Origin: an uncultured Muribaculaceae bacterium
Lineage (GTDB): Bacteria; Bacillota_I; Bacilli_A; RF39; UBA660
Assembly (NCBI GenBank): GCA_964370615.1
Contig: CAYJJY010000002.1
Location: 5,208-41,117, forward strand
DNA length: 35,910 nt
Direction: 5' to 3'
Shown here: piece by piece, positions 1 to 35,910 of the stretch
Layout of the letters: the number at the start of each line of letters is the position of its first letter
Position numbering within the stretch: position 1 is the first letter of the stretch
Made by a program: the position numbers and the translations under genes
Notes under the pieces: model-generated
Databases searched by the model: none
What the model was told of the DNA's origin: nothing
What the model saw: the letters and a program-made list of their open reading frames with translations, nothing else

Positions 1-3000
1 GGTTTTACTGTATCTAATTTAAAGTTTTCAGTACATTTTGTTGTTGTATTATAACCGTTTGTAACTGCTACACAACCTTTTAATGTTGCTGAATCTTGTG
101 TTAAATCAAAAGTATTTGTTGTTAAATCAATTGTTGGTGTACAATCAGTTCCATCAACAGAAACACAATATTTAGCTGTTTCTGTTGATTTTAAATCTGA
201 TAATGTAACTGTAATATGTTCATTTATCCATGTATTAGCTGTTTTATTAGCTGTTAATGTGAATTCTGGTGTTGGAGCAACTACATTATAATTTACTGGT
301 AATGATTTAACATTTCCTGCTTCATCTGTTACTGTGTAAACTACTTGTTTGTTATTTCCTGGTGTTCTTGTATCAAGAACTAATTCATCAGCTTCATTAC
401 GGTATACATCCCCTGTTACAGTGAATGAAGTAATTGGGCTTATTTCAAATGGACTACCAAAACCACTTACAAATTTATTTGCATAAACTTTGCTATTAAC
501 TTCAAATGTATTATCAGTTAAATTTCCAGTAGTTAATTCTGGCGCTGATTTATCTAATTTGTATGTTTCACATTTTGTAGTACTTAATCCATCAGTCGTT
601 GTAACTGTTACACATACATTACTTAAAGCAGTTTCTTCAGTAATGTTGATTGTTGTTCCAACTGTATTTGGAGTACATTCATTACTATTAATACAATAAG
701 TAATTGTATCAGTTGATTCAGTACCTACTATATTAAAGTTAAAATCAGTATTATTCCATCCAGCATTATTCGCATCAATATCTCTTTGAATTGTAAATTC
801 TGGATTGTTTTTAATAATAATATTTATTGTTTTTGTTTTAGAGTTTCCAGCCATATCTGTTGCTTTGTAAGTAACTTTATATGTGTTTGGTGTTGTAACG
901 TCTATGTTTTTTGTATTTAATACAATACCATTAGCATCAATTCCAGAAACCACTAATTTATTATTTGAACCATTATTATCTTCTACAGTTACTCCTGTTA
1001 ATAAAGCATTTGTAATTTCTTCAATTGAAGTGTTTGTAGCAAATACCATATTATCTAAAGCATTAATTCCTGAGAAATTAGGTCCTTTTTTATCTAATTT
1101 AAAGTTTTCTGTACATTTAGTAGTACTTTCACCATATGTATTTGTAACTGTTGCACATAATTTTGATGAATCTGATTCTAAATTCATTTTAATTACATTT
1201 GAAGTTGTTTCAATAGTTGGTGTACAAGTTGCTTCTGTTGTTAAACAATATTTAATATTATCAGAAGTATTAGTACCATTAATTGTAATTTCGAAATTTT
1301 TTCTTGCCCATCCATTTTCATTAACATTTGCATTATTTGTAAATGTTAATTCTGGAATTGGGTTTGCTACTGTAAATTTAACTTCCGTAATAGATACATT
1401 ACCTGCTTCATCAGTTAAAGTGAAAATAGCTGTTTTATCACCTGGTTCTGAAGTATTTAATTTTGTAGATTCACCTTCATTTTTAATAACATCACCTGAT
1501 ATTACTAATGTTGGATTACTTAAATTATCATTCATCCCTGATGCAATATAACTTGCCCAAACTTCTTCTTGGAATGTAAATGTTTGGTTTTGTTTAACGT
1601 CAACCATCCAAGGTTTTGTTGTATCAATTCCAAATGATTTATCATAGCATGCTTCAGTTACTTTACCTGCATTATCTGTTACGATAGCACATGCTTTGTG
1701 ATTTTTGTTTTCTTCATTGAAAACAATGTTAATCATTCCATTACCAAAATGTGATTCTGGGTAGTTTCTGTAAATACATTCTTCTGTTGAATAAGTTTTA
1801 CAAACTTGAACTGATGCAATACCTGTATTACTATTATCAGTTATATCTAATCTGATAACTGTTTCTTGGTTAGCCCAGTTATTTTCATTAATAGTTTCTT
1901 TTAAATCATAGAAATTTAATGTTGGTTTTGGAGCATCTACAGTGAATTTAACTTCTGTTACTGTTTTATTTCCAGCTGCATCTGTTAAAGTGTAGATTAC
2001 TGTTTTTTCACCAGCACTTGTTGTATCTAATTTAATTTCATCACCTATTGTAGTAACATTTCCTGTTATTACTAATGATGGGTTTGTTAAATTATCTGCT
2101 ATATTAGAAACTAATACATCAGCATTAACATCTTCATTAATATTAAATGTTTGATTATTTAAAATATCCATTGTTGGAGCTATTGTATCTAATTTGTATA
2201 AATCAGAACATGCTTCTGTCTTGTTCCCAGCTAAATCTGTTGCTACAACACAAACTTTGTTAGTTTCTCCTTCTTGGAATATTTTAACTCTTTTTGTTTG
2301 TTCCATGTCATTTTTTGGCACGCAACGTCCTGTATTATTACAGAATAATGCTTGGTTGAAATCTTCTCCAACTACTGTTGCAGTTATGAAGAATGCTTCA
2401 TTAGCCCATCCATTTTCATTGAAAATATTTGATGCTTCACCTTCTAAAGCAAATTCTATTACTAAAGGTGTTTTATCAATATTGTATGTTTCTGAACATT
2501 TTGTATTTGATATACCAAATTTATCAGTTACAGTTACACATGTTTTGATATTTTCAGACTCTTCATCTAAAATTATTTTATCAGTATATTCCATATCTGG
2601 AGTACATGTTTCTTCCGTTGTAACACAATATTTAGCTGTATTATCATTTAATCCATCAATTGTTATTTCAACATTTTGATTTGTTGGTAATTCATTGTTA
2701 ACATTACCATTTAATTCGAATTCTGGTAAAGCTTTAATTACAACGTAAATTGTTGCAGTAGTTTGGTTTCCAGCATTATCTTCTACTGTGTAAACTACTG
2801 GGTAAGTACCTTCTTTAGTTGTATCTACTCCATCAGTATTTAATGTAATTCCATTTGAGTTAATATTTGAAACATTATTTTCACCAGCTTCTGTATTATC
2901 TTTTGCTAGTACATCTGTTAATAGTTTCTCTTTGATATCATTGATATCTGTACCTTCTTTGAAAATATTAATCAAATGATTATCTACACCTGTAAAAACT

Positions 3001-3575
3001 GGTGCTTTTGTATCTAATTTAAAATTTTCTGTACATTTTGTTGCTTCGTTAGTACCATCTGTAACTGTTACACACATTTTACTAGAAATAGATTCTAATT
3101 CCATTTTAATTGCATCAGTTCCATCAATACTTGGTGTACAACTTTCTTCACTTGTTACACAGTATTTAACTGTCATGTTATCAGCTAATCCTGAAACTGT
3201 GATTGTAAAGTTTTCTTTTGCCCAACCTTCATTATTTAATTCAGCATCATTTGTTAATGTGAATTCAATAGTGTTGTTATCATCATTGTTATCATTGTTG
3301 TTATTATCATTGTTGTTATCATCATTATTATCATTGTTGTTATCATCATTATTATCATTGTTGTTATCATCATTGTTGTCGTTGTTGTCATTGTCATTGT
3401 CATTGTTGTTATTGTCATTGTTGTTGTCGTTGTTGTCATCATTGTTGTTATCATTTATATCAGAACCACCTTGGTTTCCAACTGGTGTTAACTCATCACC
3501 TGGATTGGCAAACGTAAAGATGAATAAACTGAAAAAGATAAATAATATAATGGCAACGATTTTCTTTTTACTCAT
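1..3575 (-). CDS. Large secreted modular repeat surface protein, N-terminal part only (ORF leaves the window at position 1; at least 1191 codons)
   Basis: ATG at 3575-3573 lies 6 nt after GGGGGA (3587-3582). Hand translation gives MSKKKIVAIILFIFFSLFIFTFA/NPGDEL, a Sec signal peptide. Stretches I checked triplet by triplet (1-182, 1560-1620, 3000-3020, 3450-3464) have no tta/cta/tca in the minus reading frame. A stop anywhere would have produced a listed ORF starting at 3575. The four + strand ORFs here all share one frame (start = 1 mod 3), as expected for antisense shadows of a single long gene. Confidence 0.85.
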   Translation of the reverse strand, partial: MSKKKIVAIILFIFFSLFIFTFANPGDELTPVGNQGGSDINDNNNDDNNDNNNDNNNNDNDNDNNDNNDDNNNDNNDDNNNDNNDDNNNDNNNNDNNDDNNTIEFTLTNDAELNNEGWAKENFTITVSGLADNMTVKYCVTSEESCTPSIDGTDAIKMELESISSKMCVTVTDGTNEATKCTENFKLDTKAPVFTGVDNHLINIFKEGTDINDIKEKLLTDVLAKDNTEAGENNVSNINSNGITLNTDGVDTTKEGTYPVVYTVEDNAGNQTTATIYVVIKALPEFELNGNVNNELPTNQNVEITIDGLNDNTAKYCVTTEETCTPDMEYTDKIILDEESENIKTCVTVTDKFGISNTKCSETYNIDKTPLVIEFALEGEASNIFNENGWANEAFFITATVVGEDFNQALFCNNTGRCVPKNDMEQTKRVKIFQEGETNKVCVVATDLAGNKTEACSDLYKLDTIAPTMDILNNQTFNINEDVNADVLVSNIADNLTNPSLVITGNVTTIGDEIKLDTTSAGEKTVIYTLTDAAGNKTVTEVKFTVDAPKPTLNFYDLKETINENNWANQETVIRLDITDNSNTGIASVQVCKTYSTEECIYRNYPESHFGNGMINIVFNEENKNHKACAIVTDNAGKVTEACYDKSFGIDTTKPWMVDVKQNQTFTFQEEVWASYIASGMNDNLSNPTLVISGDVIKNEGESTKLNTSEPGDKTAIFTLTDEAGNVSITEVKFTVANPIPELTFTNNANVNENGWARKNFEITINGTNTSDNIKYCLTTEATCTPTIETTSNVIKMNLESDSSKLCATVTNTYGESTTKCTENFKLDKKGPNFSGINALDNMVFATNTSIEEITNALLTGVTVEDNNGSNNKLVVSGIDANGIVLNTKNIDVTTPNTYKVTYKATDMAGNSKTKTINIIIKNNPEFTIQRDIDANNAGWNNTDFNFNIVGTESTDTITYCINSNECTPNTVGTTINITEETALSNVCVTVTTTDGLSTTKCETYKLDKSAPELTTGNLTDNTFEVNSKVYANKFVSGFGSPFEISPITSFTVTGDVYRNEADELVLDTRTPGNNKQVVYTVTDEAGNVKSLPVNYNVVAPTPEFTLTANKTANTWINEHITVTLSDLKSTETAKYCVSVDGTDCTPTIDLTTNTFDLTQDSATLKGCVAVTNGYNTTTKCTENFKLDTVK
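3273..3455 (-). repeat. In-frame imperfect tandem repeat (24-bp unit tcattgttgttatcatcattatta and variants) encoding 61 consecutive Asn/Asp residues
   Basis: The minus-strand codons are only AAT/AAC/GAT/GAC from just after GGSDI (3456-3470) to just before TIEF (3261-3272). The 24-bp unit is visibly reiterated around 3300-3380. Confidence 0.85.
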
Positions 3576-3619
3576 ACGATATCCCCCTATAAAATATGGC
3601 TTTCCACCACTTAACAATT

Positions 3620-3648
3620 ATACTAACATAATTTTAATAATTTGACAA
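3620..3648 (-). promoter_or_regulatory. Sigma-A type promoter of the surface-protein gene
   Basis: Minus strand reads TTGTCA (3648-3643), a 17-nt spacer ending in TGT, then TAGTAT (3625-3620). It sits about 45 nt upstream of the ATG. Confidence 0.5.
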
Positions 3649-3699
3649 GTTATAATTGTTAATTAGTTTTTTTTACTAACTAATTATTTTAATTATATT

Positions 3700-3719
3700 A
3701 AAAAAAGAACAAATTGTTC
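3700..3719 (-). terminator. Intrinsic terminator after the nucleotidyltransferase gene
   Basis: Minus strand GAACA-AAT-TGTTC followed by a T-run. The stem is short. Confidence 0.45.
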
Positions 3720-3720
3720 C

Positions 3721-4617
3721 TTATTTGTTCCATAAAATGTTTGGATATATATTATTTTTGATCATTTCATCTATAGCTTTTACTACTTTTTCTTTATCTT
3801 CTTTATAAGTAATTCCGTACCATTTAGCATCTGTTTTTAAAACTTTAACTTTAGCGTAATTTAATGTATTTGCTTCTTGTAATGTTGTTGGGATTAAAAA
3901 CTCATCTGTTTCTAAATTCCAGTTAGTTAAAAACTCAACAAATCTTGATTCTAAGAATGAAAATATTGATGGATCAAAACATAATAAATTCATTGATACT
4001 AAATCATTTCTTTCCATGATAATTTCTGTGCTTCCATCTAGTGGTGAAGCAATTATTTTTTGCTCTTTAATTATTTTACTTTCTATTAAGTTAATTAGTT
4101 CATCATTCTGATGAAGACATACTGCTCTTTTTACAGAACCATTTTCTGATAATGTTTTTTCCACTTCATATCCTATCACACAATACTCATTTTCTTTTTT
4201 ATTTTCTAAAAATTGTGAGGCAACTAAAAATGCATCATATCCATAAAAGTCATCGGCATTTATGATTATAAATGGTTCATTGACAACTTCTTTAGTGCAT
4301 AATATTGCGTGAGAAGTTCCTAGTGGTTTTATTCTTGTTGTTGGTATTTTAAAGTTTTCAGGAATATTTTTTAAATTTTGAAAAACATATTCAACCGTGA
4401 TATTTTTAGGAACTCTTGAACCTATAGTATCTTTAAATATGTCGTAGTTTTCTTCTTTTATAATAAAGACTATTTTATTAAATCCTACTTTAATTGCATC
4501 ATAGATTGAATAATCTATCAAAAATTCACCATTTGGACCTATCGCTTCAATTTGTTTTAAACCGCCAAATCTACTACCCATTCCGGCAGCCATAATTACT
4601 AATGTTTTATCTTTCAT
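3721..4617 (-). CDS. Sugar-phosphate nucleotidyltransferase family protein
   Basis: The N-terminal VIMAAGMGSRFGGLKQ motif is the glycine-rich NTP-binding loop of nucleotidyltransferase-fold enzymes. RBS is AGGTGA. The sugar specificity cannot be called. Confidence 0.7.
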   Translation of the reverse strand: MKDKTLVIMAAGMGSRFGGLKQIEAIGPNGEFLIDYSIYDAIKVGFNKIVFIIKEENYDIFKDTIGSRVPKNITVEYVFQNLKNIPENFKIPTTRIKPLGTSHAILCTKEVVNEPFIIINADDFYGYDAFLVASQFLENKKENEYCVIGYEVEKTLSENGSVKRAVCLHQNDELINLIESKIIKEQKIIASPLDGSTEIIMERNDLVSMNLLCFDPSIFSFLESRFVEFLTNWNLETDEFLIPTTLQEANTLNYAKVKVLKTDAKWYGITYKEDKEKVVKAIDEMIKNNIYPNILWNK

Positions 4618-4633
4618 ATCATCACCTACTTTA

Positions 4634-4662
4634 ATAGTATCAAGGTTTTTTTATTTAGTCAA
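4634..4662 (-). promoter_or_regulatory. Promoter of the nucleotidyltransferase gene
   Basis: Minus strand TTGACT (4662-4657), 17 nt, then TGaTACTAT with the -10 at 4639-4634. Confidence 0.5.
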
Positions 4663-4665
4663 ATT

Positions 4666-4686
4666 AAAAAACAACTTGCGTTGTTT
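4666..4686 (-). terminator. Intrinsic terminator after tlyA
   Basis: Minus strand AAACAAC-GCAA-GTTGTTT (7-bp stem) followed by T6. Confidence 0.7.
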
Positions 4687-5486
4687 TATCTACTGCGGCT
4701 ACGACCTGCTCTAAATGCTTGATCAACTATACTAACAAAATTATGATATGTTTCATTTTTAGTAGTATTGAAATGAGCTATGTACTCTATGTTACCATCT
4801 CCACCTTGAATTGGTGAGTGTGTAATATTTTTCAAATAGTAACCTTTGGTTTTAAAATAATTATTTATTCCGTTTAAAATATTAACGTGAATTGGTTTAT
4901 TTAAAATTATTCCTTTATATTTATCAGCTATTTCTTTTCCACATTCAAATTGTGGTTTAATTAAAAATACTAAGTCACAGTTTGTTTCTATTTCTTCAAT
5001 TTTATCAATTAATAGTTTTAAAGAAATAAATGAAACATCAGCTATTATAAAGTCAATATTTTCAAAATATTTTGGTTCTAAGTATTTAAAGTTTGTTTTT
5101 TCTAATAGTGTTATTTTTTCATTATTCTTTAGTTTTTCATCCATTAAATCTGTTCCTACATCTACAGCTAAAACTTTATTAGCTTTATATTGTAGGGCGC
5201 AATCTGTAAATCCTCCAGTTGATGAACCTATATCTAAGATATTTGCTCCTTCAAAGTTTAATTTAAATTTTTTGATTGCTTTTTCCAATTTTAATCCACC
5301 ACGTGAAACGAATTTTAGAGTGTTATTTCTTAATACCACTAGTTCGTCTTCTGGTTTTATTTTTGTACTATCTTTTGTAATAACTTTACCATTTAAAGTT
5401 ATATTTTTATTTCTTAATAATTCTTGTGCTTTACTTCTTGTAGGCGCAAGATTTCTTATTACTAATTCTTTATCTAATCTATTCAT
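4686..5486 (-). CDS. tlyA: TlyA-family 23S/16S rRNA (cytidine-2'-O)-methyltransferase
   Basis: An N-terminal S4-like region is followed by an FtsJ-type SAM motif (FVSRGGLKLEKA...ILDIGSSTGGFTD...AVDVG). The ATG shares one base with the upstream stop codon (TGATG). Confidence 0.85.
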   Translation of the reverse strand: MNRLDKELVIRNLAPTRSKAQELLRNKNITLNGKVITKDSTKIKPEDELVVLRNNTLKFVSRGGLKLEKAIKKFKLNFEGANILDIGSSTGGFTDCALQYKANKVLAVDVGTDLMDEKLKNNEKITLLEKTNFKYLEPKYFENIDFIIADVSFISLKLLIDKIEEIETNCDLVFLIKPQFECGKEIADKYKGIILNKPIHVNILNGINNYFKTKGYYLKNITHSPIQGGDGNIEYIAHFNTTKNETYHNFVSIVDQAFRAGRSRSR

Positions 5487-5839
5487 CAGTTTTTTCTCAC
5501 TTTCGTTGTTATAATTGTGTAATCTTTTCCAAAAAGATTTTTGTGTTCTGTTTTTATTGTTACTGTTTGTTGTTCATTACTTAATGTATTAATATCTGTT
5601 AGTGTAAATCCTAGTTCATTGTAAGTTGTGACAATTGTATTTGAGTACATTTTGCTGTTGGTTCCGTAAATAATCAATATATTGTCATTAATATTTTCTG
5701 CTTGATTTTGTTCTGATATTTCAAAATATTTCGCATAACCATTAAAGAAATTTAAAGTATTAAAAAATATTTTTGAACTTATTGTTAATGTTAAGATAAG
5801 AGCTAATGCGATTGCACCGATAATAATTTTTGTTTTCAT
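5486..5839 (-). CDS. Small membrane-anchored or secreted hypothetical protein
   Basis: MKTKIIIGAIALALILTLTI is a signal or anchor segment. I chose the ATG at 5839 (RBS GGTGA 5 nt upstream) rather than the track's GTG at 5851. Confidence 0.7.
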   Translation of the reverse strand: MKTKIIIGAIALALILTLTISSKIFFNTLNFFNGYAKYFEISEQNQAENINDNILIIYGTNSKMYSNTIVTTYNELGFTLTDINTLSNEQQTVTIKTEHKNLFGKDYTIITTKVRKN

Positions 5840-5855
5840 TCCATTCACCACTTAA

Positions 5856-5884
5856 ATTATATAATATTTTTGTCTTAATAGCAA
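5856..5884 (-). promoter_or_regulatory. Candidate promoter of the small-protein/tlyA operon
   Basis: Minus strand TTGCTA (5884-5879), 17 nt, TATAAT (5861-5856). Confidence 0.45.
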
Positions 5885-5892
5885 TGGGCGAT

Positions 5893-5913
5893 AAAAAAAG
5901 ACTTAAAGTCTTT
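5893..5913 (-). terminator. Intrinsic terminator after the nitroreductase gene
   Basis: AAAGACT-TAA-AGTCTTT hairpin followed by T7 on the minus strand. It overlaps the stop codon. Confidence 0.7.
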
Positions 5914-6454
5914 AAATTATTCTCATTATATCTTTGGTTTCGTGACGAATTGGATTTTTACCATTTTCATTAATGTAACCATATGTTATGATGGCAGCTA
6001 CTGTTTCTTCTTTTGGTAAATTTATCAATTTAGCAATAACTTGGTCATCTATAACTCCGAATATACATGTTCCTACTCCTTTTTCAAAGGCTGCTAAACA
6101 AAATGTTTGGCATGCTATTCCAGCATCAAACATTTCCCATTCACTACCTTTGTTAGTTGCATATTCATCACCTTTTAATTTTCCCGATTTACCTTTGACA
6201 TAGCTTAATACTGCTACTTGTTTTGTATGTTCTAATGTTTGCATATTATAAGCAAAACCTTTAACGCCGTCATCTTTTATTTTTTTTATAATATTTTCAT
6301 CGGTAACAAAGGTATAACGTGCTGTTTGACTGTTGGCCCATGAGGGAGCAAACTTTGCTACTTCAACAATACTTTCTAATACTTCGTTTGAAACTATTTC
6401 ATCAGTATATTTTCTAATACTTCTTCTATTTTTTAACATTTCAATTGCTTCCAT
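5912..6454 (-). CDS. Nitroreductase family protein (FMN-dependent)
   Basis: MEAIEMLKNRRSIRKY...PSWANSQ is the typical nitroreductase N-terminus. The ATG at 6454 has AAGGAG 6 nt upstream, which I prefer to the track's upstream ATG at 6475. Confidence 0.85.
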   Translation of the reverse strand: MEAIEMLKNRRSIRKYTDEIVSNEVLESIVEVAKFAPSWANSQTARYTFVTDENIIKKIKDDGVKGFAYNMQTLEHTKQVAVLSYVKGKSGKLKGDEYATNKGSEWEMFDAGIACQTFCLAAFEKGVGTCIFGVIDDQVIAKLINLPKEETVAAIITYGYINENGKNPIRHETKDIMRII

Positions 6455-6455
6455 T

Positions 6456-6986
6456 TTATTCTCCTTTTTTTTCATAATGTAAATCGATTATCCCGTTATA
6501 ATGTTTACTATTAATCAGTTTTAATTTTGTTGTTGTTATATTTTGATTAAATAATTTAATTCCATCTCCTAAAATTATGGGAATAACCGAAATTATATAT
6601 TCATCAATCATATTTAATTCGTGGACTTGATTCACAATTGATGCTCCTCCACAAATCCAGATGTTTTTACCTGTTTTGTTTTTTAATTGTTCTAGTAATT
6701 GTTTAAGATTATTTTCTTGTTTTATTTCTGTTGTTTCTTTTATTTTATTGTTGGTTATGACATAAGTTATTTTTCCTTGATAAGGCCAATTGTCTTTAGC
6801 TAATTCTGTTGTTATTTGTTTATAGGTATTATAACCTAAAATAACTGTGTCTATTGTGTCATAAAATTCATTAAAACTTGATAGATCATTACTCTCACTA
6901 TCGCCTTGTAACCAATCTACAGAAAGGTCTTTTGTAGCTATATAGCCATCTAAACTTTTTGCTATGTATAAAATTATTTTTCTCAT
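6456..6986 (-). CDS. Dihydrofolate reductase family protein (RibD C-terminal-domain-like)
   Basis: The pattern KIILYIAKSLDGYIA...WICGGASIVNQ...DEYIISVIPIILGDG and the length fit this family. Confidence 0.75.
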   Translation of the reverse strand: MRKIILYIAKSLDGYIATKDLSVDWLQGDSESNDLSSFNEFYDTIDTVILGYNTYKQITTELAKDNWPYQGKITYVITNNKIKETTEIKQENNLKQLLEQLKNKTGKNIWICGGASIVNQVHELNMIDEYIISVIPIILGDGIKLFNQNITTTKLKLINSKHYNGIIDLHYEKKGE

Positions 6987-7023
6987 ATTATCACCATTTT
7001 TATTATATCATGATTTTGAATAT

Positions 7024-7046
7024 AAAAAAAAGTGTTTAACACTTTT
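7024..7046 (-). terminator. Intrinsic terminator after the lipoprotein gene
   Basis: AAAAGTGT-TAA-ACACTTTT (8-bp stem) followed by a T-run on the minus strand. Confidence 0.8.
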
Positions 7047-7662
7047 ATTCATAACTTATAATATAGGTATCTATTTCTTGCATATCTTCTTCTGTGATTT
7101 CGTAATATCCATTTGTTATTCCTAATTCAAAATCAATAGTAATTGGTTCTAGATATCCGATTTCACCAATTTGGGCTTCAATTGTGTCTAATACTTTATT
7201 AAAATATAAATCTTCAATATTACCATCTGTTGATTCAGTTGTAGCATCTGTAAATAATTGCGATAATACTGATATATCATTTACTGTTTTGTTTATTATA
7301 TCAATTGGATATATTTTAACTTCAACTTTATCACCATTTTTTGATACTTCATATTTTGAATATTTATATATTCTATCATATATTTCTTCTGCTCTTTTTA
7401 TTGTTTCTTCTTTTAAATCTTCTTCAATTGCATCAACATAGTAAATTAAGAATTCTACTTCAAAAGCAACGCCTTCGTAATAGTTTTCTTCAAATAAAGT
7501 TATATCTGAATCGATAAATAAGTCACGGTATTTTTCGTCGTGTTGATTCAAATAAATTGAGTTTAATTCCATAGTTGTATATGAAACTTCATCTATTTTG
7601 TTAAAACACCCTGTTAAAGATATTAAAATAGTACATATAAGTATTGTTTTTAAAAAATTCAT
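7045..7662 (-). CDS. Acidic lipoprotein, function unknown
   Basis: MNFLKTILICTILISLTGC is a signal peptide with a lipobox. RBS is GAGGTGG. Confidence 0.8.
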   Translation of the reverse strand: MNFLKTILICTILISLTGCFNKIDEVSYTTMELNSIYLNQHDEKYRDLFIDSDITLFEENYYEGVAFEVEFLIYYVDAIEEDLKEETIKRAEEIYDRIYKYSKYEVSKNGDKVEVKIYPIDIINKTVNDISVLSQLFTDATTESTDGNIEDLYFNKVLDTIEAQIGEIGYLEPITIDFELGITNGYYEITEEDMQEIDTYIISYE

Positions 7663-7681
7663 TTTTCCACCTCGTTTTTCA

Positions 7682-8875
7682 TTATAACATTTTTTTTGAT
7701 ATTACTGAACCTTTTTTATTTATTTTATAATTGTTTTTAAAGATTATTTGAGTTGTTATAGTTTGATATGTTACTGATGTTAAAAGTGCTAGTCCGGTAC
7801 AAAAAGGTGTATTTAAAACTGATACAATTAATCTTAAAATATTGGCTATAAATTTATTGGTAGTTACTATTTTGACTGAGTGTTCAAGTTGAAGATATAT
7901 TGTTTTTATTTTATATATTGGAAATAGTAAATAAGAAATTAAATCAAATGAATAATATATTAATATCAATATTAGTGAGACGTTGTAAAATTGATATAAA
8001 ATAGCATAAACTAGAAAACCGATTGTTAGCATAATTCCTATTAATTTGTAACTGTTTTTTTTATGTTTTATGTAATTAAATTCATTTTTACTAATATCTA
8101 TTTTAGCTATTGTCGCTGAGGCGTAAATAACATCCCACTGCACATCTGCTACTAAAGATACAAAAGCGATGGCTAAAGCATATTTAGGATCATAACTATA
8201 AATAGTACTAAATCCTATCATATAAATTATCATAAAGAAAAAACCTGTTGTTGTTTCTTCTAAATCATATTTATAATATGTTAAGAATTTTTTATCAAAT
8301 TTAATTTCTTTTAATTCTTTAGTAAAGAAGTAAAATGAGTAAATTAAAATCGGTAAGACTGATGTTATTACGATTAGACTTTGATTTTTAAATATCAAGG
8401 ACATCAAAGTTATTGAAGTTAATTTTATTATGTTATATATTATTAAGATTTTACTAGCTTTTTTATTTTCACTTTTAAAATAATAATTATTAATAACAAA
8501 CTTTAAAATTAATTCTGAGTATAATTGAACTATGACGTAAATAGAAAATGTTTTATAGATGTTTATATCTGCATTCATAAAATTCAAATAATTATCAATA
8601 TTAACTATTATAAATCCAAATAAGAGTAATCCTAAAATACTTCCCACAATCATTCCGGTTGGTACTGCTTTTTTATTTTTCGTTTTTTCTTTTTCAATAT
8701 TAGCGCCTACGGATAGACCACTTTTGATTATTGATATTATGAATTGTAATGGATAGGTTATTATAAATATATTAATTAAATTTTTATCAACTAGTAAACT
8801 TATTATTATCCACGTTATTGATGAGATGATTGAAGTTGTTGCTATATCTGCAGCTATGTGTAATAATCTTTTCAT
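7682..8875 (-). CDS. Polytopic membrane protein (about 10 TM; possibly MOP/MATE-flippase-like), function unknown
   Basis: Hydrophobic segments run throughout the protein. RBS is AAGGAG. No diagnostic motif was recognised. Confidence 0.7.
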   Translation of the reverse strand: MKRLLHIAADIATTSIISSITWIIISLLVDKNLINIFIITYPLQFIISIIKSGLSVGANIEKEKTKNKKAVPTGMIVGSILGLLLFGFIIVNIDNYLNFMNADINIYKTFSIYVIVQLYSELILKFVINNYYFKSENKKASKILIIYNIIKLTSITLMSLIFKNQSLIVITSVLPILIYSFYFFTKELKEIKFDKKFLTYYKYDLEETTTGFFFMIIYMIGFSTIYSYDPKYALAIAFVSLVADVQWDVIYASATIAKIDISKNEFNYIKHKKNSYKLIGIMLTIGFLVYAILYQFYNVSLILILIYYSFDLISYLLFPIYKIKTIYLQLEHSVKIVTTNKFIANILRLIVSVLNTPFCTGLALLTSVTYQTITTQIIFKNNYKINKKGSVISKKML

Positions 8876-8896
8876 AAATACTCCTTATTTTTTTTA

Positions 8897-8905
8897 ATTA
8901 TAACA
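8897..8905 (-). promoter_or_regulatory. Extended -10 element (TGTTATAAT) upstream of the membrane-protein gene
   Basis: Minus strand TGTTATAAT lies 22 nt upstream of the ATG at 8875. Confidence 0.4.
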
Positions 8906-8926
8906 TTTTTATATTAAAAAAAATCA

Positions 8927-10204
8927 TTATTTATGATTTTTTATTAAATTTTGGAAATGTTTTCCTCTTTCTTCAAAATTAAGAAAATAACCGTGACTTG
9001 CTGCTGCTGGCGATAAAATTGCGGCTGTTTTTGGTTGACAATTTTCTAATGCCCATTTTGTTGCTTCATCTAAATTAGCGAATAAGATACAATTTTTTTG
9101 ACAATTTTCTTTTAATAATATTTTATATATTTTTTCTCCTGATGCATACATCAATAATATATTATCTAATTCCGAGGTTAGGATATAATCGGTTAGAATT
9201 GTATAATCAATTCCCCTATCTACTCCGCCTAAAAAGATTGTTTTGGTATTAGGAATACTTGTTATGGCATTTATAGCTGATTCTGCTGTAGTAGAAATAG
9301 AATCATCATAATAACTAACACCATTAACTGTATCGATAAATTCTAGGCGATGTGAGAGTGGTTGATATGTTATTAATGCTTCATATAATGCTTCTTCACT
9401 TATTCCATACATCTTTGTTATTTTATTAACAAAGGCAATGTTTAAAAGATTATTAGGTCCATGTAATTTAATATTGTTGTAATTTTCTTTTATTATTTTG
9501 GGAATATCTTCATTTGTTATGATGTATTTATCACAATCTATTTTAGAAGATATTTTTTCACCAACAAATAATTTATCACCCTTAGTTTGATGTTTATAAA
9601 TATTCGCTTTACAATTAAAGTAATTTTTTATTGTGTGATGTCTTTGTAGATGATCTTCATATAAGTTTAAAAATATGGCAGTGTGTGGTGAAATTTTTAA
9701 TGTTTCTAATTGATATGATGATAATTCTGTTACTATCATTGTTTTTTCATTAATGTTTTCAATTAATTCGAAAACTGGTAAACCGATATTACCACCTAAT
9801 AGGACATCTTTATTATTTTCTTTTAAAACGTGATAAAGAAGTGAGGCTGTTGTACTTTTCCCTTTTGTTCCTGTTATTCCGATTATTTGCATACGATATT
9901 CTTTTATAAATTCTTCGATTTGGCTAGTAATCGTACAACTATATTCTTCAATGTTTTTTTCTAGTTCGACACCAGGACTTTTAAAAATAACATCATATTG
10001 TTCAATATTTTTTTGATAATCAATCCCACAGTAATATTTTGAGTCTGAGGTGATATTGGGTCTTATTTCTTTTAAATCAGCTACATCTAAACATTTAAAT
10101 CCTCTTATATTTTCTAATACATTATATGTTGATGAGCCTTCTTTTCCAAATCCTAAAACTAATACTTTTTTATCTTTTATAAGTTCTTTTAATCTATTTA
10201 TCAT
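8927..10204 (-). CDS. MurD-like Mur ligase paralogue (candidate MurD2-type UDP-MurNAc-L-Ala--L-Glu ligase)
   Basis: It has a MurD-like N-terminus (KKVLVLGFGKEG) and the Mur ligase P-loop GITGTKGKSTT. It is clearly divergent from the second murD at 29275-30603. It overlaps the upstream PP-loop gene. The start is uncertain: ATG at 10204, or the track's GTG at 10216. Confidence 0.6.
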   Translation of the reverse strand: MINRLKELIKDKKVLVLGFGKEGSSTYNVLENIRGFKCLDVADLKEIRPNITSDSKYYCGIDYQKNIEQYDVIFKSPGVELEKNIEEYSCTITSQIEEFIKEYRMQIIGITGTKGKSTTASLLYHVLKENNKDVLLGGNIGLPVFELIENINEKTMIVTELSSYQLETLKISPHTAIFLNLYEDHLQRHHTIKNYFNCKANIYKHQTKGDKLFVGEKISSKIDCDKYIITNEDIPKIIKENYNNIKLHGPNNLLNIAFVNKITKMYGISEEALYEALITYQPLSHRLEFIDTVNGVSYYDDSISTTAESAINAITSIPNTKTIFLGGVDRGIDYTILTDYILTSELDNILLMYASGEKIYKILLKENCQKNCILFANLDEATKWALENCQPKTAAILSPAAASHGYFLNFEERGKHFQNLIKNHK

Positions 10205-11558
10205 ATATAAAAACACTACCTTTCAATATTTCTACAAATTTTGGTGGTAAGAGATTTTCTTCATTATAAAAATTATCGAAATTTTTAAATTTTTCATTTT
10301 TAAAATTATCTGCAAAATATTTTAACATTAATGGTAATTCTTTGTTTTCTTGTTTATACTTTTGTAATGTTAAATTTAGTGAGGATTTAACTTCATCTCT
10401 TTCCCCTACACATTCAAATGGTTTTTCATCTAATATTCCAGTTAATTTTTGAAAGTCTAACATTAGTTTTTCTTCATCTAATAGATTAGCTCCGAATATT
10501 TTTTTCATTTCTTCAGTACTTAAATAAGGCGCTAGCATAATATAGACAAATAAACATTTTGGGCAATCTCCACACCAAATGTCTTCTTTACTCCCTTTAT
10601 TACAGCTTCTGAAAATATCGTGGTATTGTGGGAATTGCGCTACTGCTTTAGCTATTTGCATTTCAGAAAGTGGTCTTAAAAATGAAAAATATTTAACTGG
10701 TGTATTGATATTATTTTCATGATATTCATTAAAATCAAGTTCGAATTCAAAACTTTTTGAATATTGATGATTAACATCGGAGTTTTTTACAGTTGATTCA
10801 TTCGCACTTGCTTCATTTGATAAACAGACATATCCTAGATTATTTAAGTAGGCTGCTATAACTGATGAGAATGCTACTAAGGCTGAAAATGGTGTGTGTC
10901 CATTTAAAAAACCTTGCTTGTTTAATTCAATCATGTTTTGATCTAATGTTCTTTTAGCATTAATTAGTTTATCTTCTAAAAAAGCTTTTTTAACAGTGTT
11001 TGTTGTAGCTCCTCTTTGATTGATTATATAAGGATAGGTATTAAAATTATCTTTTAATAATTCTAGAGTTACTATTGAATCTTTTCCGCCACCAATAGGA
11101 ATTAAAACATTTTTTTCACTTATTTTTTCTAATTTGTTTAAAGGCAAAGTTTTATTCCCCGATGTTATATTCATAAAATCTGATTCTGCTTTTATATTAT
11201 TTAAATATAAAAATTCACCTAAGCCTTTTTTATATAATTTTTGCCACCAGTTTATTTGTTCTTCATTTAAGTGCATGCAAGGTATTGATATATTTGGAGA
11301 ACAGGTAATTTTCCAATAACTTACTAATTCTACCATTCCTAATGAAAAAACTAATTGTTCTAATTTTGTTAAGTCTATTTTTTCATTTTTGTTTTTTATA
11401 TCAATTGTCCAAGTTGGATTGAATTTTTTTAAATTTTCTATTTCAAAATTATATTCAATAAATATTGAATTTTCTTTCATTTCGTATTTATAACTGTTAT
11501 AAATAAAATTTGGATATTGTTTTTTAAAATTTAAATAATCTTTATGTCTATCTTGCAT
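10194..11558 (-). CDS. QueC-like PP-loop ATPase with a Cys4 zinc site and unique N- and C-terminal domains (candidate MurL-type UDP-MurNAc-L-Ala-L-Glu epimerase)
   Basis: The PP-loop GGGKDS is encoded at 11093-11076. C-x9-C-x2-C-x2-C (RSCNKGSKEDIWCGDCPKC) is encoded at 10604-10554. RBS is AAGGAG. The functional call rests on the pairing with the MurD-like gene. Confidence 0.45.
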   Translation of the reverse strand: MQDRHKDYLNFKKQYPNFIYNSYKYEMKENSIFIEYNFEIENLKKFNPTWTIDIKNKNEKIDLTKLEQLVFSLGMVELVSYWKITCSPNISIPCMHLNEEQINWWQKLYKKGLGEFLYLNNIKAESDFMNITSGNKTLPLNKLEKISEKNVLIPIGGGKDSIVTLELLKDNFNTYPYIINQRGATTNTVKKAFLEDKLINAKRTLDQNMIELNKQGFLNGHTPFSALVAFSSVIAAYLNNLGYVCLSNEASANESTVKNSDVNHQYSKSFEFELDFNEYHENNINTPVKYFSFLRPLSEMQIAKAVAQFPQYHDIFRSCNKGSKEDIWCGDCPKCLFVYIMLAPYLSTEEMKKIFGANLLDEEKLMLDFQKLTGILDEKPFECVGERDEVKSSLNLTLQKYKQENKELPLMLKYFADNFKNEKFKNFDNFYNEENLLPPKFVEILKGSVFIYDK

Positions 11559-11594
11559 ATAAATGCTCCTTTTTTCATTAATTTTCTACCTACA

Positions 11595-11623
11595 ATTATA
11601 CTTTATTCGATAGTTGTTGTCAA
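11595..11623 (-). promoter_or_regulatory. Consensus sigma-A promoter of the PP-loop/MurD-like operon
   Basis: Minus strand TTGACA (11623-11618), exactly 17 nt, TATAAT (11600-11595). Confidence 0.7.
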
Positions 11624-11662
11624 TAAATTATCAGATAGTTACTTTTAATGAATTGTAATTTT

Positions 11663-11671
11663 TGATATAAT
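11663..11671 (+). promoter_or_regulatory. Extended -10 (TGATATAAT) for the DUF1294/SEDS genes
   Basis: TGATATAAT lies 16 nt upstream of the ATG at 11687, with RBS AGTGGTGA between them. Confidence 0.4.
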
Positions 11672-11686
11672 TTTAGTGGTGATTTT

Positions 11687-11944
11687 ATGATATTGATATA
11701 TTTTATAATTATAAATTTTATTACTTTATTTTTATTTTTTTTAGACAAGATTAAATCAATTAAAAATAAATGGCGTATCTCGGAAAAGACTTTTTTTATT
11801 TTATCTTTAATTGGTGGTTCTTTAGCTATATTAATAGGTATGTTTTTATTTAATCATAAAAGTAAAAAACTTTCTTTTAAGTTGATTTTTTATTTAATTC
11901 TTGCTTTGCAAATACTATGTTCTATATATATTATTTTTAAATAA
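11687..11944 (+). CDS. DUF1294-family small membrane protein
   Basis: DK..S..NKWRISEKT...GGSLAILIGMFLFNHKSKK matches the DUF1294 signature as I remember it. Confidence 0.7.
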   Translation: MILIYFIIINFITLFLFFLDKIKSIKNKWRISEKTFFILSLIGGSLAILIGMFLFNHKSKKLSFKLIFYLILALQILCSIYIIFK

Positions 11945-11956
11945 AATTTATTAGAG

Positions 11957-13042
11957 GTGAATTTTATCAAAATTAATTATTGGTTGTTTAGTTTAATTGT
12001 TTTTATTTGCCTAATTGGATTAGTTATGGTTTATTCTTCTTCTTATGTTTGGGCAGAGTACAAGTTTGATGATGCCTTTCAATTTATAAAAAATCAAAGT
12101 TTATTTTTTGTTATTGGAATTATTTTGATGTTATTTATAAGTAAGATTAACTTTAAATTTTATGAAAAAAATCACAAACTTATTATTATCGGATGTTTGC
12201 TTTTGTTAGTTTTAGTTTTAATTCCAGGAATAGGAACTATTAGAAATGGTTCTCGAAGTTGGTTTGGGATTGGTTCGTTTGGAATACAACCTAGTGAGTT
12301 TTCTAAATTAGGGATGATTATTTTTAGTGCTGCTTTCTTGGTTAAATTTGATAAAATTAAAAATTTAAAGAGTATTTTTTTTGTTTTATTTTTAACTTTA
12401 GTTGTTTTTATTTTAATTATGTTACAACCTGATTTTGGAACAGGAACAATAATTTTTATGAGTATTATTGCAATGTTATTTGTGGCTGGTTTAGATATAA
12501 AATATTTTGTTAGAATGGGATTTTTGGGTGTTGGGGCTATTGTTTTACTTATTGTTACTGCTCCTTACCGGTTAGAACGTATTTTATCTTTTTTAAATCC
12601 TTGGTCTGATCCTTTAGGTAGTGGTTTTCAAATTATTCAAAGTTTATATGCAATTGGTCCGGGTGGTTTATTTGGGTTTGGTTTGGGTAATTCAAGACAA
12701 AAGCACTTCTATTTACCAGAACCACAAACTGATTTTATTTTCGCAATTATTTGTGAAGAACTAGGATTTTTAGGTGCTTTTATTGTTATTGCTATTTTTG
12801 CTTTAATTTGTATTATTGGTTTTAGAATTGCTTATAGGTGTCCTGATAAATTTGGTAAATTTTTAGCTTTTGGGATTGTTTTTCAATTATCTTTTCAAGC
12901 TGTTTTAAACTTAATGGTTGTAGTTGGTTTAATTCCAGTTACTGGAGTTACGCTACCTTTTTTATCTTATGGTGGTTCTAGTTTATTGATTACTTTGTGT
13001 AGTATGGGAATTGTTTTAAACATAAGTCGGTATTCTAAATGA
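11957..13042 (+). CDS. SEDS family peptidoglycan glycosyltransferase (FtsW/RodA/SpoVE)
   Basis: Motifs GSRSWFGIGSFGIQPSEFSKL, PDFGT, LPEPQTDFIFA and PFLSYGGSS are present. The start is uncertain because the track's GTG at 11957 sits inside the AGAGGTG RBS. The stop is TGA. Confidence 0.85.
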   Translation: MNFIKINYWLFSLIVFICLIGLVMVYSSSYVWAEYKFDDAFQFIKNQSLFFVIGIILMLFISKINFKFYEKNHKLIIIGCLLLLVLVLIPGIGTIRNGSRSWFGIGSFGIQPSEFSKLGMIIFSAAFLVKFDKIKNLKSIFFVLFLTLVVFILIMLQPDFGTGTIIFMSIIAMLFVAGLDIKYFVRMGFLGVGAIVLLIVTAPYRLERILSFLNPWSDPLGSGFQIIQSLYAIGPGGLFGFGLGNSRQKHFYLPEPQTDFIFAIICEELGFLGAFIVIAIFALICIIGFRIAYRCPDKFGKFLAFGIVFQLSFQAVLNLMVVVGLIPVTGVTLPFLSYGGSSLLITLCSMGIVLNISRYSK

Positions 13043-13073
13043 TTGTTTTTTTGACACTTACTTGTTATTTTCT

Positions 13074-13102
13074 TTGACTTTTCTATATATATAATATATA
13101 AT
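13074..13102 (+). promoter_or_regulatory. Promoter of the 318-aa orphan gene
   Basis: TTGACT (13074-13079), 17 nt, TATAAT (13097-13102). RBS AAGGGG is at 13114-13119. Confidence 0.65.
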
Positions 13103-13125
13103 ATGTTCATTTCAAGGGGTGTTTT

Positions 13126-14082
13126 ATGGCTAATATTTTTTATGAGGATAAAGATTTTGTTTTAGTTAATGGTAATGGGGATTTTATCATTTCTTGTTGT
13201 AGTAACAATCAAGATATGATTAATTTAGCTTTTGATATTCAGAAAAATACAGATTGTCACTTAATTTATTCAAATAAAAAATCTAGTTTAAACCCTAGTG
13301 AGGAAGTTAATGGTAAATATCAATTAATTTTATCGGCTTTTATTACTAAATATAAATTAAAACATTTATGGGATTTTAATTATTCATCTTATGAGAATGA
13401 TGTTTGTGAGATAGATATTAACACTTCTTTTTTAACGAATGTTAATGGAAGTTTAAAATCTACTCATTTTGTTAGAAATTTTTTGAAAAGGAAATTTGAT
13501 AAAACTGAAATTGATATGAATTCTAAAAGCAATTGTATGGTCGATGATGTTCATTCTATTACAGGGATTGATTGTTTAGATTTTAATATTAGTAATTTGT
13601 GTTTAGTGCAAAATAAAAATTTAATTTCTAAATCTTTTAGTGATTTAATTTGTTTTTTAAATGGTTATGATAAAAATCGTGATTGTGTTTCTAATTATCA
13701 AGATGGTTTGCGTTTAATAAATATTAAGTTTGAAAATTTTGGTTTTGAAATTAATTTTAAGATTGATTGTGATGAAAATAGTATGAAGATATTTAAATAT
13801 TTTTTAGAAGAGTTTTTTAGAGATTTTGGTAGTGGTGATTACAATATTAATTCAGATGATACTCTTGGTGATATCGATATTTTGGTTAAGTGTTCTTCTA
13901 CTGATACAAACTCAATTGCTTTAGTTGATTTGTGTTTAGATAAAATAGATAAATTTTATGAATTAATTCAGCAATTACCTTTAATTAAGCAGATGAAATA
14001 TAGTGTTTTTAATCATTCTATTTACGAAAGTTTATATAATAAGAGTGTGAGTGAATTTAATAAGGAAAAGGTCTTTAAATAG
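13126..14082 (+). CDS. Hypothetical cytoplasmic Cys-rich protein (318 aa), no recognisable domain
   Basis: A long ORF with its own promoter, RBS and terminator. No signal peptide or TM segment. Confidence 0.8.
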   Translation: MANIFYEDKDFVLVNGNGDFIISCCSNNQDMINLAFDIQKNTDCHLIYSNKKSSLNPSEEVNGKYQLILSAFITKYKLKHLWDFNYSSYENDVCEIDINTSFLTNVNGSLKSTHFVRNFLKRKFDKTEIDMNSKSNCMVDDVHSITGIDCLDFNISNLCLVQNKNLISKSFSDLICFLNGYDKNRDCVSNYQDGLRLINIKFENFGFEINFKIDCDENSMKIFKYFLEEFFRDFGSGDYNINSDDTLGDIDILVKCSSTDTNSIALVDLCLDKIDKFYELIQQLPLIKQMKYSVFNHSIYESLYNKSVSEFNKEKVFK

Positions 14083-14103
14083 TATTTATTTACTATTTTT
14101 TTT
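14077..14103 (+). terminator. Intrinsic terminator
   Basis: AAATAGTA-TTTATT-TACTATTT (8-bp stem) followed by a T-run. Confidence 0.7.
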
Positions 14104-14108
14104 ATTGA

Positions 14109-14117
14109 TGTTATAAT
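14109..14117 (+). promoter_or_regulatory. Extended -10 (TGTTATAAT) for the SUFU-domain gene
   Basis: TGTTATAAT lies 17 nt upstream of the ATG at 14134. Confidence 0.4.
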
Positions 14118-14133
14118 TGTAAGTGGTGATTTT

Positions 14134-15525
14134 ATGAAAGTTATGGAAAAACTTTTTCTAAATAAAAGTGATGATGAGATTTATAAAGTTTTTTTTGATT
14201 TTAAAAATAAAAAAGATTATAAATTAGCTATTAAAACTTTAAAAAGATTAAAGGATAAAAAAAATGCGAAATATTTTTATTATTTAGCTTTGTGTTATTT
14301 TTATTTGTTTGACGAAAGAAAAGCTAATAAGATTTTAAAAAATGCTTTCAATTTTGAATTTTCAAATAAAGAGAAAAATGAAATAACTGCTTTGCAAGAA
14401 AGTATTAATAGTTCTTTATTTAAACCAGCTAAAGTTTTAGAATTATATTCAAATGATGAAATTGATAAAGTTAAAACTCATATTGAAACTTATTTTGGTC
14501 AAAGTGAAATTATTCTTAAAGAGATGATGGCTTTAGATATTCATGTTAATATTCATGTTATTCCTCCTACTAAAGATAAGGATTATTATACTTTAGTTAC
14601 TTGTGGTATGGGTGCGCATAAAATGAATGTTCCAAGTGAGTTAGTAGAAGAAAATTTAAATAGAGCTGAACTTGTTCTTTACCTACCCTCTTACTGGCAA
14701 ATTGATAGTGATTTGGAAAAATGGTATTGGCCTTTACGTTGGTTAAAAATATTAGCTCGTTTACCAATTGAACATAATAGTTGGTTAGGTGGTTTCCATA
14801 CTGTTCCTAATGGTGGTTCTTTTCATTCAAATACTGAGTTATCTGGGATGATTCTTATTGACCCTCAAAATGTTTCTAAGGATTCTTTTGTTTGTAAGTT
14901 TAATGATGAGGTTATTAATTTTTATCAAATATTTCCTTTATACGAGAATGAGATGAATTATAAATTGGAGTATGGCGCTGATGCTTTATTTAGTTTTATG
15001 CCTTATGTTAGTTCAGTTGTTGATTTGAAGCGTAAAAATGCTTTTGATATTTATTTTGAAAATGTAATTGATTGTGCTTATAATCATGCAGATAAAATCA
15101 AAGAACTGAATTTGGATACTGATTTATTAAATGCTTGTAATCACTTAGTTATTTATTTACGTTGGTGTTTTGAAAATAATTTACTAAATGATAATTTTAA
15201 AAATTCTTGTTTAAAGATTGATATCAATGATTTAATTGCATTTAGAAACTTTTTTCATGAATCTCTAATTGGTGATTTAACTTATTATATGTTTAATGAC
15301 GAAGGTAAAAATTTTACAGATTTTTTCTTTATCTTTGATGATCCTAATGGATTTCCTGCTTATATAGATAATTACGCTTTAAATTACTTTGGTGAAGAAA
15401 AATATAACTGCAAAGAGTTTAAAGATGAGGCTTATTTATTTGTCCCTTTAAACGATGATTATTATTTTAGTTTAAAGAAAGTTTTAGATAAAAATTATGA
15501 GATTTTTAAAAACAATAAAAATTAA
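14134..15525 (+). CDS. Suppressor-of-fused (SUFU) domain protein with an N-terminal TPR-like hairpin and a C-terminal extension (immunity-protein-like)
   Basis: The central region YYTLVTCGMGAHKMNVP...AELVLYLPSYWQ...WYWPLRWLKILARLP...GGFHTVPNG...INFYQIFPLYENE matches the bacterial SUFU signature. Confidence 0.75.
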   Translation: MKVMEKLFLNKSDDEIYKVFFDFKNKKDYKLAIKTLKRLKDKKNAKYFYYLALCYFYLFDERKANKILKNAFNFEFSNKEKNEITALQESINSSLFKPAKVLELYSNDEIDKVKTHIETYFGQSEIILKEMMALDIHVNIHVIPPTKDKDYYTLVTCGMGAHKMNVPSELVEENLNRAELVLYLPSYWQIDSDLEKWYWPLRWLKILARLPIEHNSWLGGFHTVPNGGSFHSNTELSGMILIDPQNVSKDSFVCKFNDEVINFYQIFPLYENEMNYKLEYGADALFSFMPYVSSVVDLKRKNAFDIYFENVIDCAYNHADKIKELNLDTDLLNACNHLVIYLRWCFENNLLNDNFKNSCLKIDINDLIAFRNFFHESLIGDLTYYMFNDEGKNFTDFFFIFDDPNGFPAYIDNYALNYFGEEKYNCKEFKDEAYLFVPLNDDYYFSLKKVLDKNYEIFKNNKN

Positions 15526-15562
15526 CAAAATGATAACTTTTAAGTTTTTATTTTGTTTTTTT
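15526..15562 (+). terminator. Intrinsic terminator
   Basis: An imperfect hairpin, CAAAAT..AACTT-TT-AAGTT..ATTTTG, is followed by T7. Confidence 0.55.
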
Positions 15563-15563
15563 A

Positions 15564-15572
15564 TGTTATAAT
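15564..15572 (+). promoter_or_regulatory. Extended -10 (TGTTATAAT)
   Basis: It lies 16 nt upstream of the ATG at 15588. Confidence 0.4.
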
Positions 15573-15587
15573 GTTTATGGTGAGTAT

Positions 15588-16025
15588 ATGACAATTTTAG
15601 ATGTAGCAATTTTAATATTTATGGCAATGGAGTTAGCAAATGTAATTATTTTATATTTCTTTCCCGATTGTAGATTTGGAAATGGTGTAGCTATTTTCAA
15701 TCATTATCATTTATCTAAAAATGATGAAAATAATAATTTATTTACTAAATATATGGTTAATTGGGTGGCTGGTACTAAGTTGATTTTTATCTTTTTATTA
15801 GGTGCTATTATGATAATTGGAAATGATGAGATGAAAATAGGAGCTGTTATTGCGATGATATTTTCAATAGCTAGTTATTTTTTTAGATTACATCCAATTA
15901 TAACTAAATTAGATAAAAATAATATGATAACTCCTTTTGGTTATTCTAAAACCTTATTATTTATGATTATTTCTTTTATCGTTTTATTTAGTGGTTCATT
16001 AATTATTTATTTAAACATCTATTGA
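15588..16025 (+). CDS. Small 4-TM membrane protein, function unknown
   Basis: Four hydrophobic segments. RBS is GGTGAG. Confidence 0.75.
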   Translation: MTILDVAILIFMAMELANVIILYFFPDCRFGNGVAIFNHYHLSKNDENNNLFTKYMVNWVAGTKLIFIFLLGAIMIIGNDEMKIGAVIAMIFSIASYFFRLHPIITKLDKNNMITPFGYSKTLLFMIISFIVLFSGSLIIYLNIY

Positions 16026-16036
16026 TGTTTTTTTTA
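16013..16036 (+). terminator. Intrinsic terminator overlapping the stop codon
   Basis: AAACATC-TATT-GATGTTT (7-bp stem) with the T-run continuing to 16036. Confidence 0.7.
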
Positions 16037-16052
16037 TTGGTTAATTGATTTG

Positions 16053-16061
16053 TGTTATAAT
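16053..16061 (+). promoter_or_regulatory. Extended -10 (TGTTATAAT)
   Basis: It lies 20 nt upstream of the ATG at 16082, with RBS AAGGAG between them. Confidence 0.4.
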
Positions 16062-16081
16062 AAAAAAAAGGAGAATTAATT

Positions 16082-16801
16082 ATGACAAAATTATTTATTG
16101 AAAGTATAGCGAAATCAGTTTCTTATCATGAATCAACTCTTAGTAATTATTCAAATGATGAGGTGAAAGAAAAATCACTCTTAGGCAAAATAGCAAACTT
16201 AAAATTATATTTAAGTCCTACTGTAATTTGTTATTTAACTTCAGGTGTTAAACTAGAATTGCCTATTTTATCAAATAGTGAAATTAATAATTTTTTTAGT
16301 GAAGATGATTGGTATAAAGAAATAGCAAATTATAATTTAATTCATCGAACAATTAGATTATTAAAAACTTTAAATAATAATCAAGATTTACTTTTAAAGT
16401 ACAATGAAAATCTGCTTGAGGTATCTTTACTACATAGTAAAATTCTTAAGATTGATTTAAATAGTAACCCTAGTATAACTACAGTAATAACTAATACTGA
16501 GGCTGTTTCTGATGATGAAATAAGTGCTTTGCAAAGTATAATTGATAAACCACTAGAATATCCATACAATAAAACCTACGATAATCAAATTCGTTTTGGT
16601 AGTCCTCCAAGTATAAAAAGTATTCTAAAAAAAGAAAATGCTTTAAAAGAATTGCTTCGATTAGAAGAAATCAAAAATAGACCGAATAATATTGATGATG
16701 TGTGTAGTTCTATAAATGATTTATTAGATGGTGAATATAATTCTCTTTCTTGGGTTAAAATAAAAAAAATAGATAGCCCTATAAATATTTATAGGCAATA
16801 A
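16082..16801 (+). CDS. Hypothetical cytoplasmic protein (239 aa)
   Basis: An ORF with a strong RBS and its own promoter and terminator. No recognisable domain. Confidence 0.8.
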   Translation: MTKLFIESIAKSVSYHESTLSNYSNDEVKEKSLLGKIANLKLYLSPTVICYLTSGVKLELPILSNSEINNFFSEDDWYKEIANYNLIHRTIRLLKTLNNNQDLLLKYNENLLEVSLLHSKILKIDLNSNPSITTVITNTEAVSDDEISALQSIIDKPLEYPYNKTYDNQIRFGSPPSIKSILKKENALKELLRLEEIKNRPNNIDDVCSSINDLLDGEYNSLSWVKIKKIDSPINIYRQ

Positions 16802-16818
16802 AATAAGCTAATAATTAC

Positions 16819-16843
16819 AAAAAAACTATCTTTCGATAGTTTT
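16819..16843. terminator. Bidirectional terminator between convergent genes
   Basis: An A7 run, then AAACTATC-TTTC-GATAGTTT (8-bp stem), then a T-run. It is usable from both strands. Confidence 0.75.
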
Positions 16844-19208
16844 AAATTTGTCCAATATATTCTAGTAAGTTTAAAAATAATTTTACGAATTTTCGATCTA
16901 GTTTTTGACTTTGTAATCTTCTGATTTCAATTCTTTTTTTCTTAATTGGTAATTCACTAAAGATTATAGCATCAATTTTTTCTTTCATTAGAGTTTCAAT
17001 TTGTAAATCCCCTAATATTTCTTTAATATCCTCGTTAATTACTCTAGTAGCATCTATTTCAATGTCTTGTCCTTTACAGTTTACTGTTAATTGATCGATG
17101 GTACTAACATTATTTACTTCAACAACAAAATCATTTCCTTCAACATAACTTTCGGAATCAATTTTGTGTTTTCCTTCGTAGACAATGACATCACTTGCTT
17201 GTTTTACATTTCTAAATACTAATCTATAATTTCTATTATCTGGAATTATGCCTTTTTTACCTTCTTCAGCTTTTATTATAACTGTATAATTATTTGGTAA
17301 ATAGTTATAATCAATTTTTGTTTTTAAATAAAATCCTTTTTTATATAGACTAGATACTCCATCATCTTCATAAAATAACAACTCGTTACTTTTCCCTGGA
17401 AAGAATTGTATTTCTAAATTTTTTGGTGGGTTAACTGGGTTAACTTCATTATCAATTGCCATAGGAATAATACTTCCTATATGGGCAAATACTGGATAAT
17501 TTTGATCTTTAAAAAACGATGTATATGTGTTATTACCGATGAATTTTTTTCCTGTAAAGAAGTCGTACCATACTCCTTGAGGTAAATAGAATCTATGCAC
17601 TACTCTATTCATGATATGATCTTTTTTCTTTACAATTGGTGTGACAAATAATTGTGAACCAAAGTAATATTCATTTCTAAATATAACATCGTCATACATT
17701 TCAGGGTTTGTATAAAACAATGGTTTTACCAGTGGGACTCCTGATTTGTGATATCGGTAAGCTTCATTATAAAGATATGGGATTAATTTGTGTCTTAAGG
17801 TTAAATAATCTCTTGCTATACCAAATGTTTTTATACTCCAACGCCATGGTTCTCTTTTATAGTATTTACTTTTGTCTGAACCAAACTTTAAGATTGGTGA
17901 GAATACTCCTAATTGAACATATCTGATATATAATTCATTATCTTCTATTCCTTTATGGTATCCTCCAATATCGTGGGAATAATAGCAATTACCAATATTT
18001 GTGGCATTCATGTTAATGAATGGTATTTCTTTTAAAGAGTCCCAACTTACTTGACTTTTCCCCATATAAGTTACTGGATATTTGTGTTGTAAACTGTCAG
18101 CATAATAGCCCATAACCATTGGTCTTCTTTTGTAATTTCTATTCATATCTTGAAAGTGATAATACTTAAGAAGATATGTGTGGTAATCGTTTTTTTCAAC
18201 GTCTACAAAGTAAAAATCTACTCCTAGAGCATCTAGTGGATGGATAAATAGTTTTAAATAGACATCTACCCATTTTGGGTCTAAAACATTATATGGTATT
18301 ATCCCTTTTTCATCAACTTCTAAATAATTTTTTGCTTTTTCAAAACTTTCATCTATTTCATGAAAACCTTCAGTTGGATTAACACTTAAGCCAACTCGGA
18401 GGTTTTTTTGATGCATATAATTAATCATTCCTGATGGTGATGTAAATAAATCTTTATCGAATGTAAATCCTGTTTTTAAATGATTTTTTTTATCATGTTT
18501 TCTTACATGCCAATCTTTATCAAGTAAAACTACTGATAGTGGAATTTTATTTACTTCGAAGTTATCAATTAATTGTTTTAATTCAGTGTCATTATATGCT
18601 TCATTTTTATTCCACCAATTTCCAAAAGTAAATCTTGGGATTAATGGTGGAAATCCTGTTAAACTAAAGTAATCAAATAAACAACTTTGGAAATTATTTA
18701 AATAAACAAATAAATAAATATCAATTCCTGTATTATTTCTTGGTTCATAAGTTCCATTTTCTTTTAATATTTCTGAATTTGTATCATCGATTGTTACGAA
18801 TCCATCAAATGAGTATAAGCTTTTTGTTTGATTTTTTAAATCGGTAAAGGTTGGATAATTTTTAGCTTCAATGTGATTATATACCCAAAAATTTTCTTTA
18901 TTTCCTAATTTTATTTTTAAATTTTTACCTTTAGTAGCATCTTTTTCTTTTTGATATGTTAAGTGGAAATGGTCACTTTTTATTTCTAAATAGTTTTTAT
19001 CTTCTTTAACACTAAATTCTGGTTTCATGAAATTTCTATTAATGACATTTTTAGTTAATTCATCATTAAAAAAACCGTTTTCATTATATTCAATTCTTAT
19101 TAGCCCTTTAGATAATACTGTAAATCTATATTTTGCACCTTTGAATACGCAGTCTTGATTGATACTTTTATCTTGGATTACATTGAAATGTTCACCTAAA
19201 CTATACAT
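16842..19208 (-). CDS. Glycoside hydrolase family 31 protein (alpha-glucosidase/alpha-xylosidase-like)
   Basis: GVDFYFVDVEKND matches the nucleophile-region pattern and YSHDIGGY the acid/base region. Length and layout fit GH31. RBS is GGGGGA. Confidence 0.75.
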   Translation of the reverse strand: MYSLGEHFNVIQDKSINQDCVFKGAKYRFTVLSKGLIRIEYNENGFFNDELTKNVINRNFMKPEFSVKEDKNYLEIKSDHFHLTYQKEKDATKGKNLKIKLGNKENFWVYNHIEAKNYPTFTDLKNQTKSLYSFDGFVTIDDTNSEILKENGTYEPRNNTGIDIYLFVYLNNFQSCLFDYFSLTGFPPLIPRFTFGNWWNKNEAYNDTELKQLIDNFEVNKIPLSVVLLDKDWHVRKHDKKNHLKTGFTFDKDLFTSPSGMINYMHQKNLRVGLSVNPTEGFHEIDESFEKAKNYLEVDEKGIIPYNVLDPKWVDVYLKLFIHPLDALGVDFYFVDVEKNDYHTYLLKYYHFQDMNRNYKRRPMVMGYYADSLQHKYPVTYMGKSQVSWDSLKEIPFINMNATNIGNCYYSHDIGGYHKGIEDNELYIRYVQLGVFSPILKFGSDKSKYYKREPWRWSIKTFGIARDYLTLRHKLIPYLYNEAYRYHKSGVPLVKPLFYTNPEMYDDVIFRNEYYFGSQLFVTPIVKKKDHIMNRVVHRFYLPQGVWYDFFTGKKFIGNNTYTSFFKDQNYPVFAHIGSIIPMAIDNEVNPVNPPKNLEIQFFPGKSNELLFYEDDGVSSLYKKGFYLKTKIDYNYLPNNYTVIIKAEEGKKGIIPDNRNYRLVFRNVKQASDVIVYEGKHKIDSESYVEGNDFVVEVNNVSTIDQLTVNCKGQDIEIDATRVINEDIKEILGDLQIETLMKEKIDAIIFSELPIKKKRIEIRRLQSQKLDRKFVKLFLNLLEYIGQI

Positions 19209-19220
19209 ATTATCCCCCTT

Positions 19221-20633
19221 TTATATTTCATCTATTTGCATAAAATTTGTGTATTTAACTTTTTTAAATGGATAACCACCTGTTATTAAAATTTTATCTC
19301 CTTTGGTTAAGTTTAAAACGGCAATTGAGTATTTTTTACTTTTTTCTATAATAGAATCCATTGTTTTTAATTCATTGATATGGTATGCACAAACACCAAA
19401 ATTTAGCGCTAATGATTTTACTGTTTTTTCATTTGGACTGATAGCTATTATTGGACATGATGGTCTAAAACGACTTATTTTTCTAGCAGTAAATCCACTA
19501 TTAGTTGGTGTGAATATAGCTTTACAATTTAAACTACTTCCGCAATTTGCAGCTGCATAGGCGATACTTCCTGTTGTTGATTTTTCTTCACTTTTGTATG
19601 CTATTTCAGCTAGTTGTTCGTAATCAATATCTAACTCTGCTGATTTTATTATGCGCTCCATTGTTTGTAATGTTTCTAATGGATATTTTCCAATTGTTGT
19701 TTCACCTGATAACATTACAGCGTCAGCTCCGTCTAAAATAGCATTTGCGACATCACTAACTTCAGCTCTGGTTGGATAGTTACTTTCAGTCATATTACTT
19801 AGAAGCTCTGTTGCTACTATGCTTATCTTACCTTCGATGTGACATTTTTTAATTACTTTTTTTTGAATTCCTGGTATTTTTTCTACTGGTAGTTCTACTC
19901 CTAAATCTCCTCTGGCAATCATTATTCCATCTGATACTTTAATTATTTTATCAATATCATCTAAGGCCCAAGCATTTTCTATTTTTGATATGATTCCGAT
20001 GTGATCATTTCCTAAGTTAATTAATAAGTCACTTATATCTAGAACATCATCAGTACTTCTTACAAATGAAAGCGCTAAAAAGTCGACATCATGATTAGCA
20101 GCAAAGATGACTGTTTCTCTATCTTCTTTTGATAAAAAATCTTTTTTTATTTTAAAATCCGGGATATTTATACTTTTGTAATTGCTTAAAATACCTTCTT
20201 TTAATACTTCACATACTAAGTAATCTTCGCCTCTTGATTCAACTATAAATTCAACATGTCCATCATTTGCTTTTATTATTTGATTAACTCTTATTTCTGT
20301 TAATTCATTATAATCAACACAAAATTTTGTGTTATCGCCTAATACTGGAGTGTTATAGATTCTTATTTTTTCTCCTTTTTTGTAAAAGGCTTTATCATTT
20401 AAAAACTTTCCTGTTCTAATTAGTGGTCCTTTTAAATCTAGCATTATTGCTACATTTAGGGTTAATTCTTTGTTAATTTCGTCAACTTTTTTTATAATTT
20501 CCTCACAAAATTCTAAATTAGCATGACTAGTATTTATTCTTATTACATCAACACCATTTTTGATTAATTTTCTTAACATTTCTTTACTACTTGTGGCTGG
20601 TCCTACTGTTGCTATTACTTTTGTTTTATTCAT
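19221..20633 (-). CDS. pyk: Pyruvate kinase
   Basis: MNKTKVIATVGPAT...IRINTSH...MIARGDLGVE...ATELLSNM, and the full length is typical. Confidence 0.95.
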   Translation of the reverse strand: MNKTKVIATVGPATSSKEMLRKLIKNGVDVIRINTSHANLEFCEEIIKKVDEINKELTLNVAIMLDLKGPLIRTGKFLNDKAFYKKGEKIRIYNTPVLGDNTKFCVDYNELTEIRVNQIIKANDGHVEFIVESRGEDYLVCEVLKEGILSNYKSINIPDFKIKKDFLSKEDRETVIFAANHDVDFLALSFVRSTDDVLDISDLLINLGNDHIGIISKIENAWALDDIDKIIKVSDGIMIARGDLGVELPVEKIPGIQKKVIKKCHIEGKISIVATELLSNMTESNYPTRAEVSDVANAILDGADAVMLSGETTIGKYPLETLQTMERIIKSAELDIDYEQLAEIAYKSEEKSTTGSIAYAAANCGSSLNCKAIFTPTNSGFTARKISRFRPSCPIIAISPNEKTVKSLALNFGVCAYHINELKTMDSIIEKSKKYSIAVLNLTKGDKILITGGYPFKKVKYTNFMQIDEI

Positions 20634-20659
20634 ATTAACACCTTCTTTATTCTATAAAT

Positions 20660-20688
20660 ATTTTATTATATTTTAGACAATAAGTCAA
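20660..20688 (-). promoter_or_regulatory. Promoter of the pyk-GH31 unit
   Basis: Minus strand TTGACT (20688-20683), 17 nt, TAAAAT (20665-20660). Confidence 0.55.
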
Positions 20689-20712
20689 TGTTTGATATTG
20701 TTTGATGCAATT

Positions 20713-20736
20713 AAAAAAATTCTTATACAAGAATTT
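20713..20736 (-). terminator. Intrinsic terminator after clpC, overlapping its last codons
   Basis: Minus strand AAATTCTT-GTAT-AAGAATTT (8-bp stem) followed by T7. Confidence 0.7.
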
Positions 20737-23008
20737 CTTTTTTTATATTAATTTCATTTTTATTTAGGATAATTTCATCAATTATGTAGTTTTCTATTTG
20801 ATTTTTTATAATTTTATTTATTTTTCTAGCTCCATATTGTTCGTACTCAGTTAATGCTATAATTTTTTCTATTAATTGCTTGTTTATTTTTATTATGATA
20901 TTTTTTTCTTTATATTTTTTTATTAGTTCATTTAAATTTTTTGTAATGATTATTTTAATATTTTCTTGTGTTAGAGGGGTGAAGAATATTGTTTCGTCGA
21001 TCCTATTTAAAAATGGAATTGAAAAATGTTCTTTCAATTTAGTATTTTTAATGTTGGTGGTACTAAATCCAACTTCATTTTTGTGATATCCAACATTAGA
21101 TGTCATTATAATGATTGTATTGTTAAAATATATTTCTTTACCATTTGAATTTTTTAAATGTCCTTCATCTAAAATTTGATATAAAAGGTTAATTATCGAT
21201 TGATGTGCTGATTCTATTTCATCTAGTATCAATACTGAGAAAGGATTTTGTCTTATTTCATCTAAGATGTTTTTATTATCATTATAGCCAATATATCCTG
21301 GAGGTGAACCAATAAATTTAGAGACTGAATGACTTTCACTAAATTCTGACATATCTAATTTAATGATGTTTTTTCCCACTAAGATATTACCGAATTGCTT
21401 AGCTAGTTCCGTTTTACCAACACCGCTTGGTCCTGCAAATAATAAAGAGTATGGTTTGTTGTCATCTTTATACCCTAGTTTTATTTTTTTTGATATATTG
21501 GTTAGTTTTTCAATTGCTTTTTCTTGTCCTATAATTGTTTGACCTAATGTTTTATTTATTTTTAAAAAACTTTTATAATCATTTAAAATTTCATATATTG
21601 GAATTTTAGTTCTTGAATATATAACTTCAGCGATATCGGCTTCAGTGACGATTCTTTTTTTATTGTTACACATTTGAAGTTCTAAGGTGTTTATTTTATT
21701 AGATAGTTCATTTTCTTTATTTTTTAGTACTTTTGCTTGTATAAATTGGTTTTTACTAATATAAGCTTTTTTAGTTTTGATTGTTTCTTTTAATTGTTGT
21801 GTTAGTTCATTATATATTTTTTCTGTTTTAGTTTCTTTTAAACTTGTTTTAGAACATACTTCATCTAATATATCAATTGATTTATCAGGTTGGTTGCGAT
21901 CTTTTATGTATTTTTCACTTAAATTTATTATTTTATCTATTATATTTTCTTCTATTATAACTTTGTGATAATCCTCATAAATTGGTTTTATTTTCAATAG
22001 TATTTCTTTAACGGTTTCCTTTGTTGGTATTTCGATATGAACTTTTTGAAATCTTCGTTCTAAGGCTTTATCAGTTTCAATGAATTTTTTGTATTCTTCG
22101 ACTGTGGTTGCTCCTATACATCTAAGTTTATTTCGTGCTAAGGCTGGTTTAAATATGTTTGAGGCGTCTATTGCTCCTTCAGCGCCACCTGCTCCTACTA
22201 GTGTGTGTATTTCATCAATAAAAACTATTATATCATCGTTTTCTTCAACTTCTTTTAAAATTTTTCTGATTCTTTCTTCAAACTCACCACGGTATTTTGT
22301 TCCTGCTACTAGTGAGGCCATATCTAAATTATATATCTTTTTATTTTTTAAATGATTTGGAACTTCGTCGTTTACTATTAACTGACTTAAATGTTCTACT
22401 ATTGCGGTTTTTCCGACTCCTGCTTCACCTATCAAGATGGGGTTGTTTTTAGTTCGACGACATAATATTTCTAATAATCTTTTTACTTCTTTATCTCTAC
22501 CAATTACTGGATCTAATAGTTGTTTCTCTGCTTGTTTAGTTAGGTTAATTCCTAATTCTTCTATTATTAGTTTTTTTGATTTTTTAACTTTATTTTGAGG
22601 ATTGAATTCAGTGTACAATTCATCTATATTTATTCCCATACTGATAATTATTCTTACTGCTATTCCTTCGCCTTCTTCCAAGATATTGTAAAACAAATTA
22701 GAAATACCTACTTCTTTTTTTTCTTCTTTACTATCTATTATTGAGTTTTCCATAACTCTTTTTAATAATGGTGTATATAAAAACCATTCACTTTTTTTAC
22801 TTCCTATTCCTACTATTTCTATTAATTTGTTTTTAAAATTTTCGTATGTTAAGTGATATTTTTTCAATGATTTGGTTAGTTCATTATTATTTTTTAATAC
22901 TGCTAAAACAAGGTGTTCACTTCCGACATATGGGTGTTTTAAATTAAGCATTTCTTCTTTAGCTATTAAAAGTACTTTTCTAGCTTCTTCTGTAAAATTT
23001 CCAAACAT
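20723..23008 (-). CDS. clpC: ATP-dependent Clp protease ATP-binding subunit, ClpC-like (two AAA+ modules)
   Basis: Clp_N repeats at the N-terminus, Walker A motifs GEAGVGKT and GPSGVGKT, and a short coiled-coil middle domain. RBS is AGGAGG. Confidence 0.85.
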
Positions 23009-23079
23009 TTTATTCCTCCTATATCTTTATTATATGTAGATAATGGAGTATTTTTTGTCTTTTTATACGACAAAGTATT

Positions 23080-23103
23080 AAAAAAGAAGAATCTCTTCTT
23101 CTT
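23080..23103 (-). terminator. Intrinsic terminator after the pilin-LRR gene
   Basis: Minus strand AAGAAGA-AGAGAT-TCTTCTT followed by a T-run. Confidence 0.7.
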
Positions 23104-24467
23104 TAAGGTTTTACTATAAAATTAACATTACTTGCTTTATTGGAACTGGAATTAAACTTTTCTACTTCTAATTGTGTTTTGGCATAGGCTTCTGTTAAGT
23201 TTATTGTTTCAAAAAACATTTCTTCCATATCTTCTACGTTACTCAAATCAAAACTACTTAAATCCAACTTTTTTAAACTTGTGGCTTCAGCGAACATTTT
23301 ATACATGGTAATGACATTTGAGGTATTAAAATTAGTCAAATCTATTGTTTCAATACTGGAAACAGTATGAAACATTCCATGCATGTATTTAACATTACTA
23401 GTATCAAAACTACTTAAATTGATGTTAATTAAATTTTTTGAAGCTCCAAATAAGTGAGCCATATTAACTACTTTACTTGTGTTAAAATTAGATAAATCTA
23501 ATTCTGTAACATTTAAATAACCAAATGTAAAGTACATTTCAGTAACATTACTGGTATCAAAACTACTAACATCTAGGTTTGTTAAACTACTTGCATTATA
23601 AAACATAGCTGTTAAGTTAACTACATTACTAGTATTGAAATTACTTAAATCTATATCAGTTAAACTACTAGCATTGTAAAACATTTGGGCCATATTAGTA
23701 ACATTGTCAGTTTTTATATTTATTAAGTCTACTTTTTCTAAACTAATGGTATTACTGAACATACTTGACATATCTGTAACATGTGATGTGTCATAAACTT
23801 CATTAAAATTTATTTCTTCAAGTTTGATAAAATTGCAAAACATTGATTTGTTTTGAGTTGCATTGCAAACACCACCTTGAATAGGAAAAGCAGAAATAAT
23901 TCCATCTGTTTCAATATTTAAAATTACTTGTTCCTCTTTTTCAATAATATATCCAACAACACTATGATTTCCTTCTAATGAGAAATCCCATTTTATAGCT
24001 GCAGTTTCAAATTCAGTTGATTTTGTTGAGTAAAAGTTTATATGTGTTATTTTTTCACGATAATCTCCTATTTGTTTTTGAAAATTATCGGCACTTAGCA
24101 TTGCATAAGATGGAACTTGGCAACTTTCTGAGTATTCGAATTGATATTGTTTCATAGTTACTTCCCATGAATATAAAATACATCCTTCTAACACATCGCC
24201 TGTCATAGGATTTGAAGGAAGTTCGGTTATAATTCCAACCTCTTTTAAGTCTTGAAACTGTAGTGTTTTTTTTGCACTACTAAAACCTAATGAGTATTGT
24301 GAGGCATATTTTACTGCATGATCTAATAATGTATCTACTTGCATGTCATAAGCTGATTGTTGTGAAGTTATAATAGTTTTATTTACTATTGGAACTATTA
24401 CTGCTAGGATAATTCCTAAAATTATTATAACTGCTAATAATTCTACTAATGTAAATGCTTTTTTCAT
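23103..24467 (-). CDS. Prepilin-type N-terminal domain protein fused to a BspA-family (DUF285, 26-residue repeat) leucine-rich-repeat surface domain
   Basis: MKKAFTLVELLAVIIILGI is a class III (type IV pilin-like) leader with the conserved Glu at +5. The C-terminal half is built of D.SNFNTSNV.NM..MF.....L..-type repeats. Confidence 0.85.
   Translation of the reverse strand: MKKAFTLVELLAVIIILGIILAVIVPIVNKTIITSQQSAYDMQVDTLLDHAVKYASQYSLGFSSAKKTLQFQDLKEVGIITELPSNPMTGDVLEGCILYSWEVTMKQYQFEYSESCQVPSYAMLSADNFQKQIGDYREKITHINFYSTKSTEFETAAIKWDFSLEGNHSVVGYIIEKEEQVILNIETDGIISAFPIQGGVCNATQNKSMFCNFIKLEEINFNEVYDTSHVTDMSSMFSNTISLEKVDLINIKTDNVTNMAQMFYNASSLTDIDLSNFNTSNVVNLTAMFYNASSLTNLDVSSFDTSNVTEMYFTFGYLNVTELDLSNFNTSKVVNMAHLFGASKNLININLSSFDTSNVKYMHGMFHTVSSIETIDLTNFNTSNVITMYKMFAEATSLKKLDLSSFDLSNVEDMEEMFFETINLTEAYAKTQLEVEKFNSSSNKASNVNFIVKP
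23187..23855 (-). repeat. About nine tandem 25-26-residue LRR units (coding repeat)
   Basis: The periodicity is visible in the protein (aa ~205-427) and in the DNA as recurring aacattac...gtattgaaatta-like blocks. Confidence 0.8.
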
Positions 24468-24472
24468 ATTTT

Positions 24473-26674
24473 TTACTCGCTTTCTAATTGTATTAAAACC
24501 TCTCTTGGTTTTGAACCGTTTGATGGTCCTATAATTCCTCTTTGTTCTAATAAATCAATTGCTCTGGCTGCTCGATTGTATCCTAATCTAAATCTTCTTT
24601 GTAAAAGTGAAGCTGATGCTTTTTTAGATGTTACTACAAATTCAACTATTTCATTATACAATGGTTCTTCATCTGCTTCATTGTTGTTTGAATTTGTTGA
24701 TGTTGGTGCACTCATATTATATGTTTCATCATATTGTGCGATTTGTTGTTTTACTGTATAATCAACAACTTCTTTTATTTCTTCATCTGATATGAATGTT
24801 CCTTGCACCCTTATGGCTACATTTTCGCCTTGAGGCATGAATAACATATCACCTTTTCCTAGGAGTTTTTCAGCTCCAGTTTTATCTAATATTGTTCTTG
24901 AATCTATACTTGATGATACTGCAAATGATATTCTAGAAGGAATATTTGCTTTTACAACTCCTGTGATTACATCTGTTGATGGTCTTTGGGTTGCGACTAT
25001 TAAATGAATTCCTGCTGCTCTAGCCATTTGTGTAATTCGCATGATTGATTCTTCGACTTCTTTAGCTGCTACTAGCATTAAGTCGGCTAATTCGTCTATA
25101 ATTACAACAATATATGGTAATAATTTATCATTATTTTTCTTTTGTAAATATGCATTATAACCTGCAATGTTTTTAGTTCCACTTCTTTCAAACAGTTCAT
25201 ATCTATTTTCCATTTCGACCACTATTTTTTTAAGTACTTCGTTAGCTTTTTTAGGGTCTGTTACTACTGGCGTTAGTAGATGTGGAACTCCGTTGTACAT
25301 TGAAAGTTCTACTTTTTTAGGATCTACTAAAACTAGTTTAACTTCATCTGGTTTACTTCTCATTAGTAATGATATTAACATACTGTTTATACAGACTGAT
25401 TTACCACTTCCGGTTGAACCGGCTACTAGTAAATGTGGAGTTTTATTTATTTCACAATAAATTGGTTTTCCCATGATGTCTTTTCCTAAAGTTACTAGAA
25501 GTTTTGAATCTGACATTGTTTTTGGTACAGTTTCTAATATTTCTCTAACACTTACTGGTGTTACTTTTTTATTTGGTATTTCAACTCCAACTGTTTTTTT
25601 ACCAGGAATTGGAGCTTGAATATTTACTGATTTAGCTGCTAAAGCTAGAGCTAACTCTTTATCTAAACTTACTATTTTACTTAGCTTAGTCCCAGCTTTT
25701 ATTTCTAGCTCATATTGAGTTACTGCTGGTCCTATATTTATAGCTACGACTTTTCCTTGAATTCCAAAGTCATTTAAGACACTTTGTAGTAATTCTACTA
25801 CATCTTTTATAACTGATTGATTTTCTTTACTGTTGTTTTGTGTATTTTTTACAAGTAAGTCTATTTTTGGTAAAACATATGGTTTTTTACCATTATCATT
25901 GATAATATCTTCAAGTTCTATTGTTTCAATATCATCATGAGTATTTATTTCATGAGTTTGTTTTACTTCATGCATGTTGATTTCTGGTTCTTGATATTTT
26001 ATAACTTCTTCCATTGATGAAACAACAACTTTATTATCATTCTCATAGTCATCTTCGATTTTTTTAACATCTATTTTTTTCTGTGGTTTTAATGTGTTTA
26101 TTGTTTTTACTGTATTATGTTTTAACATTTTAATAATATCATATAATGTAATTCCTGTTAATATTATTAATCCTACAATTATTATTACGATACTAACCAC
26201 TTGTGCTCCTAGAATTGTTAATCCTTTGGCTAAAGTTACAGAAGCTAATGCTCCTATCATTCCTCCACCTTGAACATCACTTGTTCCATCTAAAAAATTG
26301 TTTAAATTATTAAAAGTTTCTTCAATTATTGGACCGTAATCTACAATTCCTTCAGTATTTAAGTTGGTGATGTATCCTAGATGAAACAAACTTAATATTC
26401 CGATTGTCATAATATATAATCCAAATAGTTTAGTTGTCAATAAATCAAATGACTTTCTTTTTACAATCATGTAAAATCCAATTAAACCTACTAATATTAG
26501 TAACACTGCCCATAAGGTCCCAACTAAAAATGCTGCAAAACCATCTATAATACTACCTAAAATTCCAAAACGACATAATCCTATTATCGTAATTAATACT
26601 AGGGACATTCCGATTAATTCGGTTTTAATTCCAGAATCTTTTTTTTCTTCTTTTCTAATTTTTTTCTTTGCCAT
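24473..26674 (-). CDS. ftsK: DNA translocase FtsK/SpoIIIE
   Basis: N-terminal TM segments, the motor domain with VAGSTGSGKS and IVVIIDELADL, and a C-terminal gamma winged-helix (LLQRRFRLGYNRAARAID). Confidence 0.95.
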   Translation of the reverse strand: MAKKKIRKEEKKDSGIKTELIGMSLVLITIIGLCRFGILGSIIDGFAAFLVGTLWAVLLILVGLIGFYMIVKRKSFDLLTTKLFGLYIMTIGILSLFHLGYITNLNTEGIVDYGPIIEETFNNLNNFLDGTSDVQGGGMIGALASVTLAKGLTILGAQVVSIVIIIVGLIILTGITLYDIIKMLKHNTVKTINTLKPQKKIDVKKIEDDYENDNKVVVSSMEEVIKYQEPEINMHEVKQTHEINTHDDIETIELEDIINDNGKKPYVLPKIDLLVKNTQNNSKENQSVIKDVVELLQSVLNDFGIQGKVVAINIGPAVTQYELEIKAGTKLSKIVSLDKELALALAAKSVNIQAPIPGKKTVGVEIPNKKVTPVSVREILETVPKTMSDSKLLVTLGKDIMGKPIYCEINKTPHLLVAGSTGSGKSVCINSMLISLLMRSKPDEVKLVLVDPKKVELSMYNGVPHLLTPVVTDPKKANEVLKKIVVEMENRYELFERSGTKNIAGYNAYLQKKNNDKLLPYIVVIIDELADLMLVAAKEVEESIMRITQMARAAGIHLIVATQRPSTDVITGVVKANIPSRISFAVSSSIDSRTILDKTGAEKLLGKGDMLFMPQGENVAIRVQGTFISDEEIKEVVDYTVKQQIAQYDETYNMSAPTSTNSNNNEADEEPLYNEIVEFVVTSKKASASLLQRRFRLGYNRAARAIDLLEQRGIIGPSNGSKPREVLIQLESE

Positions 26675-26697
26675 GTATTCACCTTCTACCTTTAATA

Positions 26698-26706
26698 ATT
26701 ATAACA
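26698..26706 (-). promoter_or_regulatory. Extended -10 (TGTTATAAT) upstream of ftsK
   Basis: Minus strand TGTTATAAT with the -10 at 26703-26698. RBS AAGGTG follows. Confidence 0.4.
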
Positions 26707-26718
26707 TAAATATATAAT

Positions 26719-26741
26719 AAAAAAAAGCACTTTCATGCTTT
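26719..26741 (-). terminator. Intrinsic terminator after the small lipoprotein gene
   Basis: Minus strand AAAGCA-TGAAAG-TGCTTT followed by T8. Confidence 0.6.
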
Positions 26742-26757
26742 ATACTTTAATCATTTA

Positions 26758-26973
26758 TTACATAAATTGACCGCAAACCGGACAAATTACAACGTTTTCC
26801 CCTAAAGCTGTTCCACATTTTGAACATTGTTTTTTATTTGCTGTAGCTAGTTGTGGTTGTACTTCTGGTTGTTGATTCATGAATGTTTGTTGTGGTTGTA
26901 CTTCTGGTGTATCTTGTGTACTTCCACACCCTACTGTTATAATTAAAATTTATAAAATTAGAATTTTTTTCAT
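26758..26973 (-). pseudogene. Small lipoprotein with a C-terminal zinc ribbon, interrupted by an in-frame TAA at codon 8
   Basis: Hand translation gives MKKILIL*ILIITVGCGSTQDTPEVQPQQTFMNQQPEVQPQLATANKKQCSKCGTALGENVVICPVCGQFM**. It is not in the ORF track because of the early stop. Confidence 0.6.
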
Positions 26974-26999
26974 TTATACTTCTCTTCCATTCTTATATA

Positions 27000-27008
27000 A
27001 TTATAACA
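27000..27008 (-). promoter_or_regulatory. Extended -10 (TGTTATAAT) upstream of the interrupted small gene
   Basis: Minus strand TGTTATAAT lies about 27 nt upstream of the ATG at 26973. Confidence 0.4.
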
Positions 27009-27053
27009 GTATTGAATATATTTTACATTATTAAAAAAAACATTTTCATGCTT

Positions 27054-28010
27054 TTATTTGTAATGTGATATTATTGGATAGATTGAAACTATTTTATCAG
27101 AATTAACTAAAGTTACAACTTTTACTTTATTTGTATTGATAGATGTAACTGTTCCTATATGCCTTGGAAATTCTACTATATATTCATCGGTATAATTAAA
27201 ATTATAAATAGTTAAGTTTTTAATTTTCTCTTTACAATAATCAATACAGTGTTGTATTTCTAAATTAGAATTAAAGATACCGTGAATTTGTTTTGTATCA
27301 TTTTTTTCATAATGATTTTTTATATGATTATGTACCTTCCTTTCATCATAATTTTCTAATAAATTGGAAAAATAACATAATTCATTTTCTGGCTTTGTTT
27401 CTTCAATTACCATTGTTTTAATTTTGTGATAATCATTAAGGTTTAAGAATTTAGATTCGTTTTCTAAAAAAAGTTTTCGTGCTTTTTCTTTATTATCAGA
27501 TTTATAATAAATTAAAATTGCTCTTAACAAATTACTTGGCTCGTTTTGATTTAATACTTTTATAGCTTCGTCATATTGCATTTGCAAAGACAGAATATCT
27601 GATTTTAATCTAATGACTTCTTTACTTTTACATTCCATGGTGTTAACAATCTTTAACGCTTTTTGATAATCGTGCTTAGCAATATATATTTTTGCTTGAA
27701 TAATTTTTAGCTCTTTATGATACTTTTTCGAATTAATAAATTCATTTTTTAGAATTTCATCATAACGTCCTAGGGCGAATAATACTTTTATTTTATAAAA
27801 TTCGTATTTTTCATTTTGTATAATAACCTCTTCTAATGTTTCTAGTAATTTGTCATATTGTTTTGTATATTCTAAATAAATATCTAATTTTTTATATACA
27901 TAATCATCTGTACAAAATCCAGTTATTTTACTATCTAAAAATTGTAAAGCTTTTTGATAGTCCTTATTTTCCATTAACATTTCGTATTGTAACATAGTTA
28001 TTGATTTCAT
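27054..28010 (-). CDS. TPR-like repeat protein with an uncharacterised C-terminal domain
   Basis: Helical-hairpin motifs recur (KDYQKALQFL, HDYQKALKIV, MQYDEAIKVL). The ATG at 28010 has AGAGGT 5 nt upstream and is preferred to the track start at 28040. Confidence 0.7.
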   Translation of the reverse strand: MKSITMLQYEMLMENKDYQKALQFLDSKITGFCTDDYVYKKLDIYLEYTKQYDKLLETLEEVIIQNEKYEFYKIKVLFALGRYDEILKNEFINSKKYHKELKIIQAKIYIAKHDYQKALKIVNTMECKSKEVIRLKSDILSLQMQYDEAIKVLNQNEPSNLLRAILIYYKSDNKEKARKLFLENESKFLNLNDYHKIKTMVIEETKPENELCYFSNLLENYDERKVHNHIKNHYEKNDTKQIHGIFNSNLEIQHCIDYCKEKIKNLTIYNFNYTDEYIVEFPRHIGTVTSINTNKVKVVTLVNSDKIVSIYPIISHYK

Positions 28011-28030
28011 ACATACCTCTTTTTGGTTAT

Positions 28031-28059
28031 ATTTTATCATGTTTTTTAATTTTTGACAA
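28031..28059 (-). promoter_or_regulatory. Promoter of the TPR-protein gene
   Basis: Minus strand TTGTCA (28059-28054), 17 nt ending in TGA, TAAAAT (28036-28031). Confidence 0.55.
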
Positions 28060-28060
28060 C

Positions 28061-30603
<2,543 letters not shown>

Positions 30604-30632
30604 AAAATTCTCCTTTTTTAATTTTATGTAAT

Positions 30633-30657
30633 AAAAAAAAGGATAGTAATTCCTTTT
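30633..30657 (-). terminator. Intrinsic terminator after uppP
   Basis: Minus strand AAAAGGA-ATTACTA-TCCTTTT followed by a T-run. Confidence 0.65.
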
Positions 30658-31458
30658 TCATATAAACAACCATAATATTATAGCTATTCCAATAATGATA
30701 CGATAAATCATAAATATTTTAAAATCGTGTTTTTTAATGTATTGTAGTAAAAAGGCAATACAGAAGTATCCTGTTATAAATGAAATTAGTATCCCTAGTC
30801 CAAATGTTGGTAAGTTATTAATAATTAAATCTAAGGTACCTGGTTTTATAATTGAATATAATGTTGCTCCACCTACTACTGGTACAGCTAAGTAAAATGA
30901 AAATTTCGCACTTTCTTCTCTATTCATTTTTAGAAATCTGGCTGCTGTTATAGTAGTTCCACTTCTTGAAAATCCTGGTATTAAAGCTAATACTTGAGCA
31001 CAACCAATAATTAAAGCATGATACCATTTGATGGTTTCTATTGTTTTTTCTTGTTTATTTATTTTATCTGCAAAATATAGTAAAACACCTACAAATATTA
31101 AGGCTAAGGCAATAATTAATGTTTGTTCTCTAAAAAAGTTATCTACAACATCTTCGAAAGCTATTCCAATAATACCTGCTGGTATGGTAGCTAATATTAA
31201 ATACCAAAATACTTTACCATGTTTAGTTTTTGTTCCTTTAGTTAGTCCTTCAAATCCTATTTTCCATAGGTCTTTGAAAAAGTAAATACCGATTGCTAAA
31301 AGTGTTCCAAAATGTAGCGCTAAATCAAATGTTAGTTCAATTGTTGAATCGATTGTAAGTCCAAAAATATCTCTGACTAGTATTAAGTGCGCTGATGATG
31401 ATATTGGCAAAAATTCAGCTATTCCTTGAATTATTCCTAAAATTATTACTGTTAACAT
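30658..31458 (-). CDS. uppP: Undecaprenyl-diphosphate phosphatase (BacA/UppP)
   Basis: GIAEFLPISSSAHL...PGFSRSGTTI motifs and 8 TM segments. The stop is TGA. Confidence 0.9.
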   Translation of the reverse strand: MLTVIILGIIQGIAEFLPISSSAHLILVRDIFGLTIDSTIELTFDLALHFGTLLAIGIYFFKDLWKIGFEGLTKGTKTKHGKVFWYLILATIPAGIIGIAFEDVVDNFFREQTLIIALALIFVGVLLYFADKINKQEKTIETIKWYHALIIGCAQVLALIPGFSRSGTTITAARFLKMNREESAKFSFYLAVPVVGGATLYSIIKPGTLDLIINNLPTFGLGILISFITGYFCIAFLLQYIKKHDFKIFMIYRIIIGIAIILWLFI

Positions 31459-31493
31459 AAATCCCCCTTTATTAAATATATTATAATTACTTA

Positions 31494-32057
31494 TTAATTA
31501 TGTTTTTGTGAAAAAAGGCAACCGCAATAATCTTGACGATATAAATCATATTCTTTACTATATTGGATACTTTTTTTATAGCCTTCATTTTTTTTAAAAT
31601 CACTTACTAAAAATTTCTTTGATATTTGTTTACCTAGTTCATTAATCATAGTTGAATTTTTATGAGGACTTACTGTTAATGTTGTAGCAAAATAATCATA
31701 TTCTTGACTTTTTTCGGCTACTTTTTCTAACCTTATTTTAAAGCAAACTTCACATCTTTTAAAGCCTTCTTTTTCATTTTCTAGTCCTTTTATTTTATCA
31801 CGATATAATTCATTATCATAATCTGAATCTATTATTTTAATATTTAATAATCGACATAACTTTATTTGTTCTTGCTTTCTTTTTTCATATTCTTCTAGTG
31901 GTTCAATATTTGGGTTGTAAAAAATTACAGTGACATTAAAATAATTTTTTAAATAATTGATTACATAGCTACTGCATGGGGCACAACAACTGTGTAGTAA
32001 TAAATTTGGTTTATTACTTAAATTATTTATTGTTTCTAAAAATATTTTATTATACAA
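31494..32057 (-). CDS. queH: Epoxyqueuosine reductase QueH (DUF208)
   Basis: LLLHSCCAPCSS...C.VC...R and the C-terminal YRQDYCGC motif. There is no in-frame ATG before the conserved N-terminus, so a TTG start at 32057 is implied. It overlaps the upstream gene by 8 nt. Confidence 0.85.
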   Translation of the reverse strand: MYNKIFLETINNLSNKPNLLLHSCCAPCSSYVINYLKNYFNVTVIFYNPNIEPLEEYEKRKQEQIKLCRLLNIKIIDSDYDNELYRDKIKGLENEKEGFKRCEVCFKIRLEKVAEKSQEYDYFATTLTVSPHKNSTMINELGKQISKKFLVSDFKKNEGYKKSIQYSKEYDLYRQDYCGCLFSQKHN

Positions 32058-33249
32058 AGTTAAACATAATCCATTCTGGTTTAAATATCATTAATATTCC
32101 TATTAAAACCATAATTATGCCCCCGATTAAATGTGATAATTTATTATATTTTGTAGATATTCCTGATATTTTTAAAGTTGTCATGGCTATAAAGAATACT
32201 AGTAAATCGTCTATTAAGAAGAAGAACATATAAATTAGTGAATACATTAGTGATTGCATGAATGTTAAATCATTTAGGGCTAATATTTGAGTAAATATAG
32301 CTGGTAAACCACTTGTACATGCTAATTCAACAATATTTACTGATGCTGCTAATCCTATAATTGCTATTAAAGTTGTAATAAATTTTTTATCTTTAAATAT
32401 TGGTTTATCATCATCTATGGTTGAAATTATATTTTTCATTTTTTTAAGTAAAGTTTTTCTTTTTTTATCATCGACAATTTTACAGCCATCTGCTTCTTTT
32501 CTTTCTTTGATATAAGAACTTAAATTTATATAAGCTCCTATTAAAGCAAAAAGACCAATTGCGATTCTGAAAATATTACTTGATTGAAAGAAAATGCTTA
32601 TTTGTAATACTGATAGCATTGCTAGTAAGTAAATAATAGCTGATGATGTTAAAAAAGTAACTCCAATAATCCACATCTTTTTTCTATTTTTCATATTAAA
32701 TAACATTGATATTAAAAAGATTAATACCCACATAGCACAAGGATTAAATCCATCGATAAATCCAATTGTTGCTGCTACTAGAGGTAATGATATATCTTTA
32801 GGGTTTATTGTTCCTACAAATGGTAAAATAAACTCGCCTTCTGGAGGATTTATTTCATAACTTACATCTAAATTATTTTTGGTTACGTCAACTATATCAA
32901 CGTATTCTTCACTTTGATATTTTTCAATTGCTTTGGTGATTTGGTTTTTTTGAGTTTCTCCGAATCCTTGGATACCTGTTGTTCCTATAATTGTTGATGG
33001 TACTAAGACTGAATTGATTTTTAAATTATCTAATACATTTTCTAATAAGGTACTATTTTCTTTATTATTAACAGATTCTAGCATTATTATGTTTATGTCT
33101 TCATCTTGACCATAAGTCTCATCTAACCATTCTTTTTCAGCTTGGCAATGGGTACATGTTTCAGAATAGAAAAAGTATAAATCTATTTCCTTAGCATTTA
33201 TTGTAGGAATAAAAAGTAAAAATGCTAATAATACTAATATCTTTTTCAT
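32050..33249 (-). CDS. Fusion of an exported thioredoxin/glutaredoxin-fold domain (CTHC) with a DsbD/CcdA-like membrane module (tentative)
   Basis: Signal peptide MKKILVLLAFLLFIPTINA, then YSETCTHCQAEKEW, then a polytopic region with DGFNPCAMW and a second membrane Cys (ELACTSGLP). Confidence 0.6.
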   Translation of the reverse strand: MKKILVLLAFLLFIPTINAKEIDLYFFYSETCTHCQAEKEWLDETYGQDEDINIIMLESVNNKENSTLLENVLDNLKINSVLVPSTIIGTTGIQGFGETQKNQITKAIEKYQSEEYVDIVDVTKNNLDVSYEINPPEGEFILPFVGTINPKDISLPLVAATIGFIDGFNPCAMWVLIFLISMLFNMKNRKKMWIIGVTFLTSSAIIYLLAMLSVLQISIFFQSSNIFRIAIGLFALIGAYINLSSYIKERKEADGCKIVDDKKRKTLLKKMKNIISTIDDDKPIFKDKKFITTLIAIIGLAASVNIVELACTSGLPAIFTQILALNDLTFMQSLMYSLIYMFFFLIDDLLVFFIAMTTLKISGISTKYNKLSHLIGGIIMVLIGILMIFKPEWIMFNFV

Positions 33250-33500
33250 ATGCTCTCACCTATTATTTTTTCGATTTCCTCTGTTGTTTTTTCGCCTACT
33301 ATTCTAGTTATTTCTGTACCTTCTTTTTCTAGTATAAATACTGGTAACTTATCACCTATATTATAATTACTTACTTCATCATCAAAGTCATAATCATATT
33401 CTATTGATTCTAAGTTATATTTTTTTATAATTTCATCTATTCTTGGTCTCATAATTATACATGATCCACACCAAATAGCACTGATTCTAATTAACTTCAC
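33246..33500 (-). CDS. Thioredoxin family protein (WCGSC active site)
   Basis: 84 aa with SAIWCGSC. GTG start with AAGGAG 7 nt upstream. There is a 4-nt ATGA overlap with the downstream gene. Confidence 0.8.
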   Translation of the reverse strand: MKLIRISAIWCGSCIIMRPRIDEIIKKYNLESIEYDYDFDDEVSNYNIGDKLPVFILEKEGTEITRIVGEKTTEEIEKIIGESI

Positions 33501-33504
33501 TTAA

Positions 33505-34620
33505 TCACTCCTTTATTAATTGTTGGTAACATTTTTTAAAACTTTGTTTAAATATTTCTATTTCTTTTATTGTTGTTAAATGAGATAAACTAATTCTGAT
33601 ACTCGTTTTTGCTCTTTGTTCATCATTTGTAAGGGCATATACTGATTTCGACATTCCACCTTTTGAACATGCTGTTTGAGTTGATATATATATATCATGT
33701 TGTTCTAGGGCATGTAACATTGTTTCTGGTTTTACGCCTTTTATGCTAATATTTAAAATATTAGGTACACAGTAGTCATTGCTGTTGATATAAACATTTT
33801 GATAACTTTCTAAGTAAGTTTTTATTTCATCATTTAATTTTTTGATATGAAGAGGATTTCTTTGTTCTTCAATTAATCTAATTGCTTTAGAAAATGAAAC
33901 TATCAAGGCTGTTGTTGGGGTTCCACTTCTATATATTGTTGTACTTTTACCACCACTTATTAATGGTTCTAGTGTTATATTTTCTTTTTTATATAACATT
34001 CCAATTCCTTTTAGACCATATATTTTATGAGCTGTAAATGACGCTAAATCAATATTGGTTAAATCGATATTTAATTTACCTAAGGCTTGAGTAGCATCGA
34101 CGTGAAAGAAACACTTATTATAATCTTTTAATATTAATCCAATTTCTTCAATTGGTTGAATTATTCCTATTTCACTATTTACGGCTGTAATACTTACTAA
34201 AATTGTTTCTTCTGTTAGTAGTTGTTTTAAATGTTTTATATCTACTCGACCATGTTTATCAGTATCAACAAAATCTACTTTGAAACCTTTTTTTTGTAAA
34301 TAACTAATCGGACCATATATTGAAGAATGTTCGAAATTGGTTGTTATTATATGTTTACCTCTGTTTTTGTATTTTTCACCTATTCCTTTGATTACTAAAT
34401 TATTAGATTCAGATGCTCCTGATGTATAAATTATTTCACTTTTTTTTATTTTTAATATATTTGCTATTTGATTAGTAGCTTGTTCTATAATGTTGTAAGC
34501 TTCTGTTCCTAAACGGTGTAACGAGTTAGGATTTCCAATAAAATCTTTAGTTACATCACAAAATGTTTTTAAAACTTCCTCATTTACTGGAGTAGTTGCT
34601 GAATAATCTAAATAAATCAT
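33505..34620 (-). CDS. Cysteine desulfurase family protein (class V aminotransferase, NifS-like)
   Basis: IYLDYSATTP start, PLP-lysine context FTAHKIYGLKG, and an active-site Cys in STQTACS. The stop is TGA. Confidence 0.85.
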   Translation of the reverse strand: MIYLDYSATTPVNEEVLKTFCDVTKDFIGNPNSLHRLGTEAYNIIEQATNQIANILKIKKSEIIYTSGASESNNLVIKGIGEKYKNRGKHIITTNFEHSSIYGPISYLQKKGFKVDFVDTDKHGRVDIKHLKQLLTEETILVSITAVNSEIGIIQPIEEIGLILKDYNKCFFHVDATQALGKLNIDLTNIDLASFTAHKIYGLKGIGMLYKKENITLEPLISGGKSTTIYRSGTPTTALIVSFSKAIRLIEEQRNPLHIKKLNDEIKTYLESYQNVYINSNDYCVPNILNISIKGVKPETMLHALEQHDIYISTQTACSKGGMSKSVYALTNDEQRAKTSIRISLSHLTTIKEIEIFKQSFKKCYQQLIKE

Positions 34621-34636
34621 AATATCACCTTTTTTT

Positions 34637-34665
34637 ATTATATCATTTTATCTGTCTATATTCAA
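34637..34665 (-). promoter_or_regulatory. Promoter of the desulfurase/thioredoxin/queH operon
   Basis: Minus strand TTGAAT (34665-34660), 17 nt ending in TGA, TATAAT (34642-34637). Confidence 0.6.
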
Positions 34666-34680
34666 TGATTGTTATTAAAT

Positions 34681-34702
34681 AAAAAAAGACAATGTTGTCT
34701 TT
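34681..34702 (-). terminator. Intrinsic terminator after the zinc-ribbon membrane protein gene
   Basis: Minus strand AAAGACAA-CA-TTGTCTTT palindrome followed by T7. Confidence 0.7.
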
Positions 34703-35279
34703 AGTTTTTGTTAATTATTATCTTATTGATATATCCTTCGTTATCTTTTTCGTTTAAAACCGAATAACTTGTAAATGAATTAGACTCTACTTCTACAACA
34801 ATATTCATAATTTCTGCGATTTCGCTGTAGCTAGTGCCATTATAGACTATAGTTATTTCTTTATCATATGTTGTTAAGTTTTCAATAACATCGTTTAGTA
34901 AAAATTTAACTAAACTATTATTTAATACTCCTACATCATCAATAAACATATTAAATTGTTCTTTTTCAAATGTATTATTACTTGGTTCTATTATTTCGTT
35001 TTTAACTTCATTAAAAGTTAGGAATCCAACTAACATAAAAATAGTTACGATCGAAAATATGGTTATAAACATTATAATTGGTATCATCATTAATTTTTGA
35101 ATATTTTTTTGATGTAATAATAATTTTTCTTTATTTAATGTGTTTGGTTGTTCGTTAATTGATGTACCATCATCTAGAATTATGTCATATCGACAATAGT
35201 TACATGTGTATACTTTTTGATCTATATCAACTTTTATTTTCGCCCCACAATTTGGACATTTTGCTGCTACAAATTTCAT
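34701..35279 (-). CDS. Zinc-ribbon / single-TM protein with an extracytoplasmic C-terminal domain, function unknown
   Basis: KCPNCGAKI...TCNYCRY is a zinc ribbon, followed by one TM segment (MMIPIIMFITIFSIVTIFMLVGFL). RBS is GAGGTG. Confidence 0.75.
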   Translation of the reverse strand: MKFVAAKCPNCGAKIKVDIDQKVYTCNYCRYDIILDDGTSINEQPNTLNKEKLLLHQKNIQKLMMIPIIMFITIFSIVTIFMLVGFLTFNEVKNEIIEPSNNTFEKEQFNMFIDDVGVLNNSLVKFLLNDVIENLTTYDKEITIVYNGTSYSEIAEIMNIVVEVESNSFTSYSVLNEKDNEGYINKIIINKN

Positions 35280-35406
35280 TTATTCACCTCATTTACTATT
35301 CTTTATTAATTGTATCATATATATTTTTTTATTTAAACTATTTTTGAGGCTTTTATTATATTAGCTTTTTTTATATGTGAATATGATATTTTAAAGGAGG
35401 GATTTT

Positions 35407-35904
35407 ATGAATGAAAATTGTTGTTCTAATGTAGAAAAAGCTTTGTGTAAAATCAAGGAAGCTGAAAAATATAAACCAAGTTGTCAAATTGTTAATAATA
35501 TTGTTGGTTTAAATCAATTTTTTACAGCTGTTACTAATAATGTAACTATTGGTGGTAGTGGTGATATTGTGTTTACTGATGTTACTTCTCAAAATGGTAG
35601 TTTAATTACTTTTACTGCTCCTTCTAGTAATATTTTATTAGAAGAAAATCACACTTATTTAATTAGTGTTAGTGCGAGTGGGACTACTGCTGCTTTAGAA
35701 GTTTTATCTTTAAATGCTTTTGTTAATGGAAACGAAGCTTTAGCAGTACCTTTGGTGTCTTCAAATGTTGTTGCTGGTTATAATGTTGGATTTGGTAGTT
35801 TTTATTTAACTACTACAAATGACACTTTACTTAATATTACCAATTTAAGTGCTGAAGATATTACTGGAGCTGTTGTTACTATTAATATTTTAGTTATAAA
35901 ATAA
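35407..35904 (+). CDS. Hypothetical protein with a Cys-rich N-terminus and a BclA-C-terminal-domain/C1q-like beta-sandwich-looking region (tentative)
   Basis: Strong RBS AAGGAGGG. The C-terminal 120 aa is a Thr/Ser/Val/Asn-rich beta pattern (NHTYLISVSASG...FVNGNEA...TINILVI) resembling BclA-CTD-type proteins. No collagen-like GXX repeats are present. Confidence 0.7.
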   Translation: MNENCCSNVEKALCKIKEAEKYKPSCQIVNNIVGLNQFFTAVTNNVTIGGSGDIVFTDVTSQNGSLITFTAPSSNILLEENHTYLISVSASGTTAALEVLSLNAFVNGNEALAVPLVSSNVVAGYNVGFGSFYLTTTNDTLLNITNLSAEDITGAVVTINILVIK

Positions 35905-35910
35905 TAAAAA

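Follow-up and report, generated by a model that had tools for sequence, protein, structure and literature searches.

A gene for a modular fibre protein

The left end of the 35,910-nucleotide stretch of DNA analysed here (the window) raises the question of what kind of protein is encoded by a long minus-strand frame in which modules with four cysteines (A, or Cys4, modules) are interspersed with cysteine-free ones (B modules), and what those cysteines might do outside the cell. The host is a low-GC (26%), small-genome gut bacterium of an uncultured Bacilli/'Tenericutes' lineage. We think it probable that the frame belongs to one very long exported protein of a walled cell, a chain of Ig-like beads with disulfide-stapled A modules that serves as a surface fibre or adhesin with a C-terminal working end.

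In the ORF listing, one minus-strand frame is open from window position 3617 to position 3, and translation from the ATG at 3575-3573 yields 1,191 residues with no stop. The start, the GGGGGA ribosome-binding site (3587-3582, 6 nt 5' of the ATG) and the open frame to position 1 are thus as the earlier note had read them, and the plus-strand ORFs 883-1551, 2194-2679 and 3175-3645, which it had dismissed, are indeed antisense shadows of this gene. A promoter-like element with a TG extension lies ~45 nt upstream of the ATG as a consensus match only, and promoter-like sites in the region were in total not above those of shuffled sequences. An alternative genetic code for the host was ruled out as unneeded: table 11 already yields dense coding, and no recoded stop has to be invoked.

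Alignment supports the proposed order of modules in the window, A-B-A-A-B-A-B-A-B-A-B-A. The seven A modules (87-104 aa) each hold exactly four cysteines, all in invariant alignment columns, together with an invariant P after Cys2 and the invariant D of a 'KLD' motif; the five B modules (84-93 aa) hold none, giving a cysteine density of 4.35% in A and 0% in B. Near-identical DNA at A-module ends was likewise found at 11, 1091 and 3011, with 0, 0 and 1 mismatches and no copy expected by chance. The features are as follows.

3620..3648 (L006 8855-8827), minus strand: promoter-like TTGTCA-17-TAGTAT with TG extension
3582..3587, minus strand: Shine-Dalgarno-like GGGGGA, read from the sequence
1..3575, minus strand: window part of the fibre gene, codons 1-1191, open frame
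3507..3575, minus strand: predicted signal peptide or signal anchor MSKKKIVAIILFIFFSLFIFTFA, with a conserved (T/A)-F-A|N/G motif
3273..3455, minus strand: Asn/Asp-rich low-complexity linker, aa 41-101, AAT/GAT triplet repeats (repeat family D1)
3000..3272, minus strand: A1, Cys4 Ig-like module, aa 102-192 (alignment; AlphaFold2 pLDDT 96.1, seven strands)
2724..2999, minus strand: B1, DUF5011/HYR-type Ig-like module, aa 193-284 (alignment; best PF16403 and HYR stretches at aa 241-279)
2463..2723, minus strand: A2, Cys4 module, aa 285-371 (alignment)
2175..2462, minus strand: A3, Cys4 module, aa 372-467 (alignment; weak OmpL47-type match, E=0.14)
1923..2174, minus strand: B2, Cys-free Ig-like module, aa 468-551 (alignment)
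1611..1922, minus strand: A4, Cys4 module, aa 552-655 (alignment; 'D.S.TGI' turn kept before Cys1)
1353..1610, minus strand: B3, Cys-free Ig-like module, aa 656-741 (alignment)
1080..1352, minus strand: A5, Cys4 module, aa 742-832 (alignment)
801..1079, minus strand: B4, Cys-free Ig-like module, aa 833-925 (alignment; best NF047446 stretch at aa 869-921)
540..800, minus strand: A6, Cys4 module, aa 926-1012 (alignment)
267..539, minus strand: B5, Cys-free Ig-like module, aa 1013-1103 (alignment)
3..266, minus strand: A7, Cys4 module, aa 1104-1191 (alignment; cut by the scaffold gap two residues before its end)

The left window edge is no contig end. It adjoins a 100-N scaffold gap (genome C2:5108-5207), beyond which the frame runs on to a stop at C2:3314 and adds 597 known codons (~1.8 kb). 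This part comprises three ordinary Cys-free repeats, one B-like module, an eighth Cys4 module, which is divergent and bears a conserved helical insert, and a coiled coil; it is 65% identical over its 597 aa to the relative P0010, and P0003, P0010 and P0016, all relatives, show colinearity on either side of the gap. With at least 1,789 known codons plus the content of the gap, this is a real gene of ~1,850 codons for an exported fibre protein of ~1,850-1,900 aa, and the whole fibre has ~17 Ig-like beta-sandwich beads.

The two ends of the fibre

A Sec signal peptide had been proposed at the N-terminus, and the segment is indeed predicted to be a signal peptide or signal anchor. Its amino acids are kept through synonymous DNA changes relative to the P0016 locus. 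Recent recombination was considered as the source of the near-identical N-terminus common to the two proteins and was rejected, as the two loci have unrelated DNA upstream and their codons carry synonymous differences. The N-terminus reads MSKKKIVAIILFIFFSLFIFTFANP, and a class III pilin signal (G/A-FTLxE followed by a hydrophobic helix) was not found there. In the ortholog P0003, a Gly/Thr/Ser-rich linker occupies the place of the Asn/Asp linker.

The protein ends in a 131-aa Ile-rich coiled coil (...RIENILNNM) with no Pro, one Gly and 22 Ile, the last dominating the a/d positions. Ile at both core positions favours trimers, so this end may be oligomeric. Conservation among relatives is highest over the C-terminal 400 aa, at 44-65% identity, and falls to 28-32% in the array; an AlphaFold2 model of the region, built on P0010 as a proxy with a 5-row alignment, was poor (pLDDT 54.6) and was used for secondary structure only. 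Leftward extension, from which the earlier note had hoped for a C-terminus with its anchor, delivered the first and not the second: the C-terminus lacks an LPXTG motif with hydrophobic segment and basic tail, and SLH, CWB or C-terminal TM segments were not found in the protein. Nor was a ligand-binding domain recognised in it. The host genome holds two sortase genes, which point to a walled cell and, with the predicted signal peptide, are consistent with the Gram-positive exoprotein that had been suggested. We infer that the protein serves at the cell surface as a fibre or adhesin, the latter term resting on its architecture. From the N-terminus, a predicted signal peptide or anchor would be followed by a disordered Asn/Asp spacer, the ~17 Ig-like beads and the coiled coil, which together with the conserved C-terminal module may form the working or assembly end.

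Two rival readings concern the scaffold join and retention at the cell. An erroneous join, with the flanks belonging to two genes or to a broken one and the 1,822-codon reading an assembly artefact, is very improbable. The order across the exact gap junction recurs in three full-length relatives of other assemblies: after the last Cys4 module they continue with a half-domain of 65-85 aa, which corresponds to the N-terminal half of a canonical repeat and carries a two-Cys insert, then 'D.LSG...', and are colinear to the coiled coil. The frame, moreover, stays open in both flanks right up to the gap. In-frame continuity across the 100 N is itself uninformative because the gap length is a placeholder (the assembly has 20 such runs, each of 10 or 100 N), and the gap falls directly after a DNA motif present three times in the gene, yet no repeat of DNA within the gene is longer than 66 nt (83% identity). 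Rather unlikely, though less so, is a protein that is no cell-attached adhesin but is released or built into a coat or matrix at the surface, where the coiled coil would serve self-assembly and not ligand binding. The conserved signal-peptidase-like motif suggests cleavage, LPXTG, SLH, CWB and C-terminal TM segments were not found, as described above, and an LPXTG-like end occurs in only 1 of 148 family proteins. Against release, other proteins with the A module are clearly attached to the cell or to a pilus, by an N-terminal anchor or a pilin N-terminus. Also against it, the hydrophobic segment is followed at once by the disordered spacer, which has the look of a tether through the wall, and is itself under purifying selection relative to P0016. 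Cleavage of the signal peptide would leave the fibre with no recognised hold on the cell.

Two module families

The assignment of the B modules to DUF5011/HYR-type Ig domains was borne out. PF16403 (Bact_surface_Ig-like, formerly DUF5011) matched them in three stretches with 48.8 bits and E=7.5e-13 (gathering threshold 27 bits), and HYR (PF02494) with 25.3 bits and E=1.9e-5 (threshold 21.7 bits); at aa 241-279 the two matches overlap, the folds that the models stand for being related. B modules are thus members of these families, whereas the A modules have no match to them.

For none of the eight A modules was there a significant match in Pfam or NCBIfam. The OmpL47-type domain NF047446 (curated cut-off 40 bits) hit A3 only, at 12.6 bits and E=0.14, and none of the other seven; its 41.5 bits on the whole protein are owed to regions outside the A modules, B4 among them. 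For PF23237 (HYR_4C, HYR-like domain with 4 cysteines), no A module matched at E<=10, and the sole match, of 13.8 bits, was to a Cys-free repeat beyond the gap. A profile search for sequence relatives in the PDB returned chance matches only (E>=0.25). The earlier note, which could assign the A module to no family, is thus supported as regards curated families; nor is it a common Ig family with non-conserved cysteines, the cysteines being conserved family-wide.

An AlphaFold2 model of the A module from a 14-row alignment (pLDDT 96.1, pTM 0.84, seven strands) retrieved with Foldseek only Ig-, FnIII- and PKD-type sandwiches at TM 0.4-0.65, none at E<=0.001, the top matches being FnIII, PKD, CD4, Fc-receptor and GhpA Ig-like domains. 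On this confident model, the A module is an Ig-like sandwich. When its profile was aligned to that of canonical Cys-free repeats with hhalign, the probability was 96.1% (E=3e-9, 73 columns), a result that denotes remote homology and not membership in a curated family. By this comparison of profiles, the A module is a remote, Cys-bearing offshoot of ordinary bacterial Ig repeats, which are Cys-free and follow the pattern 'GW..D..SG..D.AGN..D.T.P'. Such repeats (in part NF047446, Big_13 PF19077 / DUF7743) are, like A, Ig-like sandwiches of ~80-90 aa, have in common with it an N-terminal 'NxxGW', a central 'TD.(A)G(N)' and a terminal 'KLD(K)TAP', and stand side by side with it in the fibre protein and in P0004. 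The A module differs from them in its four conserved cysteines, arranged in two pairs, and its 'YC-x6-C-(T)P' loop, in being undetected by curated models and in its confinement to one small lineage. It is a cleanly definable domain family that lacks a curated model, with the signature W...YC-x6-C-(T)P...C-x13/14-CS..YKLDKTAP, and an entry for it in domain databases would improve the annotation of uncultured gut Bacilli.

Paired cysteines in the A module

All four cysteines were invariant in 14 of 14 aligned A modules. Across the 337 fully covered modules of 148 proteins, the pattern was CCCC in 272, CCxx in 37 and xxxx in 11, with 17 single-Cys losses; xxCC and CxCx did not occur in any of the 337. 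In the model, where strands 61-71 and 76-80 are neighbours, C67 and C80 of A1 stand in register. Genome-wide, exported-type proteins had an even number of cysteines in 53 cases and an odd number in 31, against 283 even and 320 odd among cytoplasmic ones (Fisher p=0.007). An even-Cys bias served as the mark of disulfide-forming species in Daniels et al. 2010 (PMC2823432), and on the Firmicutes side cysteines are usually kept out of exported proteins (PMC2823432).

Disulfides are favoured because the cysteines are lost in pairs, and we infer that bonds C1-C2 and C3-C4 would form in each A module, which in A1 would join C38 to C45 and C67 to C80. The earlier note had left open whether the modules are stabilised by disulfides or by metal; of these, the disulfide part gains from the paired losses and the metal part is disfavoured. 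It is improbable that the four cysteines bind metal, for example in a Cys4 zinc site, or stay free thiols instead of forming two bonds. Strands C, F and G of an Ig sandwich lie in one sheet, where, by the secondary structure of the model, the four cysteines could be close, and the habitat is reducing, with DsbA, DsbA-like and VKOR genes not found in the genus. A four-ligand site, however, would not survive with the two cysteines of the 37 CCxx modules, and the spacings C-x6-C and C-x13/14-C are unlike a zinc knuckle. The register of C3 and C4 on neighbouring hairpin strands of the model and the even-Cys bias of exported proteins also speak against metal or free thiols. If two disulfides do form, the C1-x6-C2 bond would close a short loop after strand C and the C3-x13/14-C4 bond would cross-link the last hairpin; the two staples would stiffen the A modules and shield a stalk of ~60-70 nm from gut proteases.

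Possible folding outside the cell

Neither DsbA (PF01323, PF13462) nor VKOR was found in the host genome or in 30 genomes of the genus; this absence and the presumed anaerobic, reducing habitat of the host count against a disulfide reading. A membrane-anchored double-thioredoxin protein, encoded on C21 with C-D-Y-C and C-I-Y-C motifs, is present in 28 of the 30 genomes of the genus and is a candidate oxidase. In a sample of the order it occurs in 3 of 10 genomes with an A module and in 22 of 191 without, and co-occurrence outside the genus thus gives no support to a dedicated oxidase. A literature search on disulfides in RF39 surface proteins returned nothing relevant.

We tentatively raise the possibility, itself doubtful, that the lineage arrived at a disulfide-stapled Ig module peculiar to it, uses this throughout as the stalk of pilus-tip adhesins and giant fibres and folds it oxidatively outside the cell without DsbA, DsbB-type proteins or VKOR, and that the double-thioredoxin protein, which is related to PedC/BrcD and TrbB isomerases, may do the folding. 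If true, exported Firmicutes proteins would here depart from the 'cysteine exclusion' rule. Paired cysteines and an even-Cys bias without known Dsb or VKOR suggest extracellular disulfides where these were thought to be avoided, and make the A module a testable substrate.

A stalk element of one lineage

The A family comprises 428 representative proteins among 1.84 billion. With the module present in 20 of 24 genomes of the genus and in 3 of 350 of the class, it is rare and confined to a lineage of small-genome gut Bacilli. Of the 148 top global matches, 64 begin with a pilin-type N-terminus and 45 with a signal or anchor, and the same-genome paralogues on C22, C51, C100, C88 and C1 carry the class III pilin feature. 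As a stalk element restricted to the lineage, the A module serves both modular type IV pilins and N-anchored proteins, and this double use shows how cell surfaces in the lineage are assembled from few kinds of part. A search of species-representative genomes with the whole protein gave no related locus. Five relatives lie in differing housekeeping contexts, only P0010 and P0154 being syntenic, and no conserved partner, secretion, sortase or glycosylation gene was found beside them.

Comparison with known surface-fibre systems

A close parallel in the use of the module is with modular type IV pilins (Raynaud et al. 2021, PMC8179133): in the paralogues, as in 64 of the 148 top members, the Cys4 module is grafted behind a pilin N-terminus and ahead of a distal domain. 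Many grafted modules of such pilins have no database signature (PMC8179133). The fibre protein itself differs from them in having an ordinary signal peptide or anchor and no class III leader.

Actinobacterial Ig-like pilins of the FimP/SpaA type contain intradomain disulfides, are folded by MdbA/VKOR and polymerised by sortase through LPXTG, and belong to aerobic hosts. Like the A modules, whose disulfides are putative, they are Gram-positive Ig-like modules of surface fibres stabilised by intradomain disulfides (PMC3485203). Unlike them, the fibre system described here has no LPXTG, no VKOR and no DsbA, and its host is on the Firmicutes side. Giant surface proteins made of Ig repeats are common. 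The gene as such is therefore no surprise, and the fibre is not a new kind of protein; unusual for this bacterial group is that half of its beads appear to be held by two disulfide bridges each.

A probable fibre gene that extends past the window edge

An earlier note had described a minus-strand gene beginning with an ATG at window position 3575 and open to position 1, and our analysis supported that reading overall, confirming the observation and extending it past the window edge by 597 codons. In the ORF listing, one minus-strand frame is open from 3617 to position 3, and exact translation from the ATG yielded 1191 residues and no in-frame stop. A frame of such length in DNA of 26% G+C is not attributable to chance. 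The claimed GGGGGA ribosome-binding site is present 6 nt 5' of the ATG, and a TTGTCA-17-TAGTAT element with a TG extension, about 45 nt upstream, is promoter-like by consensus match only. The ORF track does show antisense shadows here, namely three plus-strand ORFs of 156–222 aa.

We set module limits at the recurring '...D(K)TAP' boundaries, and the proposed array A-B-A-A-B-A-B-A-B-A-B-A was reproduced exactly. The seven A modules (87–104 aa) have four cysteines each, every one in an invariant alignment column, and all five B modules (84–93 aa) are free of cysteine, both as had been claimed. The A modules share 21–55% pairwise identity, and their duplications are therefore old. The near-identical DNA at the A-module ends was recovered at all three positions, 11, 1091 and 3011, where none would be expected by chance.

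The window is part of contig C2 (5208–41117) in a 1.16-Mb assembly of 115 contigs, and exactly 100 N lie directly left of window position 1. As the assembly contains 20 runs of 10 or 100 N in all, this one is a scaffolder's placeholder and not sequence that was withheld; because 100 N is not a true length, a frame that reads through the gap is no proof of the join. On the far side the frame next meets a stop at C2:3314. The relatives P0003, P0010 and P0016, which are full-length and come from other assemblies, have a common order at the junction, in which the last Cys4 module is followed by a half-domain of 65–85 aa with a two-Cys insert, then 'D.LSG...' and the C-terminus, and the whole post-gap part is 65% identical to P0010. 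Colinearity with these sequences supports the scaffold join, and we infer that the gap would hide roughly 200–260 nt and that the full protein would have about 1,850–1,900 residues. Large-scale repeat collapse is unlikely, as intragenic DNA repeats are short (the longest being 66 nt at 83% identity). The sole truly repetitive tract is the AAT/GAT of the linker, where a repeat finder reported an imperfect triplet array of 14 overlapping copies (window 3273–3455); its length may plausibly vary, or the assembly may have compressed it.

Layout of the fibre protein, N- to C-terminus (minus strand)
N-terminus: signal peptide or signal anchor, MSKKKIVAIILFIFFSLFIFTFA followed by NP with the putative cut between them; the motif (T/A)-F-A, cut, N/G is kept in relatives
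After the signal segment: Asn/Asp linker, 60 residues
After the linker: twelve A and B modules, then the gap
Post-gap: first ordinary Cys-free repeat, only its end present
Post-gap: second ordinary Cys-free repeat, complete; 'GNNNWY...DTTSGL...TATDIAGN...IDQEAP'
Post-gap: third Cys-free repeat, with a 2-Cys insert
Post-gap, after the third Cys-free repeat: B-like module
Post-gap: eighth Cys4 module, divergent, with a long conserved insert 'FCMPGQE.CQLN.ELNSN.ID.LI..YIPDE...VAEATNEDIC'
C-terminus: coiled-coil segment, 131 residues; no Pro, one Gly, 22 Ile mostly at heptad a and d

The C-terminal 400 residues are the best-conserved part (44% identity to P0003, 65% to P0010), compared with only 28–32% for the module array, and the ortholog P0003 has a Gly/Thr/Ser linker in place of the Asn/Asp linker. 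The first ~37 residues (window 3507–3575 against L101:6001–6070, the P0016 locus) are about 80% identical to P0016, against about 33% overall. The DNA upstream is unrelated between the two loci and the codons differ synonymously, indicating that the hydrophobic N-terminus is under purifying selection. The leftward-extended protein has no LPXTG motif or transmembrane segment at its C-terminus, and neither an SLH nor a choline-binding module was detected anywhere in it. One post-gap Cys-free repeat carries a Cys-pair insert, QKQCSNLPLVGNLCANL (approximately C2:4330–4480); the repeat that here falls into the gap carries, in relatives, a two-Cys insert of another kind (C-x7-13-C). Across the protein family, small disulfide-type loops of this sort recur as add-ons.

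The A module is a cysteine-bearing Ig-like variant

The B modules belong to Pfam PF16403 (Bact_surface_Ig-like, formerly DUF5011) and HYR, the types proposed for them. The A module had been called unassignable, and none of the eight A modules matched Pfam or NCBIfam significantly; the best curated-family results were an OmpL47-type domain (E=0.14, A3) and Glucodextran_B (0.008). Pfam's 'HYR-like domain with 4 cysteines' did not match them, and among all PDB sequences the profile found chance matches only. We modelled A1 using AlphaFold2 and a 14-row alignment, in which the window's seven modules were joined by five of the P0003 locus and two of the P0004 locus, and obtained seven beta strands at pLDDT 96.1 and pTM 0.84. 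In the PDB, Foldseek matched the model to nothing but generic sandwiches of the Ig, FnIII and PKD types, at TM values no higher than 0.65 and never at E<=0.001. The modelled fold of the A module is Ig-like, without a close solved relative.

We compared this alignment, profile to profile, with ordinary Cys-free repeats from P0005, P0004, P0003 and the fibre protein's own post-gap part. The two matched over 73 columns (probability 96.1%, E=3e-9), aligning at the 'NxxGW' start, the 'TD.AGN' centre and the 'KLDKTAP' end and leaving the 'YC-x6-C-TP' segment unaligned. The A module is thus an offshoot, equipped with cysteines, of a known superfamily, and its fold is not new. Within a known kind of domain it forms a new variant, one that can be defined and is restricted to its lineage.

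Cysteines are lost in pairs

The earlier note left the choice between disulfide and metal stabilization open. A search of 1.84 billion representative proteins with the A profile matched 428 proteins at E<=0.001 and 138 at E<=1e-10. From the top 148 proteins we took 337 module instances covering all four positions: 272 had all four cysteines (CCCC), 37 were CCxx, 11 had none and 17 had lost a single cysteine, which does not fit a common Ig family with non-conserved cysteines. Modal spacings were C1-x6-C2 and C3-x13/14-C4, with proline following C2+1 in 92% of cases. Pairwise loss is expected of two independent disulfides, C1–C2 and C3–C4, and argues against a four-ligand metal site; we therefore favour disulfides. 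In the A1 model, C67 and C80 are in register on neighbouring strands (61–71 and 76–80), and C38/C45 close the loop following strand 34–40, as read from strand assignments.

Cysteine parity across the whole genome lends a second line of support for disulfides in exported proteins. Proteins with one N-terminal hydrophobic segment had even counts in 53 cases and odd in 31, versus 283 and 320 for those without (Fisher p=0.007 between classes, which are crude, being set by a hydrophobic-segment rule and not a proper signal-peptide predictor). Daniels et al. used an even-Cys bias as an indicator of disulfide-forming species (PMC2823432).

Which enzyme might form these bonds is a separate matter. DsbA (PF01323), DsbA-like Thioredoxin_4 (PF13462) and VKOR (PF07884) were not found in the window's own genome (81% complete), nor Thioredoxin_4 and VKOR in a set of 30 genus genomes, of which nine are >=90% complete; control genomes gave the expected results. 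Outside the window, C21:2772–3557 (minus) encodes a protein of 261 aa that is membrane-anchored at its N-terminus and has two thioredoxin-like halves, with C-D-Y-C and C-I-Y-C motifs. The curated families nearest to it are a bacteriocin-maturation disulfide isomerase, PedC/BrcD (E=2.4e-11), and a pilin-assembly isomerase, TrbB/TraF, and it scores below the cut-offs of both. It is kept in 28 of the 30 genus genomes and is a reasonable candidate for making the A-module disulfides; co-occurrence gives this role no support, since in the order sample it is found in 3/10 genomes with the A module and 22/191 without. A WCGSC-containing, thioredoxin-like ORF of about 84 aa within the window (33261–33512, minus), with an apparent GTG start just past an in-frame TAA, is probably a short thioredoxin of the usual sort.

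A reusable stalk element in a gut lineage

The ClpC of the window has its best named matches (58–66% identity) in MAGs of uncultured gut Bacilli, including 'Acholeplasma sp. CAG:878', 'uncultured Tenericutes UMGS1271' and Ca. Pelethosoma, a lineage that we take to be RF39-type. Two sortase genes in the genome indicate a walled cell. Within the genus, 20 of 24 genomes had the A module, with as many as about 24 copies in one genome; it was also present in 8 of 98 genera of a 201-genome sample of the order and in 3 of 350 genomes of a class sample, the window's own included. In its own genome it also occurs in two N-anchored 1,190-aa proteins on C49 and in type IV pilin-leader proteins ('KGFTLVELLAV...') with DUF285/LRR-type ends on C22, C51, C100, C88 and C1. 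Among the top 148 global matches, 119 had at least one CCCC module, 64 had pilin-type N-termini, 45 a signal or anchor and only 1 an LPXTG end. Pilin-like leaders (K-G/A-FTL[VI]ELL) mark a very large protein set (window 23103–24467, minus, and C22, C51, C1, C34, C35, C63, C6, C7 and C41), of which many are large and Cys-bearing and several have Cys4 modules as stalks.

Among 5.8 billion proteins we found just five further members of the fibre family itself, which is defined by the conserved C-terminal module and coiled coil; all five are singletons from NCBI MAGs. No conserved partner genes surround these five, their neighbourhoods being unrelated housekeeping genes. Sporulation-associated families (CotE, SpoVG, YabP and Spore_GerQ) were seen near P0010, P0016 and P0004 (loci L100, L101 and L014), and there may be spore formers in this gut lineage of reduced genomes.

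The fibre protein is exported and very long, with about 17 Ig-like beads and then a coiled coil; the Cys4 variant makes up half of the beads, and this lineage reuses it as a stalk element. With two disulfides in each A module, a stalk of roughly 60–70 nm, at about 3.5–4 nm per Ig domain, would be stiffened and protected. If the hydrophobic N-terminus is retained, the disordered linker after it would be a wall-spanning tether; alternatively, the signal peptide may be cleaved and the protein released or assembled into a coat. The conserved eighth module and coiled coil would form the binding or assembly end. Isoleucine at both a and d positions favours coiled-coil trimers, and with this pattern the C-terminal segment may be trimeric. 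We infer that the protein functions as an adhesin.

Modular pilins are an established class in which grafted modules often lack database signatures (PMC8179133). Most interesting to us are the disulfides: aerobic Firmicutes are reported to exclude cysteine from exported proteins (Daniels et al., PMC2823432), and in the A modules of this Firmicutes-side anaerobe without known Dsb machinery extracellular disulfides are likely.

Follow-up and report, generated by a model that had tools for sequence, protein, structure and literature searches.

The window, by which we mean the whole stretch of 35,910 nucleotides that was analysed, carries on its minus strand two overlapping genes, a murL homologue encoding a 454-aa protein and, directly downstream of it, a gene for a ligase of the MurD family. 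A second gene of the murD type lies elsewhere in the same window. The features discussed below are the following.

11957-13042, plus strand: ftsW/spoVE-type SEDS gene (PF01098, E=7e-118), a divergent neighbour listed for context only
11595-11623, minus strand: sigma-70-type promoter-like site TTGACA-17-TATAAT, 12/12 match to the consensus, ~36 nt upstream of the murL ATG
11566-11570, minus strand: Shine-Dalgarno sequence AGGAG, read from the sequence, 7 nt before the murL ATG
10194-11558, minus strand: murL (454-aa ORF), assigned from NF041275, the Pfam architecture and the invariant residues
11076-11093, minus strand: PP-loop motif GGGKDS of MurL (aa 156-161), invariant in 29 homologues and in Xanthomonas sacchari MurL
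10509-11132, minus strand: part of MurL (aa 143-350) predicted to form a QueC-like PP-loop ATP-pyrophosphatase core (domain model with pLDDT 87.4)
10554-10604, minus strand: four-Cys motif C319-x9-C329-x2-C332-x2-C335 (SCN...WCxxCxKC) of MurL, from the alignment
10194-10204, minus strand: 11-nt overlap of the murL stop and the ligase start, ATGATAAATAG, putative translational coupling
8927-10204, minus strand: MurD-family ligase ORF, 425 aa from the ATG, assigned from TIGR01087 and the HMM of MurL-linked ligases
9851-9871, minus strand: P-loop GTKGKST of the ligase (GSNGKT in canonical MurDs)
9647-9661, minus strand: YEDHL of the ligase, whose Asp aligns with Glu197 of X. oryzae MurD2 (Asp182 in E. 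coli)
9287-9307, minus strand: DDSISTT motif of the ligase, with Ile for Lys319 of E. coli MurD in the class alignment
29275-30603, minus strand: second, canonical-type murD, 442 aa (TIGR01087, 382.8 bits)

The layout proposed in the initial annotation was borne out. The coordinates of the overlapping 454-aa and 425-429-aa reading frames and their 11-nt overlap were confirmed, and the motifs GGGKDS (aa 156-161), GFGKEG (aa 18-23) and GTKGKST (aa 112-118) were present. The perfect TTGACA-17-TATAAT at 11623-11595 was found as well; it is the single perfect copy in the 35.9-kb window, where 0.04 copies were expected and at least one match was seen in 4/100 shuffles. From its match to the consensus, we regard this site as a putative promoter. 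The murL stop codon, TAG at 10196-10194, is located within ATGATAAATAG. An alternative ligase start, GTG at 10216, would give a protein of 429 aa. Since the closest relatives (L001 and L086) share the identical 11-nt overlap and ligase N-terminus, the ATG start is favoured. The two genes are probably co-transcribed from the consensus promoter and would be translated as a coupled pair.

The divergent SEDS gene scored 412 bits against TIGR02614 ftsW (cutoff 337.5). Just downstream of the pair are two genes, one for a polytopic membrane protein that is uncharacterised and one for a lipoprotein; their membership in the system was not supported, since they are without family matches and not kept beside the pair in relatives. 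No match was obtained when the window was scanned with Rfam and for tRNAs.

The proposal in the initial annotation depended on similarity of the 454-aa protein to MurL, and this similarity proved to be significant. The protein matched the NCBIfam MurL model NF041275 with an E-value of 3.7e-75 (its residues 59-399 covering positions 50-395 of the 447-position model), and showed 30.5% identity over 426 aa to the PGAP-annotated MurL of X. sacchari (E=1e-61). Its score of 253.1 bits is well below the equivalog cutoff of 700 bits; since the model is named and built for Xanthomonadales, this score places the protein outside a narrow orthologue set rather than outside MurL. The Pfam domains MurL_N and MurL_epimerase_C are precomputed for a database protein (P0001) that is 100% identical to it, and the same architecture was found in 120/120 homologues listed. 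Among 29 diverse MurL homologues, 32 columns were invariant. All of them are kept in the window protein, in the motifs SYWK, GGGKDS, NGHxP, SNE, NHQxSK, LRP, SCN, WCxxCxKC and KPFECVG, and X. sacchari MurL is identical at 31/32. The four Cys residues of SCN...WCxxCxKC do not vary within the alignment, and X. sacchari MurL has all of them too. Judging by analogy, they probably form a metal site; QueC carries a C-terminal four-Cys metal motif of similar spacing.

The 454-aa protein had also been described as a PP-loop enzyme, an assignment that was upheld by profile and by fold. In the profile comparison, PIGGGKDS of MurL aligned with VSGGKDS of TtuA (E=5.8e-5), with Gly in place of the first Ser. 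By sequence, the similarity to QueC was marginal (Pfam E=0.0087), and the MurL sequence gave no match at E<=1 against the PDB. In a Foldseek search of the PDB with the domain model, the top match was QueC (3bl5; E=2.2e-6, probability 1.00, TM 0.61/0.64), followed by argininosuccinate synthase, GMP synthase, LarE, MnmA and NAD synthetase, and 16 PP-loop matches were obtained at E<=1e-3. The full-length AF2 model (pLDDT 93.5) gave weak, mixed Rossmann-like matches only. Reviews have treated MurL as a protein without known domains, and the published stoichiometry of its reaction is ATP to AMP (PMC8788868, PMC5808125). The predicted PP-loop fold is consistent with this stoichiometry, and it lends structural backing to the adenylation mechanism that has been proposed for MurL.

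The ligase scored 296.5 bits against TIGR01087 murD (cutoff 211.95), as compared with at most 77 bits against the other Mur and FolC models, and its top sequence matches in the PDB were MurDs. It therefore falls with MurD rather than with MurC/E/F, FolC or MurT, a distinction on which the initial annotation had laid weight. We compared it further with 74 MurL-linked ligases, 30 canonical MurDs and X. sacchari MurD2. The window ligase scored 503 bits with an HMM of the MurL-linked ligases vs 213 bits with an HMM of canonical MurDs; the corresponding scores were 268 vs 128 bits for X. sacchari MurD2 and 250 vs 230 bits for E. coli MurD. A signature of the MurL-linked ligases, which was derived in this analysis and is not a published definition, consists of Glu at E. 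coli T16, Thr-Lys at 112-113 and Ile at K319. The window ligase and X. sacchari MurD2 have all of these residues; among the MurL-linked ligases they occur in 73-74/74, and among the canonical MurDs in 0/30. At 112-113, which lie in the P-loop, canonical MurDs have Ser-Asn instead; at Lys319, Ile is the residue of X. sacchari MurD2 and of 74/74 MurL-linked ligases, and Lys that of 30/30 canonical MurDs. The substitution K319T lets E. coli MurD accept L-Glu (PMC8788868). In a neighbour-joining tree with E. coli MurC/E/F as the outgroup, X. sacchari MurD2 was not joined to the MurL-linked class (1% bootstrap), the deep nodes of this tree having low bootstraps; for the class placement we therefore relied on the signature residues and the HMM scores.

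The pair was also analyzed in other genomes. In 78/80 species-representative loci, three of them with fusions, murL was immediately followed by the ligase gene in the same orientation, and in 81 pairs a median of 50 nt separated the murL stop from the GxGxEG motif of the ligase. Fusions of murL and the ligase were found in both orders, together with a MurB-MurL fusion, and the neighbours of the pair elsewhere include murF/ddl, murC and mraY. The gut and rumen species that carry the murL-then-ligase pair number at least several hundred, from Lachnospiraceae, Oscillospiraceae, Ruminococcus, Erysipelotrichaceae and Bacteroidales; at least 594 GTDB species are murL-positive. The pair of the window has its catalytic residues intact. 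Canonical murD and murI were absent within +/-10 kb of the pair in all of ~85 loci, and the assemblies with the closest MurL relatives differ from those with the closest canonical MurD. It is worth noting that mraY is not followed by murD in Erysipelotrichaceae. Replacement of murD by the pair in the dcw cluster of this family was considered and ruled out, the pair being situated between secDF and recJ.

The literature limits the MurD2/MurL route to Xanthomonas, Stenotrophomonas, a few alphaproteobacteria and rare actinomycetes, and on the grounds of this restricted distribution it has been proposed as a pathogen-specific antibiotic target (PMC8788868). Among the papers searched, no report of MurL/MurD2 from Firmicutes or Bacteroidota was found. 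Should the murL-ligase pairs of these gut and rumen species be active, many commensals would be affected by inhibitors as well, and many 'D-glutamate ligase' annotations of such ligases would be wrong as to the substrate.

The initial annotation had pointed to a separate, canonical-looking murD, and to the possibility of both routes in one genome. The gene is indeed present at 29275-30603, though on the minus strand (the plus-strand translation there has 46 stops), and its product keeps the canonical motifs GNGKSG, GSNGKT, Lys319, His183 and Lys198. Its Glu pocket, however, is altered, and it is located on a long branch. The corresponding stretches in all of its 15 nearest homologues are GGLDR (GGMNR in a single case) and AxASW; the second murD has GGKDN instead of GGLDR and AGSSI instead of ACASW. 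The position of E. coli K348 is occupied by Asn (GGKDNN), and the basic residue and the ACAS(W/L) loop are both missing. The mean identity to the homologues is 49%, as compared with 57-65% among themselves, and the gene is the fastest-evolving one within its syntenic block. As for the two routes, the second murD is there, but neither murI nor dat was found within 36 kb; Asp_Glu_race and Aminotran_4 gave no match in the 36-kb window or in any locus flank. Since the second murD is in the same genome, the MurL/ligase pair is not obviously essential. The second MurD might either act in parallel on D-Glu of other origin or drift in function.

We consider it likely, from the sequence evidence, that the pair represents the known racemase-independent route to D-Glu, in which MurD2 adds L-Glu and MurL flips it to D-Glu, in a low-GC Bacilli-like bacterium. 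This is the two-gene route suggested in the initial annotation, and both the MurL homology and the class signatures of the ligase support it. The MurD2/MurL-type pair is very probably a further instance of a known pathway, in an uncultured low-GC Bacilli-like host which has retained an ordinary, fast-evolving murD beside it. By analogy with MurD2, the ligase would add L-Glu to the cell-wall precursor. MurL would bind ATP in the QueC-like PP-loop domain and, as suggested by its homology to characterised MurL, adenylate the alpha-carboxylate of the terminal L-Glu, which would acidify the alpha-proton. The inversion might use acid/base residues, for example the invariant His221, His264, Lys268, Glu249 or Cys383, or might proceed through an oxazolone, although this is speculation. 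The four invariant Cys residues probably hold a structural metal. The D-Glu product would feed the normal MurE/MurF pathway.

The ligase is likely to be specific for L-Glu, judging from its residues. At the position of X. oryzae Glu197, Glu is the residue of X. sacchari MurD2 and of 63/74 MurL-linked ligases, and Asp that of 11/74 and of the window ligase. The position of Arg358 (E. coli K348) is Arg in the window ligase (GGVDRG), a residue that canonical Bacilli MurDs can have too. In X. oryzae MurD2, the mutation E197D shifted the stereospecificity, and E197D/R358K turned the enzyme to D-Glu (PMC8788868). Because the window ligase has Asp, not Glu, at this experimentally shown specificity residue, its specificity for L-Glu is not certain. 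It is thus conceivable that the ligase is relaxed or dual, accepting both L- and D-Glu, that MurL mainly corrects the L-Glu precursor, and that canonical MurD with a racemase is the main route, the pair serving as a back-up or under particular conditions. The effect of E197D and the second murD, which is intact with all ATP and catalytic motifs, would fit such an arrangement. The same Asp, however, occurs in the 11 MurL-linked ligases that retain the tight linkage, and the Ile at K319, a position at which K319T opens E. coli MurD to L-Glu (PMC8788868), is invariant in the class. Moreover, the second murD is fast-evolving and no longer has the Arg/Lys348 kept by its nearest relatives, which is unexpected for a main essential enzyme. 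We regard this arrangement as unlikely.

There is another possible interpretation, namely that the pair makes something other than the normal stem peptide, for example by adding and epimerising another amino acid, or by using another UDP-sugar-peptide as the substrate, for a secondary wall polymer or a glycopeptide. The identity to the characterised proteins is only ~25-30%, the window ligase has His at E. coli L416, where the class-typical residue is aromatic, and the membrane protein and lipoprotein genes lie directly downstream. The Glu-contact residues T321, R348, S415 and F422 are nevertheless kept in the ligase, which departs from the class at 5/70 class-conserved columns alone, and 31/32 MurL invariants are shared with X. 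sacchari. The downstream membrane genes do not accompany the pair in relatives. The MurB fusions and the murF/ddl, murC and mraY neighbours in other genomes indicate a peptidoglycan role, and a different product seems very unlikely to us.

It is scarcely credible that the host carries the pair as a passenger cassette, newly acquired or in decay and without a role: four related genomes have it in four different contexts (between gap and pgk in L087) and its nearest out-of-clade matches are from Lachnospiraceae, with the canonical MurD grouping with Bacilli MAGs, but both ORFs are intact with every family-invariant residue kept, the consensus promoter match, the Shine-Dalgarno sequence and the coupled starts are in place, the GC content of the pair (26-27%) is in line with its surroundings, and accelerated change is seen in the other murD instead.

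Returning to the MurD2/MurL route, a bolder form of it may be put forward tentatively, although we think it rather more doubtful than probable. MurD2/MurL might have taken over the D-Glu step, so that murD was released and is changing its specificity or being lost; the pair would be a mobile cassette that frees hundreds of species of Bacillota and Bacteroidota gut anaerobes from glutamate racemase, and this would run counter to the published view of a route confined to a few genera and hence a narrow-spectrum drug target. If this were true, the cell might make stem peptides with two different residues at position 2. The pair beside a drifting canonical murD would offer a natural case of an essential cell-wall step being replaced.

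Among known systems, the core of MurL shares its predicted fold, the PP-loop and the four-Cys motif with the PP-loop ATP pyrophosphatases (QueC, LarE, TtuA/MnmA, argininosuccinate synthase and GMP/NAD synthetases). These enzymes adenylate a carboxyl or carbonyl group of the substrate and release AMP, which matches the reported ATP-to-AMP use of MurL. Unlike QueC-type enzymes, MurL has an additional N-terminal domain (~140 aa) and a C-terminal helical region, and the outcome of its reaction is epimerisation with hydrolysis, in contrast to amidation, nitrile formation or thiolation. Canonical MurD and the window ligase have in common the three-domain Mur ligase architecture and the catalytic residues K115, E157, H183, K198, R302 and D317. 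The canonical enzyme differs in having Lys319, GSNGKT and Ser/Thr16, and its route, with MurI or D-amino-acid aminotransferase, requires free D-Glu.

The closest comparison is with MurD2/MurL of X. oryzae, the characterisation of which is reportedly that of Feng et al. in 2017. The characterised pairs are XOO_1320/XOO_1319 of X. oryzae and the Micromonospora and Salinispora orthologues (PMC8788868, PMC5808125), and the biochemistry of MurL/MurD2 is known for the enzymes of these three genera only (PMC8788868). The murL-then-murD2 order with a stop/start overlap is the same in Xanthomonas (in the X. sacchari locus L090, murL at 4986-6341 and murD at 6322-7758). The homology of the two MurL proteins extends over almost the full length, with 31/32 invariants in common, and both ligases have GxGxEG, GTKGKS, DSISTT (Ile for Lys319) and Arg348. 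On the other hand, the identity is just 30% for MurL and 25% for the ligase, and the window ligase has Asp for Glu197, Ala for Pro433 and His for Phe435. The host also differs from the proteobacterial and actinomycete hosts in being Bacilli-like with ~26% GC. The published MurD2/MurL hosts are described as having no D-Glu-forming gene, the lack of murI or dat being their hallmark. In the present window, a second murD coexists with the pair.

The features of the murL-ligase pair and the second murD are listed below in window coordinates.

8927-10204, minus strand: ligase ORF, 425 aa, ATG start at 10204
10194-11558, minus strand: murL ORF, 454 aa, start 7 nt past AGGAG
11623-11595, minus strand: promoter consensus TTGACA-17-TATAAT, about 36 nt upstream of the murL ORF
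29275-30603, minus strand: second murD, TIGR01087 383 bits

The perfect TTGACA-17-TATAAT upstream of the 454-aa ORF, reported in the initial annotation, was confirmed as the only copy in the 35.9-kb window (0.04 expected; 4 of 100 shuffles gave matches). As a match to the consensus only, it is a putative promoter. The reported overlap between the two ORFs was also found: the TAG stop of murL falls within ATGATAAATAG, which also holds the ligase ATG (10204), and the overlap is 11 nt. An alternative GTG start at 10216 would give a ligase of 429 aa instead of 425 aa. Since the closest relatives share the identical 11-nt overlap and ligase N-terminus, the ATG start is favoured. The GC content is about 26% across the region, with no break in composition at the pair.

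Two plus-strand genes at 11687-13042, for a DUF1294 protein and an ftsW/spoVE-type SEDS protein, are divergent from the murL promoter region; ftsW/spoVE comes after murD in classical dcw clusters. Directly downstream of the ligase (7045-8875, minus strand), a 397-aa polytopic membrane protein and a 205-aa lipoprotein-like protein are encoded. Searches of Pfam and NCBIfam gave no family for either, and their genes are not kept beside the pair in the relatives compared. The 51-nt gap after the ligase (about 8876-8926) contains the extended -10-like TGTTATAAT, and no terminator was predicted there. Other genes of the window encode a DUF285 ('Mycoplasma') protein with an N-terminal prepilin-type methylation motif (23103-24467, minus strand) and a bacterial protein in which a SUFU domain is fused to DUF7832 (14134-15525, plus strand).

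The similarity of the 454-aa protein to MurL, proposed earlier, was borne out by the NCBIfam MurL model NF041275 (E=3.7e-75, residues 59-399), although the score of 253 bits is far under the 700-bit equivalog cutoff of this Xanthomonadales-specific model. PF26299 (MurL_N) and PF26298 (MurL_epimerase_C) are precomputed on the identical database protein and on all 120 homologues listed, and one source labels a homologue as the epimerase. The PGAP-annotated murL and adjoining murD of a PLSDB record, listed there as a 508-kb plasmid of Xanthomonas sacchari, served as the Xanthomonas reference. The 454-aa protein is 30.5% identical to X. sacchari MurL over 426 aa (E=1e-61). Thirty-two columns were invariant in 29 diverse homologues, including SYWK, GGGKDS, NGHxP, SNE, NHQxSK, LRP, SCN, WCxxCxKC and KPFECVG, and 31 of them are identical in X. 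sacchari MurL.

A PDB sequence search with the 454-aa MurL matched no solved structure. The MurL family profile matched the PP-loop region of TtuA (E=5.8e-5). The confident AlphaFold model of full MurL (pLDDT 93.5) gave only weak Foldseek matches; the core domain by itself (aa 143-350, pLDDT 87.4) matched QueC (3bl5; E=2.2e-6, TM 0.61/0.64), followed by argininosuccinate synthase, GMP synthase, LarE, MnmA and NAD synthetase. The earlier reading as a PP-loop enzyme is therefore right, on the basis of the TtuA profile match and the QueC-like core. Reviews describe MurL as having no recognisable domains, using one ATP, releasing AMP and, as proposed, adenylating the Glu alpha-carboxylate (PMC8788868, PMC5808125). 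The modelled QueC-like fold fits this ATP-to-AMP use and the adenylation proposal. MurL would adenylate the terminal alpha-carboxylate at the PP-loop site, and would then invert the alpha-carbon and hydrolyse the adenylate to yield the D-Glu product and AMP. In QueC a metal is held by Cys residues; by analogy, the four invariant Cys of MurL would hold one. Acid/base residues for the inversion, or an oxazolone intermediate, are speculative.

On its sequence, the 425-aa protein is a MurD rather than MurC/E/F, FolC or MurT. It scored 296.5 bits with TIGR01087 (cutoff 212) and at most 77 bits with all other Mur or FolC models, and its top PDB matches were MurDs. We compared its residues with 74 MurD-type ligases encoded directly downstream of murL elsewhere (linked ligases), 30 homologues of the second MurD, E. 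coli MurD and X. sacchari MurD2. Three features mark the linked class, are present in the window ligase and Xanthomonas MurD2, and are missing from canonical MurDs: Glu at E. coli Thr16 (GxGxEG); Thr-Lys at 112-113 (GTKGKS, canonical GSNGKT); and Ile at Lys319 (DSISTT, canonical DSKxTN). The motifs that had caught the eye initially are therefore class markers. The single change K319T lets E. coli MurD accept L-Glu (PMC8788868). The window ligase retains the Glu-contact residues T321, R348, S415 and F422, and differs from the class at only 5 of 70 conserved columns. With its closest relatives excluded from HMM training, it scored 503 bits with the linked-class HMM and 213 with the canonical one (X. 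sacchari MurD2, 268 and 128; E. coli MurD, 250 and 230). Two points call for caution. A simple NJ tree of the ligases failed to place the Xanthomonas enzyme. In X. oryzae MurD2, Glu197 and Arg358 have been shown to set the choice between L- and D-Glu (PMC8788868); the window ligase keeps the Arg but has Asp for Glu197, an Asp found in 11 of the 74 linked ligases, and it has His at E. coli L416 (Tyr/Phe in the class). It is unlikely that the ligase is of relaxed specificity and that MurL corrects its product or provides a back-up route.

The second murD had been called canonical-looking. It lies at 29275-30603 but is read from the minus strand, a minor correction. It keeps Lys319, GSNGKT, His183 and Lys198, but its Glu pocket differs from that of every one of the 15 nearest homologues. 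GGKDN replaces GGLDR, with loss of the Arg at E. coli K348 (R348N), and AGSSI replaces ACASW. Homologues share 57-65% identity with one another and about 49% with this MurD, which lies on a long branch. The gene is flanked by uppP and enolase, outside any dcw cluster. A relative, L085, has the block too, and its MurD is 59.5% identical to those homologues and 51% to that of the window. Between the two blocks, identity is 65-85% for the neighbours uppP, queH, a 399-aa gene, iscS and enolase, and 55% for a short thioredoxin; murD is the most diverged larger gene. The altered pocket and long branch suggest that this "canonical" copy, not the MurL-linked one, is relaxed or shifted. The second murD shares its last 20 nt, stop included, with the start of enolase (29275-29294). 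L085 carries two additional small genes (93 and 269 aa) between murD and enolase, apparently lost in the lineage of the window. Neither murI nor a D-amino-acid aminotransferase gene was found in the window (36 kb) or any flank fetched.

Scanning one genome per GTDB species confirmed at least 594 MurL relatives, and an exhaustive HMMER search gave 2,699 clusters (50% identity) at E<=1e-3 and 1,182 at E<=1e-30. Among the best 80 loci, a ligase follows murL immediately on the same strand in 78, three of them fused. The pair is hosted by, among others, Pseudobutyrivibrio and other Lachnospiraceae, Oscillospiraceae, Ruminococcus, Erysipelotrichaceae, and Alistipes and other Bacteroidales. The ligase GxGxEG motif lies a median of 50 nt from the murL stop, and most pairs therefore overlap or abut. 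Among the cluster representatives are proteins that join MurL and the ligase in either order, a MurB-MurL fusion (791 aa) and a MurL-ligase-M20 peptidase fusion (1247 aa). The fusions are seen in database proteins P0242, P0243, P0273, P0335, P0366 and P0277 and loci L014, L038 and L064; some could be gene-calling read-throughs, but three are single ORFs in genome loci. The linkage, the fusions and the murF/ddl, murC or mraY genes near the pair in other loci tie it to peptidoglycan precursor synthesis, and public annotation names the linked ligases "D-glutamate ligase". A different substrate or product for the pair is improbable.

In two of the 80 loci, from a Bacteroidales MAG (L058, 4443-5876) and a Ruminococcus MAG (L073, 6582-7973), tblastn found no MurD-like gene in the fetched flanks of murL. 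MurL homologues of about 28-29% identity, annotated as hypothetical, are carried by mobilizable actinobacterial plasmids (Pseudonocardia alni pPaSha1, L091, 4962-6362; also hits H3 and H4); the incomplete PLSDB gene table of pPaSha1 lists a WD40 protein beside the homologue and no ligase. A MurL-like enzyme that stands alone may act on a different substrate. In Erysipelotrichaceae/Bulleidia MAGs (L019, L030, L035, L068), the pair lies between secDF and recJ-apt-relA, and a nearby mraZ-rsmH-pbp-mraY cluster is followed by secDF, not murD, hinting that MurD2 may be the only MurD there.

Four related genomes show the pair in four contexts, which suggests that it moves as a cassette; in one relative (GCA_964370085.1, L087, 5375-7983) it separates gap from pgk in the glycolytic operon. 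Such mobility would suit a functionless passenger, but both window genes are intact, well signalled and matched in composition to their surroundings, and this explanation is very improbable.

The core of the initial interpretation, a MurD2/MurL-type route, holds on MurL homology, linked-class residues and gene order. The pair is predicted to be a MurD2/MurL system in a new host group; the system itself is known, and Pfam and NCBIfam models already recognise the family. The literature searched presents the pathway as confined to a few genera of proteobacteria and actinobacteria, with no mention of Firmicutes or Bacteroidota. New here are a far wider distribution than so stated, a class signature that sets MurL-linked ligases apart from the canonical MurDs, a QueC-like fold for MurL and the drifting second murD. 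X. sacchari has the same murL-then-murD order, with an overlap of 20 nt compared with 11 nt in the window.
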